33,405 bases of DNA, taken from IMG/VR virus record IMGVR_UViG_2778261165_000021; one strand, written 5' to 3'. Both the position numbers and the translations under genes were made by a program. Of this stretch, positions 1-33,405 are shown one piece after another (positions within the stretch are counted from its first letter, which is position 1; each line of letters opens with the position of its first letter). This DNA comes from a virus (taxonomy: Duplodnaviria > Heunggongvirae > Uroviricota > Caudoviricetes). Below the pieces are notes generated by a model. It searched no databases, had not been told where the DNA came from, and saw only the letters and a program-made list of their open reading frames with translations.

Positions 1-990
1 TTATGTGGATGAAATGTGGATGCCTCCTTTTAACGGATTAAGTGAAATTGCATCCTGGAGGAAATCAGGAGCGAGGTGCGCATAGGTCATAGTTTGCTGG
101 ATCGTGGCGTGCCCCATAATTCGCTGGAGCGTAAGTATATTTCCTCCATTAATCATAAAGTGAGCAGCAAAGGTATGGCGTAGAACATGTACAGCCTGTC
201 CTTTTGGTAGGTCTGGCTTAACACTGCGAAGCACCTTGCGATATTCCTCATAATTGACGTCAAACAAAAGGCCGGATTTCTTTGTTTTGATCTCACTAAC
301 AACTTCATCAGAGACAGGAATAATTCGAACTTTTCCGTTTTTAGTTTTGTTAAACGTCACGCGATTATTGATGATGTGTTCCGCGCGCAGATTTTTCGCT
401 TCTCCCCATCTCGCCCCAGTACTGAGACAAAGTAGCGTAATCCGCCGGGCATCACCGCTTACTGCATCCAGTAATTTGGCGATTTCTTCCGTGGTGAGAT
501 ACGTCATTTCGGGTGATTTTCGTTTCAAAGAGGGGAGGGCGCGGAGCGGATTTTCTCCGTGAAATTCCCCGGCATTTGCTAGGAGTGTAAACATTCCTCC
601 GAGATCCGACTCATCACGCCGAACAGTAGACTCTTTTACTCCCAAGGATAAACGGGAGCTTCGATAAGCGGCCATGAAACGAGCATTAATCTGGCTAACC
701 CTTGGATCATTCATTTCTTTGATGATTTTTTTCAACCTGGTTAGAACGCCGTTAGCATATGGCTTATTGCGTCCACCCAATTCCCACCATAACGGAAGCA
801 GATCTGAGAGATGACGTTGCTCTGTTGGCTTTTCAAGCCATTCCTTATCGTGCATGTGGCTGAGAACATAACGCTCAAAGGCCACTGCATCTGCCTTTTT
901 CTTAAAAATCCGCTGAATCCGACGTCCACTTCGGCCACGCGGTCTAACATCCACTTTATACCGTCCACCATCGAGTGCTTTAATTGCCAT
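1..990 (-). CDS. int: Tyrosine site-specific integrase (P2 Int-like)
   Basis: ORF 1..1023 (-). From the internal Met the translation MAIKALDGGRYKVDVRP... matches the P2 Int N-terminus as recalled. C-terminal catalytic region has VLRHTFA and MTYAHL. GGAGGG RBS about 7 nt upstream of the ATG at 990; the in-frame start at 1023 is an alternative. Confidence 0.9.
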   Translation of the reverse strand: MAIKALDGGRYKVDVRPRGRSGRRIQRIFKKKADAVAFERYVLSHMHDKEWLEKPTEQRHLSDLLPLWWELGGRNKPYANGVLTRLKKIIKEMNDPRVSQINARFMAAYRSSRLSLGVKESTVRRDESDLGGMFTLLANAGEFHGENPLRALPSLKRKSPEMTYLTTEEIAKLLDAVSGDARRITLLCLSTGARWGEAKNLRAEHIINNRVTFNKTKNGKVRIIPVSDEVVSEIKTKKSGLLFDVNYEEYRKVLRSVKPDLPKGQAVHVLRHTFAAHFMINGGNILTLQRIMGHATIQQTMTYAHLAPDFLQDAISLNPLKGGIHISST

Positions 991-1056
991 TGGCAAGCCC
1001 TCCGGTGAAACGAGGAAAGACATTTCCAGTTTGTAAAATGTAAGAATAATAAAGGG

Positions 1057-1359
1057 TTAACCAATTTTCCTTTCGGATGGGGGTAAATCCGTTGGTTCTT
1101 GCCCATAGTGTGCGAGAGCCGGAGCTATCTGCCCGGATTCAGGCGCAATTTTTCCAGTCATAAACCACAACGCATATTTCTCAAATCTGGGGTTGTTTAG
1201 TATTTGCTCAATTACTTCAGCATTAGGGATAGTTTTACCGCTTTCATATCTCCACAGAGCATCACGGTTTAAACCAAGCATTTTTGCTGTATCCGGGAGG
1301 CTAGTAAGTCTCTCGCTTTCACGCATGATTTTTATGCGCTCTCCAATAGTCATACGCAT
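1057..1359 (-). CDS. C: Immunity repressor (P2 C-like)
   Basis: About 100 aa from ATG at 1359 (track ORF starts at a TTG at 1374). Contains KYALWFMTGKIAPESGQIAPALAHYG, closely resembling the P2 C repressor C-terminus as recalled. Sits between int and a divergent cox-like gene. Confidence 0.8.
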   Translation of the reverse strand: MRMTIGERIKIMRESERLTSLPDTAKMLGLNRDALWRYESGKTIPNAEVIEQILNNPRFEKYALWFMTGKIAPESGQIAPALAHYGQEPTDLPPSERKIG

Positions 1360-1454
1360 GTTGCAATTCTCCAACGTCTGTATTAATGTTTATACAAATG
1401 AGTTTGATTTGGGGCATCCGTCGCAAGAAATACCCCAAACAGGGAGATTATCAC
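1360..1454. promoter_or_regulatory. Immunity switch region between C and cox (expected Pc/Pe promoters and operator)
   Basis: 95-bp AT-rich spacer between divergently oriented C and cox start codons; contains TATTAAT-like -10 candidates. Assigned by position; operator repeats not confidently identified. Confidence 0.4.
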
Positions 1455-1781
1455 ATGAATGAAGAACTATTGAGGGCATTGTTTAAGATCCCAGACCCCA
1501 TCACCGTCGATGAGTTTTCCCGCCGCACAGGTAAGACCGAATCAGCCGTAAGAAAGTTGGTAGAGCGTCGACTCATCCCTCTAACTACTGAGCGCGAGGT
1601 TTTAGGCGAGGAAGGGAGTTCGCGCCGTCTTCTCATCCTTTGGAATGAGTGGCTCGAAATGGTCTATGACGCAACGAAACAGCTTCCTCCTGAGCGTAAA
1701 GATTGGCGCAATCACTGGCTTAAGAAAGCCAAGAAGCTGGCGGAAGATTTGGGATTAGGCTTTCTTAATTTTGCTGCATGA
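1455..1781 (+). CDS. cox: Cox-like excisionase / early-lytic regulator
   Basis: First gene of the rightward early operon opposite C. ATG at 1455 preceded by AGGGAG RBS 8 nt upstream (track ORF starts further up at 1386). Small basic protein. Assigned by synteny and weak resemblance to P2 Cox. Confidence 0.65.
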   Translation: MNEELLRALFKIPDPITVDEFSRRTGKTESAVRKLVERRLIPLTTEREVLGEEGSSRRLLILWNEWLEMVYDATKQLPPERKDWRNHWLKKAKKLAEDLGLGFLNFAA

Positions 1782-1799
1782 GATGCAGGGAGTTTTGAT

Positions 1800-2141
1800 A
1801 TGAAACAGCAACGTAATTCACGCTTTCGTAATGGTGCTGAACGCCACGCTAACCGTTTCGCTACCAGTGCATCACGCAGCAACATCCGCTACAGCCTGAG
1901 TGATACACACGCAACGCCGGATGGCTACCCAGTAAAACAAATCGGCGAGCATGCCTGGCTGATTGAGAAAGCTGGAATCGTGGTCCACAAATGCCCACGC
2001 AATCCGTTTACCGGAAACCGCATTTTTGCATTGAGCTGCGGCGACAATCAATTCGGGCAGGATTTCACATTATACGAAGCACTTCGCACGGTTGATCGTC
2101 TGCTTCGTGGGCAAAGTTTTATTAAACAGGCTGATTTATAA
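1800..2141 (+). CDS. Hypothetical early protein
   Basis: 113-aa ORF, ATG at 1800 with GCAGGGAG RBS; tightly packed in early operon. No family recognised. Confidence 0.55.
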   Translation: MKQQRNSRFRNGAERHANRFATSASRSNIRYSLSDTHATPDGYPVKQIGEHAWLIEKAGIVVHKCPRNPFTGNRIFALSCGDNQFGQDFTLYEALRTVDRLLRGQSFIKQADL

Positions 2142-2151
2142 CAGGTGCTTT

Positions 2152-2430
2152 ATGACCAAAGAGCATGCACAAGGTGTATTTATCCGTTTTATTGATTTTC
2201 GCGGTGAACTGTTATTACGCGCATCAGCCATTGACGGAGTTGTTCCATCCGAAAAAAACGCAGCTACTTACGTTTATCTGAACGGTACGCGCCTGACTGT
2301 GGAGCTTCCGTACCAGACCGTACGAGAAATCATTAGCGAAGCTGAAAAGGCACGTCAGGTTAATGGCGATGAACCATATATCGAAATTATTTGTATGGAT
2401 TCAGAAGCTGAAATTCAGAAAGCAGATTAA
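2152..2430 (+). CDS. Hypothetical early protein
   Basis: In-frame ATG at 2152 within track ORF 2092..2430, chosen because it begins 11 nt after the upstream stop. 92 aa, no family recognised. Confidence 0.5.
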   Translation: MTKEHAQGVFIRFIDFRGELLLRASAIDGVVPSEKNAATYVYLNGTRLTVELPYQTVREIISEAEKARQVNGDEPYIEIICMDSEAEIQKAD

Positions 2431-2441
2431 AGGGCGTTGCG

Positions 2442-2684
2442 ATGGGCAAAGAATATAAAACTCTCATTAACAAAGCACTTGAACGATTTTATTTTCGCTT
2501 AAGTGCATCAGGCGCTCATGCTGAACGTGCAGCTCGTGACTCATTGACCAGGGCAATCCGGAGTTTGTATGACGTCGCTTTTTACGCTGATGATCTGGAT
2601 GCACTTAACGAACTTTCCGAGCTGATCTGTGCCGCAGAATGCGGGGAACATATTGAACCGTATAAGCTGGGGAATATCGCATGA
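2442..2684 (+). CDS. Hypothetical early protein
   Basis: 80-aa ORF; its stop overlaps the next ATG (ATGA), suggesting translational coupling. Confidence 0.5.
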   Translation: MGKEYKTLINKALERFYFRLSASGAHAERAARDSLTRAIRSLYDVAFYADDLDALNELSELICAAECGEHIEPYKLGNIA

Positions 2685-2794
2685 GTATATTTATCTCATG
2701 GCTTGTTCTGATTATTTCGGTGGCCTGCGCCATTGGGATTATGCGAATTATTCATTCAGTAAAAAAGATTGAACGCTTTTTCACTGACGAATAA
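2681..2794 (+). CDS. Small hydrophobic peptide (37 aa, single predicted TM helix)
   Basis: Hand-translated: MSIFISWLVLIISVACAIGIMRIIHSVKKIERFFTDE. ATG overlaps the upstream stop. Below the ORF-track size cutoff. Lies at the start of a visibly AT-rich segment. Confidence 0.4.
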   Translation: MSIFISWLVLIISVACAIGIMRIIHSVKKIERFFTDE

Positions 2795-2886
2795 CAGCTT
2801 AAACAAAACACCAGATTAAACCCGAAAACCTGAAAACTATCCGCATTCGCGGAGGTATTCGCACACGTAAATAACGGAGATATAAA

Positions 2887-3303
2887 ATGAACACAAAAGA
2901 AGAAGGCATTATCAACACATTAAAAAAAATATCAGAAGCGGAAGATGAAATGGCTAAAGATGCCGTGAAGCGTAGCCAACATATGGCAGCACTTCACGCA
3001 CTGACCATTGCAAAAATCACCGCTGACGCAGCCAAAATTATTGAGGAACAGAGCAAAGAAATCGACACTCTTAAAACACAGTCAACAGTTGCAGCCATGA
3101 ATCCGTCCAGCATTGGACGCTGCATTTATATTCTTGGTTCAGCAATGATGCCGCAATACACCATTATTGCCGAACTGCACGGCAAATACCTGATAACGCC
3201 TTACCACACAAAAGAGTCTGAGCTTCTGACAAATCTCCGCCTGATAGAACGCTCTCAAGCTGTATTCATTGATGACGCGCAACGTGCCGTATTTAACGCA
3301 TAG
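2887..3303 (+). CDS. Hypothetical protein (AT-rich moron-like gene)
   Basis: 138-aa ORF with GGAG-type RBS; markedly more AT-rich than flanking genes. No family recognised. Confidence 0.55.
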   Translation: MNTKEEGIINTLKKISEAEDEMAKDAVKRSQHMAALHALTIAKITADAAKIIEEQSKEIDTLKTQSTVAAMNPSSIGRCIYILGSAMMPQYTIIAELHGKYLITPYHTKESELLTNLRLIERSQAVFIDDAQRAVFNA

Positions 3304-3326
3304 GGTTACTGGACAAAGGGGGCGCA

Positions 3327-3530
3327 ATGGCAATTAAGCATTTTTCCGTCGTTCGCTTTACCTCCAGAGGGCGCGAATACGAGGTCGACGAACGCCTGAT
3401 TACCACTATCGACAAACATCGTTCGGAAAAGGATGCGCACCACATCTACCTCACTGACGGCACTTATTTCTGCGCCACCAACGTGGCGCGGGTGAATCTT
3501 ATCCGACAAGTACAGGAGCCACGCAGATGA
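3327..3530 (+). CDS. Hypothetical early protein
   Basis: 67-aa ORF with AAAGGGGG RBS; 3' end overlaps next ORF start. Confidence 0.5.
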   Translation: MAIKHFSVVRFTSRGREYEVDERLITTIDKHRSEKDAHHIYLTDGTYFCATNVARVNLIRQVQEPRR

Positions 3531-3793
3531 CCATTCTGGACTACATCGCTACTCATCCGGGGTGTAGCGGCGGAGAGATCGCCGCAGCACTGAATACTCC
3601 AACCACAGCCATTAATGCTGAGTTACGCCAACTTTGGCGCGGCGGCTTAGTCATCAGAACAAACCGCAGCACAGGTGGTCGCGCTCGCAAAACTGGAGGC
3701 CAGGCTTCTTACCACGTAAACCCGATGCCGTTCGGGTGTAGCAATCCACTTACTCACATGTTTAACCAGCTACTGAAGGAAGCCAGAACATGA
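3527..3793 (+). CDS. Hypothetical protein, possible winged-helix DNA-binding fold
   Basis: 88-aa ORF; N-terminal segment ILDYIATHPGCSGGEIAAALNTPTTAINAELRQLWRGGLV resembles a winged-helix recognition module. Start and stop overlap neighbours. Confidence 0.5.
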   Translation: MTILDYIATHPGCSGGEIAAALNTPTTAINAELRQLWRGGLVIRTNRSTGGRARKTGGQASYHVNPMPFGCSNPLTHMFNQLLKEART

Positions 3794-4089
3794 GCACCAT
3801 CAACCACCAGAAGCTACGCGAACTGGCATTTGCCCTGCAACGAATGGCAACTCCTCAAAAATTACTGGCATTTCGCGCAATGCTCTCGCCGTCTGCTGTG
3901 CTGGCACTGCTGGATCAGCTGGAGCACGCCAGAACCACGGCTCCTGCCATTCGCCTGACGCTCCATCATGAAATCGCTGATTTCTGCGCAACGCTGGGGG
4001 CACCTGGCGAACCGGAAACGCCGGAAGCAATGCAGCAAGAGCTGCTGCAACGCATTGACAAGGTTTTTGATTTTTTTCTGAACCAGTAA
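3790..4089 (+). CDS. Ead/Ea22-like N-terminal-domain protein
   Basis: 99 aa. N-terminus MSTINHQKLRELA... and AVLALLDQLE motif resemble the N-terminal signature of lambdoid Ea22-family proteins, shared with ORFs at 9357 and 9953. Confidence 0.45.
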   Translation: MSTINHQKLRELAFALQRMATPQKLLAFRAMLSPSAVLALLDQLEHARTTAPAIRLTLHHEIADFCATLGAPGEPETPEAMQQELLQRIDKVFDFFLNQ

Positions 4090-4180
4090 GAAACCAGAAC
4101 ATGCACACACAAAAAAACCGCTTGCCATGCCGCAATCGGTCAGGTTACATTTCCGCTGCACCTCATAAAACGGGTGCCGG

Positions 4181-4366
4181 GATTCTCAACCCGATACAGA
4201 GCAAAGCGCATAACCGCGCCAGCGGTTTTTTTGTGCGTACTGTATTGCCACGTCTTTTTCGCGTCAGAATTATGGCGGGGCGTACGGGGCCGACTTCGGT
4301 CGGGCCGGATTCTTTGCTCTCCGGTGTTGAGAACCCTGTACGTCTCGCCACCCCGAGATTCTCAAC
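4181..4366. repeat. GATTCTCAAC direct repeat (4181-4190, 4357-4366) with inverted partner GTTGAGAA (4325-4332)
   Basis: Read directly in a roughly 320-bp non-coding stretch; the inverted pair can form an 8-bp stem around a 26-nt loop. Confidence 0.5.
4212..4232 (+). terminator. Candidate rho-independent terminator
   Basis: AACCGC-GCCA-GCGGTT stem-loop followed immediately by a T7 run; about 120 nt downstream of the 3790..4089 stop. Confidence 0.4.
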
Positions 4367-4411
4367 TCTGGATGGTGAGCTATTTCTATCACCGAGCAAA
4401 GAGGCCACACC

Positions 4412-4642
4412 ATGGCAAACCGCAAACAACAGCGCGCATACGCTGCGCGTCGTCACATCCAGACTGAAATCAACCGTAGACTTTTCCGCGCATCACGCGT
4501 CGCGCAAATCATGCACATCAATATGCTGCATGAGCGCAGCCACGCGCTATCGAACATCTATTCCGCCTCTGTTTTCAGCTATCTGGCGGATGATCTGCGC
4601 GAGCTGCAACAACTCTTCCAGCAGCAAAACAAACTCCATTAA
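4412..4642 (+). CDS. Hypothetical early protein
   Basis: 76-aa ORF, ATG at 4412 with AAAGAGG RBS 7 nt upstream; basic N-terminus. No family recognised. Confidence 0.5.
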   Translation: MANRKQQRAYAARRHIQTEINRRLFRASRVAQIMHINMLHERSHALSNIYSASVFSYLADDLRELQQLFQQQNKLH

Positions 4643-4714
4643 TTCCTGTTCCGGGCCTTTCCTGCACCTTGCGGCGGGAGGCCTTCGCACATCTGTAGTA
4701 AAGAGAATTGCAGC

Positions 4715-5104
4715 ATGATTGACGCTCATGACTTCACAAGATGGGTGCGCACACAGGACACCCGTCTGGCTCCCGTTCTTCAGGGATTATTTGATCTCTA
4801 CATCCGTGGTCGTGACAACAGAGCACGCACCACAAAACCGGAGAATGCAGACACCCTTTATTTCACAGTAGACGACTGCTACCGCGTGGACTTCACACCA
4901 CACGGGCTGGCGTTGCACTGCCTGACACCACACGGAGAATCACTGCTGGCGTATTACGACTCCCCGGCCTCCGTATTTGCGGCAATGCTGGCGCATCGCA
5001 CTGCTGGCGGGTGTGCCTCGCTGAGTGAATACACCGCTGAATTTAACCGCCTTTCTGCCCTCTTCTCGCAGGAGTGGCAGCGCGTGACGGGATACCAGCC
5101 ATGA
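4715..5104 (+). CDS. Hypothetical protein upstream of A
   Basis: 129-aa ORF with AAAGAG RBS; stop overlaps the A start (ATGA). Confidence 0.55.
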   Translation: MIDAHDFTRWVRTQDTRLAPVLQGLFDLYIRGRDNRARTTKPENADTLYFTVDDCYRVDFTPHGLALHCLTPHGESLLAYYDSPASVFAAMLAHRTAGGCASLSEYTAEFNRLSALFSQEWQRVTGYQP

Positions 5105-7941
5105 ATGAGTTTGCATGGAGCTGGAATGAACCACGGCCAGCCATTGATCCGGCCAGATTTACGGAGCACAGGCAGGAAACTGAAACCGACCTGCAACGCG
5201 CCATCCGTTACTACCTTGAGGCAGACAAAAAGGCTCTGGAAGAACAGGAAGCGAAGGAGGAAGCCTTTTTCGCACAATCCACCGTGGGTAAAAAACTCAT
5301 GGCATCCCTTGAGGAAGCCGGACAGCGTGAAAAGCTGGCACAAAGCATCATCAGCAAGCGTCAGGCAACAGAACAAGACCCGGTGGCCCGTGCTTTTGCC
5401 ACACTGAAGGTGCTTCCCGTTTATCTGCGTGAACCTCTGAGCCGCCACCTCTCTTTCCTGCGCAAAAAACAGGAAGCCGATCGCCAGAAAGGCAAAAAGA
5501 GCTGGCAGGCTGAACGCTACGCGCGCGGAACCCTGCGCAAAATATTCGAACGCCTGGACCGCACCGACCACCGCTGGCTGACACCGGGTTATCGCTCCCT
5601 TGCCGGACGCGAACGCCTGGATGATTTGCTTTACCTGCCGCAGCTCAACAAGCACCAGATACAGACGCTGGCCACCATGACGGCGGCGATGTTCAGCAGC
5701 ACCTTCGAAAAACTCTGCGATGGCTTTGGCGCGACCGATGGTGAGCTGACCATGGAGGTGGCACTGAAGGCGTATCAGATGCTGGCCCGCATGGTGTTAC
5801 ACCTGCACGCCATGCCTCCACATTATGACGCACTGACAACAGACAAAGACCGCAAGAACGAACCGGACACGGAACTGCTGCCGGGCGCAATCCTCCGCCT
5901 GACCTGTGCGGAATGGTGGAAACGCAAACTGTGGCTGTTACGTTGCGAGTGGCGGGAAGAACAACTCCGCGCCGCCTGTCTGGTTTCCAGAAAAACATCG
6001 CCCTATCTGAGCCAGGACGCGTTAAGCGAGTTTCGCGCACAGCGCGAGAAAACACGCGATTTCCTGAAAAGTTTCATGCTGGAAAACGAAGACGGGTTCA
6101 CGATTGATCTCGAGACGGTGTATTACGCGGGAGTAAGTAACCCGGTCCACCGTAAAGCAGAAATGATGGCCACCATGAAGGGGCTGGAACTTCTGGCCGA
6201 AGCCCGTGGCGACAGAGCGGTGTTTCTGACTGTCACCTGCCCGTCAAAATACCACGCCACAACAGAGAACGGTCATCCGAATCCCAAATGGAACGGGGCC
6301 ACCATGCGCGACTCCAGCGATTACCTGGTTAACACGTTTTTTGCGGCGGTCCGCAAAAAACTGAACCGCGATGGCCTGCGCTGGTATGGCATCCGCACGG
6401 TGGAGCCTCACCATGACGGCACCGTGCACTGGCATATGATGGTCTTTGCACATCCGGACGAGATTGAAACCATCGTGTCCCATGTCTGCGATATTGCCAT
6501 TCAGGAAGACCGCCACGAGCTGGGCGATGACATAACTCCGCGTTTTAAGGCTGAGTACGTAGACGGCTCAAAAGGCACGCCAACCAGCTACATCGCCACC
6601 TACATCGGAAAGAACCTGGACAGCCGCGCCGTGGATGGCATCGACCCGAAAACGGGCAAGCCACGCGTTGACCACGAAACCGGAAAATCAATGGCAGAGA
6701 GCGTGGAACGCGCCATCGGCTGGGCGCGCCTTCACCGGGTCCGCCAGTTCCAGTTCTTTGGCATTCCCTCTCGTCAGGTATGGCGTGAACTCCGCCGCCT
6801 TGCCAGCCAGATGGCACGCAACCCGGAAGGCCCACAACGGCTGAAGGATGATGCAATGGATGCGGTACTCGCTGCCGCTGATGCCGGGTGTTTTGCCACC
6901 TACATTGAGAAACAGGGCGGCGTACTTGTTCCACGCAAAGACTACCTGATTCGCACCGCCTACGACCTCGCAGATGAGCTGAACGATTACGGCGAGCAGA
7001 GTGTACAGATTTACGGGATCTGGTCGCCGCTCATCGGGGAGTCTTCCCGTGTGTGCACACATCCGGATAACTGGAAGCTGGTAAGACGTAAACCTGAAGC
7101 AGAAGACAGCGCCCGCGAAAATGGTTTTGACCTTCAGGGCGGCCCTGCCGCCCCTTGGACTCGTGGCAATAACTGTCCCCGTGTACAGGAAACGGACAAC
7201 AACGGGACAGAACAGCCGGAAGAACGGCCAGCGCCGTGGCCGCAGCTCCCTGACAGCGTTGATGTGGATGAATGGATGCGCTCACTGAAACGGCACGAAC
7301 GCCGGGCGCTGATGCGTTCGCTTCGTGACAAACAGGCAAAAAACAGCAGTGATGAAATGCAGAGCTGGACACAGAGCCGCAAACAGCAGCGGCCTTTGCC
7401 TGATAACCACGAATTACTCGCTAAAGAATGGCGGGAGTCTGCTGAATCTCTCGGCCTGCATATCGGTGAACAGCAGATGCAGCACCTGTTACGGGGCGGC
7501 AGTCTGTACGTTGACGGCAGCATCATTGCACCGCAGGGATTTGAAATTGTACGCAAACCGGATACCCGCCCGGACAGCCGAATCACGCAGCTCTGGCAGC
7601 GCCTGAGCCGTAATCATGGCGTAAGCAGCACGGAGATCCGCCATAACCCGGTCGCCAGCTATCTGGCACAGCTGGGGTCATCAGACCCTGAAGCCGCCGC
7701 ACGCCTGGCATCCACACTTCAGCAGGACCAGAACACCATGAAAACACCCGTTACCGTGCTTTCTGACATGCTGCGCGCCATCCGCGACGCAGAGCACGCA
7801 CAGAGAATCAGTGAAACCACTGAACGCGCCAGCCGCAAAGCAGACCTGCTGCGGGGTAGCCTGACCAGTGGAAACAAAAAACAGACAGAAACGGGATTCA
7901 CAAATCCCGTAAATGAGCAAAAAACGTGCCGCGATATATGA
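5101..7941 (+). CDS. A: Replication initiation endonuclease (P2 A-like, rolling-circle HUH family)
   Basis: 947 aa from ATG 5101 (track ORF 5074). HUH-type motif VHWHMMVFAH and paired catalytic tyrosines in SYIATYIGKN (YxxxY). Position after the early ORFs as in P2. Confidence 0.9.
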   Translation: MNEFAWSWNEPRPAIDPARFTEHRQETETDLQRAIRYYLEADKKALEEQEAKEEAFFAQSTVGKKLMASLEEAGQREKLAQSIISKRQATEQDPVARAFATLKVLPVYLREPLSRHLSFLRKKQEADRQKGKKSWQAERYARGTLRKIFERLDRTDHRWLTPGYRSLAGRERLDDLLYLPQLNKHQIQTLATMTAAMFSSTFEKLCDGFGATDGELTMEVALKAYQMLARMVLHLHAMPPHYDALTTDKDRKNEPDTELLPGAILRLTCAEWWKRKLWLLRCEWREEQLRAACLVSRKTSPYLSQDALSEFRAQREKTRDFLKSFMLENEDGFTIDLETVYYAGVSNPVHRKAEMMATMKGLELLAEARGDRAVFLTVTCPSKYHATTENGHPNPKWNGATMRDSSDYLVNTFFAAVRKKLNRDGLRWYGIRTVEPHHDGTVHWHMMVFAHPDEIETIVSHVCDIAIQEDRHELGDDITPRFKAEYVDGSKGTPTSYIATYIGKNLDSRAVDGIDPKTGKPRVDHETGKSMAESVERAIGWARLHRVRQFQFFGIPSRQVWRELRRLASQMARNPEGPQRLKDDAMDAVLAAADAGCFATYIEKQGGVLVPRKDYLIRTAYDLADELNDYGEQSVQIYGIWSPLIGESSRVCTHPDNWKLVRRKPEAEDSARENGFDLQGGPAAPWTRGNNCPRVQETDNNGTEQPEERPAPWPQLPDSVDVDEWMRSLKRHERRALMRSLRDKQAKNSSDEMQSWTQSRKQQRPLPDNHELLAKEWRESAESLGLHIGEQQMQHLLRGGSLYVDGSIIAPQGFEIVRKPDTRPDSRITQLWQRLSRNHGVSSTEIRHNPVASYLAQLGSSDPEAAARLASTLQQDQNTMKTPVTVLSDMLRAIRDAEHAQRISETTERASRKADLLRGSLTSGNKKQTETGFTNPVNEQKTCRDI

Positions 7942-7981
7942 AGCGCGCACAAAACAGGCAAAAGCGGGATTTAAAAATCCT
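7892..7981. promoter_or_regulatory. Two 18-bp palindromes flanking a putative promoter upstream of the parM-like gene (candidate parC-like centromere/operator)
   Basis: CGGGATTCACAAATCCCG (7892-7909, inside the 3' end of A) and CGGGATTTAAAAATCCTG (7964-7981); TGAGCA / TATATG hexamers between them; AAGGAA RBS follows before ATG 8018. Confidence 0.35.
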
Positions 7982-8017
7982 GTAACCGATTAATTAATCA
8001 ACATAAGGAAAAACGAC

Positions 8018-8977
8018 ATGAAAATTTGTATCGACGACGGCTCCACCAACATCAAGCTGGCATGGACTGAGAACGGCGAACGCCGCAACGCCATCAGCCC
8101 GAACAGCTTCAAGTCGGAATGGTCTGCGCCGTTCGGTGGCACGCAGCCCGCGAACTACATGCTTGATGGCGTGCGCTATGGTTTTGATCCGGTCAGCGAT
8201 CGCTTTGTCCAGACGACCGACACGCAATACCAGTACAGCGATGTGAATGTCATTGCCATTCATCACGCGCTGGTCAAATCAGGCATCACGCCACAGGAGG
8301 TGGATGTGGTTGTCACCCTGCCACTGAGCGAGTATTTCGACACAAACGCACAGCCGGACATGGCCAACATCAACCGCAAAAAAGCGAACGTTATGCGCCC
8401 GGTGGAGTACCAGAACGGCGAAGCATTCACTATCCGTAACGTGCGGGTTATGCCTGAATCCATTCCGGCCGGCTTTAAGGCACTGGCTGACATGAGTCCG
8501 TTTGAATCCCTGCTGATTGTGGATTTGGGCGGAACCACGCTGGATGTGGCAAAGGTTCAGGGGCAACTGGCAGGTATCAGCCAGGTGTTTTGCGATCCAC
8601 ACGTAGGCGTTTCTCTGATGGCCGATGCCGTACTGTCGGTGATGGCCACTAACGGTATGCGCACCAGTCACCACATCGCCAATACCATTATCGAACATCG
8701 CCATGATGAAGCCTGGCTGCGCCAGCACATCCACAATGACGCACATTACGCCAGCCTGATGGCGGTTATTCGTGAAAAGGAAGAAACACTGAAACAACGC
8801 GTGATCCGCGCGCTGGCGGGTTTTTCGGGTTACGGGCGGGTGATGGTTGTAGGTGGAGGAGCGGAGATTGTGGCACCCGCTATCCGCGAAGCCTGCGGAG
8901 TTAATGCGACTTTCATCGCGGACGGGGTGCCACAGTTTGCTCTGGTTAATGGGCTGTACGCAATGGACAAGGAGTAA
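8018..8977 (+). CDS. parM: Actin-like ATPase, ParM/StbA family
   Basis: 319 aa. Actin-fold nucleotide-binding motifs IDDGSTNIK, LIVDLGGTTLDV and VMVVGGGAEIV. Resembles plasmid R1 ParM along its whole length as recalled (MKICIDDGSTNIKLAW; YQYSDVNVIAIHHAL; RNVRVMPESIPAGF). Confidence 0.85.
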   Translation: MKICIDDGSTNIKLAWTENGERRNAISPNSFKSEWSAPFGGTQPANYMLDGVRYGFDPVSDRFVQTTDTQYQYSDVNVIAIHHALVKSGITPQEVDVVVTLPLSEYFDTNAQPDMANINRKKANVMRPVEYQNGEAFTIRNVRVMPESIPAGFKALADMSPFESLLIVDLGGTTLDVAKVQGQLAGISQVFCDPHVGVSLMADAVLSVMATNGMRTSHHIANTIIEHRHDEAWLRQHIHNDAHYASLMAVIREKEETLKQRVIRALAGFSGYGRVMVVGGGAEIVAPAIREACGVNATFIADGVPQFALVNGLYAMDKE

Positions 8978-8981
8978 ACCA

Positions 8982-9293
8982 ATGACGACACCAACCAGAC
9001 GGATAAGTTTCTATCTGAAGCCCGCCGCCGTCAAGAACGAAGGCGAAGCATGCGCCTGGCTGGACAGCCTTACACCAGAAGCCCGCAAAAGCGGCCAACG
9101 CGTGGCTTTTCTGGCCGGGCTGGCACTTCTGAAAATGAATCCGGCAGAGGCTTACCGACTGGCTGCATGGGCTGATGATGAGGCGTTATCAGTGACACAA
9201 ACCAGGACAGAACGCCCCCTGTCACAGCCAGTACCAACCGCACAGATAACCAGTCAGATGGCCAGAAATATCAGGGCGTTATTTCCTGAATAA
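8982..9293 (+). CDS. parR: ParR/StbB-like centromere-binding adaptor
   Basis: 103 aa from ATG 8982 with AAGGAG RBS (track ORF 8853 has a long non-homologous leader). RRISFYLKP..., AFLAGLALL and C-terminal IRALFPE resemble R1 ParR as recalled. Immediately downstream of parM-like gene. Confidence 0.65.
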   Translation: MTTPTRRISFYLKPAAVKNEGEACAWLDSLTPEARKSGQRVAFLAGLALLKMNPAEAYRLAAWADDEALSVTQTRTERPLSQPVPTAQITSQMARNIRALFPE

Positions 9294-9299
9294 CACAAC

Positions 9300-9321
9300 A
9301 TCAGGGCGTGTTCGCCCTGAT
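9300..9321 (+). other. GC-rich hairpin downstream of parR-like gene
   Basis: Perfect 9-bp inverted repeat ATCAGGGCG-TGTT-CGCCCTGAT; ATCAGGGCG also occurs 30 bp upstream at 9270-9278. No T-tract follows, so not a classical terminator. Confidence 0.35.
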
Positions 9322-9356
9322 CTCCACCTCAGAACATAAACAAGGAGACCGACTTA

Positions 9357-9956
9357 ATGAGCGAAATCAACTATCAGGCACTGCGTGAGTTAGCAAAACA
9401 GGCAACACAGGGCGAATGGGTCGCATTTATTTCGCCGGGCAAATACGGCACGTACGCCGTGCACACACCAGGAGATAATCATCACGGAGATATTGTCGAC
9501 TGGCCTGGATTCGACGAACAGAAAAACGCAGAGAACAACGCTCGTTATATCGCAGCTTTCAACCCTGAAGTAGTGCAGGCTCTGTTGGATGAACGAGAAG
9601 CCCAAAGCAAACGCATTGCAGAGCTGGAGGCTAATTTCACGGAGCTGGCAGCGGAGAATGCCGCAATGAAGCTGTTTATCAGGGGCAGTTGCTATGTATT
9701 TGATGGAGAGCAGGATGAAATATCTGACGCGTATATCTGCGCAACAGACGGAGGAATGCCACAAACCCCAGCCACCGACGCTTTTCTGGCTGAAGTACGG
9801 GCGCAGGGCGTGGAGATGCTGGCAAAAAATCATCAGAGTATCGTCAATGCACTTAAGGGAGATTCTTTATTTTCTGATGATGAATACCGACATGCAGCTA
9901 TTGTTTCCGCAGCTGTATATTTCGCCGCAGAGCTTCGCAAAGGAGGCAGCCAGTGA
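9357..9956 (+). CDS. Ead/Ea22-like protein
   Basis: 199 aa. N-terminus MSEINYQALRELAKQATQGEW and later VQALLDEREAQSKRIAELE resemble the lambdoid Ea22-family signature. AAGGAG RBS. Visibly lower GC than the par genes. Confidence 0.5.
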   Translation: MSEINYQALRELAKQATQGEWVAFISPGKYGTYAVHTPGDNHHGDIVDWPGFDEQKNAENNARYIAAFNPEVVQALLDEREAQSKRIAELEANFTELAAENAAMKLFIRGSCYVFDGEQDEISDAYICATDGGMPQTPATDAFLAEVRAQGVEMLAKNHQSIVNALKGDSLFSDDEYRHAAIVSAAVYFAAELRKGGSQ

Positions 9957-10492
9957 GCAAAATTGACTATCAGGCACTACAAATGGCAGCAGAACGTGCA
10001 ATTCCGGCAATGGAACGCCTGTTAATATTGCCAGTTGATGATGATTTGTTAAGCGAACAGGAACTTAAAGATTACGGTGTGGATATTGACGCGATCAACA
10101 CCTTCAGAATTCTGGCTGGACCGGAAGACATGCTGGCACTGCTGGATGAACTGGAAACAGCAAAAAAGCGCATCGCTGAACTGGAAAAAATCGCCACTGA
10201 CTATGCACTTAAATTCCAGAAAGCACAGGACGCATTAAAGTATGCCGCTTTGTCGCATAGCCGGACGGCGCAACAAACAAATAATCTTGCTGTATCGCTT
10301 CCGGACATAAGCGAATATTTCATTAATGACGTATTTCAGCCCTTGCGATACGAGCGGGATGTTGAAAGAGCCATCATAAAGGCTGGCGGAAAAGCATTGT
10401 GGCAGGAGAAACACGAGGACAGAACGCATCAGTCCTGCGATGTAAATCGTGGATGGTTTAGCCCACTGACGACAGATAAAAATAACACCTAA
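9953..10492 (+). CDS. Ead/Ea22-like protein (tandem paralogue)
   Basis: 179 aa from GTG 9953 overlapping the upstream stop (GTGA), AGGAGG RBS. N-terminus SKIDYQALQMAAERA and LALLDELETAKKRIAELE parallel the preceding ORF. Confidence 0.5.
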   Translation: MSKIDYQALQMAAERAIPAMERLLILPVDDDLLSEQELKDYGVDIDAINTFRILAGPEDMLALLDELETAKKRIAELEKIATDYALKFQKAQDALKYAALSHSRTAQQTNNLAVSLPDISEYFINDVFQPLRYERDVERAIIKAGGKALWQEKHEDRTHQSCDVNRGWFSPLTTDKNNT

Positions 10493-10531
10493 TCCCCCTC
10501 AAACCAGGGCGATAATCGCGCATCGCCATGC

Positions 10532-10630
10532 TGCACAATAGTGCACAAATTTGCACAATTTTTTTGAACGACTTTTTGCCCTTCCGGCCCGCGTGGCGGC
10601 TGGATCCGTCAAGGATCCGTGCGTGCACAA
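10532..10630. repeat. Phased TGCACAA direct repeats plus GGATCCGT doublet
   Basis: TGCACAA at 10532-10538, 10542-10548, 10552-10558 (exact 10-bp phasing) and 10624-10630; GGATCCGT at 10602-10609 and 10613-10620. Confidence 0.5.
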
Positions 10631-10931
10631 AAAAACGCGCTTTTTCTGCGCGCAGGTGACGGGGGAACAGCCCGCGTTTCAGGGGGTAAATAGCATTCCC
10701 CGAACGATGTCGCAGCGACACGACAGAATGGCCGTATTTCTCACGCTGAGCGTGAAAAATACGTGAGGGATTCTGATTTGATGGGGTGAAAGATAAGGCC
10801 GTCAAAATCGCACTGAGGCGGCGAGAACATGCAGTCAACGCGGTGGGATTGCGTAAGAGTCTGACCGTCGATGGTGGCGATAAACTGGAAGGCGTCGTGA
10901 AATTATCTGACTGATACAGGAGCTGGAGAGT

Positions 10932-10956
10932 CGGGGCATAAATTTTTTATGCCCCG
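10932..10956. terminator. 25-bp perfect palindrome, candidate bidirectional terminator
   Basis: CGGGGCATAAA-TTT-TTTATGCCCCG, 27 bp beyond the Q stop codon. Lacks a clean flanking T-tract on either strand. Confidence 0.4.
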
Positions 10957-10982
10957 GCGAAGCAGCAGGCAAGCGAAGCGCG

Positions 10983-12029
10983 TCAGGATGTGGGCTGGGT
11001 GTCTAACAGTGCGTAAGGGTTAAAGCGGATCACCTCTTCGCCAAGCCAGTCATTGATGTGCTTCATGGCCTCCATGACGGGCATCAGCTCGTTAATTGCG
11101 TAAACCCGCGCGGCCTTCTCCACATCACCAAACGCACTTTTTTCACCCGGCATCGCCCCCATCAGTTGCGGCGGAACGCGGTGCGCAGCCAGCACATCAT
11201 CACGGGATGCCGCCTTAACATTCATGAACTCATCCTTTGCGGTGATCTGCTGGAACGGCAAAATTTGCACCCCCTCTTTGCCCCCGTTGGGCGCATGAAT
11301 GAGCACGTTTTTAAACGCACCACCACCACGCGCACCCTGTAGCGTTTCTTTCAGGGAGTCCATGCTTTCGCGGTTTACCTGCGCTGCACCGATGTAGATG
11401 ATGCACCCGGCGTGGGATCCGTTGTCGTAATACAGTTTTCTGAACATGTCCGCCGAATGAGACAGGCTGGCCGAGAGTAATGCGCCGAGATATTCCGGCA
11501 TGCCGTAGATTTCCTGGTTAATGTCCGGATTGATCAGGTGGCACACTTTGCCTGGGCGAAACTGAAACGCATCCTTGCCATCCTGCACATACCACCATGA
11601 TTCAAGATCACTTCCGCGGCGCATGTATTTCGCCAGGGCGTGCCGTAATTTAAGCGGTTCGCCGAGCATATTGTTCCGAAGCTCAAGGAATGCGTTACCG
11701 AACACAAACCAGTCCAGCGCCAGCGCCGAGAAATCCTGCCGGGAAAGCAGCGGGTGCGGAATATAGCAACCGAGCAATACATTGCGCTTAAAGTAAAGCG
11801 CAGACTGATGCCAGGACGTTTGCCGGGCAGCTCTTGCCAGACCGTACCAGTCCACCGGGGTTTCATACCACCGCCCGTTATCAGCACAGTACATATTGTC
11901 CAGCAGGTCATGCCCGGTCAGGCGATAAGGACCATCAAATGTGAATGCACTGAGCGATGATTCTTTCCTGAGCGCATCAGCGAGATCAATGCGTGAACTC
12001 ATGCGCACTTTTTTATTTTTTCTGCTCAT
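10983..12029 (-). CDS. Q: Portal protein (P2 Q-like)
   Basis: 348 aa; length, position and sequence character match P2 gpQ as recalled. Start overlaps the P stop, as expected for a coupled Q-P packaging operon. Confidence 0.9.
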   Translation of the reverse strand: MSRKNKKVRMSSRIDLADALRKESSLSAFTFDGPYRLTGHDLLDNMYCADNGRWYETPVDWYGLARAARQTSWHQSALYFKRNVLLGCYIPHPLLSRQDFSALALDWFVFGNAFLELRNNMLGEPLKLRHALAKYMRRGSDLESWWYVQDGKDAFQFRPGKVCHLINPDINQEIYGMPEYLGALLSASLSHSADMFRKLYYDNGSHAGCIIYIGAAQVNRESMDSLKETLQGARGGGAFKNVLIHAPNGGKEGVQILPFQQITAKDEFMNVKAASRDDVLAAHRVPPQLMGAMPGEKSAFGDVEKAARVYAINELMPVMEAMKHINDWLGEEVIRFNPYALLDTQPTS

Positions 12030-13780
12030 CAGAACTCCATAACCGTGAAACGCTCGTTTTCTCCTTCGCCGCCAATCGGTTCGTTAATGACAGCAAGCAT
12101 GGTTGCCCACGCAAGGTCGCCGTGGCTGATCCCCCTCGCACGGTCCGTTTCGTAAGTGATAAAGCCGCCCGGTGTTTTCACCTTACGCACGGCGTTAAAG
12201 GCCGCGACCAGCTCGCGTTCGGCGCGATCGTATTCCCACCGCCCGGCACGCATTATTTGCAGCATTTTCAGTACCAGCGACCGTTTTGATGACAGCGTGA
12301 AGGTGTACGGAATAGCGGCAGGGAAAAACCGTTTCACTATCTGATAAACAGCCTCCCCGTTCCCGCCCGTCACATCAATGCCGATGTGTTCCACGTTGTA
12401 GCGACACGTGAACTCTTCAATGACTCTGGCCTGTTCTTCAAACTCCAGCCCCTGAACGCGTCGCGTCTCCACCGTTCGAAAACGGCCACCAGGAACAGTC
12501 GGAGGAACCACCACGGACACAGCGCCGCTGTCGCCGTTGCCACTGCTGCCGTTTGCGTCATACCCAATCCATACCGGACGATTCCCCATCGGACGGGGAG
12601 CAAAAGGTTTCCAGTCTTTCCAGTCGTCGTATCCGTCAACGCCGCAGCCAATCAGGATATTCAGGTTAAATGCCGATTCCCCTTCGCGGACAAACTCACA
12701 CATATAGAGATTGAGGAACTCGTCTTCGGTGTTTTCATCACGAATTTCGTCGATATCAGTGTGTTTCCAGCCGTGATTAACCACATCTTCCAGCGTGACA
12801 ATCTGCCGCCACGTCCGGTCAGGGCAGATAAGCCCGTTATGCAGCGTTTTCCAGTCCACAGAAAAACGCTGGCGTTTATGCGTGGCCTTTTTCTCGTTCC
12901 AGCGGTCGCCGTTCCAGTAGGCGTATGCTTCGTGCGTTTCGGTGGATGGCGTGGAGAAGTAGGTGCGCCGCAGTCCGCTGAGGGTTGCCATAGCGCCAGC
13001 CACCTTGCGCAGTTCAGCAAAGCGACTGACCCAGAAAAATTCATCAAAATAAAAATTGCCCGTATAGGACTGCGCCGACGCAGCAGAAGTGCCGAGAAAA
13101 TGCAGCTCTGCGCCGTTGGAGAGGATGATTTTATCGCCCCCTTTCAGCTCCACATCAACTTCAGCCGCAGCCTTCTGAATAATGCTTTTAAACTGGAACG
13201 CCTGACGACGCGACGCAGACAAAAAAATCTGGTTACGCTGGTAAGGTTGTGCCACATCGTCACGCAGCGCCATCAGCAGTGCTTCCTGTGCAAAATACCA
13301 GGTCGCCCCAATCTGTCGGGATTTCAGGATCATCCTGTTACGTATCCCGGCTTCCCTGCAAAGGGTCAGGGAGTCAAACCAGCCCCGCTGATGCCACTCC
13401 AGCCTGCTGATGATTTTTTCCCGCAGTGCGGCAATCTGTTCCGGCGTGAAATGATTTTTGAGTTTTTTCGCCCGGCCTTTCTTTCCTGTGGCCGTCGCAT
13501 CCGGCTGGCCATCATGCAGTTTTTTAAGCTGCCGGGTCAGCAGGTCTATTTCCTTGAAGTCACCACCTGTTTTATTCTGTTTTTCAGTGAGCTGGATGAG
13601 GCGCGCATCGATGGACTGCGTGACACGCTGCACGGGTGGCGTTTCATCCCACTGGTCGCGTTTTTTCCACGCATAAATCGTGTTCGGGTTTATTCCCATC
13701 AGACGTGATATTTCTGCGGGCGGATAACCCTGCCAGTAAAGTTGCCGCGCACGCTGGCGCACAAAAGCGTCCTGAATCAT
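12029..13780 (-). CDS. P: Terminase large subunit (P2 P-like)
   Basis: 583 aa; N-terminus MIQDAFVRQRARQLYWQGYPPAEISRLMGINPNTIYAWKKRDQWDE is typical of the P2 gpP terminase ATPase. Confidence 0.9.
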   Translation of the reverse strand: MIQDAFVRQRARQLYWQGYPPAEISRLMGINPNTIYAWKKRDQWDETPPVQRVTQSIDARLIQLTEKQNKTGGDFKEIDLLTRQLKKLHDGQPDATATGKKGRAKKLKNHFTPEQIAALREKIISRLEWHQRGWFDSLTLCREAGIRNRMILKSRQIGATWYFAQEALLMALRDDVAQPYQRNQIFLSASRRQAFQFKSIIQKAAAEVDVELKGGDKIILSNGAELHFLGTSAASAQSYTGNFYFDEFFWVSRFAELRKVAGAMATLSGLRRTYFSTPSTETHEAYAYWNGDRWNEKKATHKRQRFSVDWKTLHNGLICPDRTWRQIVTLEDVVNHGWKHTDIDEIRDENTEDEFLNLYMCEFVREGESAFNLNILIGCGVDGYDDWKDWKPFAPRPMGNRPVWIGYDANGSSGNGDSGAVSVVVPPTVPGGRFRTVETRRVQGLEFEEQARVIEEFTCRYNVEHIGIDVTGGNGEAVYQIVKRFFPAAIPYTFTLSSKRSLVLKMLQIMRAGRWEYDRAERELVAAFNAVRKVKTPGGFITYETDRARGISHGDLAWATMLAVINEPIGGEGENERFTVMEF

Positions 13781-13934
13781 TGCTCCCCCTGAGTAATTAC
13801 AGGAAGATTACCCGCGCGCGAAACTGTTCTCCTTAACCCCCTGTTCTGGCCGTTTTCTTACAACAAAAGCCCTTTGTATCAGCCTGTTACGCTTTGCCAT
13901 CATGACTGAAGAACCAGTCAGAGGGGCAAAAACT
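13781..13934. promoter_or_regulatory. Divergent late promoter region (P-Q leftward, O-N-M rightward)
   Basis: 154-bp spacer between divergent P and O start codons. Assigned by position; no exact TGT-N12-ACA activator site found. Confidence 0.4.
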
Positions 13935-14771
13935 ATGACTAATGAAAAAAAGACATCCCGCAAAAAGTTTCGCGTGGCTGTCTCCGGTGTAACGGCAGAC
14001 GGGCGCGAAATCAACGGCGACATGCTGAAAGCTGCCGCCACCAGTTATAACCCGTCCGTTTATGGTGCACGTGTAAATATTGAGCACATCCTGTCACCAC
14101 TCCCCGGTAGCGAGTTTTCCGCTATGGGCGATGTTGTGGGATTGAGCACCGAAGACATAACCGATGGCCCGCTGGCAGGTCGCACGGCGCTGTATGCCGA
14201 AATTGAGCCGACCGCTCGCATGATGTCCCTGCTTAACGATGGTAAAAAAATTTACTCCAGTATTGAGCTGGAACCACGGTCAACCATCACGGGAGGCCCT
14301 TACCTGCGTGGGCTGGCAATGACCGACACCCCTGCCAGCCTGGGCACGGAACGTCTGGCCTTTGCGGCACAACAACGTATGCAACTGATGACATTCAACT
14401 GTCAGCAGGGAGACGTGGCGATGTTTACCGCCGCTATGGAGTCAGAACTTATCGAACTCACCGAACAACGTCAGGAAGAAGGCACCCAGTGGTTTAACCG
14501 CGTTATGGGGATTATTGGCCGTGGCCGCAAAGCGGATGACGCCAGTTTCTCCCGTATTCAGGAAGCGGTGGAAGGTGTCGCAACGTCACAGGCCGACATT
14601 ATCGACCGTTTTAATGTGCTGGAAACCCGCCATCAGCAGGACAGCCAGAAAATCACTTTACTGACCACAGAGCTGGCAGCACTGAAGGAAAAACTGCGCA
14701 CGCAGGACGGCGATCCGCAGAACCGGTTCACCGCAACGGGCGCAGCCTCCGACCAGCTGGCTGACTTCTGA
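13935..14771 (+). CDS. O: Capsid scaffolding protein (P2 O-like)
   Basis: ATG 13935 with GAGGGG RBS (track ORF 13902). FRVAVSGVTADGREINGDMLKAAATSYNP and later segments parallel P2 gpO as recalled. Confidence 0.85.
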   Translation: MTNEKKTSRKKFRVAVSGVTADGREINGDMLKAAATSYNPSVYGARVNIEHILSPLPGSEFSAMGDVVGLSTEDITDGPLAGRTALYAEIEPTARMMSLLNDGKKIYSSIELEPRSTITGGPYLRGLAMTDTPASLGTERLAFAAQQRMQLMTFNCQQGDVAMFTAAMESELIELTEQRQEEGTQWFNRVMGIIGRGRKADDASFSRIQEAVEGVATSQADIIDRFNVLETRHQQDSQKITLLTTELAALKEKLRTQDGDPQNRFTATGAASDQLADF

Positions 14772-14794
14772 TAAGACAAAGGAGCAAATTTTTT

Positions 14795-15847
14795 ATGAAT
14801 CTGGTGATGTCAGATATTACCCGCAACAAGCTGGGTTGCTATATGGCGCAGCAGGCGTCGCTTAATAATATTCCGGTTTCCGCACTGGTATCGCGATTTA
14901 CCGTGGAACCCTCGGTGCAGCAGCGTTTTGAAAACGCCTCAAAGGAAAGCACCGAATTTACAAAAAGAATTAACGTGATCGGCGTGACCGACCAGAAAGG
15001 CGAAAAAATCCTCCTGGACACCACCGGGCCAATTGCACGCACGAATACCAGTTATGACGGCACAAAACGCCGTAACCCGAATAACGTGGTTGATCTGAAA
15101 AACCGCAAATACCAGTGCGAACAGGTGAACTACGACACGTTTATTTCATATCCGCAGCTTGATGCCTGGGCGGCACACCCTGATTTTCAGTCCCGCATCA
15201 GCGCACAGATTGCCCGACAGGTGGCGCTTGACCGCATCATGATCGGTTTCAACGGCACGTCTCACGCGGATGAGTCCAACTTCAGCACCAACAAGCTGCT
15301 TCAGGACGTTAACGTGGGATGGCTGGAGCACATCAGAACCGACGCCAGCGAACGCGTTATGAATGACGTGACGCTGACCTCCCGCAACATGGACAACACC
15401 GTGGCGCACGCGGGTAAGTATGCGAACGCTGATGCACTGGTACAGGACGCGCGTTCATCCCTGCTGGATGAATGGCACAAGGAAGCTGACGACCTTGTGG
15501 TGATTATGGGGCGCAACCTGTTTAACTCGCTGCGTCTGCCCGTGCTGAACAGCATCAGCGGCCAGAATCCCAATGCGGAATTACTTGCCGGGCAGCTCAT
15601 CCTGTCATCGCGCACCATTGGCGGGCTGGGCGTGTTCCTTGCGCCGTTCTTCCCGGATGCAACGATGCTGATCACCTCGTTCAACAACCTGTCGATTTAC
15701 TGGCAGAAAGGTTCAATGCGTCGCCTGATGAAAGACGAGCCGGAATACAACCGCATCGCCACCTACCAGTCCATCAATGACGCTTATGTCGTTGAAGACT
15801 ATGGCAAGTGCGCGATGGTCACTGGCCTGAAGTTCGCCGACAGCTAA
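14795..15847 (+). CDS. N: Major capsid protein (P2 N-like)
   Basis: 350 aa; FTVEPSVQQRF, ECEQVNYDTFI, IMIGFNGT and DAYVVEDY blocks parallel P2 gpN as recalled. Confidence 0.9.
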   Translation: MNLVMSDITRNKLGCYMAQQASLNNIPVSALVSRFTVEPSVQQRFENASKESTEFTKRINVIGVTDQKGEKILLDTTGPIARTNTSYDGTKRRNPNNVVDLKNRKYQCEQVNYDTFISYPQLDAWAAHPDFQSRISAQIARQVALDRIMIGFNGTSHADESNFSTNKLLQDVNVGWLEHIRTDASERVMNDVTLTSRNMDNTVAHAGKYANADALVQDARSSLLDEWHKEADDLVVIMGRNLFNSLRLPVLNSISGQNPNAELLAGQLILSSRTIGGLGVFLAPFFPDATMLITSFNNLSIYWQKGSMRRLMKDEPEYNRIATYQSINDAYVVEDYGKCAMVTGLKFADS

Positions 15848-15856
15848 TCAACTCAC

Positions 15857-15875
15857 GGCGGGCATCATGCCCGCC
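15857..15875 (+). other. Stable RNA hairpin between capsid and small-terminase genes
   Basis: GGCGGGCAT-C-ATGCCCGCC, perfect 9-bp inverted repeat 10 nt after the N stop; no T-tract. Confidence 0.4.
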
Positions 15876-15892
15876 AGTAACGGAGAGAACAA

Positions 15893-16693
15893 ATGATTAC
15901 TCCTGCACAGCAACACTGGCAGAACGTGATGGCACAGCGCACAGGCCGGGCGAATGAAGGCGTGGACCACGCCGCGCGTACCGCGCATGAAGAGGTGCTG
16001 TATCGTCTGCGTCTGGCACAGGCCCGGCTTAAGGGCGTACAGGCCAGAAGCGCGAAAGCCGCCATCAAAAAAGAGTTGTTGCCGGATTTTTCCGGCTGGA
16101 TTGAGGGAACGCTGGAGGCTGACGGCGGGCAGCAGGATGAAGTGATTGCCACGCTGATGGTGTGGGCGATTGACTGTGGCGATCTTCCGCTTGCGCTGCG
16201 TATCGGCGCGTATGTGGTCCGTCACAACCTCATCATGCCGGATAACTTTGGCCGTACTGCTGCCACGGTACTGACCGAAGAAATCTGTAATCCGGTACTG
16301 ACGCAGGCCGGGACGGATGCCGACGCGGATTTGTCCGCCTTTATCGAACCACTGGACACCCTCCGGGAGATTGTCACCGACCAGGACATGCCGGACGAAG
16401 TGCGCGCCAAATTATGCAAAGCGTGCGCCTTTGCCCGCCGTGGCCTGAGTGATGCGGACAGCATGGCCCTGTCACTGAAGCTGCTGCGCGAAGCAATGCA
16501 CCTGAACCCGAACGCAGGTGTGAAACGCGAGATTGCAACCCTTTCCCGCGCCCTGAAAAAAGCCGATTCCGCAGCCGCACCAGAAGACGTCAGCGCACAG
16601 CAGGCGCAGGACGAAAGCAGCAAAAGTAAAAAGACAACGCGGAAGCCTGCAACACGAAAAACCACCGCGACGCAGAAGGCGAAGCGCGGTTAA
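15893..16693 (+). CDS. M: Terminase small subunit / endonuclease (P2 M-like)
   Basis: 266 aa; MITPAQQHW N-terminus and DMPDEVRAKL block parallel P2 gpM as recalled; lysine-rich basic tail. Confidence 0.85.
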   Translation: MITPAQQHWQNVMAQRTGRANEGVDHAARTAHEEVLYRLRLAQARLKGVQARSAKAAIKKELLPDFSGWIEGTLEADGGQQDEVIATLMVWAIDCGDLPLALRIGAYVVRHNLIMPDNFGRTAATVLTEEICNPVLTQAGTDADADLSAFIEPLDTLREIVTDQDMPDEVRAKLCKACAFARRGLSDADSMALSLKLLREAMHLNPNAGVKREIATLSRALKKADSAAAPEDVSAQQAQDESSKSKKTTRKPATRKTTATQKAKRG

Positions 16694-16710
16694 CGACTGA
16701 CCCCGTCAGC

Positions 16711-16780
16711 GGGCGGCGTGCGCGGTGTTCCGGTTTGACTCCGTGACCGTTTACACCGCGCACCCACCGCCCGATTTTTT
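16711..16780 (+). terminator. Nested GC-rich hairpin with T-tract between M and L (candidate attenuator)
   Basis: GGGCGG (16711-16716) pairs with CCGCCC (16767-16772), and GTGCGCGGTG (16718-16727) with CACCGCGCAC (16754-16763); TTTTTT at 16775-16780. Confidence 0.35.
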
Positions 16781-16794
16781 CAGGAGTGAACCCC

Positions 16795-17289
16795 ATGAGT
16801 ATGGTTGCCAGAACCAACCCCGGACCCGCAGAGGACGACATCACCGATACCGATGATGGTGATACCCGCATTTCAGCGGGTGCATTCTGGCCGGATATTG
16901 TGCTGCGTGAACTGCGTCTGGCGGTACGACTGCCGGGGCGCGTGACCACCTCCCGCCTGCTGCATACCGCCACCGGAGCTGTGGCACACGTTACCCGCGA
17001 GCTGGAAGCATGGCAGCAGGAACAGCAGGCGGCTGGCCATCAGACGCTGGCCGATGTTCCGGCACCCGTAATTAACGGAGAAAGCGTCAATCTCTGGCAC
17101 TGGCGCAATGCGGTTTACACCGCCACACGCGCCCTGATTCTGGAGCGTTACCGCGATGCGGACACAACGGACAAGGGCGACCGCCGGGCGGACGCACTGG
17201 ATATACAGACATCGGATTTGTGGCGCGATGTGAGCTGGGCCATCTCTGACATTCTGTGCCGCCCGCGAATCTTTGCGGAGTTGTGCTGA
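16795..17289 (+). CDS. L: Head completion / stabilisation protein (P2 L-like)
   Basis: ATG 16795 with AGGAG RBS (track ORF starts at an upstream GTG at 16786). Position after M; stop overlaps X start. Confidence 0.8.
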   Translation: MSMVARTNPGPAEDDITDTDDGDTRISAGAFWPDIVLRELRLAVRLPGRVTTSRLLHTATGAVAHVTRELEAWQQEQQAAGHQTLADVPAPVINGESVNLWHWRNAVYTATRALILERYRDADTTDKGDRRADALDIQTSDLWRDVSWAISDILCRPRIFAELC

Positions 17290-17489
17290 TGAAAGTGAAG
17301 GCACTGGAAGGCGACACCGTGGATTCGCTCTGTTTCCGGTACTACGGCACGACGCAGGGCGTCACCGAAAAGGTGCTGGATGCCAACCCCGGACTCTGTC
17401 AGCAGGTATTTCTGGACGCCGGGCAGGAAGTGGAGATGCCGGAGCCGGAGAAGAAGAAACGAGAAATGATTCAGTTGTGGGGGGAGTAG
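17289..17489 (+). CDS. X: Tail protein X (P2 X-like, LysM-like)
   Basis: 66 aa from ATG 17289; MKVKALEGDTVDSLCFRYYGTTQGVTEKVLDANPGL parallels P2 gpX as recalled. Confidence 0.8.
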   Translation: MKVKALEGDTVDSLCFRYYGTTQGVTEKVLDANPGLCQQVFLDAGQEVEMPEPEKKKREMIQLWGE

Positions 17490-17491
17490 CA

Positions 17492-17815
17492 GTGAGCACC
17501 ATTCAAACAGGGATCACAGAGCAGGTTATTGCGTGGCTCTTTGACCACCTGCCAACGGTGTATGCAGTAGGCGCGGCGGTCAGCATTTCCGCGCTGATGA
17601 GTCTTTATGACGGACGAACACTGGTTCAGACCGTAACGGGATCGCTGGCGTGCGGCGTTCTTGCCATGGCCGTGGCCGGGTCGTTGCGCTTCTTCGGTTT
17701 TCCTGAAGATGCCGTGACGTTTATCGGCGCATCAATCGGTTTTATGGGGGCAGAGAAAGCACGCGACAAGGTTATTGCGGCCTTTAATCGCAGGGTGAAG
17801 GAGAAGGACGAATGA
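17492..17815 (+). CDS. Putative holin
   Basis: 107 aa from GTG 17492 with GGGGAG RBS; two hydrophobic helices (VYAVGAAVSISALMSL, LACGVLAMAVAGSL) and charged C-terminus. First gene of the lysis cassette. Confidence 0.6.
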   Translation: MSTIQTGITEQVIAWLFDHLPTVYAVGAAVSISALMSLYDGRTLVQTVTGSLACGVLAMAVAGSLRFFGFPEDAVTFIGASIGFMGAEKARDKVIAAFNRRVKEKDE

Positions 17816-18204
17816 GCAACACATTTAAATTCAGCAGCCGGAGCGAAAAGAATTTGCAGGGCGTAAATCCTGATCTGGTGAAAGTGACCCGACGGGCACT
17901 GGAAATCTCGGAAGTGGATTTTGGTATCACCGAAGGGTTGCGCAGCCGTTACCGCCAGAAGCAACTGGTGGCCACGGGTAAGAGCCAGACCATGAACAGC
18001 CGCCACCTTACGGGGCATGCCGTGGATGTTGTGGCTTATATCGGCAGCCAGGTGTCATGGGAATGGTCGCTGTACGAAAAAATCGCAGCAGCATTCAGAC
18101 AGGCCAGCCGGGAACTGAATATTCCGGTGGAATGGGGCGGCGACTGGAAGACCCTGAAAGACGGACCGCATTTTCAGTTACCACACGGAGCCTATCCGGC
18201 ATGA
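17812..18204 (+). CDS. Endolysin, peptidase M15 (L-Ala-D-Glu endopeptidase type)
   Basis: 130 aa; zinc-site signature SRHLTGHAVD plus VEWGGDWK and DGPHFQL, as in VanY/T5-type endolysins. Confidence 0.8.
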   Translation: MSNTFKFSSRSEKNLQGVNPDLVKVTRRALEISEVDFGITEGLRSRYRQKQLVATGKSQTMNSRHLTGHAVDVVAYIGSQVSWEWSLYEKIAAAFRQASRELNIPVEWGGDWKTLKDGPHFQLPHGAYPA

Positions 18205-18608
18205 AGCTCTGGCACACGCTGGGCGTCGCTTTCCTTCTGATTGCCGCATGGGGAACATCCATGCGTCTGTCGTGGTCGCTGGGCCGGGAGAACGCCAGAA
18301 ACGAAGCGCAGGCCAGCGCCCTGAAAAGCACCGTCGACACCCTGAATATCATCAGCACCGGGGTACAGGATATGCAGCAGGTGCTGGCGCAACTCCGCGT
18401 GGAAAATCAACAGAGAAATCAGGACGGAGAGGCCAGACGTGAACAGCTACGCAACGATATTGCAAAAGATGAATGCGCACACGCTTTGCCTGACGCTCGT
18501 TTTACTGACAGGTTGCGCAGGCACGCAGAACGCGCCACGGCCAGCGCCGTCAGTCCGGCTTATACCGCAGACGCTGACCATACCAGTAATGCCTCCCCCC
18601 TTCCCTGA
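18201..18608 (+). CDS. i-spanin (Rz / LysB-like)
   Basis: ATG 18201 overlapping the endolysin stop; N-terminal TM helix LGVAFLLIAAWG followed by charged coiled-coil-like region. Confidence 0.65.
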   Translation: MKLWHTLGVAFLLIAAWGTSMRLSWSLGRENARNEAQASALKSTVDTLNIISTGVQDMQQVLAQLRVENQQRNQDGEARREQLRNDIAKDECAHALPDARFTDRLRRHAERATASAVSPAYTADADHTSNASPLP

Positions 18609-18759
18609 TACTCCCACATGGGGAAATCTCGGTATATGGGGCGACCGCCTTCTGGATGCACTGGAAACCTGTAACGCGGATAAACGGGCCATTGAATTAC
18701 TGGAACAGCGCAGGCTGCAACGACTGAACAACGAGGACAACAACCATGCTGAAAACTGA
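18469..18759 (+). CDS. o-spanin (Rz1 / LysC-like outer-membrane lipoprotein)
   Basis: ATG 18469 in the +1 frame inside the i-spanin gene; signal peptide with lipobox LLTGC; Pro-rich body. Confidence 0.65.
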   Translation: MNAHTLCLTLVLLTGCAGTQNAPRPAPSVRLIPQTLTIPVMPPPFPDTPTWGNLGIWGDRLLDALETCNADKRAIELLEQRRLQRLNNEDNNHAEN

Positions 18760-19213
18760 TTCCCTGCGTGAAGCCATGACCCGTTCATGCCGATGGTGTC
18801 AGGCCAACCCGGAAAAATTCACCATTTTCGTGGAGAGCGGCAACATTGAAACGACCGGAGAAACGCCCTCGTTTGTTTACCGCTATCAGATGGTGATGTT
18901 TGTCATGGATTACGCCGGGGAGCTGGACGACCTCACGCTGCCGCTACTGGCGTGGTTATCAAAAAATCAGCCACAGTTGTTGCTCAATCCGGAGCGTAAT
19001 CAGGACATCAAATTCTCCGCCGTTATCAATGACGATGACAGCGCCGATCTCCTGTTTACGCTCCCTCTGCGGGAACGCGTTCGCATCACGCGCAGCAGTC
19101 AGGGCACGCCGCAGGCAGAACACCTGCCGGAGCCAAAACCCCGCCTGCCATCTTCCGAAGGCGACTGGTCGCATGTATTCCAGGATGTGACGTGGGGTGA
19201 AAGCGATGGATAA
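18746..19213 (+). CDS. R: Tail completion protein (P2 R-like)
   Basis: 155 aa; position and size match P2 gpR. Confidence 0.8.
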   Translation: MLKTDSLREAMTRSCRWCQANPEKFTIFVESGNIETTGETPSFVYRYQMVMFVMDYAGELDDLTLPLLAWLSKNQPQLLLNPERNQDIKFSAVINDDDSADLLFTLPLRERVRITRSSQGTPQAEHLPEPKPRLPSSEGDWSHVFQDVTWGESDG

Positions 19214-19841
19214 GGCATTCACCCGCGTGGATGAAACCTTTGAGGCCATCCGCGACAGCCTGAATCAGCAGGCCATCAATAACATCACCAGAAAGCTGGC
19301 ACAGGATTTACGCCGCGCCCAGCAGGCGCGTATCCGGTCACAGAAAGCGCCGGACGGGACCGCGTGGACACCACGCAGACGCCGCGTAACCCGGATACAG
19401 GAACGCATTCGCTTTATCTGGAATAACGAGGCACGCACGCTGAAAAACTGGCATCACGACACGGGGAAATACGGGCGAACCATTACCGGGTGGGATGAGG
19501 ATAAAAACAGCATCCGTACGTTTTACCGGGATGACATCGACCGTTTTCTGGAAATACGCACCCGGCGCATCAACCAGGACAGCACAAAGCGCGTCCCCAT
19601 GTTCGTAAAACTGCGCACCGCCCGCTACCTGAAAGCCCGTGCAGATGCTTCCGGTGTGACGGTGGGTTACAGCGGCGTGGCCGCACGTATTGCCCGCGTT
19701 CATCAGTTCGGTGAGCGCGATCAGGTTGCGCCGGGCATTTTCACCGATTACCCGGTACGTGAGCTGTTGGGCATCAGTCAGGCAGATGAACGCCTGATTT
19801 ATAACACGGTGCTGGGCCGGATTGCGGAGGCTGTACGGTGA
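19206..19841 (+). CDS. S: Tail completion / virion morphogenesis protein (P2 S-like)
   Basis: ATG 19206 (alternative GTG 19197); follows R, stop overlaps V start. Confidence 0.75.
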   Translation: MDKAFTRVDETFEAIRDSLNQQAINNITRKLAQDLRRAQQARIRSQKAPDGTAWTPRRRRVTRIQERIRFIWNNEARTLKNWHHDTGKYGRTITGWDEDKNSIRTFYRDDIDRFLEIRTRRINQDSTKRVPMFVKLRTARYLKARADASGVTVGYSGVAARIARVHQFGERDQVAPGIFTDYPVRELLGISQADERLIYNTVLGRIAEAVR

Positions 19842-20419
19842 GCGCAGAACTCATGCGACTGCTGAGCAATATCATCCGCACCGGGATCATCTCTGAAGTT
19901 GATGAGAAGTCCTGGCGCGTGCGCGTTCGCAGCGGCGAACTGGAAACAGGCTGGCTGCGCTGGAACACCACGCGCGCGGGAGCCTTCAATGTGTGGCTGC
20001 CGCCATCACCAGGCGAACAGGTGGTAATTGCCTGCATTGGCGGCAACCCGGAAACCGCCATGATAATTGGCAGCCTGTGGAGTGATGCCAGTCCGGCCCC
20101 CGGCAAAAGCCTGAAAGAAATCGTGATCAGCGCGCCGGACGGCGCGGTGTTCCGCTACGACGCGGACGCAGGCGCACTGAGCGCCAGCGGCATGAAAACG
20201 GCCACTTTACAGGCATCCGTCAGCGTGAAACTGGACACGCCCGTCGTGGAATGCACAAACCTTCTGAGAACGGCGACGCTTGACGTCACAAAAGGAGGAA
20301 AGATGAGCGGCAATATCACGCACAGCGGCGGCAACTTCACCTCAAACGGCATTACCGTGCATACGCATAAACACGGTGGCGTGAAAGGTGGCAGCGATTC
20401 GACAGGAGGCCCGCAGTGA
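19838..20419 (+). CDS. V: Baseplate spike / assembly protein V
   Basis: 193 aa, GTG start overlapping S stop; Gly-rich C-terminus. Position matches P2 gpV. Confidence 0.85.
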   Translation: MSAELMRLLSNIIRTGIISEVDEKSWRVRVRSGELETGWLRWNTTRAGAFNVWLPPSPGEQVVIACIGGNPETAMIIGSLWSDASPAPGKSLKEIVISAPDGAVFRYDADAGALSASGMKTATLQASVSVKLDTPVVECTNLLRTATLDVTKGGKMSGNITHSGGNFTSNGITVHTHKHGGVKGGSDSTGGPQ

Positions 20420-20766
20420 CAACCCGCTACACAGGAATGAATCCGGACGGGACGGGAAACCTGAACGATATGGAGCACCTGAAACAGTCAGTCAGGGACA
20501 TCCTGATCACCCCGCTGGCAAGCCGGGTTATGCGACGGGAATATGGCAGCCTTGTGCCTGATTTGATTGACGAACCCATGAATAACACAACTCGTCTGCA
20601 ATGCATGAGTGCTGCCGTGATTGCGCTGACACGATGGGAACCCCGCATTGCCCTGGACGCCATCGACGTTGTCTGGAAGGCAGGAGGCCGCGCCGGGGTG
20701 ACGCTGTCGGGCACTGTCATGCAGACCATGCAGAATGTTGAATTAACCATCACGCTGAGAGAGTAA
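20416..20766 (+). CDS. W: Baseplate wedge protein W (gp25-like)
   Basis: 116 aa; GTG start with AGGAGG RBS. Size and position match P2 gpW. Confidence 0.85.
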   Translation: MTTRYTGMNPDGTGNLNDMEHLKQSVRDILITPLASRVMRREYGSLVPDLIDEPMNNTTRLQCMSAAVIALTRWEPRIALDAIDVVWKAGGRAGVTLSGTVMQTMQNVELTITLRE

Positions 20767-20769
20767 ATC

Positions 20770-21666
20770 ATGCCTGCTGTTGACCTTTCCCAGTTACCGG
20801 AACCCGCCATCATCGCGGAGCCTGATTTTGAGGCAATTCTGGCTGACACAAAGGCCATGATGATTGCGTCCTATCCTGCCGAACAGCGTGAAGCCGTCTC
20901 CGCCGCGCTGGAGCTGGAATCAGAACCCCTGAACGTTATCGCTCAAACCATGTCTTTTCGTGAAATGCTGTTACGCCAGCGGGTCAATGAGGGTGCACGC
21001 GCCTGCATGCTAAGCCACAGCGCCGGGACAGACCTGGACAACCTCGCGGGCAATATGAACACAAAGCGCCTGGTTATCACTCCGGCAACGGATACCACCG
21101 ACGCGGTGATGGAGAGCGACACCTCGCTGAGATTGCGGGCGCAACGGGCGTATGACGGCCTGAGTGTTGCTGGCCCGTCAGGTGCATACGAGTATTTTGC
21201 ACGCAGCGCCAGCGGTCTGGTGCGTGATGCGCGGGCCATCAGCCCGTCTCCGGCCTGTGTGACGGTTTCCATCCTGTCCACTGAAGGCGACGGCACAGCA
21301 ACGGAGGCGTTGCTTAATACCGTTCGCGCCGTTCTGAATGCAGAGGATACCCGCCCGGTGGCCGACCGCCTGACCGTACAGAGCGCCAGAATCGTGACAT
21401 GGCGGCTGAATGCAAAACTGTACTTTTACCCCGGCCCGGAATCCGAACCTATTCTGGCCGCGGCTGAATCGTCGTTCAGGAAGTGGCTGGCTGAGCAGGG
21501 GCTTATCGGTCAGGACGTGGCGTTGTCCGCCATTGCTGCCGCACTGCATGTGCACGGTGTGCAACGCGTGGAGATAATCGAACCCACACAGAATATGGCC
21601 ATCAGCGACATACAGGCGGCGCGCTGTGAGTCATTCACCATCAGCGAAGGTGGACGCAATGAGTAA
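20770..21666 (+). CDS. J: Baseplate assembly protein J
   Basis: 298 aa; position and size match P2 gpJ. Confidence 0.9.
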   Translation: MPAVDLSQLPEPAIIAEPDFEAILADTKAMMIASYPAEQREAVSAALELESEPLNVIAQTMSFREMLLRQRVNEGARACMLSHSAGTDLDNLAGNMNTKRLVITPATDTTDAVMESDTSLRLRAQRAYDGLSVAGPSGAYEYFARSASGLVRDARAISPSPACVTVSILSTEGDGTATEALLNTVRAVLNAEDTRPVADRLTVQSARIVTWRLNAKLYFYPGPESEPILAAAESSFRKWLAEQGLIGQDVALSAIAAALHVHGVQRVEIIEPTQNMAISDIQAARCESFTISEGGRNE

Positions 21667-22267
21667 TTCGTTGTTACCACCATCAGCCAGCAATTTCATG
21701 CGTTGTGCCGAAGCCGTCGGAACACGCATTACAGACATTCCGGTAGACCTCAACACGCTGTGGTCGCCGGACACCTGCCCGGTGCATCTGCTGCCTTATC
21801 TCGCCTGGGCGTTTTCCGTTGACCGCTGGGATCGCAACTGGCCGGAAGAGACAAAGCGACAGGTGATTCGTGATGCATGGCTGATACACCGACACAAAGG
21901 GACCATCAGCGCACTGCGAAGAGCCGTGGAGCCTCTCGGCTACCTGATTGAAGTAAAGGAGTGGTGGCAACTCAACGAGGAGCCGGGAACATTTCGCATT
22001 GTTGTCGGAGTACTTGATCAGGGCATCACCGATGAAATGTATCAGGAACTTGAGCGCCTTATTGCGGATGCAAAACCAGTAAGTCGCCATCTGACGGGGC
22101 TGGCGATCAGCCTGAGTGTGAACGGAAAGATTTTCGTTGGTACGGGATGCTATCACGGCGATGCCCTGACGGTTTATCCCTACACCCCGGAGTCCATTAT
22201 TGTCGAAGGGGATTATTTCCCTGCCCCAGCCATTCATTTAATTGATAATCTGAGAGTAAACGCATGA
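21659..22267 (+). CDS. I: Baseplate protein I
   Basis: ATG 21659 overlapping J 3' end (track ORF 21626); position matches P2 gpI. Confidence 0.8.
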   Translation: MSNSLLPPSASNFMRCAEAVGTRITDIPVDLNTLWSPDTCPVHLLPYLAWAFSVDRWDRNWPEETKRQVIRDAWLIHRHKGTISALRRAVEPLGYLIEVKEWWQLNEEPGTFRIVVGVLDQGITDEMYQELERLIADAKPVSRHLTGLAISLSVNGKIFVGTGCYHGDALTVYPYTPESIIVEGDYFPAPAIHLIDNLRVNA

Positions 22268-23850
22268 CAGTGAAATACTACGCCATTCTGACTAATCAGG
22301 GCGCGGCACGACTGGCTAACGCGACGATGCTCGGCAGTAAGCTGAATCTGACGCAAATGGCCGTTGGTGATGCAAATGGTGTGTTACCAACACCAGACCC
22401 TGCACAAACAAAACTGATTAACCAGAAACGCATTGCACCGCTGAATCTTCTGAGTGTTGACCCTAACAATCAGAGCCAGATTATTGCGGAGCAAATCATC
22501 CCTGAAAACGAGGGAGGATTCTGGATCCGTGAGATTGGTCTTTATGATGATGAAGGTGTACTCATTGCGGTGGCAAACTGCCCGGAAACGTACAAACCGC
22601 AGTTGCAGGAAGGCAGTGGACGCACCCAGACTATCCGCATGATTCTGGTTGTCACGAACACCGAAGCCATCACGCTGAAAATCGACCCGTCTGTGGTTCT
22701 GGCAACCCGCAAATATGTGGATGATAAAATATCAGAGCACGAACAGTCACGACGTCACCCGGACGCCTCGCTGACCGTAAAAGGTTTTACTCAGTTAAGC
22801 AGTGCAATTAACAGTGAATCAGAAACACTGGCCGCAACACCGAAAGCGGTTAAGGCTGCATATGACCTGGCTAACGAGAAATATACTGCCCAGAACGCCA
22901 CCACTACACAAAAAGGGATTGTTCAGCTCAGTAGCGCCACGAACAGCACGTCTGAAACATTGGCAGCGACACCAAAAGCTGTTAAGGCGGTAATGGATGA
23001 AACGAACAAGAAAGCACCATTAAACAGCCCGGCACTGACCGGAACGCCAACAACACCAACAGCGCCACAGGGGACTAATAGTACCCAGATCGCAAGCACG
23101 GCTTTCGTTATGGCCGCGATTGCCGCACTTGTAGATTCGTCACCTGATGCACTGAACACGCTGAACGAACTGGCTGCGGCGCTGGGCAATGACCCGAATT
23201 TTGCGACCACCATGACTAACGCGCTTGCGGGTAAGCAACCGAAGGATGCCACCCTGACGGCGCTGGCGGAGCTTGCTACATCAGCAGATAAACTCCCATA
23301 TTTTACAGGGGCAGATCGTGCCGCGTTAACCGCGTTGACAAGTGTTGGACGTGCCATTCTTGGTAAAACCAGCACTCAGGGCGTTCTTGATTACCTTGGT
23401 TTGGGAGAAGGCTCAGCATTACCTGTTGGGGTGCCTGTTCCGTGGCCTTCAGCCACTCCGCCAACAGGCTGGTTGAAATGCAATGGTGCGGCTTTTTCTG
23501 CTGAAGAATACCCGGAACTGGCAAAGGCTTACCCGACAAATAAATTGCCTGATTTACGCGGTGAATTTATTCGTGGATGGGATGATGGGCGCGGGGTAGA
23601 CCCGTCAAGAAATCTTGGTTCATCACAGACAGACCAGCTGCAAAACCACGGGCACAGTAACATCCGCATGTCGTACACTGGTGCATTCGGTGGCTCCGGC
23701 GCGCTACCCGATGGCGGGAACACACGATCTGGCGATGGTGATTTGGTTGGTCCTGTATCATCAACCAATTTTGCAGGCGGTCAGCCTCGCGTTGGTGCAG
23801 AGACACGGCCGCGCAACGTCGCATTTAACTATATCGTGAGGGCAGCCTGA
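22264..23850 (+). CDS. H: Tail fibre protein H (constant N-terminal part plus currently expressed variable C-terminal part)
   Basis: 528 aa; N-terminus MTVKYYAILTNQGAARLANA typical of P2 gpH. A hix-like crossover site lies in-frame at 23384-23409, so codons after about 23397 belong to the invertible segment. Confidence 0.85.
   Translation: MTVKYYAILTNQGAARLANATMLGSKLNLTQMAVGDANGVLPTPDPAQTKLINQKRIAPLNLLSVDPNNQSQIIAEQIIPENEGGFWIREIGLYDDEGVLIAVANCPETYKPQLQEGSGRTQTIRMILVVTNTEAITLKIDPSVVLATRKYVDDKISEHEQSRRHPDASLTVKGFTQLSSAINSESETLAATPKAVKAAYDLANEKYTAQNATTTQKGIVQLSSATNSTSETLAATPKAVKAVMDETNKKAPLNSPALTGTPTTPTAPQGTNSTQIASTAFVMAAIAALVDSSPDALNTLNELAAALGNDPNFATTMTNALAGKQPKDATLTALAELATSADKLPYFTGADRAALTALTSVGRAILGKTSTQGVLDYLGLGEGSALPVGVPVPWPSATPPTGWLKCNGAAFSAEEYPELAKAYPTNKLPDLRGEFIRGWDDGRGVDPSRNLGSSQTDQLQNHGHSNIRMSYTGAFGGSGALPDGGNTRSGDGDLVGPVSSTNFAGGQPRVGAETRPRNVAFNYIVRAA
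22792..22990 (+). repeat. In-frame tandem duplication within H
   Basis: QLSSAINSESETLAATPKAVKA... and QLSSATNSTSETLAATPKAVKA... about 44 codons apart; nucleotide copies diverged at synonymous positions. Confidence 0.5.
23384..23409. other. hix/gix-like recombination site (left inverted repeat)
   Basis: TTCTTGATTACC-TT-GGTTTGGGAGAA; matches the Hin/Gin site architecture (two 12-bp half-sites around a 2-bp core). Inner half-site and core match the inverted partner at 25212-25237. Confidence 0.6.
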
Positions 23851-24452
23851 TGAATAAAGCCGTATTAAATAACGAACTCATTGCCATAAAAGCGGGAGAC
23901 ATTACCATTTATAATTATGATGGTGAAACGCGGGAATATATTTCCACATCAACTGAATATCTTGCGGTTGGCGTCGGTATACCGGCATGTTCTTGTTTAG
24001 ATGCACCAGTTACACATAAAGCTGGTTATGCAATCTGCCGTTCTGCAGATTTTAACTCATGGGAATATGTGCCAGACCATCGCGGTGAAATCATCTATAG
24101 CACCGAAACAGGAGAATCGAAAGAAATCACAGCTCCGGGTGATTACCCTGAAAATACAACCACTATCGCCCCGTTAACGCCATATGATAAATGGGATGGT
24201 GAGAAATGGGTGACGGATACCGAGGCACAACATAGCGCCGCAGTAGACGCGGCAGAAGCACAGCGCCAGTCGCTGATTGATGCTGCTATGGCTTCCATCA
24301 GTCTGATTCAACTGAAATTGCAGGCCGGACGTAAACTGACGCAGGCAGAAACAACCCGGCTTAACGCTGTGCTGGATTACATTGACGCGGTGGCGGCAAC
24401 AGATACCAGCACCGCGCCGGATGTCATCTGGCCTGAACTGCCGGAGGCGTAG
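23850..24452 (+). CDS. G: Tail fibre assembly protein (P2 G-like)
   Basis: 200 aa, ATG overlapping H stop; C-terminal DVIWPELPEA motif shared with the oppositely oriented paralogue. Confidence 0.8.
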   Translation: MNKAVLNNELIAIKAGDITIYNYDGETREYISTSTEYLAVGVGIPACSCLDAPVTHKAGYAICRSADFNSWEYVPDHRGEIIYSTETGESKEITAPGDYPENTTTIAPLTPYDKWDGEKWVTDTEAQHSAAVDAAEAQRQSLIDAAMASISLIQLKLQAGRKLTQAETTRLNAVLDYIDAVAATDTSTAPDVIWPELPEA

Positions 24453-24864
24453 GCCATTCAATATCTGGCGCACCGGAAGTATCGACCAGTTCCAGTGCGT
24501 CCAGATAATCCAGCCACAAATTATATTGCGCCAGTTCCTCACCTTTCAGGCGACCAATCGCCGCTTTACCAGGCCATTGCTTACTGTTTATGTATTCGTT
24601 GACCTGATTAATCAATTGCTGCTTTTCCAGTTCGGCTGCGGCAATTTGTTCCTCATGAGTTGGCGGTGGAATATCAATCCATGCAGGCATTCCGTCGATG
24701 ACACCTCTGTATTTTCCTTCTGGTGCTTCCTTCATAAATTCGGCGGCAACAGTGTCGTCAATTTCGATTCCATCACCGGGCCATTCGCCGGATTCCTGAT
24801 AAGCGATTTTAAGCTCCACAGGGAAAAACGCATTTTTCTCGGCACTGAAAATATATTTCTGCAT
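24424..24864 (-). CDS. Alternative tail fibre assembly protein (inverted-orientation partner)
   Basis: 146 aa on minus strand inside the invertible segment; C-terminus DIEWPTPPAVQAR parallels the plus-strand tfa. 3' ends of the two tfa genes overlap by 29 bp. Confidence 0.75.
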   Translation of the reverse strand: MQKYIFSAEKNAFFPVELKIAYQESGEWPGDGIEIDDTVAAEFMKEAPEGKYRGVIDGMPAWIDIPPPTHEEQIAAAELEKQQLINQVNEYINSKQWPGKAAIGRLKGEELAQYNLWLDYLDALELVDTSGAPDIEWPTPPAVQAR

Positions 24865-24866
24865 TT

Positions 24867-25224
24867 CTACCGTCCTATCGAAATATAACTGAATCTGTAT
24901 TGCTGTGAGATATCACTGGTTGCCACACGCCACGCTGAATTACTGATATGTTCAAAATTTACAGACAAAACCTGCGGGGCAGGATTCGACGGGTCTGACT
25001 GAACGGCATCAGACATAACACTGACTGAAACCATCGGCTGATTAGGGAATGGTATAGGGAAGTGTCCACTGATAAAGCGGGTCGTGTTTCCTGAAAAAGT
25101 GCCAAACTGAACAATATATCCACCTGGTAGCCTGAACCATCCCGAACCAGAAGCGAATGCTCCCATATCCGGTATCTGATTATCTCCTGTGCCCACATCC
25201 CTTTTCGCCGCTTCTCCTAAACCA
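24867..25224 (-). CDS. Alternative tail-fibre C-terminal cassette (promoterless; would fuse to H after inversion)
   Basis: Minus-strand frame open across the right hix-like site; codons GLGE at the site match GLGE at the left site in H, so inversion would join the H N-terminus to this variable domain. Confidence 0.65.
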
Positions 25225-25237
25225 ACGTTTGTGAAAA
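25212..25237. other. hix/gix-like recombination site (right inverted repeat)
   Basis: TTCTCCTAAACC-AA-CGTTTGTGAAAA; reverse complement shares the TT core and GGTTTAGGAGAA half-site with the left site. Lies 55 bp upstream of the invertase start. Confidence 0.6.
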
Positions 25238-25292
25238 TGCAGAGATAACGGGTAACTGGCATCATCTCCGGTTTTTATTCAGGGGGATGCTC

Positions 25293-25892
25293 ATGCTTAT
25301 TGGCTATGTACGCGTGTCAACAAATGACCAGAACACGGAATTGCAGCGTAACGCGCTGGAGTGCGCAGGATGTGAACTGATTTTTGAAGATAAAATCAGC
25401 GGAACGAAATCAGCCAGACCGGGATTGAAAAAACTGCTCAGAACGCTATCAGAAGGAGATACGCTGGTTGTCTGGAAGCTGGACAGGCTGGGCAGGAGTA
25501 TGAAACACCTGATCACGCTTATTGAGGAATTGCGGGAAAAAGGTGTTAATTTCCGTAGTCTGACGGACAGCATTGACACATCAACACCCATGGGGCGTTT
25601 CTTTTTTCACGTCATGGGAGCTTTAGCCGAAATGGAACGTGAATTAATTGTAGAGCGTACACTGGCCGGGCTGGCAGCAGCACGCGCACAAGGACGCATT
25701 GGCGGACGTCGCCCGAAGTTGACAAAAGAACAACACGAGCAAATAGCGAGGCTGATTAAAAACGGTCATGACAGGAAACAACTGGCGATCATTTACGACA
25801 TCGGCATATCGACGATTTATCGTTATCACCCTGTAGGCGATATACAGGCTGAAGAAACAACCAGGCAGACTCAGGAAAATGAAAACCGCTAA
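25293..25892 (+). CDS. Serine DNA invertase (Hin/Gin/Pin/Cin family)
   Basis: MLIGYVRVSTNDQN catalytic-serine N-terminus, resolvase core, C-terminal HTH (GISTIYRY). AGGGGG RBS 7 nt upstream of ATG 25293 (track start 25287). Confidence 0.9.
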   Translation: MLIGYVRVSTNDQNTELQRNALECAGCELIFEDKISGTKSARPGLKKLLRTLSEGDTLVVWKLDRLGRSMKHLITLIEELREKGVNFRSLTDSIDTSTPMGRFFFHVMGALAEMERELIVERTLAGLAAARAQGRIGGRRPKLTKEQHEQIARLIKNGHDRKQLAIIYDIGISTIYRYHPVGDIQAEETTRQTQENENR

Positions 25893-25911
25893 TCTGACCA
25901 TTAGCGGTTTT
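25882..25911. terminator. Bidirectional hairpin terminator between convergent invertase and U genes
   Basis: 12-bp stem AAAACCGCTAAT / ATTAGCGGTTTT with 6-nt loop; T-rich on both flanks; overlaps the invertase stop codon. Confidence 0.5.
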
Positions 25912-25918
25912 GCGTTAA

Positions 25919-26413
25919 TCAAAACAGCCCTTTAACGGAGCTGGCCGCGCTGTTAAGGGATGATGTGACCTTATCTTTGAAGCCGGACAGCATATCACTG
26001 AACGATGAGGATTGCAGGCGCTCCCGCAAATCCTCATCACAGCGTTCAAGAGTCAGTGAAAATTCTATCTTTTTCGCCTTACCGTAGCGATCAAACTCGG
26101 AGCGGGTCGTATTCGTTCCGGTCAGGACATACATGCCGTAAATCTGCCCGACACCATCAATCAGAGGCCAGGGGCGTCCTGTATATGCCTGCGTGGTCAG
26201 CAACGAAAGCGACACTTCGCCACCTGTAATTTCAGGATAAAGCACACCAGAAAGAACGATGCGATCATCGCCTGCCCCGATATACTGCCAGCTTGCTGAA
26301 CGGTTAACGCGTTCATTTTTCACATGCCGCCAGCTTTTGTTTTGCTGTAACTGCTGATGCGGCAACGTGCGCAGCTCAAAAACAAACATGCCGTAGATCA
26401 TCATCATGGCCAT
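25919..26413 (-). CDS. U: Tail protein U
   Basis: 164 aa; MAMMMIYGMFVFELRT, IYGMYVL and KIEFSLTLERCDE parallel P2 gpU as recalled. Confidence 0.8.
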   Translation of the reverse strand: MAMMMIYGMFVFELRTLPHQQLQQNKSWRHVKNERVNRSASWQYIGAGDDRIVLSGVLYPEITGGEVSLSLLTTQAYTGRPWPLIDGVGQIYGMYVLTGTNTTRSEFDRYGKAKKIEFSLTLERCDEDLRERLQSSSFSDMLSGFKDKVTSSLNSAASSVKGLF

Positions 26414-26419
26414 GACTCC

Positions 26420-29227
26420 TCAATCTTTATCGTAAAAACTGCCACGCCCGGCACGGGCGCGCCGTTCCATTTCTGCCCTGACCATTTCACCGACCAGTTT
26501 CGCCAGTTCGCGGGGATTCTGCGTAACAACGTTATGCAGATGAACATGAATTTCACCACCAAATCCGGAGGCAACAGGCTCCCGGTTACGGGAAGTTACA
26601 GGAACTGATGCCACTGGAGATCGTATGGCCTCCGCCACCGGGCGGGAGCTGGCCGCAACAACAGGGACCAGCGCCGGAGGCAGCGGAGCCGGGACCACGG
26701 GGGTGATATTAATTGCGGGGGCAGGCTTACTGACCTGTGCAATCTTCCGCTCCTGCCACTCCCCACGAACAGCAAGTGCGCGGGGCAAGTTCTTAAAGAC
26801 AATATCGCCGGGGCCAATGCGTTTTTTCGTCTCATCAACCAGCTTACCTGTGTTATCAGCAATTTTGCTGAGTCTGCGTAGCGTCCCGGTATTGCTGTCT
26901 GTGAGCGGTTTGTTGTCTTTGGGTTTATCACCTCCGGTGCCATTGCCATTTTCCACAGGCTTCGGCGGATTGATTTTCGCCAGGTCCCCCTGAAGTAAGG
27001 CAACCTTGTCCTGAAGAATGGCCGCACGCTGTGCGTCTTCGATTTTCTTGCGCGCCCTTTCCGCTTCATCCGGAAGGACGCCAAGTTTTTCAAGTATCCA
27101 CGCCAGCGTATCCAGTAGCATTTTTGCAGGTGTCAGAACAAGTTGTAACGCACCGCCAAGAACGTTACCGAATACCTCGCCAGCACTGGTACATTTATCC
27201 AGCGTTTCCTTGCTGGACTCCATCGGTGACAACAGCGATTTAAACCAGTTAAACACCTGGCTGATCCCGCTTCCGATTGCGTCAAAAACAGGACCAAACC
27301 GTTCAAAGGTTTCGCGCAACGGGGTCAGTCTTTCCATAATCCCACTGAACACCCCGGCATAAAACGCCTTGATGGGTTCCCAGTATTTCCAGATGAGAAC
27401 CGCCGCAGCCACAAACGCAGCAGCAATCAACCCGACCGGACTGAACAGCGCCCCGATAGCACCTCCCAGCAAAGAAACGGAACCCGTCACCATTCCCCAT
27501 AGTGCTGGCAGGACCCTGACAGCATTCATTGATCCGGTCAGGAGAGAAAAACCAAGACGCAGTTTTGCCAGCGGGCCAGCAAGCACACCAATAGCCAGCG
27601 ACAACGAGCCAACCGTTGCAGTCATTGCCAGCAACGCACCGCCTGCAATCAGTAGCTGGCGCGTCAGTGCGGGATGGGCCTGCGCCAGCGCCGTCACCTT
27701 TGAGACCACTCGCGTGAGCCACTGCGTGACAGAACGCAGCGGACCGTCAATCAGATCTGCAATGCGGATGCGCAACCCTTCCCATGCACTGCTGAGTGAT
27801 TTCAGATCGCCGTCAAGGTTGTTGGCCATAACCTTTGCCGTGCGTTCAGCCTCACCGCGCGCGCCTTCAAGTTCTTTTCTCAGTTTGGGTAAGGAACCGT
27901 CACCCGCTGCATCAACGAGCGCCATAAACGATGTGAAAGCCTCTTCTCCGGCAATGTCCTTAAAGAACGATACCCGGTCAACTTCCCCGTATTTGCGGGT
28001 GGCTTTATAAAGGTCGGCCAGCACATCCTCCATCGGGCGCATTTTGCCCCCGGCATCCGAGACGGACACGCCCAGCTCTTTCAGAGCTTCTGCCGCCGCC
28101 TTTGGCGGTGATGCCAGACGAGCCAGGCTGGTACGCATTGCCGTCCCGGCATCACTCCCTCTGATGCCCATATTCGCCAGCACGCCAGCCATCGCTGCGG
28201 CCTGCTCCAGCGATATTCCCAGCTTACCCGCTACCGGACCTGCATATTTCATGGTTTCGCCCAGTGCGCGAAGGTCAGTGTTGGTTCGGGTAAACGCTGC
28301 GGTGAGTGTGTCACCGACCCGGTCCATCTGGTCAGCAGAAAGGCCGAACTGCGTCAGGATATTTGAGCCAATATCCGCCGTCTCGCCGAGATCCATACCG
28401 CCAGCTGTTGCCATGCTCAGCACGCCGGGAAGCGCAGCCTGAATGGCCTGCGGTGTGAAGCCAGCCATTGCAAGAAATGCCTGCCCACTGGCGGCATCGC
28501 CTGCAGTGAACTGCGTTTCAGAGCCAAGTTTTAACGCCTGTTCACGCAGCGCCTTAAACTGCGGGCTGTTCTGGTCGATTCGCGTCAGCGCCTGAACGCG
28601 GGACATCTCTTTCCCGAACCCGATCGCAGGCTGCAAAAAACGCCCGGCAGCATAGCCGCCCGCCGCTACCGCACCAATTGCCAGCGCACCACCTGTTTTC
28701 AGTTTTCCCGCGGTTTCCTGCGCGCGCGAATACCGCTCACGCGCCCGCGTTACACGCGCAAGCGCCTGCCGTTCGCGTTCAAGCTGGTTGTTGTACTGTT
28801 CGGTGCGTCTGATGGCCTGCTGGATGGTGTTATCGCTGCCTGTCAGGGAAATGCCGTGGCGTTTCAGCTCTCCGCCAAGCTCCCGCATTTTCTGAATTTC
28901 CCGTGTGCGCGATTCATTCAGGCGTTCAAGCCGGGTGCTTAACTGCTGCATCAGCTTTTGTTGTTTTTCGCTGAGCACTGTCCCCGTGCGTTGTAACTGA
29001 TTAAGGGCGTTAAGCTGGCGTCGTGCTTTCACGATGCCCGCATCCGCTTTACTGACAGCGTCACGGGCGCGCTCAAATGAACGCGCCTGACGCTCGAGAT
29101 TTTTGATCGCCCCCTGCGTTCGCTGGATGGAGTCACCAAACTGCCCCATCAGGCGGCGGGCGTTTTCGGCAGGCTGGGTCAGCCTGTCAACGGCGCTGAA
29201 AGCGACCCGGATATCAAGAGTCTTCAT
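26420..29227 (-). CDS. T: Tail tape-measure protein (P2 T-like)
   Basis: About 935 aa from ATG at 29227 (track ORF to 29263); long coiled-coil N-terminal half, Gly/Ala-rich hydrophobic middle. Start overlaps the E' stop. Confidence 0.85.
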   Translation of the reverse strand: MKTLDIRVAFSAVDRLTQPAENARRLMGQFGDSIQRTQGAIKNLERQARSFERARDAVSKADAGIVKARRQLNALNQLQRTGTVLSEKQQKLMQQLSTRLERLNESRTREIQKMRELGGELKRHGISLTGSDNTIQQAIRRTEQYNNQLERERQALARVTRARERYSRAQETAGKLKTGGALAIGAVAAGGYAAGRFLQPAIGFGKEMSRVQALTRIDQNSPQFKALREQALKLGSETQFTAGDAASGQAFLAMAGFTPQAIQAALPGVLSMATAGGMDLGETADIGSNILTQFGLSADQMDRVGDTLTAAFTRTNTDLRALGETMKYAGPVAGKLGISLEQAAAMAGVLANMGIRGSDAGTAMRTSLARLASPPKAAAEALKELGVSVSDAGGKMRPMEDVLADLYKATRKYGEVDRVSFFKDIAGEEAFTSFMALVDAAGDGSLPKLRKELEGARGEAERTAKVMANNLDGDLKSLSSAWEGLRIRIADLIDGPLRSVTQWLTRVVSKVTALAQAHPALTRQLLIAGGALLAMTATVGSLSLAIGVLAGPLAKLRLGFSLLTGSMNAVRVLPALWGMVTGSVSLLGGAIGALFSPVGLIAAAFVAAAVLIWKYWEPIKAFYAGVFSGIMERLTPLRETFERFGPVFDAIGSGISQVFNWFKSLLSPMESSKETLDKCTSAGEVFGNVLGGALQLVLTPAKMLLDTLAWILEKLGVLPDEAERARKKIEDAQRAAILQDKVALLQGDLAKINPPKPVENGNGTGGDKPKDNKPLTDSNTGTLRRLSKIADNTGKLVDETKKRIGPGDIVFKNLPRALAVRGEWQERKIAQVSKPAPAINITPVVPAPLPPALVPVVAASSRPVAEAIRSPVASVPVTSRNREPVASGFGGEIHVHLHNVVTQNPRELAKLVGEMVRAEMERRARAGRGSFYDKD

Positions 29228-29752
29228 TGTCTGCATTCCCGCTGCGAAGTGCCGCCCGCTCACGCCAGCTAACCACTTCGCCGGGCGTCATCATGAAGAT
29301 TTCGGCGGGCGACCAGTTAAAAATGGCGGCGATATCTGCCACCAGATCTTCGATGTGCTCAAAGCACACCAGGGTGATTACGCTGCCGTCTCCTGCACGC
29401 TCTTCGCGCCAGAGTCTGGCTCGCTCATAAAATTTACAGCCACAGCGCACAACTGAATAAAATCGCGTGACGACATTTTTTTAATCATCACTTCATCCAG
29501 TCGTGGCGAGGTCACGCGAGGCAACAGCGTGAACATGGTATCCGCTTTCAGATTCAGCACATCAGACAGCGACAGACCACGCAGGGATCCAGCCTGTTCA
29601 ATAGCCCCGGTGATCTCCACATACGTGATTTTTTCGCCACCACGCTCAATTGGTCGGGTCAGTTTTACGCCACGTTCGACAGCCATATCCTCACCTGCCG
29701 TCACATCATCCACCACGGTGTTATTCCGGGTTTCAGTATCGATGTCTTTCAT
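29214..29752 (-). CDS. Tail assembly chaperone E+E' (predicted -1 frameshift product)
   Basis: The -1 frame relative to E is open from the A7 run (plus-strand T7 at 29476-29482) down to the stop at 29214; extension contains FYERARLWREERAGDGSVITLVCFEH, recalled from P2 E'. Slip position inferred. Confidence 0.55.
29378..29752 (-). CDS. E: Tail assembly chaperone E
   Basis: 124-aa ORF with AAGGAG RBS upstream of ATG 29752; position between FII and T as in P2. Confidence 0.7.
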   Translation of the reverse strand: MKDIDTETRNNTVVDDVTAGEDMAVERGVKLTRPIERGGEKITYVEITGAIEQAGSLRGLSLSDVLNLKADTMFTLLPRVTSPRLDEVMIKKMSSRDFIQLCAVAVNFMSEPDSGAKSVQETAA

Positions 29753-29807
29753 CAGTTTTCTCCTTTTCAGTCAGAGGCGACGCACTGCGCCGCCTGCATA
29801 TTACTTA

Positions 29808-30320
29808 TCAGCCAAGCCCGAGCGCGGAACGGATACGGTCAGGCACAATGTCCTTGCCGTCCTTCCGGTAGATGTGGTTCAACAGGTCGATTTCCCACAG
29901 CGGGCGATCGTTAACGCTCAGCTTGTAGTAGGTGTTTTTGACAGCGTAAGTGTGTGATGTGGCTTCGCCCTGTTTGGCTTCCCCCATATCAATTTCCGTC
30001 ACACGTCCGCGCATCTCGATTTCATACAGATCGCTTTCTGCATCGGTGTAGTATTCACCCGCAAAACGCAGCAGCGTGCCGTCAATCGTGCCGCCATATT
30101 TAAGGAACAGCGCACGAACAGCTCCCCCCATGACAAAACTCGCATCAAGCGCGGAGTCGTCCAGACCGAGATCAATACTTACCGCCCCCATCATGCCACC
30201 ACCACGATAGCTGTCGGTTTTGCGCGTCAGTTTGGGCGGCGTGACGGATGTCACTTTACCCACTTCGTTTTCACCATCCACAAACAACGTAAAAAAGCGA
30301 AGATGTTTTGGTACAGCCAT
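29808..30320 (-). CDS. FII: Tail tube protein (P2 FII-like)
   Basis: 170 aa; LTRKTDSYRGGGMMGAVSIDLGLDD and RGRVTEIDMGEAKQGE blocks parallel P2 gpFII as recalled. Confidence 0.9.
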   Translation of the reverse strand: MAVPKHLRFFTLFVDGENEVGKVTSVTPPKLTRKTDSYRGGGMMGAVSIDLGLDDSALDASFVMGGAVRALFLKYGGTIDGTLLRFAGEYYTDAESDLYEIEMRGRVTEIDMGEAKQGEATSHTYAVKNTYYKLSVNDRPLWEIDLLNHIYRKDGKDIVPDRIRSALGLG

Positions 30321-31504
30321 CAGGCACCTCCCAGCACCGCAAATGCGGGACCAAAGAATTCATCAGTAAACGTCTGGTAAAGCTCCATGTCTTCCAGCGG
30401 GGGAACAGGCGTATATTTGTAGCGAATACGCACACGTCCCTGACGTAAATTCGTGGTGCCGTTATCCACCACGTCATACCAGCACTCCGCACCAATCAGT
30501 TTCCCGGCAGTAACCAGCGAATCCAGTTTTGCCCTGATGGCGCTGATAACATCCTTCACGTTCGCAGGTGTCAGTGGACTGTCGATGGTTTCAAACTGCG
30601 CTTCCGCAATTGAATCAGCCAGCACCTGTGCGGTTCGGGTATACACCTCAAAGATGTAGGCGTTCGTTTCCGGTGTGCGGTTGCCCCAGAAGCGGAACCC
30701 GTTGCGACGAATAATGGTCGTGATTTCTTTGTTGTTGAGGCTGTTGGCATCGCTGTCTTCGGCCTGCAACGACCAGAACACATGCCTGGACATCCCCAGC
30801 ACATTTTTAACCGGAACGTTGGACAGCGATTTGTGCCAGCCCTGTTCATGGTCAATGTACGCACGAAGGCCGCACGCATAGGCAGGCGCGGGGAACGTTT
30901 CGTTTTCGCCACTTTTCGGGTTGTAGGCGATGAAGTCCGGCCATAAGAGCATCACTTCACGTTCGTTGAATTTCTGGCGGTAGGTAATCGCTTCAGCCAT
31001 CGTGTTACAGCCGTGACATGAGGCATACACAAATGCGCGCAGTTTACCCGCAATCACGCACAGGGATTTTGTCACCGCCTCCGTGTCCAGCTCCGGCGCG
31101 GCCAGAATACGCGGACGGTATCCGATGCTTTCATCCTGCTCTGCAACAAGCAGCGCATACATCCCCGTATAGCTGCCGTCATCCTCAGAACCACCGATAA
31201 CCAGTTGATCCTGCGTCTTTTCGTCTTCTTCTTTGTGTTCAGCCACGCGAACGACGATCACCTTTGTGCTCACCTGGTCTGCGATGGCCTTAAGCGCACG
31301 ATAAAGCGTCCCCGTTGTCCCGCATTTCCCCAGCACGTCATTGACGCGGGTCAGCAGTGTGGGCTTGTTCAGCGGGAACAGCTTCGCGTCCGCATCATCC
31401 GCCGTTGCCACGATACCGATAACGCTGGAATCAACATCGTTAATCGCTGTTACCAGGTCGGTATTTTCCGTAACACGGGCACCATGAAAACGAGTTTCAC
31501 TCAT
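30320..31504 (-). CDS. FI: Contractile tail sheath protein (P2 FI-like)
   Basis: 394 aa; FPLNKP, KLRAF, WPDF, EQGWHKSLSNV, IRRNGFRFWGNRT, YTRTAQV and YTPVPPLE blocks parallel P2 gpFI as recalled. Confidence 0.9.
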   Translation of the reverse strand: MSETRFHGARVTENTDLVTAINDVDSSVIGIVATADDADAKLFPLNKPTLLTRVNDVLGKCGTTGTLYRALKAIADQVSTKVIVVRVAEHKEEDEKTQDQLVIGGSEDDGSYTGMYALLVAEQDESIGYRPRILAAPELDTEAVTKSLCVIAGKLRAFVYASCHGCNTMAEAITYRQKFNEREVMLLWPDFIAYNPKSGENETFPAPAYACGLRAYIDHEQGWHKSLSNVPVKNVLGMSRHVFWSLQAEDSDANSLNNKEITTIIRRNGFRFWGNRTPETNAYIFEVYTRTAQVLADSIAEAQFETIDSPLTPANVKDVISAIRAKLDSLVTAGKLIGAECWYDVVDNGTTNLRQGRVRIRYKYTPVPPLEDMELYQTFTDEFFGPAFAVLGGA

Positions 31505-31661
31505 AGCTTCAGCCCCTTGTATCCGTTAAATGATTCAGCAACAATCATCACCCACCACGCGCGTAATCTCACCCCTGCGCTATTCTCCCGTCACGGCGAC
31601 AACAAAAAGCAGTAACCCACTCCGCACGCACATGCGACCATGCCGCACAGGGAGGGAACAG
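31505..31661. promoter_or_regulatory. Divergent promoter region between FI (leftward) and D (rightward)
   Basis: 157-bp spacer between divergent start codons; contains palindrome TGATTCAGCAACAATCA (31531-31547). Promoter assignment is by position only. Confidence 0.35.
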
Positions 31662-32771
31662 ATGACCGACACCACCATGCAATTGCTCAGTCAGGGCACA
31701 GACCCCGTGAAAATGCCGGATTTTGATATTCTCGCGGAGGGTAAAACGTTGTCAGGCGTGGCAGAGCGCCTGATGAGCCTGTCACTGACCGACAACCGGG
31801 GATTTGAGGCGGACCAGCTCACCATCACGCTGGATGATGCGGATGGTCAGTTGCAGCTACCGCTACGGGGCGCGCGCCTGACGGTTCTCATTGGCTGGAA
31901 GGGAGAACCGCTGACAGAAAAAGGCACTTACATTGTTGATGAAATCGCTCACGAAGGACCGCCGGACAGGCTGACTGTTTCAGCCAGAAGCGCAGATTTT
32001 CGGGATGAATTTAACGTTAAACGTGAGGTGTCCTGGCATGATGTGACCATTGAGCGTGTGGTATCCGCCATCGCTCATCGGTATGGTCTGAAACCGCAAA
32101 TCAGCGAAATGCTGATGGATATCGAAATCGACCACGCCGACCAGACCGAAGAAAGCGACATGTCCTTCCTTACGCGCATGGCGGAAATGCTGGGCGCAAT
32201 CACCACGGTAAAAAGCGGCAATCTGTTATTCATCATGCCAGGTGGTGGCGTGAACGCACAGGGCCAGCCGTTGCCCTCGTTCGCCATTACACGCAGCAGC
32301 GGCGATCGCCATCAGTTCCGTATTGCTGACCGCGAGGCTTATACGGGGGTACGCGCCTACTGGCTTGATCTTAATTACGGGAAAAAGAAAAAAGTCAGCG
32401 TAAAACGCCGTAAACCGCCAAAACCCAAAAAGGAGAAAAGCAGCAGCCGTGAAGGTGATTATATGGAAGGCGCGGAAGGCAATGTGTTTGTGTTACGCAA
32501 GACTTATCAGAACGAGCAGGCAGCAAGACGCGCAGCGGCGGCAAAGTGGCAGCAACTACAACGCGGAGCCGCAGCGTTCTCCATCACGCTGGCGCGTGGA
32601 CGTGCAGAACTCTACCCCGAAATGCATGGCACGGTAACAGGATTTAAAAGCGAGATTGATAATCAGGACTGGATCATTGCAAAAGCCGAGCACACCATTG
32701 ATAACAGTGGCTTTACCACGCAGCTTGAGCTTGAAGCAAAAATCCCGGAATGGATAGCAGAAACAGAATGA
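31662..32771 (+). CDS. D: Tail protein D
   Basis: About 369 aa from ATG 31662 with GGGAGGG RBS (track ORF 31530 has an implausible leader); position before ogr as in P2. Confidence 0.85.
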   Translation: MTDTTMQLLSQGTDPVKMPDFDILAEGKTLSGVAERLMSLSLTDNRGFEADQLTITLDDADGQLQLPLRGARLTVLIGWKGEPLTEKGTYIVDEIAHEGPPDRLTVSARSADFRDEFNVKREVSWHDVTIERVVSAIAHRYGLKPQISEMLMDIEIDHADQTEESDMSFLTRMAEMLGAITTVKSGNLLFIMPGGGVNAQGQPLPSFAITRSSGDRHQFRIADREAYTGVRAYWLDLNYGKKKKVSVKRRKPPKPKKEKSSSREGDYMEGAEGNVFVLRKTYQNEQAARRAAAAKWQQLQRGAAAFSITLARGRAELYPEMHGTVTGFKSEIDNQDWIIAKAEHTIDNSGFTTQLELEAKIPEWIAETE

Positions 32772-32813
32772 GCAACTTAGAATAGCAGCAGCACCACGTT
32801 AAGGGAGGTCGCT

Positions 32814-33074
32814 ATGTTCCGTTGTCCGCTTTGTGGCGCATCTGCCCGTATCCGCACCAGTCGTTCGGAAAATGATTCAAACACCGTACGGAAAAAATAT
32901 TACCAGTGTAACAACCTGGAATGCGGCATAAGTTTCTCAACACTGGAAGCTTTCCATAAATTCACATCGAAACACGCCCCCGGCGTTCACTCTTCAGAAG
33001 GTATCCCGTGGCATGAGTTGCCAGCTTCACACAGGGGAAACAATCAGATGAGTTTGCCTTTATCTCAGAATTAA
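32814..33074 (+). CDS. ogr: Late gene transcription activator (Ogr/Delta-type zinc finger)
   Basis: MFRCPLCGASARIRTSR...YYQCNNLECG C4 zinc-finger signature matching P2 Ogr; AGGGAGG RBS. Confidence 0.85.
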   Translation: MFRCPLCGASARIRTSRSENDSNTVRKKYYQCNNLECGISFSTLEAFHKFTSKHAPGVHSSEGIPWHELPASHRGNNQMSLPLSQN

Positions 33075-33264
33075 CAGGCAGAATTGCCGGAGTAACAAAA
33101 AAGCGATAGATTACGCGCGGGTGCCTTTCGGCTGATGGTCGGAGGGAATACCCGAAGGCCAGATGTGGAAAGGCCCCGGAAAACATTTCTGTTTAACCGA
33201 GGCCCTAACCGTCTAACCTTAGCAAGTGATAGGTTAGCGCCTCCCTGAAAAAGGAGCAAGCGCT

Positions 33265-33405
33265 ATGTCGCAAAAATCGCTTACGGCCATCACGTTCTGC
33301 GTGACGGCAATCCTCATCATCTGGATGCTGCACGGTTCGCTGTGCGAAATACGGATGAGCTTCTGGGGAGCGGAGTTTGCGGCGTTCTTACAGTGTAAGC
33401 AGTAA
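33265..33405 (+). CDS. Hok/Gef-family small membrane toxin (type I toxin-antitoxin)
   Basis: 46 aa: MSQKSLTAITFCVTAILIIWMLHGSLCEIRMSFWGAEFAAFLQCKQ. N-terminal TM helix, then conserved SLCE and (E)xAAF blocks as in Hok/HokA. AAGGAG RBS 8 nt upstream. Ends on the last base of the window. Confidence 0.6.
   Translation: MSQKSLTAITFCVTAILIIWMLHGSLCEIRMSFWGAEFAAFLQCKQ

Follow-up and report, generated by a model that had tools for sequence, protein, structure and literature searches.

The immunity region of phage P4 is composed of PLE, seqA, the CI RNA, and seqC inside eta/kil, followed by epsilon; the P4 details given here were drawn from secondary summaries and from direct reading of the P4 sequence. 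The P4 promoter has been described as internal to an ORF of about 200 codons, and the mechanism of eta has been summarized previously (PMC10111431). The immI region of phages P1 and P7 comprises the c4 antisense RNA, icd, and ant, and P1 versus P7 is the classic case of heteroimmune alleles arising by compensatory change. In the Salmonella prophage Gifsy-1, the order is isrK, orf45/STnc1160, and anrP. Pairing of the middle part of IsrK with the downstream RNA was verified there by compensatory mutations, and STnc1160 was observed. The roles assigned to the upstream site conflict among the published systems: seqA of P4 is required for immunity, whereas IsrK of Gifsy-1 acts in trans to activate its downstream gene by a factor of more than 100. 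The name "IsrK-C4 immunity system" is already in use (PMC3632133).

The locus described here lies in a Caudoviricetes sequence of 33,405 nucleotides (IMG/VR record IMGVR_UViG_2778261165_000021), the whole of which is referred to as the window. Positions 4101-4411 very probably represent an RNA immunity cassette of the P4/P1 type, located within the early operon of an E. coli prophage that is P2-like and, more precisely, P88-like (Xuanwuvirus), a judgement that applies jointly to the best explanation as a whole, namely cassette, RNA processing, repression, polarity, and bypass. Judged by its sequence, the gap at 4090-4411 contains the genes of two small phage RNAs that are already known, one being an IsrK-like leader RNA and the other an antisense RNA of the C4/CI kind (Table 1), and base pairing by the cassette RNAs most likely shuts off the adjoining anti-repressor gene and the phage replication gene. 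The cassette is a further copy of the well-studied P1/P4-type system and no new type of element.

The IsrK-like leader RNA and the C4-like RNA

A sequence-only reading of the window had proposed for this gap either a small regulatory RNA or an array of protein-binding sites, regulatory or replication-related. The first option was the appropriate one, except that two known RNA genes are present instead of one. The upstream element matched the Rfam model isrK with 62.8 bits (cut-off 50; model positions 1-77 of 77), and the downstream element matched the model C4 with 78.5 bits (cut-off 45; model positions 1-87 of 87). The c4-a1b1 model (Rfam RF03163) reached 15.9 bits for the upstream element, below its gathering threshold of 46.7, and this element is, by its model scores, of the IsrK/P4 type, although it bears a1 and b1. 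As is typical of IsrK, it is, at the level of the sequence, immediately preceded by a predicted sigma-70 promoter of its own and finishes at the 3' end with an intrinsic terminator. The -10 hexamer TACATT ends 7 nt ahead of the start of the isrK model. The stem-loop followed by T7 that had been noticed at the terminator position was confirmed as AACCGC-GCCA-GCGGTT plus T7. Promoter-like hexamers were found at the equivalent position in 18 of the 18 cassettes compared, including P1, where promoter P1c4 is annotated, and P4, where we take the hexamers upstream of the leader to be PLE. A second promoter-like site (4245-4273) was not adopted, because transcription from it would begin within C4.

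For the C4-like RNA, the minimum-energy fold (-47.6 kcal/mol) equals the Rfam consensus, a Y shape consisting of a long closing stem and two hairpins. The folding z-score was -4.9 on the + strand versus -2.6 on the - strand. Across 16 cassettes, 99.3% of the positions were paired, with compensatory changes in 15 of 27 pairs, and none of 500 shuffles reached this result. In this fold, a hairpin loop presents b' and the junction strand presents a'. Folding and covariance analysis across related phages had been named as checks in the sequence-only reading; the former returned the model fold for both RNAs (z = -3.1 for the IsrK-like RNA), and the latter supported the C4 fold and the pairing sites alike. 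The hairpin with the UUCG loop, previously described as GGCCGACTTCGGTCGGGCC, is present at 4288-4306, but its stem comprises only 5 bp (CCGAC/GUCGG), and the flanking G and C residues are part of the 17-bp closing stem and of the next hairpin of the larger Y-shaped RNA. Based on alignment to the annotated ends of the P1 c4 RNA, the mature form is predicted to span about 4274-4352. No tRNA or tmRNA genes were found in a dedicated scan, and Rfam matches to CRISPR-DR33, STnc410, and Hrs13 were far under the thresholds and were taken as chance.

Table 1. Features of the RNA cassette and of the adjoining genes, with positions in the window.
Feature	Position	Strand	Basis or remark
Eta-like long ORF, 205 codons	4101-4718	+	ORF list; encloses the RNA cassette
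Left arm of 21-nt inverted repeat, putative antiterminator	4105-4125	+	19 of 21 bases complementary to 4218-4238
Sigma-70 promoter-like site	4122-4151	+	TTGCCA, 18-nt spacer, TACATT
IsrK-like leader RNA, counterpart of the P4 seqA leader	4158-4232	+	Rfam RF01394
IsrK-like RNA, hairpin 1	4158-4177	+
IsrK-like RNA, hairpin 2 (followed by the intrinsic terminator)	4178-4193	+
a1 target, TTCTCAAC	4183-4190	+	Hairpin 2 loop of the IsrK-like RNA; all 8 nt complementary to a', with covariation
b1 target, AGAGCAAAG	4198-4206	+	Linker of the IsrK-like RNA, single-stranded; all 9 nt complementary to b'
Intrinsic terminator	4212-4232	+	6-bp stem, GCCA loop, T7
C4/CI-like antisense RNA	4268-4355	+	Rfam RF01695
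C4 hairpin 1, CCGAC-UUCG-GUCGG	4290-4303	+	Rfam fold; compensatory changes in 4 of 5 pairs
b', CTTTGCTCT	4312-4320	+	12-nt loop of C4 hairpin 2
a', GTTGAGAA	4326-4333	+	Unpaired junction strand of C4
a2 target, TTCTCAAC	4359-4366	+	Immediately 3' of C4
b2 target, GAGCAAAGA plus one G-U pair	4394-4403	+	Overlaps Shine-Dalgarno AAGAGG (4399-4404) of the epsilon-like ORF
Epsilon-like "derepression protein" ORF, 76 aa	4412-4642	+	PF25738; presumed direct C4 target
129-aa ORF	4715-5104	+	phrog_3237; ATGA overlaps with the upstream long ORF and downstream gene A
P2-type replication gene A	5101-7941	+	PF05840, 430 bits; RefSeq start codon; ATGA overlap 5101-5104

Pairing sites, their alleles, and the presumed target genes

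The 10-mer GATTCTCAAC, reported earlier in direct orientation at 4181 and 4357, was recovered at both positions. These are the sole two copies in 33.4 kb, with 0.07 expected by chance, and they contain a1 and a2, the targets to which strand a' of C4 is complementary. The inverted copy (GTTGAGAA) also exists as an 8-nt perfect complement, located one nucleotide downstream of the interval 4325-4332 originally given. A second set of repeats, absent from that reading, comprises AGAGCAAAG at 4198 and GAGCAAAGA at 4394, with the inverted CTTTGCTCT at 4312. As expected for a C4 RNA, a' and b' are complementary to sites both upstream (4183 and 4198) and downstream (4359 and 4394), with perfect matches of 8 and 9 nt, and the gene that comes next has a ribosome-binding site overlapping with b2. 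The Shine-Dalgarno sequence lies 7 nt before ATG 4412, and the predicted duplex energy of b':b2 is -14.3 kcal/mol. In all cassettes except YpM39, b2 ends 9-14 nt ahead of the downstream start codon; in YpM39, it spans the annotated start codon itself.

Covariation of these sites was pronounced. Among 42 distinct P88-like sequences, a1:a' and b1:b' were paired at 94.5% compared to 67.3% in shuffles, and 164 positions were changed on both sides versus 45 expected. The corresponding values for a':a2 and b':b2 were 92.7% versus 68.5%, and 158 versus 46 expected. The b1:b' helix (41-49:155-163) was 99.5% paired, with compensatory changes in seven of its nine pairs. In 109 related P2-like (P88-like) copies, 5 a-alleles and 11 b-alleles occurred in 16 combinations, and 107 of the 109 copies were fully cognate. 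The three copies of each a or b site vary in concert across the alleles, and this concerted change represents strong evidence for RNA-RNA pairing as predicted from the sequences. Likewise, in 16 diverse cassettes, the own flanking sites fitted each C4 better than those of other cassettes (0 of 20,000 permutations for each of the four interactions).

The sequence-only reading had rightly regarded the repeats as interaction sites. They are most plausibly RNA-RNA pairing sites, and not sites for protein binding or replication, because they are located in exposed loops or junctions of conserved folds, show complementary covariation across alleles, and include pairings maintained by G-U only. Sites bound by protein on DNA, such as an operator array, iterons, or a replication origin, could also account for 8-10-mers that recur in direct and inverted orientation inside 250 bp, ahead of a replication gene. 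This possibility is considered extremely improbable, since every site falls into a defined single-stranded part of two RNA families scoring above threshold, and the copies are complementary and follow the order a-b / b'-a' / a-b, as needed for antiparallel RNA pairing. Moreover, target copies that differ (A versus G) still pair by G-U wobble, which accounts for 23 of 527 pairs, and the strand asymmetry in folding favors an RNA from the + strand.

The epsilon-like ORF lies directly after b2, inside the long ORF and in a different frame. Its product scored 31.5 bits against PF25738 (cut-off 27; P4 epsilon itself, 170 bits) and featured 33% identity to P4 epsilon over 51 aa (BLASTP, E = 4e-9). 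Furthermore, phrog_3688 covers 76 of its 76 residues, and the RefSeq entry WP_000013472.1 is named "derepression protein". For the subsequent 129-aa ORF, a correspondence to P4 ORF151 was discarded, as no similarity was detected. The window also encodes a 105-aa HTH repressor (1057-1374, - strand), and the cassette, located directly ahead of the replication gene, would add a second level of control to a prophage family that is common.

From P1, P4, and Gifsy-1, we infer that transcripts initiated at the internal promoter would be untranslated and would either end at 4232 or read through. Read-through RNA would be processed, by RNase P as in P1 and P4, to a stable RNA of approximately 79 nt, and this C4-like RNA would pair with a2/b2 and prevent translation of the epsilon-like gene. 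Rho-dependent polarity would then silence the 129-aa ORF and replication gene A, the latter being the presumed distal gene. Competition for C4 would come from a1/b1, either in cis or as part of the short RNA, and the allele-specific a and b sequences would restrict each cassette to its own mRNA. By analogy, we infer promoter activity, termination efficiency, RNase P processing, RNA stability, and repression in this prophage, as well as the direction in which the cassette regulates.

Regarding this direction, positive control of the Gifsy-1 type was also considered. Here, the read-through mRNA would be silenced by a cis fold of a1/b1 with b'/a', and the short IsrK-like RNA would act as an activator in trans; a small ORF beginning at a conserved AUG (4272) would have to be translated, like orf45, to turn on the downstream genes, and the C4 part would mainly be an mRNA leader and not a repressor RNA. 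Experimental data exist for the homologous Gifsy-1 locus, the cis duplex a1b1:b'a' has a predicted energy of -31.4 kcal/mol, and AUG 4272 shares its frame with the long ORF. However, in 5 of the 16 diverse cassettes, including P1, this AUG frame is stopped within 8-40 codons, with the RNA fold and the target sites being retained in all five. The Y-shaped fold with its 15 compensatory pairs rather points to a folded stand-alone RNA, and the RNase P cut, as deduced from the P1 alignment, would fall inside AUG 4272. Control of the Gifsy-1 type, which overlaps and is compatible with the main explanation, is therefore regarded as rather unlikely.

The 205-codon reading frame and the antiterminator-like arm

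The sequence-only reading had seen no plausible coding frame between 4090 and 4411. This was wrong, since the 205-codon ORF crosses the entire stretch. Its ATG is located upstream of the cassette promoter (-35 at 4122), the frame runs through the RNA genes in the manner of eta, and its stop codon TGA overlaps with the start codon ATG of the ORF that follows (ATGA 4715-4718). The frame was found to be open in five of five P88-like phages and in 61 of 62 distinct related IMG/VR sequences, the numbers of stops per frame being 1, 112, and 171. The case for selection on the open 4101 frame partly reflects shared ancestry.

A functional 205-aa protein, with protein-level selection accounting for the conservation of the region, would agree with an ORF open in nearly all relatives, with the CDS annotated in PhiR44_2 and 569R5 ("Ash family" or hypothetical in some phage records), and with weak matches to PF10554 and PHROG "regulator" families. 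However, the amino-acid sequence is not conserved: the ratios of synonymous to non-synonymous codon differences were 2:29, 3:30, and 4:27 over 4101-4411, and 1:14, 2:12, and 3:39 for the 4101 frame in the part shared with the epsilon-like ORF. If the protein sequence of epsilon is taken as fixed, chance alone would leave the overlapping frame without stops at a probability of 0.40-0.65. Substitutions track RNA pairing and not codon structure. The match to PF10554 (Phage_ASH) remained, at 19.3 bits, under the 26-bit cut-off and extends over the RNA genes, and no similarity was detected to the C-terminal (Kil-like) part of P4 Eta or to Eta outside the RNA-gene overlap. Conservation by virtue of such a protein is accordingly judged highly improbable. 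An interpretation of PF10554 as purely spurious translation of RNA genes was revised, since eta of P4 is a genuine ORF that is translated and surrounds CI.

The right arm of the 21-nt inverted repeat (4218-4238) comprises the 3' half of the terminator and the U-tract. The minimum-energy fold of 4095-4245 supplants the terminator hairpin, and the probability of the terminator stem drops from 0.80-0.94 to 0.00 once the 5' end of the RNA lies 70 nt or more upstream. The left arm is present only on transcripts starting upstream and was found only in P88-like phages; both arms were almost invariant in 119 loci. Early-promoter transcripts alone would bear the antiterminator arm together with the start codon of the 205-codon ORF. 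Ribosomes crossing the cassette, as proposed for P4 eta, would pass a1/b1, the terminator, C4, and a2/b2, and would then reach the 129-aa ORF and gene A by ATGA coupling, so that these transcripts would evade both the terminator and C4. Such a promoter-selective bypass is a tentative proposal, possible if doubtful, and this assessment refers jointly to the abolition of the terminator by the arm, the translation of the 205-codon "transit" ORF, and the ATGA handover. If true, a single DNA segment would supply both repressor RNAs, made from the internal promoter, and an mRNA resistant to immunity, made from the early promoter. The act of translating the frame would then matter, and not the protein product, and the arm would represent an addition specific for P2-like phages to the known P4 eta mechanism.

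Distribution and comparison with known systems

To evaluate the prevalence of the cassette, a 631-bp query around it was compared to complete E. coli genomes, and matching sequence was detected in 1354 of 5426 genomes. At least 99% identity was obtained for 104 records, including O121 and O157 STEC. In RefSeq, the cassette stretch is blank and carries no annotation, and in several phage records it is covered by proteins annotated as hypothetical, as "Ash family", or as "antirepressor", the latter over-long. PF10554 ("Ash") coincides in extent with the RNA genes; for annotation, it marks the RNA cassette and eta, and not epsilon. The C4 allele of the window had no match when a single genome of each species was scanned. 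The carriers of this allele in IMG/VR were P88-like in 39 of 39 cases, and therefore no satellite sharing the C4 specificity of the window was found. That helper-type phages carry a cassette of the P4 style together with an epsilon homologue is relevant to the exchange of regulatory parts between satellites and helpers, and the two-site alleles (5 a by 11 b, 16 combinations) offer a compact natural series for studies on RNA-based heteroimmunity.

Compared to the described systems, the arrangement predicted for the window resembles that of Gifsy-1, where IsrK has a promoter of its own and a terminator that leaks, and where a stable processed RNA (STnc1160) and an anti-repressor-like gene follow. 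In contrast, Gifsy-1 is a lambdoid prophage, its downstream gene is AnrP, leading to AntQ, and its locus was published as an activation mechanism acting via orf45 translation. The cassettes of N15 and of lambdoid and Stx phages, located upstream of Rha or Bro-type anti-repressor genes, share the tandem of isrK and C4 and the a/b logic; a' is common to N15 and the window, and the Stx-phage cassettes feature approximately 71% nucleotide identity to the window. They differ in their downstream genes (Rha, Bro-N, icd-like), carry other b alleles, and lack the upstream antiterminator arm.

The P1/P7 immI region agrees with the window in the C4 fold (68.8 bits for P1 c4), in the layout a1, b1 / b', a' / a2, b2 annotated in the P1 record, in the position of b2 over the ribosome-binding site of the first gene, and in alleles that diverge through compensatory change. 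The upstream element of P1, however, scored 51 bits with c4-a1b1 and 35 bits with isrK, the reverse of the situation in the window, the genes regulated in P1 are icd and ant, and the P1 AUG frame closes after 14 codons. Unlike P4, P1, and N15, the window has no icd/kil-like gene between C4 and the anti-repressor gene.

Differences from P4 also concern the type of element, which is a complete P2-like helper-type phage in the window and a satellite in the case of P4, the specificity sequences (GTGAGAA and TTCACAGG in P4), the replication gene (P2 A versus alpha), and the 21-nt antiterminator-like arm, which is present in the window and not in P4. Otherwise, P4 and the window both match the Rfam models isrK and C4, in this order and with equal spacing, P4 scoring 60.8 bits (isrK) for the seqA leader and 74.9 bits (C4) for the CI RNA, and both show promoter-like hexamers at the corresponding position inside an ORF of about 200 codons (199 in P4 eta, located at 8767-8168 and spanning PLE, and 205 in the window). 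Both feature a terminated leader, a/b targets on both sides of the RNA with b2 on the Shine-Dalgarno sequence, and a gene of the derepression (epsilon) family downstream, followed by a replication gene.

Two RNA genes in the early operon

At curated thresholds, Rfam returned exactly two matches in the window, isrK and the C4 antisense RNA, both full length on the + strand and inside the 4090-4411 region (see table), a stretch that carries no annotation in RefSeq. The window represents a P2-like prophage featuring an integrase, a cox-like gene, and the P2 gpA replication gene, and its nearest phage relatives are P88, PhiR44_2, 569R5, and Citrobacter phage Shae_phiSM, all members of Xuanwuvirus. 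A 631-bp query around the cassette found matching sequence in 1354 out of 5426 complete E. coli genomes. The proposal of a small regulatory RNA, made in the sequence-only reading, was correct.

Features of the IsrK-C4 cassette (positions in the window)
Feature	Position	Strand	Remarks
Sigma-70-like promoter, TTGCCA-18-TACATT	4122-4151	+	7 nt before IsrK model start
isrK (RF01394)	4158-4232	+	Rfam 62.8 bits, cut-off 50
a1, loop of IsrK hairpin 2	4183-4190	+	complementary to a'
b1	4198-4206	+	complementary to b'
C4 antisense RNA (RF01695)	4268-4355	+	Rfam 78.5 bits, cut-off 45
b' (CTTTGCTCT), C4 hairpin-2 loop	4312-4320	+	complementary to b1 and b2
a' (GTTGAGAA), C4 junction strand	4326-4333	+	complementary to a1 and a2
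a2	4359-4366	+	complementary to a'
b2	4394-4402 plus a G-U pair	+	complementary to b'

Promoter-like hexamers occupied the same position in all 18 cassettes compared; the equivalent site in P1 is annotated as P1c4, and the hexamers at this position in P4 are presumably PLE. RNA folding resolved the IsrK-like RNA into two hairpins and a terminator (z = -3.1), and the stem-loop with T7 reported at 4212-4232 (AACCGC-GCCA-GCGGTT, then T7) is present. The C4-like RNA folded into the Y shape known from Rfam, in which 17 bp form the closing stem and the two enclosed hairpins are the UUCG hairpin and one whose loop measures 12 nt (-47.6 kcal/mol; z = -4.9 on the + strand vs. -2.6 on the - strand). The UUCG hairpin, GGCCGACTTCGGTCGGGCC, had been placed properly at 4288-4306, its stem being corrected here to 5 bp. 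When 16 diverse cassettes were aligned, 99.3% of the positions within the C4 fold were paired, with compensatory changes in 15 of the 27 pairs; none of 500 shuffles scored as high, and shifted controls reached only 35-46%. Judging from the annotated mature c4 RNA of P1, to which it was aligned, the mature C4-like RNA would span approximately 4274-4352.

Pairing sites and their alleles

The 10-mer GATTCTCAAC, described as a direct repeat, does occur at 4181 and 4357 and nowhere else in the 33.4-kb window (chance expectation 0.07). Its inverted copy GTTGAGAA likewise exists, one base away from where it had been placed, at 4326-4333. A second set had been overlooked; it consists of AGAGCAAAG (4198), GAGCAAAGA (4394), and their complement, CTTTGCTCT (4312). 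Named after the P1 nomenclature in its GenBank record, the sites follow the order a-b / b'-a' / a-b, which is the order required for antiparallel pairing. Site b2 overlaps the Shine-Dalgarno sequence AAGAGG (4399-4404) of the epsilon-like ORF 4412-4642, which is predicted to be occluded by pairing. Single additional copies of the b core GAGCAAAG (3051-3058; approximately 1.3 expected, within chance) and of the a core TTCTCAAC (32934-32941) were observed, with no partner site near either.

In a gapless alignment of the window and four P88-like phages, substitutions were concentrated in exactly the six site patches, which covary to give four specificities among five near-identical cassettes. Within the 16 diverse cassettes, each C4 matched its own a1 and a2 perfectly over 7-8 nt and its own b1 and b2 over 5-10 nt. 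Cognate pairing exceeded non-cognate pairing, with 0 of 20,000 permutations as good for each of the four interactions. In these cassettes, b2 ended 9-14 nt ahead of the downstream start codon, except in YpM39, where it spans the annotated start codon.

Scanning IMG/VR provided 120 further P88-like loci, and the covariation tests were carried out on 42 distinct sequences. For a1:a' and b1:b', 94.5% of the positions were paired compared to 67.3% in shuffles, with both-side changes at 164 positions (45 expected); for a':a2 and b':b2, the values were 92.7% compared to 68.5%, and 158 positions (46 expected). The covariance analysis proposed for related prophages has thus revealed allele-specific covariation of the pairing sites. 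Some pairings were preserved by G-U wobble alone (23 of 527 pairs are G-U), which favors RNA pairing and speaks against DNA-site identity and hence against the array of protein-binding sites considered previously. On these comparative grounds, the repeats are RNA pairing sites.

Among the 109 gapless copies, 16 combinations of 5 a-alleles with 11 b-alleles occurred, indicating that both assort independently and implying recombination between a and b. The allele pair of the window was present in 20 of these copies and, within IMG/VR, its allele was confined to P88-like phages. The window shares its a' with phage N15 (C4 at 1584-1671 of that record), and the b sequences differ. Mismatched recombinants accounted for only 2 of the 109 copies, both being IMG/VR P88-like contigs: L021 carries an a1 from another allele, and in L119, b' fits neither its own b1 nor its own b2. 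These two cassettes could be derepressed or defective.

The enclosing frame and the genes downstream

The statement that the stretch holds no plausible coding frame did not hold, as a 205-codon ORF (4101-4718) runs across it. None of the five phages interrupts this frame, and of 62 distinct IMG/VR sequences, 61 keep it open; the three frames of the segment contained 1, 112, and 171 stop codons (62 distinct alleles). Synonymous to non-synonymous codon differences amounted to 2:29, 3:30, and 4:27 in the RNA part and to 1:14, 2:12, and 3:39 in the overlap with the epsilon-like ORF, where the epsilon frame gave 8:7, 8:6, and 17:27. For a fixed epsilon protein sequence, chance alone would leave the overlapping frame without stops with a probability of 0.40-0.65. 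A conserved small ORF had been named as a finding that would account for the region; the frame is indeed open, yet its protein sequence is not conserved, and the corresponding frame is shut within 8-40 codons in 5 of the 16 diverse cassettes, so that no conserved protein explains the region. Since stops are nearly absent while amino acids vary freely, the frame may be kept open for ribosome passage rather than for its product. The ATG at 4101 precedes the -35 hexamer by 21 nt; therefore, only early-promoter transcripts can translate the frame. This layout mirrors P4, where the constitutive promoter resides inside the 199-codon eta gene (8767-8168 of the P4 record); P4 eta is translated only when transcription comes from a late promoter further upstream, and this translation suppresses termination (PMC10111431).

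Furthermore, positions 4105-4125, upstream of the cassette promoter, are complementary to 4218-4238, the terminator 3' arm and U-tract, at 19 of 21 bases, forming a 21-nt inverted repeat. In upstream-started RNA, the minimum-energy fold displaces the terminator, and the equilibrium probability of the terminator stem dropped from 0.80-0.94 to 0.00 in four distinct P88-like phages. Other cassettes gave a mixed outcome, with values of about 0 also in N15 and NAR688. Every P88-like phage had the upstream arm, which the 12 other cassettes lacked; both arms are invariant and hence uninformative for covariation. Modeling suggests 4105-4125 as a possible anti-terminator arm. On the - strand, the segment resembles a hairpin followed by T7.

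The 76-aa ORF downstream matched the Pfam family 'Derepression' (31.5 bits, cut-off 27; P4 epsilon itself, 170 bits) and P4 epsilon with 33% identity over 51 aa (E = 4e-9). Next come a 129-aa ORF without assigned function and then gene A, with ATGA stop/start overlaps at 4715-4718 and 5101-5104. The 72-nt spacer between the epsilon-like and the 129-aa ORF (4643-4714) is near-invariant up to 4697, even in a Citrobacter phage with a diverged epsilon gene, and is predicted to fold into one hairpin at approximately 4653-4684 and another surrounding the start codon that follows (z-scores of -2.2 for the + strand and 0.55 for the - strand).

By analogy with P1, P4, and Gifsy-1, the internal promoter would be transcribed constitutively, and the C4-like RNA would be processed by RNase P. 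Repression would then start with blocked translation, and Rho-dependent polarity would extend it to the 129-aa ORF and gene A. The a1/b1 sites would compete, which may help or hinder repression: P4 seqA was reported to be necessary for immunity (PMC3632133), and in Gifsy-1, IsrK acts in trans as an activator (more than 100-fold). Early-promoter transcripts could escape by translation of the long frame and by the anti-terminator arm. Sequence analysis and comparison, for their part, show both RNA families and the fold of C4, the network of six pairing sites with its covariation between alleles, the covering of the epsilon-like Shine-Dalgarno sequence, the signals for promoter and terminator, and the open frame around the cassette.

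Annotation in relatives and known IsrK-C4 systems

In every ORF tested, the extent of PF10554 (Phage_ASH) coincided with the IsrK-C4 RNA genes (window, 4146-4433; P4, 8521-8330; lambdoid record L007, 1494-1784), and the P4 'cI' ORF scored 59.7 bits. Neither the C-terminal 65 aa of Eta alone (kil-sized; 8365-8168 in P4) nor epsilon, which belongs to PF25738, was matched. A survey of P4-like satellites used PF10554 as 'epsilon (Ash)' marker (PMC8628076); since the family covers the RNA-gene span and not epsilon, what this marker picks up appears to be the immunity cassette and eta. PHROGs 995, 821, and 6928 ('transcriptional regulator') match the same span. In three lambdoid records (L007, 1146-2297; L008, 1141-2292; L010, 1146-2304), a 383-aa 'antirepressor' or 'transcriptional regulator' CDS crosses isrK and C4 and joins in frame a true Rha-type gene, which starts just past b2; in sal3, the span is annotated as two CDSs. 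Further Rfam matches adjoin cassettes in relatives, namely sRNA-Xcc1 in phage phi191, where it immediately precedes a second anti-repressor gene (79.6 bits, 2523-2606), and ryfA on the - strand of Yersinia phage vB_YpM_39 (134.6 bits, 149-447).

The region is a real copy of an already known system. The name 'IsrK-C4 immunity system' has been given to it in P4, P1, P7, N15, and some lambdoid prophages, IsrK corresponding to seqA and C4 to CI (PMC3632133; PMC10111431). No paper linking C4 to P2-like phages was found. The same two models matched the P4 immunity region (isrK on the seqA leader, 60.8 bits; C4 on CI RNA, 74.9 bits); in P1, C4 matched the annotated c4 RNA (68.8 bits), and the a1/b1 element lying upstream conforms to c4-a1b1, a sister model. 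The tandem also occurs in N15, many Stx/lambdoid phages, and one Yersinia and one Klebsiella phage. New here are the location in a P2-like, helper-type phage and its own allele set; the cassette would also directly control an epsilon homologue ahead of gene A. In contrast to P1 (icd), P4 (kil), and N15, the window has no icd-like gene between C4 and the anti-repressor.

Follow-up and report, generated by a model that had tools for sequence, protein, structure and literature searches.

A probable ParMRC-type DNA-segregation cassette in P88-like (Xuanwuvirus) temperate phages

Described partition systems and the phage locus

The closest described counterpart of the locus analysed here is the ParMRC (StbAB) system of the IncFII plasmids R1/NR1. 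The R1 centromere parC consists of ten 11-bp direct iterons in two blocks of five, and the iteron-rich region is visible in the R1 sequence. In integrating elements, SrpMRC stabilises the excised, rolling-circle-replicating form of SXT/R391 (Carraro et al., 2015, PMC4489591), and efficient replication of the DNA of the Corynebacterium glutamicum prophage CGP3 requires AlpAC, which also binds sites in its own promoter (Donovan et al., 2015, PMC4446434). For the P2-like phages, Rousset et al. (2022, PMC9122126) reported that about one fourth carry a putative plasmid-partitioning system at the A-Q locus, which they placed under "other functions"; the same interval is known as a hotspot for anti-phage systems. 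Our literature search found no experiment on the P88-like parMR module.

The window, i.e., the whole stretch of 33,405 nucleotides of phage DNA that was analysed, carries a complete tyrosine integrase at 1-1023 on the minus strand, in line with its earlier assignment to an integrating P2-like phage. A parM-parR pair (parMR) sits between gene A and the portal gene Q:

5101-7941, plus strand: P88-type replication endonuclease gene A, the context of the pair (Pfam Phage_GPA, 6.5e-129)
8006-8010, plus strand: Shine-Dalgarno AAGGA of parM (read from the sequence)
8018-8977, plus strand: parM, actin-fold ATPase, 319 aa (ORF call, Pfam, BLASTP)
8982-9293, plus strand: parR, adaptor, 103 aa (ORF call, Pfam, hhalign)

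The limits of gene A follow the RefSeq annotation of a matching prophage, where it encodes 946 aa. Positions 7700-9400 are 97.7% identical to P88 over 95% of the region and 97.8% identical to the Xuanwuvirus P884B11, and both the DNA and the gene order of A-parM-parR are nearly identical to those of P88 (genus Xuanwuvirus, Peduoviridae). This order is kept in E. coli, Salmonella, E. albertii, and Hafnia, with the portal gene directly following parR on one Hafnia contig. An exact-peptide scan of genome contigs returned three species only, since such patterns reach no further than close relatives, and it says little on distant ones.

The locus shares with R1/NR1 ParMRC the order centromere-parM-parR (with a candidate centromere in the phage), a ParM with the same nucleotide-binding motifs, a homologous ParR N-terminal domain, and repeats that surround a promoter-like stretch ahead of parM, although the host is a plasmid there and an integrating tailed phage here. 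With SrpMRC it has in common that a type II locus is strictly conserved in normally integrated elements and that centromere repeats, candidate ones in the phage, lie upstream of a ParM-like gene (PMC4489591). On the other hand, the phage ParM is close to its R1 counterpart while SrpM/SrpR are distant from R1 ParMR, SXT/R391 elements are conjugative and not phages, and the activity of SrpMRC has been demonstrated whereas that of the phage cassette is one that we infer. AlpAC/alpS of CGP3 resembles the locus in that a prophage encodes an actin-like ATPase along with an adaptor gene; in CGP3 the two are co-transcribed, the adaptor binds DNA at sites in the promoter region upstream, and once the prophage is induced the system works on circular phage DNA (PMC4446434). 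AlpAC differs in belonging to another actin-like family with another adaptor, in its Gram-positive host, in its large cryptic prophage, and in its phenotype, which concerns replication efficiency and not inheritance.

ParM and ParR proteins

The ParM product matched the Pfam families StbA_N (1.8e-82) and ParM C-terminal domain (1.3e-68), both far past the cut-offs, and the R1 ParM structure 1mwk (9e-93 with phmmer). Its identity to R1 ParM is 47% across 318 aa (BLASTP), and the stretches IDDGSTNIKL, MPESIPAG, DLGGTTLD, and GGGAE are the same in both proteins in the pairwise alignment. We take these to be the phosphate 1, phosphate 2, and adenosine motifs, including the equivalents of R1 E148 and D170; judged from the sequence, the motifs for nucleotide binding and hydrolysis are intact, and ORF 8018-8977 is a true ParM and a close homologue of R1 ParM. 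Neither ParM nor ParR passed the cut-off of any NCBIfam model. With the NCBIfam ParM equivalog the score was 19 bits, where the cut-off is 417, which indicates that the model covers another ParM clade. Moreover, the ribosome-site context CATAAGGA is common to the phage and the R1 parM genes.

The dN/dS of parM against its relatives was 0.02-0.10 (0.039 against Hafnia, at a dS of 0.63), and over 1,200 genomes, from different genera, have the ORF intact. The gene is under strong purifying selection, and it is on these dN/dS values that we reject the reading of the pair as an inactive, plasmid-derived relic hitch-hiking beside gene A, in which ParR would be no more than a local repressor. The presence of just two ParR-type sites and of no clear promoter (see below) would fit such a relic, but the intact ORF in several genera and the conservation of both ParR termini despite recombination inside parR also speak against it, making it a very improbable explanation.

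The parR gene follows parM after a gap of 4 nt. Residues 6-76 of its product matched the Pfam family Plasmid_stab_B (PF10784, 1.6e-24), residues 1-61 are 33% identical to R1 ParR, and hhalign related the phage ParR family to the R1 ParR family at 96.8%, with an alignment that stops at residue 64. A PDB search with the single sequence gave chance matches only (E > 1), and it needed the family profile to find pB171 ParR (2jd3) as the top PDB match (residues 9-75 against 11-76), yet with weak similarity (E 0.0012). Taken together, the profile matches identify the predicted product of ORF 8982-9293 as an adaptor of the ParR/StbB family. The sequence-only reading had given both ORFs their exact coordinates, had likened the first to R1 ParM from end to end and the second to ParR, and had proposed a profile comparison to ParM/StbA and ParR/StbB, in which both proteins indeed matched.

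The phage ParR has an N-terminal ParR/StbB domain of the ribbon-helix-helix type (residues 1-63), a hypervariable linker (64-90), and a conserved C-terminal NIRALFPE, kept in the family as NI[RQ]A[LF]FPE at the extreme C-terminus. This plan parallels that of the R1-type family, whose variable linker is followed by TKxNxxKLI[NS]. R1 ParR, however, is longer (117 against 103 aa) and ends in KKNAMKLIN. The phage C-terminal motif was not aligned with the ParM-binding helix of R1 ParR in the profile comparison, and its similarity to NILRSLFPKE, an internal motif of R1 ParR, is at least as good. An AlphaFold2 monomer built on a 12-sequence alignment had a pLDDT of 54.7 and a pTM of 0.33, too poor for a fold search; at this low confidence, the helix pattern hints at three helices, a gap at 62-86, and a C-terminal helix at 87-100.

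A tblastn search of 72,556 plasmids with the phage ParR returned seven records, all bearing P88-like prophage DNA. The R1 type of ParR was found in 3,461 plasmids, whereas the phage type is restricted to phages.

Candidate centromere and flanking signals

Upstream of parM lie two copies of a palindrome-containing direct repeat with a promoter-like stretch between them, and a hairpin directly follows parR:

7875-7912, plus strand: candidate parC repeat 1, a 38-nt unit with the perfect palindrome CGGGATT-CACA-AATCCCG (7892-7909), CGGGATTCACAAATCCCG
7914-7940, plus strand: weak promoter-like pair, TGAGCA (7914-7919), 15 nt, TATATG (7935-7940), read from the sequence
7948-7985, plus strand: candidate parC repeat 2, a 38-nt unit with the palindrome CGGGATT-TAAA-AATCCTG (7965-7982), CGGGATTTAAAAATCCTG
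9300-9321, no strand assigned: perfect hairpin with a 9-bp stem, ATCAGGGCG-TGTT-CGCCCTGAT

The two 38-nt units are 82% identical and 73 bp apart, a palindrome spacing of seven helical turns. CGGGATTCACAAATCCCG and CGGGATTTAAAAATCCTG are the sole matches to the palindrome in the 33.4 kb at up to two mismatches (0.15 expected), and none of 100 shuffles reached two palindromes. Gene A runs to 7941; the first palindrome lies within its 3' end, and about the last 50 nt of A overlap the candidate centromere. The two 18-bp palindromes had been noticed before from the letters alone, as had their position upstream of a parM-then-parR pair between A and Q; all of this holds. In repeat 2, most relatives have AATCCCG as the right half where this phage has AATCCTG, and the 4-bp spacer is the most variable part, with 22% non-consensus letters compared to 1-4% in the half-sites.

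Across 84 close relatives, the entire upstream region is about 97% conserved, and the half-sites are therefore not discriminating there; the comparison with Hafnia was used instead. Between the window and Hafnia, 23 of 24 half-site positions are identical against 87 of 134 (65%) in the surrounding region (Fisher p=0.001). The GGGATT/AATCC half-sites are likewise kept in the Salmonella and E. albertii relatives, with varying spacers.

As read from the sequence, the candidate centromere would be minimal, with two sites that are inverted and not direct repeats, 73 bp apart, where R1 parC has two blocks of five direct iterons. Since there are only two sites against the ten iterons of R1, it may be just an operator. 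The proposed promoter fared less well: the hexamers are where they had been placed, and both positions are kept in Hafnia (TGAACA-16-TATAAG), where the stretch is non-coding, but they fit the consensus at only 3/6 and 4/6 with a 15-nt spacer, and a sigma-70 consensus scan at 9/12 found no promoter in 7600-9500. The hairpin past parR lacks a T run and is not a canonical plus-strand terminator. Homology to P88 and PhiR44_2 stops at its end (9321), and in other phages at 9293-9296; the variable cargo begins past parR and partly within it.

Distribution and probable role of the cassette

Among 5,426 complete E. coli genomes, parM was found in 1,303; set against gene A, 1,279 genomes hold parM and 1,322 the P88-type A. 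Of the 1,443 places of parM in these genomes, 1,441 are chromosomal, almost always adjoining a P88-type A. The pair also occurs in P88, phiSM, and further genomes of Xuanwuvirus; PHROG families of its own exist for it, and RefSeq uses the names ParM and partitioning protein. The sequence-only reading had itself named routine presence at the same place in ordinary P2-like prophages as speaking against it. Such presence is what we observed (see also PMC9122126). Within the P2-like prophages the cassette is nothing unusual: it is standard in the P88-like branch, and has been annotated and published before. The claim of variable-locus cargo survives for the locus, which does vary across P2-like phages, but not for the pair, which is near-fixed in the P88-like lineage. 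As a discovery this adds little, since RefSeq, PHROGs, and Rousset et al. (2022) already cover the module, its presence, and its frequency; what is new is that the pair is near-fixed and not variable cargo, along with the purifying selection on parM, the phage-restricted ParR type, and the minimal candidate centromere.

Rousset et al. (2022, PMC9122126) suggested that such phages are facultative plasmids, which the cassette would let persist for many generations at low copy number. The circular 34,461-bp record pZ1323PEC0009-2, deposited under the heading of a plasmid but comprising a complete P88-like phage, is consistent with this idea, but spontaneous excision can also give a circular contig, and the same phage is integrated in another strain at 99.9% identity. 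Given, in addition, the chromosomal position of nearly all copies, an integrase in every element examined, and the rolling-circle gene A with no plasmid-type replicon seen by Pfam, we consider a plasmid prophage improbable. For the same features (complete integrase, chromosomal copies, A as the only replicon, a single circular 34.5-kb record), the phage was not classed with the phage-plasmids of the P1, N15, or SSU5 type.

The near-fixation of the pair also bears on a co-opted role in exclusion, defence, or incompatibility, e.g., interference with ParMRC plasmids or with other phages, the part that old and tin play at this locus in P2; exclusion or defence had been offered as an alternative before. 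The anti-phage hotspot at A-Q (PMC9122126) points in this direction, and at 47% identity to an IncFII-type plasmid ParM cross-talk is conceivable. Yet no PADLOC family matched ParM, ParR, or the two Ead/Ea22-like proteins downstream, the behaviour of the pair is that of a core module fixed in its lineage and not of swappable cargo, and all three ParMRC parts are kept with purifying selection on parM, as expected of an ancestral mechanical function. The listing under "other functions" agrees with this. On the PADLOC result and the core-gene behaviour the defence hypothesis was rejected, and we regard it as highly unlikely.

We conclude that the locus is probably a functional type II (ParMRC) DNA-segregation cassette and a core module of P88-like (Xuanwuvirus) temperate phages. 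Given that this is an integrating phage with almost all of its copies in chromosomes, the substrate of the cassette would be a transient circular form, present after infection before integration and after excision during rolling-circle replication by gene A. By analogy with SrpMRC and CGP3 AlpAC, the likeliest role would be the segregation or positioning of this circle. ParR dimers would bind both GGGATT-N4-AATCC palindromes, resulting in autoregulated transcription and a small partition complex; the C-terminal helix of ParR would capture the ends of ATP-ParM filaments, and the filaments would push the parC-bearing circles apart. The benefit might be a copy for each daughter cell, or copies that are spread or positioned. 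Since parMR follows A on the same strand and no plus-strand terminator is predicted between A and parM, co-expression of the pair with the early/replication operon is probable. Partition would be of no use to a circle that is repressed and does not replicate, so that the benefit hinges on timing.

The placement of the cassette, which overlaps the end of gene A and follows it at once on one strand, and the strict linkage to the P88-type A would also suit an AlpAC-like lytic role, in which ParM filaments acting through ParR-parC move or anchor replicating circles for efficient gene-A replication or packaging and inheritance by daughter cells is irrelevant. P2-type replication yields monomeric circles, which would be a suitable ParMRC cargo. 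CGP3 AlpAC provides a precedent (PMC4446434). Nevertheless, we hold this replication-organising role to be rather unlikely, as a module of this kind is not needed for replication by P2, 186, and the majority of the other P2-like phages, and the ParM is an R1-type segregation ParM and no relative of AlpC, its ALP_N match falling under the Pfam cut-off.

For the segregation cassette we tentatively go one step further, to a proposal that falls somewhat short of an even chance: it may be an obligatory component of the life cycle of P88-like phages and not a plasmid leftover. A minimal two-palindrome centromere and an R1-type ParM spindle would then spread or place the circles that arise by rolling-circle replication, with a measurable gain in lysogenisation efficiency, in the retention of prophages whose excision was abortive, or in burst size. 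If true, a type II partition machine would for the first time have a demonstrated role in an integrating tailed coliphage, and a module in about one fourth of E. coli chromosomes might interact with the ParMRC of IncF plasmids. Should the cassette act on the transient phage circle, the active partition of integrating elements would extend from SXT/R391 to tailed phages, and mechanistic studies would gain a natural centromere of very small size. Overall, about one fourth of the complete E. coli genomes carry a chromosomal, prophage-borne ParM 47% identical to the textbook R1 ParM, and the carriers include O157:H7, O104:H4, O145, O103, and ST131 strains.

The ParM/ParR pair and its phage

Besides a complete integrase, the window has cox and a repressor-like HTH gene, and it is therefore assigned to an integrating P2-like temperate phage, in agreement with the sequence-only reading. 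It is P88-like (genus Xuanwuvirus), with DNA identity over the parMR region of 97.7% to P88 and 97.8% to P884B11.

Features of the window that bear on the parMR cassette
1–1023, − strand: complete tyrosine integrase, at the left end
Left end: repressor-like HTH gene and cox gene
5101–7941, + strand: replication endonuclease gene A (Pfam Phage_GPA, 6.5e-129), adjoining parM upstream
7892–7909: palindrome 1 of the candidate parC, CGGGATTCACAAATCCCG
7965–7982: palindrome 2 of the candidate parC, CGGGATTTAAAAATCCTG
8018–8977, + strand: parM, 319 aa, 4 nt upstream of parR
8982–9293, + strand: parR, 103 aa
9300–9321: perfect hairpin, ATCAGGGCG-TGTT-CGCCCTGAT, directly 3' of parR
9357–10492: two tandem Ead/Ea22-like genes (PF13935, 2.3e-25 and 1e-21), downstream of parR
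10983–13780, leftward: portal and terminase genes, downstream of parMR

Both reading frames lie exactly where they had been placed, and the proposed ParM and ParR identities were confirmed by profile comparison. The two ParM Pfam domains match end to end (StbA_N, 1.8e-82; C-terminal domain, 1.3e-68), the protein belongs with PHROG 691 ('partition protein'), and solved R1 ParM structures are matched at 9e-93. Pairwise identity to R1-type ParM is 47% (68% positives) over 318 aa, with the phosphate-1 (IDDGSTNIKL), catalytic (MPESIPAG), phosphate-2 (DLGGTTLD) and adenosine (GGGAE) motifs unchanged.

For ParR, Pfam gives Plasmid_stab_B (PF10784, 1.6e-24), and its full length matches PHROG 2515 ('partition protein'). 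The R1 ParR/StbB query, a sequence that over 1,000 plasmids encode beside parM at 100% identity, shares 33% identity with the phage protein over residues 1–61, and hhalign of the two family profiles gave 96.8% probability over residues 4–64. The best PDB match of the phage family profile was pB171 ParR (2jd3, E 0.0012). Twelve diverse phage-type members have a common domain plan: a strongly conserved N-terminus (TRRISFYLKP...AFLAGLAL, residues 1–63), a hypervariable linker (64–90) and eight conserved last residues, NI[RQ]A[LF]FPE. R1-type ParR follows the same plan and ends in a conserved motif of its own, TKxNxxKLI[NS], which forms the ParM-binding helix of PDB 4a62. The hhalign alignment stops at residue 64, so that the two terminal motifs are not aligned; by eye, the phage motif also resembles an internal R1 ParR stretch, NILRSLFPKE.

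Several observations concern the neighbourhood. In P88-type A proteins (~946–955 aa) the Phage_GPA domain is limited to residues 194–518, which leaves ~430 residues at the C-terminal end unmatched in Pfam. The Ead/Ea22-like pair is truly variable cargo, unrelated genes occupying the parR–portal interval in other P88-like phages; a third, weak Ead/Ea22-like match lies at 3790–4089. Further along the early region, an isrK Hfq-binding RNA (4158–4232, +; Rfam, 62.8 bits) and, directly after it, a C4 antisense RNA (4268–4355, +; 78.5 bits) precede an ORF for a 'Derepression' family protein (4412–4642, +; PF25738), a set which looks like an anti-repressor control module of the P1/P7 c4-ant or Gifsy-1 isrK type. 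The E. coli GPEC1446 prophage (L001) matches the window at 100% identity across 7700–9400 but has a different integrase arm (L001 12159–13154 against window 1–1023, the first 400 nt aligning poorly), which indicates mosaicism between integration and replication/partition modules.

Candidate centromere and flanking signals

The proposed palindromes stood: they are the sole matches in the window at ≤2 mismatches (0.15 expected; no shuffle reached two). They form the cores of a 38-nt direct repeat (7875–7912 and 7948–7985, 82% identical), the copies being 73 bp apart start to start, about seven helical turns. This candidate parC of two inverted-repeat sites differs from R1 parC, with its ten direct iterons; an A/C-rich iteron region was seen upstream of R1 parM. 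The GGGATT and AATCC(C) half-sites are retained in Salmonella, E. albertii, Hafnia and several phages, and the 4-bp spacers vary among relatives (CACA, CATG, TACG; TAAA, TGAA, TCAG). Against a Hafnia locus whose parM has a dS of 0.63 from the window, the half-sites agree at 23 of 24 positions, versus 87 of 134 elsewhere in 7860–8017 (Fisher p=0.001), and the sole half-site mismatch is the window's own deviation from a perfect palindrome.

The promoter-like pair fared less well: its hexamers are weak in the window (TGAGCA-15-TATATG), and a consensus scan of the parMR region gave no promoter. Hafnia gene A ends within palindrome 1, so the inter-palindrome stretch is non-coding there, and the hexamers are retained in it as TGAACA-16-TATAAG. 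The last ~15 codons of the window's gene A, which overlap parC, are missing from Hafnia A. Since no + strand terminator was found between A and parM, transcription of the early operon may plausibly run on into parMR. The hairpin 3' of parR coincides with the end of a homology block common to the window, P88 and PhiR44_2; without a + strand T run it is not an obvious parMR terminator, and it could instead mark the edge of a module or act as a terminator on the − strand.

Distribution, selection and recombination

Among 5,426 complete E. coli genomes, parM was found in 1,303 (1,279 at ≥80% coverage), with 1,441 of its 1,443 places chromosomal; the P88-type A gene reaches ≥80% coverage in 1,322, and thus the pair sits in nearly every P88-like prophage. 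Fourteen phage records hold parMR, among them P88, Citrobacter phage phiSM and Xuanwuvirus type genomes, and IMG/VR adds 212 loci. RefSeq names the proteins 'plasmid segregation protein ParM' and 'plasmid partitioning/stability family protein', and Rousset et al. (2022; PMC9122126), whose study covered the gpA-gpQ hotspot in P2-like phages of E. coli, list StbA + Plasmid_stab_B arrangements hundreds of times in their supplementary tables. The cassette was known before and is annotated as a matter of routine in this very common lineage of prophages. A literature search found no functional study of the P88-like module; the interest of the cassette rests on its possible biological role and an unusually small candidate centromere.

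ParR proteins of greater divergence, down to 64% identity, likewise come from P2-like surroundings and, on contigs long enough to show it, follow gene A and parM; in Hafnia, parR is followed directly by the portal gene. By tblastn, phage-type ParR was present in 7 of 72,556 plasmids, all seven being P88-like prophage DNA, and R1-type ParR in 3,461. On these sequence matches, the phage type is essentially phage-restricted. NZ_JBQPOM010000071.1, a contig of 226 kb under the name Vagococcus sp. WN89Y, has this enterobacterial parMR (93% identity for ParR, 97.5% nucleotide identity for parM), probably through contamination or mislabelling of the assembly.

Against five relatives, dN/dS is 0.02–0.10 for parM, which contradicts an inactive relic, and 0.25–0.57 for parR, where the linker drives the value. 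Phages 569R5 and 705R2 and E. albertii have parM and parC nearly identical to the window's (569R5 parM, 98.3% nucleotide identity), but their parR departs after about the 18th codon, with 52–56% protein identity; in 569R5, dS is 1.24 for parR versus 0.06 for parM. This places a recombination boundary of the variable region within parR, ~55 nt into the gene (window 8982–9293; relatives' loci L003 4283–4597 and L012 6001–6315). The first 18 and last 8 ParR residues are kept despite recombination; on this sequence comparison, the putative DNA-reading N-terminus and the terminal motif outlast it.

Probable role of the cassette

With the candidate parC, the type II parts list appears complete and its parts are kept by selection, therefore canonical partition activity is most likely: ParR on the candidate parC would capture ParM filaments, which would move the DNA. 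Since the phage integrates, and nearly all copies sit in a chromosome, what is moved would have to be its transient circular genome. Integrating elements offer two analogues that have been studied by experiment. The type II system SrpMRC, from SXT/R391 ICEs, stabilises the excised, rolling-circle-replicating form (PMC4489591), and by analogy we favour a role in inheritance or distribution of phage circles, before integration and after excision; the general mechanism seems somewhat more likely than not. With AlpAC of prophage CGP3, the adaptor binds its own promoter region and efficient phage DNA replication needs the system (PMC4446434); a similar organising of lytic replication is the main alternative, of rather low probability. 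The suggested defence or exclusion role found no support, neither ParM nor ParR having a PADLOC match. Stable plasmid lysogeny seems more improbable still than an AlpAC-like role: its sole support is one 34,461-bp circular record from a cat E. coli isolate (pZ1323PEC0009-2, NZ_CP148288.1). This is a full P88-like phage that carries both integrase and parMR and was deposited as a non-mobilizable 'plasmid'; it may be either an episome or an excised form, whereas the same phage, at 99.9% identity, sits integrated on the chromosome of strain Z1323HEC0067.

Follow-up and report, generated by a model that had tools for sequence, protein, structure and literature searches.

The late region analysed here raises the question why the genes for tail sheath, tail tube and tape measure, which in P2 share one operon with D, are encoded against their neighbours. 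The window, i.e. the whole stretch of 33,405 nucleotides that was analysed (IMG/VR record IMGVR_UViG_2778261165_000021), comes from a P88-like prophage of the family Peduoviridae with Xuanwuvirus and Gemsvirus as nearest genera. A preliminary description of this DNA had placed H, G and an invertase on the plus strand, FI to U on the minus strand, and D and ogr again on the plus strand, and had proposed that an inversion separated D from its operon. The strands are confirmed by the ORF layout and family matches; the gene calls rest on ORF layout, PHROGs, Pfam and tblastn searches against P2 and 186:

22264-23850, plus strand, tail fibre gene H (ORF, PHROGs, tblastn)
23850-24452, plus strand, tail fibre assembly gene G (ORF, PHROGs)
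24424-24864, minus strand, alternative tail-fibre assembly gene G' (ORF, PHROGs)
24867-25265, minus strand, alternative C-terminal cassette of H (ORF, PHROGs)
25287-25892, plus strand, serine DNA invertase of the Hin/Gin/Cin/Pin type (phrog_125, E 3e-100)
25919-26413, minus strand, tail protein gpU (PHROGs, tblastn, Pfam PF06995)
26420-29227, minus strand, tape-measure protein gpT (ORF, PHROGs; likely ATG at 29227, longest ORF from 29263)
29214-29450, minus strand, E' extension in the -1 frame (Pfam Phage_P2_GpE, PF06528)
29378-29752, minus strand, gpE (ORF)
29808-30320, minus strand, tail tube protein gpFII (PHROGs, tblastn)
30320-31504, minus strand, tail sheath protein gpFI (PHROGs, tblastn)
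31662-32771, plus strand, late control D protein/baseplate hub gpD (tblastn, Pfam Phage_GPD, PF05954)
32814-33074, plus strand, ogr-type zinc-finger late activator (Pfam Ogr_Delta, PF04606; Cys pattern CX2C...CX4C)

The P2-like late tail set of FI, FII, E/E', T, U and D together with an Ogr/Delta-type activator is thus complete (33-49% identity to P2 and 186 in tblastn), and the genes and their internal order are those of the P2 F operon (FI-FII-E-E'-T-U-D) and the 186 J operon. In P2 and 186, however, FI-FII-E-T-U-D-ogr are situated on one strand with D as last gene of the operon and co-oriented with H-G, whereas in the window FI to U is reversed and D is left outside the block next to ogr; a canonical F operon, in which FI to U share the strand of D and are co-oriented with V-G, is absent. 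The alignment with P2 and 186 gpD places the start of D at 31662, hence the FI/D spacer comprises 157 bp (31505-31661), as previously stated. A candidate slippery heptamer for E/E', A_AAT_TTT at 29435-29429, was read by eye as the putative frameshift site.

A flipped FI-U block is the ordinary and ancient arrangement in the P88-like clade, G(+), in some members invertase(+), U-T-E-FII-FI(-), D(+) ogr(+), to which the window conforms; it can be read directly from annotated reference genomes. The layout invertase(+) / U-T-E'-E-FII-FI(-) / D(+) / ogr(+) is identical in P88 and P88_4B11 (Xuanwuvirus), 500465-2 (Gemsvirus) and Citrobacter ΦSM, and the reference annotations of the first three give the same strands for the invertase, U to FI, and D. 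Differences from the window concern the cassettes for tail fibres and part of the cargo; in 500465-2, for instance, one more gene lies between D and ogr, and IS100 is present in some records. Salmonella SEN5 (Senquatrovirus), whose D is 63% identical, shares the inverted block and the divergent FI/D pair, but has no invertase and its convergent U directly follows G. These five phages belong to three ICTV genera, and P88 and ΦSM have been described as viable, plaque-forming phages (PMC5285337, PMC6456863). When region 22000-33405 was used as an 11.4-kb megablast query, both junctions were collinear in P88, P88_4B11, 500465-2, 520873, 503458, Shae_phiSM, PhiR44_2 and Chuche, with nucleotide identities to reference phages of 93-96% over 76-87% of the query.

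The same picture emerged from larger samples. Among the 80 IMG/VR loci retrieved with the D protein, FI is on the minus and D on the plus strand in every one (80/80), i.e. wherever both genes are present. Of 5426 complete E. coli genomes, 1355, about a quarter, contain the FI/D junction without interruption, three of them with 100% identity. Species-representative prophages whose D is at least 61% identical to that of the window, which span more than 20 genera of Enterobacterales, are inverted without exception (51/51), while all representative loci with a D identity of 54% or less are canonical. The preliminary description had regarded the inversion as noteworthy unless close relatives routinely share the orientation, and they do so in P88, P88_4B11, 500465-2, SEN5 and all three larger samples; the part that holds is that D is separated from its operon relative to P2 and 186, not that this is a notable rearrangement of the present genome. 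The distribution across close relatives makes the inversion ordinary rather than private or recent, and since so many finished genomes contain the junction, the misassembly that had been considered is ruled out. Hence, a recent inversion restricted to the window genome, or an assembly error, as the cause of the broken F operon has virtually no probability left, since the one observation in its favour, the difference from P2 and 186, is outweighed by junctions that recur in isolated phages, in complete bacterial genomes and in all species-level relatives.

As a discovery the layout counts for little, because it can be seen in the reference genomes of three or more ICTV genera and in roughly every fourth complete E. 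coli genome. It is useful as a synteny marker, by which the P88/SEN4-like clade can be told cleanly from P2/186-like phages. The inversion is unmentioned in the papers checked on P88, ΦSM, SEN4/5, Serratia PP4, Burkholderia P2-like phages and Xenorhabdus tailocins, and broader keyword searches yielded nothing of relevance. An assignment of the Xenorhabdus matches to xenorhabdicin tailocin loci was dropped, because the published variable region between sheath and tail-fibre genes suits the canonical layout.

A serine invertase gene adjoins the FI-U block, so the block might be regarded as a second invertible region that is switched by this enzyme. The window does contain an invertible segment with hix/gix-like crossover sites:

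23384-23409, left crossover site TTCTTGATTACCTTGGTTTGGGAGAA, at which the homology to P2 H stops
25212-25237, right crossover site TTCTCCTAAACCAACGTTTGTGAAAA

These 26-bp inverted sites flank the tail-fibre segment only and not the FI-U block; the N-terminal 383 amino acids of gpH are 72% identical to P2 gpH. At the junctions of the FI-U block no hix-like site was found, the best match having 13-14 mismatches in 26 positions, and a search for an inverted repeat linking the two junctions was likewise negative. An FI-U block co-oriented with D was encountered in 0 of about 130 clade loci, and in many relatives of the same layout no invertase homologue is detectable beside U, where G is the last gene detected before U. 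The view that crossover sites are lacking at the junctions and that the resident invertase is not responsible is therefore upheld. Although the IMG/VR contig L080 carries a secondary inversion that begins at a hix-like site in H, switching of FI-U by the invertase is extremely improbable; the arrangement is fixed and does not rely on this enzyme.

Regarding its origin, neighbour-joining trees of D and of FI each unite the inverted loci in one clade, and the canonical order is kept in all P2/186-like loci as well as in phiCTX and a Mannheimia phage, which served as outgroups; together this points to a single old and fixed inversion. We consider it probable that FI-U was inverted together with its promoter pF in the ancestor of the whole clade, that a pair of divergent late promoters now shares one activator site, and that this state became fixed. 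The ancestor would have flipped FI-FII-E/E'-T-U along with the Ogr-dependent pF, with one inferred breakpoint immediately upstream of the pF activator site and the second between the genes U and D. As a result, U would now end opposite the tail-fibre module (or the invertase), with a terminator hairpin separating the two, and the dyad-symmetric activator site of pF (TGT-N12-ACA) would adjoin the 5' end of D. Intermediate genomes from which the breakpoints could be reconstructed were not found.

As phage genomes are mosaic, a reversed sheath-tube-tape-measure cassette from another contractile-tail element could also have entered the clade ancestor, and the U-side junction indeed differs among relatives. 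However, FI, FII, E, T and U are 33-47% identical to their P2 and 186 counterparts, comparable to the head genes and D with 35-49%; head and tail proteins taken together have diverged alike (33-55% in tblastn), which indicates that the FI-U block is no recent import. Furthermore, FI and D support the same clade, and the pF-type activator site has retained the P2 orientation and distance relative to FI. Replacement of the module is accordingly very unlikely, and the ancestral inversion of the resident genes remains the preferred explanation.

At the U-side junction, where invertase and U converge, a hairpin with a 12-bp stem had been reported, and it was found again:

25882-25911, both strands, hairpin AAAACCGCTAAT-ctgacc-ATTAGCGGTTTT with 12-bp stem and 6-nt loop, preceded by an A-run and followed by a T-run

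It folds on both strands with -16.9 and -17.6 kcal/mol (z-scores of -4.0 and -2.8), is followed by UUUU on one and UUUUCAUUUU on the other strand, and was also called by the terminator scan on the minus strand. A stable hairpin with a U-run on either strand is what characterizes bidirectional terminators, and the element is predicted to be an intrinsic terminator for both convergent genes.

At the other junction, the FI/D spacer holds the following elements:

31584-31601, Ogr-type activator site reading TGT-N12-AGA on the minus strand (centre 31592.5), which includes the small palindrome CCGTCACGG
31544-31549, minus strand, predicted -10 hexamer GATGAT of pF, the late promoter that reads leftward, with a predicted start at about 31537
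31636-31641, plus strand, predicted -10 hexamer GACCAT of a rightward late promoter for D, predicted start at about 31648, Shine-Dalgarno sequence GGGAGGG

The palindrome noticed earlier in the spacer is thus part of a conserved activator site, which reads TGT-N12-ACA in most relatives, the AGA of the window being one mismatch from consensus. P2 late promoters contain TGT-N12-ACA and depend on Ogr (PMC3931495). The Ogr/B-type site of P2 and 186 precedes the FI start by about 55 bp, and the window matches this orientation and spacing. The spacer shows the traits of Ogr/B/Delta-type promoters, i.e. a dyad about 55 bp upstream of the predicted start, here ending in AGA, a weak -10 and no good -35 element.

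Both -10-like hexamers are exactly 34 nt away from the edges of the activator site. Across 51 unique spacers, which come from related genomes and hence are not independent samples, TGT-N12-ACA or TGT-N12-AGA occurs in 47 and the exact TGT-N12-ACA in 29. At the 34-nt offset, nAnnAT is found on the FI side in 49/51 spacers and nAnnnT on the D side in 46/51, and hexamers at other offsets are almost absent. Canonical relatives have the hexamer at this offset on the FI side in 17/23 cases, on the distal side in 0/23. Three exact copies of the motif TTGTTGT-N12-AGA occur in the window, where 0.12 would be expected, and the P/O and FI/D spacers account for two of these. The third copy (14354-14375, inside gene O) was rejected as a promoter, because -10-like hexamers are missing at the required offsets. 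Perfect TGT-N12-ACA motifs at 1379, 10708 and 11447 lie outside the late intergenic regions, and the phage's own sites end in AGA.

The same geometry is found in the P2 promoter pair pP/pO (186 p12/pV), where one dyad TGT-N12-(A/C)CA lies between divergent genes, the -10 hexamers are 34 nt from each edge, and the distance from the site centre to either annotated start (3016 and 3127) is 55.5 bp. The pP/pO pair was mapped experimentally, whereas the FI/D pair is predicted and its site has AGA in place of ACA or CCA. With hexamers 34 nt from both edges, the site centre of the FI/D spacer would also be about 55.5 bp from the two predicted starts. Judged from these sequence features, D is most likely transcribed from a promoter of its own that depends on Ogr and uses the pF activator site. 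One site would then activate both pF, which reads leftward into FI to U, and a pD specific to the clade, which reads rightward into D and subsequently ogr. The spacer is a clearly delimited candidate for another divergent pair of promoters under Ogr control.

Alternatively, D might be transcribed from an early or constitutive promoter independent of Ogr, and the conserved elements on the D side of the spacer might have another role. The stricter nAnnAT on the D side (36/51) is less frequent than on the FI side, and a CGCGCGCG tract is conserved between the activator site and the D-side hexamer. However, a scan of the spacer for sigma-70 consensus promoters found none, the CGCGCG tract also occurs in the P promoter of the window, and the rigid 34-nt spacing, equal to that of P2 pP/pO, is kept down to 61% D identity. 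We regard an Ogr-independent D promoter as improbable, though less so than the replacement of the module.

Returning to an Ogr-dependent pD, we lean slightly towards a fission of the operon, in which the inversion placed the dyad site beside D, a -10 element arose at the mirror distance, and the F operon was split into FI-U and D-ogr with late control being kept. If true, such a fission, undescribed so far, would have been enabled by the symmetry of the activator site and would have created a second two-way Ogr-dependent promoter; moreover, ogr directly downstream of an Ogr-dependent promoter would imply positive feedback. Points against an Ogr-dependent pD in the window are the AGA mismatch of its site, the weakness of GACCAT as the hexamer on the D side, and a predicted D leader of only about 14 nt. 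Finally, gene callers should avoid extending D upstream across the spacer, as it is done in the annotation of 500465-2.

The window holds a complete P2-like prophage, bounded by int on the left and by ogr and a hok-like gene on the right, in which the tail genes U, T, E/E', FII and FI keep their operon order and all lie on the minus strand. Since the annotated genomes of P2 and 186 carry FI-FII-E-T-U-D-ogr on a single strand co-oriented with V-G, the block from FI to U is inverted relative to both, as the preliminary description had stated. Gene identities in this region were derived from an ORF map, PHROG and Pfam matches, and tblastn with P2 and 186 proteins:

1-1023, minus: int, left end of the prophage
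22264-23850, plus: H
23850-24452, plus: G
24424-25265, minus: alternative G'/H-C-terminal cassette
25287-25892, plus: serine invertase
25919-26413, minus: U
26420-29227, minus: T
29214-29752, minus: E/E'
29808-30320, minus: FII
30320-31504, minus: FI
31662-32771, plus: D, start set by alignment with gpD of P2 and 186
32814-33074, plus: ogr

An upstream ATG at 31530 was rejected as start of D because the gpD alignment places it at 31662, which gives the FI/D spacer the previously proposed length of 157 bp. The RefSeq annotation of phage 500465-2 (L003 10428-11669, corresponding to window 31530-32771) begins D at this upstream ATG (1242 nt), hence the whole FI/D control region would fall inside D; the alignment with P2 and 186 gpD supports a shorter gene of 1110 nt.

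The preliminary description implied a rearrangement in this genome and considered misassembly. The same orientation is, however, routine in relatives, the very outcome that it had named as a refutation, and 1355 of 5426 complete E. coli genomes carry the FI/D junction (31250-31910) unbroken, which rules out misassembly. Megablast of 22000-33405 gave single collinear alignments over both junctions (93-96% identity) with P88, P88_4B11, 500465-2, 520873, 503458, Citrobacter Shae_phiSM, PhiR44_2 and Chuche, all annotated with the same invertase(+), U to FI(-), D(+) layout. P88 is inducible and lytic (PMC5285337) and ΦSM, which is released spontaneously, is plaque-forming (PMC6456863), hence the inverted layout is functional. 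Salmonella phage SEN5 (Senquatrovirus) is likewise inverted. A search of IMG/VR with the D protein yielded 492 relatives; tblastn of the 80 loci listed put FI on the minus and D on the plus strand in every case where these genes are present, and in many of the loci no invertase homologue adjoining U was detectable. One genome per bacterial species was also scanned with the gpD alignment as query. Among the 80 loci listed there, all 51 with a D at least 61% identical to that of the window are inverted, and every locus with a P2/186-like D (at most 54%) is canonical. The inverted loci occur in Salmonella, Edwardsiella, Serratia, Erwinia, Pantoea, Enterobacter, Kosakonia, Citrobacter, Klebsiella, Pectobacterium, Brenneria, Symbiopectobacterium, Xenorhabdus, Photorhabdus, Providencia, Morganella, Hafnia, Yersinia and others. 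A related prophage also lies on a 226-kb contig labelled as the Firmicute Vagococcus sp. WN89Y (NZ_JBQPOM010000071.1); its D, FI, T and U are 97-98% identical to the enterobacterial proteins of the window, and either contamination or a wrong label probably explains this.

Neighbour-joining trees of D and of FI both group the inverted loci in one clade, and the more distant phiCTX and a Mannheimia phage are, unlike the window, canonical, so that the inverted state is derived. The data are most simply read as a single old inversion that became fixed in a large, enterobacterial branch of the Peduoviridae; the feature is a real, ordinary, lineage-typical gene order and not a rearrangement of the window genome. 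A recent import of the block was rejected, because head and tail proteins of the window are equally far from P2/186 (33-55% identity). The block is also not a switching segment. The crossover sites of the invertase (23384-23409, the exact end of homology to P2 H, and 25212-25237) flank the tail-fibre cassette; nothing similar was found at the 25.9 kb and 31.5 kb junctions, in line with the earlier failure to find hix-like sites there, and no inverted repeat joins these junctions. Moreover, the block was never co-oriented with D among the clade loci examined, and many lack a detectable invertase by U. In one relative (L080, IMGVR_UViG_2654587728_000014) the stretch matching window 23396-27903, which runs from the hix-like site in H into the tape-measure gene T, is inverted relative to the window, so that T is broken; aberrant action of the invertase or an error of assembly may be the cause. 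In the second prophage of Salmonella enterica strain s1 (L120), D is only 63% but ogr 86% identical to those of the window, which suggests that sub-lineages of the inverted clade have exchanged the activator gene in mosaic fashion.

The observation itself is confirmed in every detail. The hairpin AAAACCGCTAAT/ATTAGCGGTTTT (25882-25911), which adjoins the 3' end of U, folds on both strands with U-runs following, and is a predicted terminator for both directions of transcription. A stable hairpin a short way past U is present in most relatives too, but its sequence varies between sub-lineages, consistent with a boundary at which cargo and tail fibres vary.

With the gene upstream of D on the opposite strand, D needs its own promoter, and no sigma-70 consensus promoter was found in the FI/D spacer. 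Alignment of the unique spacers of 51 diverged relatives revealed one common dyad, TGT-N12-ACA, which is the consensus for those P2 late promoters that depend on Ogr (PMC3931495). Of the 51 spacers, 29 have it without mismatch and 18 more, the window's included, read TGT-N12-AGA. On the FI side, 49/51 spacers have nAnnAT at a distance of exactly 34 nt from the edge of the site, and on the D side 46/51 have nAnnnT at exactly that distance from the other edge, with almost no hexamers at other offsets. The corresponding window elements are:

31549-31544, minus: FI-side hexamer GATGAT, at the 34-nt offset
31584-31601, read on the minus strand: Ogr-type site TGT-N12-AGA, from the spacer alignment
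31636-31641, plus: D-side hexamer GACCAT, at the 34-nt offset

These hexamers predict starts near 31537 and 31648, both at a distance of 55.5 bp from the centre of the site. Among canonical P2/186-like prophages, the FI-side hexamer occurs at this offset in 17/23 and a distal-side hexamer in 0/23. The divergent pP/pO of P2 resemble the FI/D spacer, with a hexamer 34 nt away on either side and annotated starts (3016, 3127) each 55.5 bp from one TGT-N12-CCA centre. The 34-nt geometry and both controls thus point to a pF site that would have moved together with the block and, in the inverted clade, would serve two divergent late promoters, leftward pF and a new, rightward pD. Transcripts from the predicted pD probably read into ogr, since the D-ogr gap of 42 bp has no obvious hairpin; in the P2 annotation, likewise, a single terminator is assigned to the ogr transcript and to the F operon.

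The extended motif TTGTTGT-N12-AGA has three exact copies in the window (0.12 expected), one of them in the FI/D spacer and one in the window's own P/O spacer. The third, at 14354-14375 (-) inside the scaffold gene O, lacks -10-like hexamers at the 34-nt offsets and may act as a decoy or have arisen by chance. The longest ORF of O begins at 13902 and the predicted pO start lies near 13909-13910; the true start is probably at 13935, where an in-frame ATG comes with a good Shine-Dalgarno sequence (GAGGGG).

The inversion is uncommented in the open papers on P88, ΦSM, SEN4/5 and Serratia PP4, and it is already plain in the deposited annotations of these phages. Rearranged late operons have been described in other P2-like phages, e.g. 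Smp131 (PMC3931495). Our sole addition is a modest one, the conserved geometry, which points to a predicted Ogr-dependent promoter that FI and D would share and that would serve both directions.

A small hydrophobic ORF (MSQKSLTAITFCVTAILIIWMLHGSLCEIR...) closes the window at 33266-33405 (+), and its P88 counterpart is annotated as MokW-like host killing protein of the hok/gef family. In the early region, Rfam gathering-level matches were obtained for isrK (4158-4232, +, 62.8 bits) and C4 antisense RNA (4268-4355, +, 78.5 bits), together a P1/P7-type antisense immunity RNA pair within a P2-like prophage.

Follow-up and report, generated by a model that had tools for sequence, protein, structure and literature searches.

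A probable hok/sok-type toxin–antitoxin cassette with no conserved mok frame among the cargo genes of a P2-like prophage

The window analysed here, a stretch of 33,405 bp, is a P2-like prophage with ends at gene borders. Position 1 falls in the stop codon of the minus-strand integrase gene, and position 33405 is the final base of the stop codon of a short hok gene. The neighbour of hok on its 5′ side is ogr, with its stop codon at 33072–33074; the hok ATG stands at 33265, and the gap of exactly 190 bp agrees with the count in the original prediction, which had assigned the whole of 33075–33405 to a Hok/Gef toxin gene. This extent is right for 33265–33405, and the preceding part (33075–33264) holds instead a candidate promoter, a leader and a predicted antisense gene. 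The hok cassette starts 9 nt past the ogr stop codon. Its features are collected in Table 1.

Table 1. Features of the hok cassette and its surroundings. Coordinates are those of the window; features lying outside it are placed on L005, a 100%-identical copy in which position 5001 corresponds to window position 33075.
Feature	Position	Strand	Remarks
ogr (late-gene activator)	32814..33074	+	Pfam Ogr_Delta, 57.8 bits; context only
Candidate hok promoter	33084..33112	+	−35 TTGCCG 33084–33089; 17-nt spacer; −10 TAGATT 33107–33112; read from the sequence
tac element GGGUGCCUUUCGG, predicted 5′ end of hok mRNA	33119..33131	+	Predicted to pair with fbi or with the ucb-like box
Predicted Sok-like antisense RNA, ~65–70 nt	33158..33227	−	Both ends approximate
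Leader ORF, candidate stand-in for mok	33165..33248	+	GTG 33165 or ATG 33135 in the same frame; UGA 33246–33248
ucb-like box GAAAGGCCCCGG	33168..33179	+	Predicted partner CCGAGGCC in full-length mRNA, tac in the open fold
Predicted Sok-target hairpin (open fold)	33199..33243	+	Outer stem GAGGC/GCCUC; inner stem including CTAACCT/AGGTTAG
Candidate Sok promoter	33231..33259	−	−35 TTGCTC 33259–33254; 17-nt spacer; −10 TAACCT 33236–33231
Predicted hairpin over the hok translation start	33235..33265	+	UAGCGC 33235–33240 / GCGCUA 33260–33265
hok, 46-aa Hok/Gef toxin	33265..33405	+	N-terminal hydrophobic helix; Cys27 and Cys44 conserved; invariant tail around AEFAAFLQCK
Predicted long-range helix within the hok coding region	33267..33383	+	GUCGCAAA..CG (33267–33280) / segment around 33370–33383 (GAGUUUGCGGC)
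3′ stem-loop (outside the window)	L005:5335–5370		
fbi element (outside the window)	L005:5383–5396		

The hok ORF has 46 codons and encodes MSQKSLTAITFCVTAILIIWMLHGSLCEIRMSFWGAEFAAFLQCKQ. It is preceded by the ribosome-binding site AAAGGAG (GGAG at 33253–33256), 8 nt 5′ of the ATG, and the earlier description of an ORF of this length with a good ribosome-binding site is borne out. The same can be said of the single transmembrane segment, since residues 6–23 are hydrophobic both in this sequence and in an alignment of 30 homologues, and of the two blocks by which a Hok-type peptide had been recognised, SLCE at residues 25–28 and (E)xAAF as AEFAAF at residues 36–41. In the same alignment G24, C27, A36, E37, A39, A40, L42, Q43, C44 and K45 are invariant. 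Pfam HOK_GEF (PF01848) matches residues 7–44 with 29.9 bits against a cutoff of 22 (E 4.1e-7), and PHROG 251 (‘MokW-like host killing’) reaches 80.6 bits (E 1e-22). Judged from these matches, which are well beyond chance, the 46-aa ORF is a member of the Hok/Gef toxin family. A search for a solved structure of a relative found none. A profile search of genome contigs with the Hok alignment gave six loci, of which three (a Planococcaceae MAG, Vagococcus and Xanthomonas pisi) look like contamination.

The original prediction had allowed two placements for this gene, either in a prophage-borne module near the attachment site or as the first host gene beyond attR. Of 5426 complete E. coli genomes, 1545 contain the 331-bp stretch from ogr to the end of hok, and in 1158 (~21%) the two genes are contiguous. 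The block is 100% identical at two chromosomal sites with different gene content behind it: pdxB | int ... ogr-hok-RES-Zn ribbon-TagO-like | flk at the one, and pheL | int ... ogr-hok-TM2-Com-methyltransferase | raiA at the other. At pheL/raiA the element is flanked by a 20-bp direct att repeat, ACAAAAAACGCGCCCGAAGG, which is the raiA terminator. Comparison with the other prophage junction had been suggested as a means of placing attR, and the repeat puts attR ~1.7 kb beyond hok. In 5273 of the 5426 genomes the pheL|raiA empty site, as reconstructed, is contiguous and free of hok; the observation that had been named as a refutation, the same ORF in empty-site genomes, was not made. At pdxB/flk the att search gave an 11-bp exact repeat only, so the junction there was left undefined and the pheL/raiA site was used instead.

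The ogr-hok block also occurs in phage genome records, including P88_4B11 (100%), P88 (96%), Chuche, Shae_phiSM and others, and the gene order in P88_4B11 is ogr-hok-five cargo genes-int. In Salmonella, a Hok homologue with 70% identity lies 3′ of gpD-ogr in P2-like prophages at four unrelated chromosomal sites, and some Salmonella prophages carry two or three hok cassettes in tandem after ogr. The cassette is rare on plasmids (35 of 72,556 records). Because the same block is found at differing sites, inside the att repeat, in phage genomes and not at the empty site, hok is cargo of a P2-like prophage (a moron), the first gene in the variable stretch of cargo that separates ogr from attR. The prophage itself is of the P2-like, Xuanwuvirus/P88 type. 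P2 itself has its attP close to ogr, and the window stops at hok with no att site visible in it; both would suit a host gene beyond attR that met ogr through an accident of integration. However, the same block stands behind ogr at several unrelated chromosomal sites and in phage genomes, and the position of the att repeat together with the hok-free empty site refutes it. We give this reading practically no credence.

The limits of the cassette can be seen by comparing P2-type copies with copies from Stx phages. DNA identity of ~83% runs from ~33082, at the −35 element of the candidate hok promoter, to the motif GGCACCC ~65 nt past the hok stop codon, where homology is abruptly lost. That homology stops exactly at the cassette borders suggests that the cassette, ~400 nt in this phage, moves as a unit. 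As the window ends at the hok stop codon, the 3′ stem-loop, fbi and the terminator fall outside it, and ~70–110 nt of the transcription unit are missing from the window.

Transcription of hok is predicted to start at ~33119. A −10 element reading TAGATT, TAAATT or TAGAAT lies at a constant distance from GCGGGTGCC in 19 of 20 copies. A strict promoter scan of the region found no promoter for either hok or Sok, and for this reason inspection and conservation were used to assign them. The strict terminator scan found no Sok terminator, and its sole terminator-like match was the 3′ hairpin read on the minus strand. No terminator-like site was found between ogr and hok in a scan that took in the last 50 nt before the ogr stop codon and the sequence following it, so read-through from ogr is possible.

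The Rfam sok model (RF01794) aligns to 33119–33278 on the plus strand over its full length (E 1.9e-8) with 43.6 bits, short of its gathering score of 59; that it matches the hok strand is explained by the model covering the leader. To judge the folding of this leader and of the whole mRNA we used 22 distinct aligned copies, from E. coli P2-type prophages, P88, a Stx phage, E. albertii, Salmonella, K. oxytoca and an IncI-like plasmid. Support was taken from RNAalifold and from counts of pairs, and for the closed fold alignments in which the 3′ partners were slid served as controls.

In the predicted closed fold of full-length mRNA, GGGUGCC (33119–33125) pairs with the 3′ GGCACCC. The seven tac/fbi pairs are 100% paired in the 22 copies, with three one-sided changes that all give G.U, and the extension by four further pairs (11 in total) has compensatory changes in all four. 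In the same fold GGCCCCGG (33172–33179) pairs with CCGAGGCC (33197–33204), and the 3′ stem-loop contains five compensatory pairs according to RNAalifold. Over the closed fold as a whole 98.0% of cells are paired, against 38–43% in the slid controls, and 16 pairs (73 cells) change on both sides, against 1–8 pairs (1–18 cells). Two further helices vary in a different manner. The hairpin over the translation start, which encloses CUCC (33241–33244) and the Shine-Dalgarno GGAG, would cover the ribosome-binding site and the AUG; it is 99% paired in the consensus, and its four varying pairs all change to G.U only. The long-range helix within the coding region would pair the first hok codons with the EFAA codons; its 12 pairs are 100% paired in the 22 copies, four of them varying to G.U only. 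The synonymous sites of the EFAAF codons are invariant, which this helix explains.

When the leader is folded alone, tac pairs with GAAAGGCCCC (33168–33177) and the Sok-target hairpin is present in the minimum-energy fold. The tac/ucb helix is 93% paired and the target helix 83%, each with four pairs changed on both sides in the 22 copies, and the target hairpin aligns to the matching hairpin of RF01794. The inverted repeat CTAACCT (33213–33219) and AGGTTAG (33231–33237), noticed earlier as possibly part of a structured leader, sits in this hairpin. Over the open fold as a whole 87.9% of cells are paired, and 10 pairs are changed on both sides. The target hairpin and the hairpin over the translation start are mutually exclusive.

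Some alignment columns follow both folds. Columns 12–13 covary with both fbi and ucb, and for column 88 (the second G of GAGG) the covarying partners are column 58 in the closed fold (ucb) and column 128 in the open fold (GCCUC). Such dual-partner covariation is the signature expected of a switching RNA and matches the scheme of plasmid R1 (PMC9841398). Covariation in 22 diverged copies thus supports a hok mRNA with two predicted states.

On the opposite strand a Sok-like antisense RNA is predicted. Running from ~33227 to ~33158, it would carry a 5′ tail, ACUUGCUAAGG, complementary to the target loop (the conserved GCAAG of the target hairpin), then a GC-rich hairpin GGCCUCGG...CCGGGGCC, and then CUUUCC. 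Its fold has −34.1 kcal/mol with z = −5.5; the corresponding z is −5.5 in the Stx-phage copy and −3.9 in a Salmonella copy. At one position where the mRNA strand has an invariant C.A mismatch, the antisense strand has a U.G pair. The minus-strand promoter-like elements are kept in all 22 copies, with −35 as TTGCTC, TTGACT or TTTACT and −10 as TAACCT or TATCCT, and a conserved ACTTG stands 3′ of the −10. The spacer is 17 nt in the window type and in one Salmonella copy (hand count) and 18 nt in the Stx-phage copy. This candidate presumably resembles the Sok promoter of R1. The tail of the predicted RNA is insufficiently U-rich for the terminator scan. Of the Sok promoter and terminator for which a search of 33075–33300 had been suggested, conserved promoter-like elements are present, and the strict scan recovered neither a promoter nor a terminator. 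Taken at the level of sequence, the support for a Sok-like antisense RNA is good.

The classical locus has a third gene, mok, the frame of which overlaps hok, and the original prediction had expected such a frame here from established knowledge. This expectation failed. The hok frame is closed upstream by an in-frame TAG (33235–33237), and no start codon occurs 5–12 nt past GAGG, the position homologous to the mok start of R1. The ORF 33135–33248 was considered as mok and rejected: it terminates upstream of the hok Shine-Dalgarno sequence and lacks conservation, since frames, starts and stops vary among copies and the Stx-phage copy stops after six codons. An overlapping ORF of 79 codons occurs in the E. 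albertii copy only. Across the aligned copies, then, an overlapping mok frame is not conserved.

In plasmid R1, translation of mok is mandatory for translation of hok, and it is needed only up to the hok Shine-Dalgarno sequence (PMC9841398). In the absence of mok, hok translation would have to be licensed either directly by the hairpin switch or through a short leader ORF. For the direct switch, bases 33235–33243 belong to both hairpins, that of the target and that of the start site. Sok, once bound to the target hairpin on its 5′ arm, would free the 3′ arm, which could then close the start site again. The probability that the Shine-Dalgarno bases are unpaired hardly differs between the RNA states, and opening energies were therefore used instead. 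The mean energy to open the hok start over the 22 copies is 13.5 kcal/mol in full-length mRNA, 10.9 kcal/mol in truncated mRNA and 13.5 kcal/mol in truncated mRNA with the Sok target blocked. The energy is lower for truncated than for full-length mRNA in 20 of 22 copies, and blocking of the Sok target raises it again in 18 of 22. In these calculations the switch has the right direction and a modest effect (~2.6 kcal/mol); the start site is never really open, and the start region is predicted to be strongly structured even in the ‘open’ state (~11 kcal/mol).

A start region too closed for free initiation would favour the other route, a leader ORF acting as a ‘mini-mok’. In that case the hok ribosome-binding site would be opened by the ribosome that translates the leader ORF, when it terminates on the start-site hairpin at its 5′ arm; in the window this ORF ends directly ahead of the hok Shine-Dalgarno sequence. 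Sok would block translation of the leader ORF, and the logic would be that of R1 without an overlapping frame. The limited reach of mok translation needed in R1 is in line with this. Moreover, the ORF from GAUGUGG reaches −38 to −19 or beyond in five of five E. coli-type copies, ending each time at or close to the hairpin, and this start (33163/33165) lies within the Sok-complementary stretch. However, copies of the Salmonella type and those from Klebsiella and the plasmid have no start codon at the GAUGUGG position, and frames and stops vary among copies as described above. The GAAGG Shine-Dalgarno sequence of the leader ORF is partly paired in both folds, and five related sequences make weak statistics, by our own estimate roughly 0.05 even if they were independent. 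We regard the leader ORF as a rather doubtful route to hok translation.

Taken together, these features very probably form a complete type I toxin–antitoxin cassette of the hok/sok kind, which the P2-like prophage carries as cargo between ogr and its attachment site. If plasmid R1 is taken as the guide, it may work as follows. A sigma-70-like promoter just past ogr would produce a hok mRNA of ~350 nt from near 33119. The full-length mRNA would be closed, with tac and fbi paired, the ucb-like box over GAGG and a hairpin over the ribosome-binding site and AUG. Slow trimming of the 3′ end, as in R1, would remove fbi and switch the mRNA to the open fold, with tac now bound to the ucb-like box and the target hairpin formed. 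As long as the short and unstable Sok-like RNA is supplied, it would bind the target, and Hok would not be made. When the supply of Sok ends, the stable mRNA would be translated, and the 46-aa Hok would damage the inner membrane, again on the model of R1.

A decaying, non-functional remnant of hok, carried as a passive passenger like the IS-disrupted hok loci of K-12, would account for the missing mok. Degraded relatives do exist: K-12 hokA is split by IS150, and a Salmonella lambdoid copy (L016) is without the tac end and the promoter. But aligned cassettes with protein identity as low as ~60% still retain the ORF and its Shine-Dalgarno sequence, both promoter-like elements and every helix, and cassettes are even duplicated in tandem. 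In addition, the compensatory changes in the helices show ongoing selection on the RNA fold. A remnant is in our opinion improbable, and a working cassette remains the preferred reading.

Among known systems, hok/mok/sok (parB) of plasmid R1, the mechanism of which we take as summarised in PMC9841398, resembles the phage cassette in its Hok/Gef toxin, the tac/fbi fold-back, the ucb-like box over GAGG, the target hairpin and, as a prediction here, an antisense gene with a promoter that overlaps the region just upstream of hok. It differs in that mok overlaps hok in R1, whereas here there is no such frame and no start codon past GAGG. The phage hok has a strong Shine-Dalgarno sequence of its own (AAGGAG, 8-nt spacing), its product has 46 aa against 52 aa for Hok of R1, the carrier is a phage and not a plasmid, and the Rfam sok score stays under the gathering threshold. 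Since the RNA level is like that of R1 and mok is missing, the cassette is best described as a variant of the hok/sok kind and not as a canonical three-gene locus.

The closest named Hok is that of hokA/sokA on the E. coli chromosome, as had been guessed by eye. The best NCBIfam model is the HokA equivalog NF007290, identity to K-12 HokA is 43%, and the AAFLxCK tail with the second cysteine is shared, as are GGGUGC at the 5′ end and GCACCC at the 3′ end. However, the equivalog score is 34 bits against a cutoff of 89, so the phage Hok is not HokA. HokA has 50 aa against 46 aa here, and the K-12 hokA locus, which has an annotated mokA and is IS150-disrupted, is a fixed chromosomal locus, in contrast to the phage cargo here. 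The nearest relative is the 46-aa hok adjoining lom in Stx phages and other lambdoid phages, for which the ~83% DNA identity covers the cassette from promoter to fbi. It has the same length and the same RNA elements; carrier and neighbouring genes differ.

The hokW/sokW locus of the Stx2 prophage Sp5 is likewise a prophage-borne hok/sok and belongs with the present gene to PHROG 251. The ‘MokW-like’ label of PHROG and RefSeq could be read as meaning hokW, and we reject this reading: it is a family name of PHROG, and hokW is a separate locus. AP004402.1 has hokW at ~28.8 kb and the 46-aa hok at ~15.6 kb beside lom, so that one phage has both, 13 kb apart. HokW has 51 aa and 31% identity to the 46-aa Hok, and hokW has an in-frame extended ORF of 70 codons.

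For the role of the cassette in the prophage, in a rough division of our own, stabilisation by killing of cured cells is a real possibility, short of probable; abortion of infection by other phages is a tentative proposal; and help with lysis upon induction, as for hokW, seems unlikely. An ‘addiction’ role is a plausible candidate. The same prophage carries a ParM/ParR partition pair, which makes a stability role somewhat more attractive, if only circumstantially. PADLOC gave no match for Hok nor for most neighbouring cargo genes, so a defence role has no support from that database.

hokW is the only prophage-borne hok/sok with an experimentally shown role, as an aid to lysis and release on induction (PMC8621323); deletion of hokW-sokW in Sp5 halved phage release and delayed growth arrest (Takada et al. 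2021, PMC8621323). If the main role here were lytic as well, Hok would be made after read-through, whether from ogr or from late transcription, or once Sok is lost on induction, and would speed lysis and release. The lack of a terminator-like site between ogr and hok in the scanned region and the residence of the nearest cassette relative in Stx phages agree with this. However, hokW is a different locus with low identity, and phages of the P2 type possess a holin and an endolysin of their own. A mainly lytic role is accordingly one we think unlikely, and stabilisation and defence are retained beside it at the strengths given above.

The gene family, the general mechanism and the occurrence in prophages are already known, and the surprise for specialists is small. 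In hundreds of genomes hok already bears the annotation ‘Hok/Gef family protein’ (WP_000078916.1). Our literature searches found no paper on the 46-aa hok subfamily or on hok in P2-like phages, and neither hok nor ogr comes up in the papers found on P2 defence hotspots. The cassette is ordinary overall, and the absence of mok is its only unusual trait. This trait makes the clade a natural comparison for the best-studied type I toxin–antitoxin system. Given that the tac/fbi/ucb switch is kept, with compensatory and three-way covariation, and mok is lost, the clade could reveal what the R1 mechanism can do without.

We tentatively propose that the 46-aa clade is a mok-independent form of hok/sok, working by a hairpin toggle or by a tiny leader ORF, with ParM/ParR alongside it in this phage. 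If so, the two stability functions of plasmid R1 would both be present on a P2-like phage, and if the toggle is direct, no overlapping leader gene would be involved at all. The placement of the gene is settled: it is phage cargo, carried by about one in five complete E. coli genomes. Prophage-boundary callers that end at hok lose the 3′ end of the cassette and the further cargo genes.

Homologues of the two stability loci of plasmid R1, ParM/ParR and hok/sok, are both present in the phage of the window. The ParM/ParR-type pair is complete; it belongs to the variable region that is flanked by the replication and portal genes. Two Ead/Ea22-like ORFs stand side by side 3′ of this pair within the same region, and PADLOC gave no match for either of them. 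Moreover, a serine resolvase/invertase gene adjoins the tail-fibre genes and is probably a Cin/Gin-type switch for tail-fibre host range.

Copies of hok were also found on plasmids and in a lambdoid prophage. An end fragment of a P2-like prophage, adjoined by a group II intron, lies inside a 142-kb plasmid (NZ_CP025863.1); in this fragment, ogr and hok are preceded by a truncated gene and accompanied by one gene of the Zn-ribbon type and one of the TagO-like type. On contigs of Salmonella conjugative plasmids, a hok gene of the same 46-aa clade is flanked by a DotM-like gene on one side and the relaxase gene on the other; its fbi, the 3′ pairing partner of the 5′ mRNA element tac, reads GGCGCCC, and pairing with tac is kept via a U.G pair. 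In a Salmonella lambdoid prophage, the hok cassette at the prophage edge adjoins fieF; its promoter and tac end have been lost, and this cassette is therefore probably inactive.

In Salmonella P2-like prophages, two or three hok cassettes are arranged in tandem immediately 3′ of ogr, with a period of ~498 nt. These copies are mutually diverged and are individually equipped with a promoter, a tac element and an fbi element.

Genes located 3′ of hok differ among prophages that are alike elsewhere. One cargo set encodes one RES-domain, one Zn-ribbon and one TagO-like protein; in another, Com is encoded together with a TM2-domain protein and a DNA methyltransferase that is type II-like. When the prophage boundary is called at hok, as in the window, such cargo genes are missed. 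The att core of the integrase type of the window lies between raiA and pheL and overlaps the raiA terminator.

Features of the window and of the compared loci (L-numbers)
Feature	Position	Strand	Match or sequence
Replication gene	window 5074-7941		
ParM/ParR-type pair	window 8018-9293	+	
ParM	window 8018-8977	+	StbA_N, 275 bits; ParM_N, 230 bits
ParR-type ORF, 103 aa	window, start ~8985	+	Plasmid_stab_B, 86 bits
Two Ead/Ea22-like ORFs	window 9357-10492	+	Pfam PF13935, 90 and 78 bits
Serine resolvase/invertase	window 25287-25892	+	Resolvase and HTH_7 domains
Prophage fragment in plasmid	L035 (NZ_CP025863.1: 139401-141864)		
Conjugative-plasmid hok	L032 and L033: 4001-4141		
Lambdoid-prophage hok	L016-L019: 4001-4141		
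Tandem hok cassettes	L028-L030: 3005-4141; L025 and L026: 4001-4635		
Variable genes 3′ of hok	L001: 6747-9315; L005: 5467-6904; L006: 5247-7816		
att core	L004: 3888-3907; L005: 7006-7025		ACAAAAAACGCGCCCGAAGG

Enterobacterial hok also occurred on contigs labelled as a Planococcaceae MAG, Vagococcus sp. and Xanthomonas pisi (L009, L010 and L013), with 72-98% protein identity, and assembly contamination is the most likely origin of these hits. Two genomes, NZ_CP043181.1 and NZ_CP043217.1, are the ones in which both the integrase end and the hok end are 100% identical to those of the window; their prophage measures 35.39 kb from one end to the other, ~2 kb longer than the 33.405 kb of the window.
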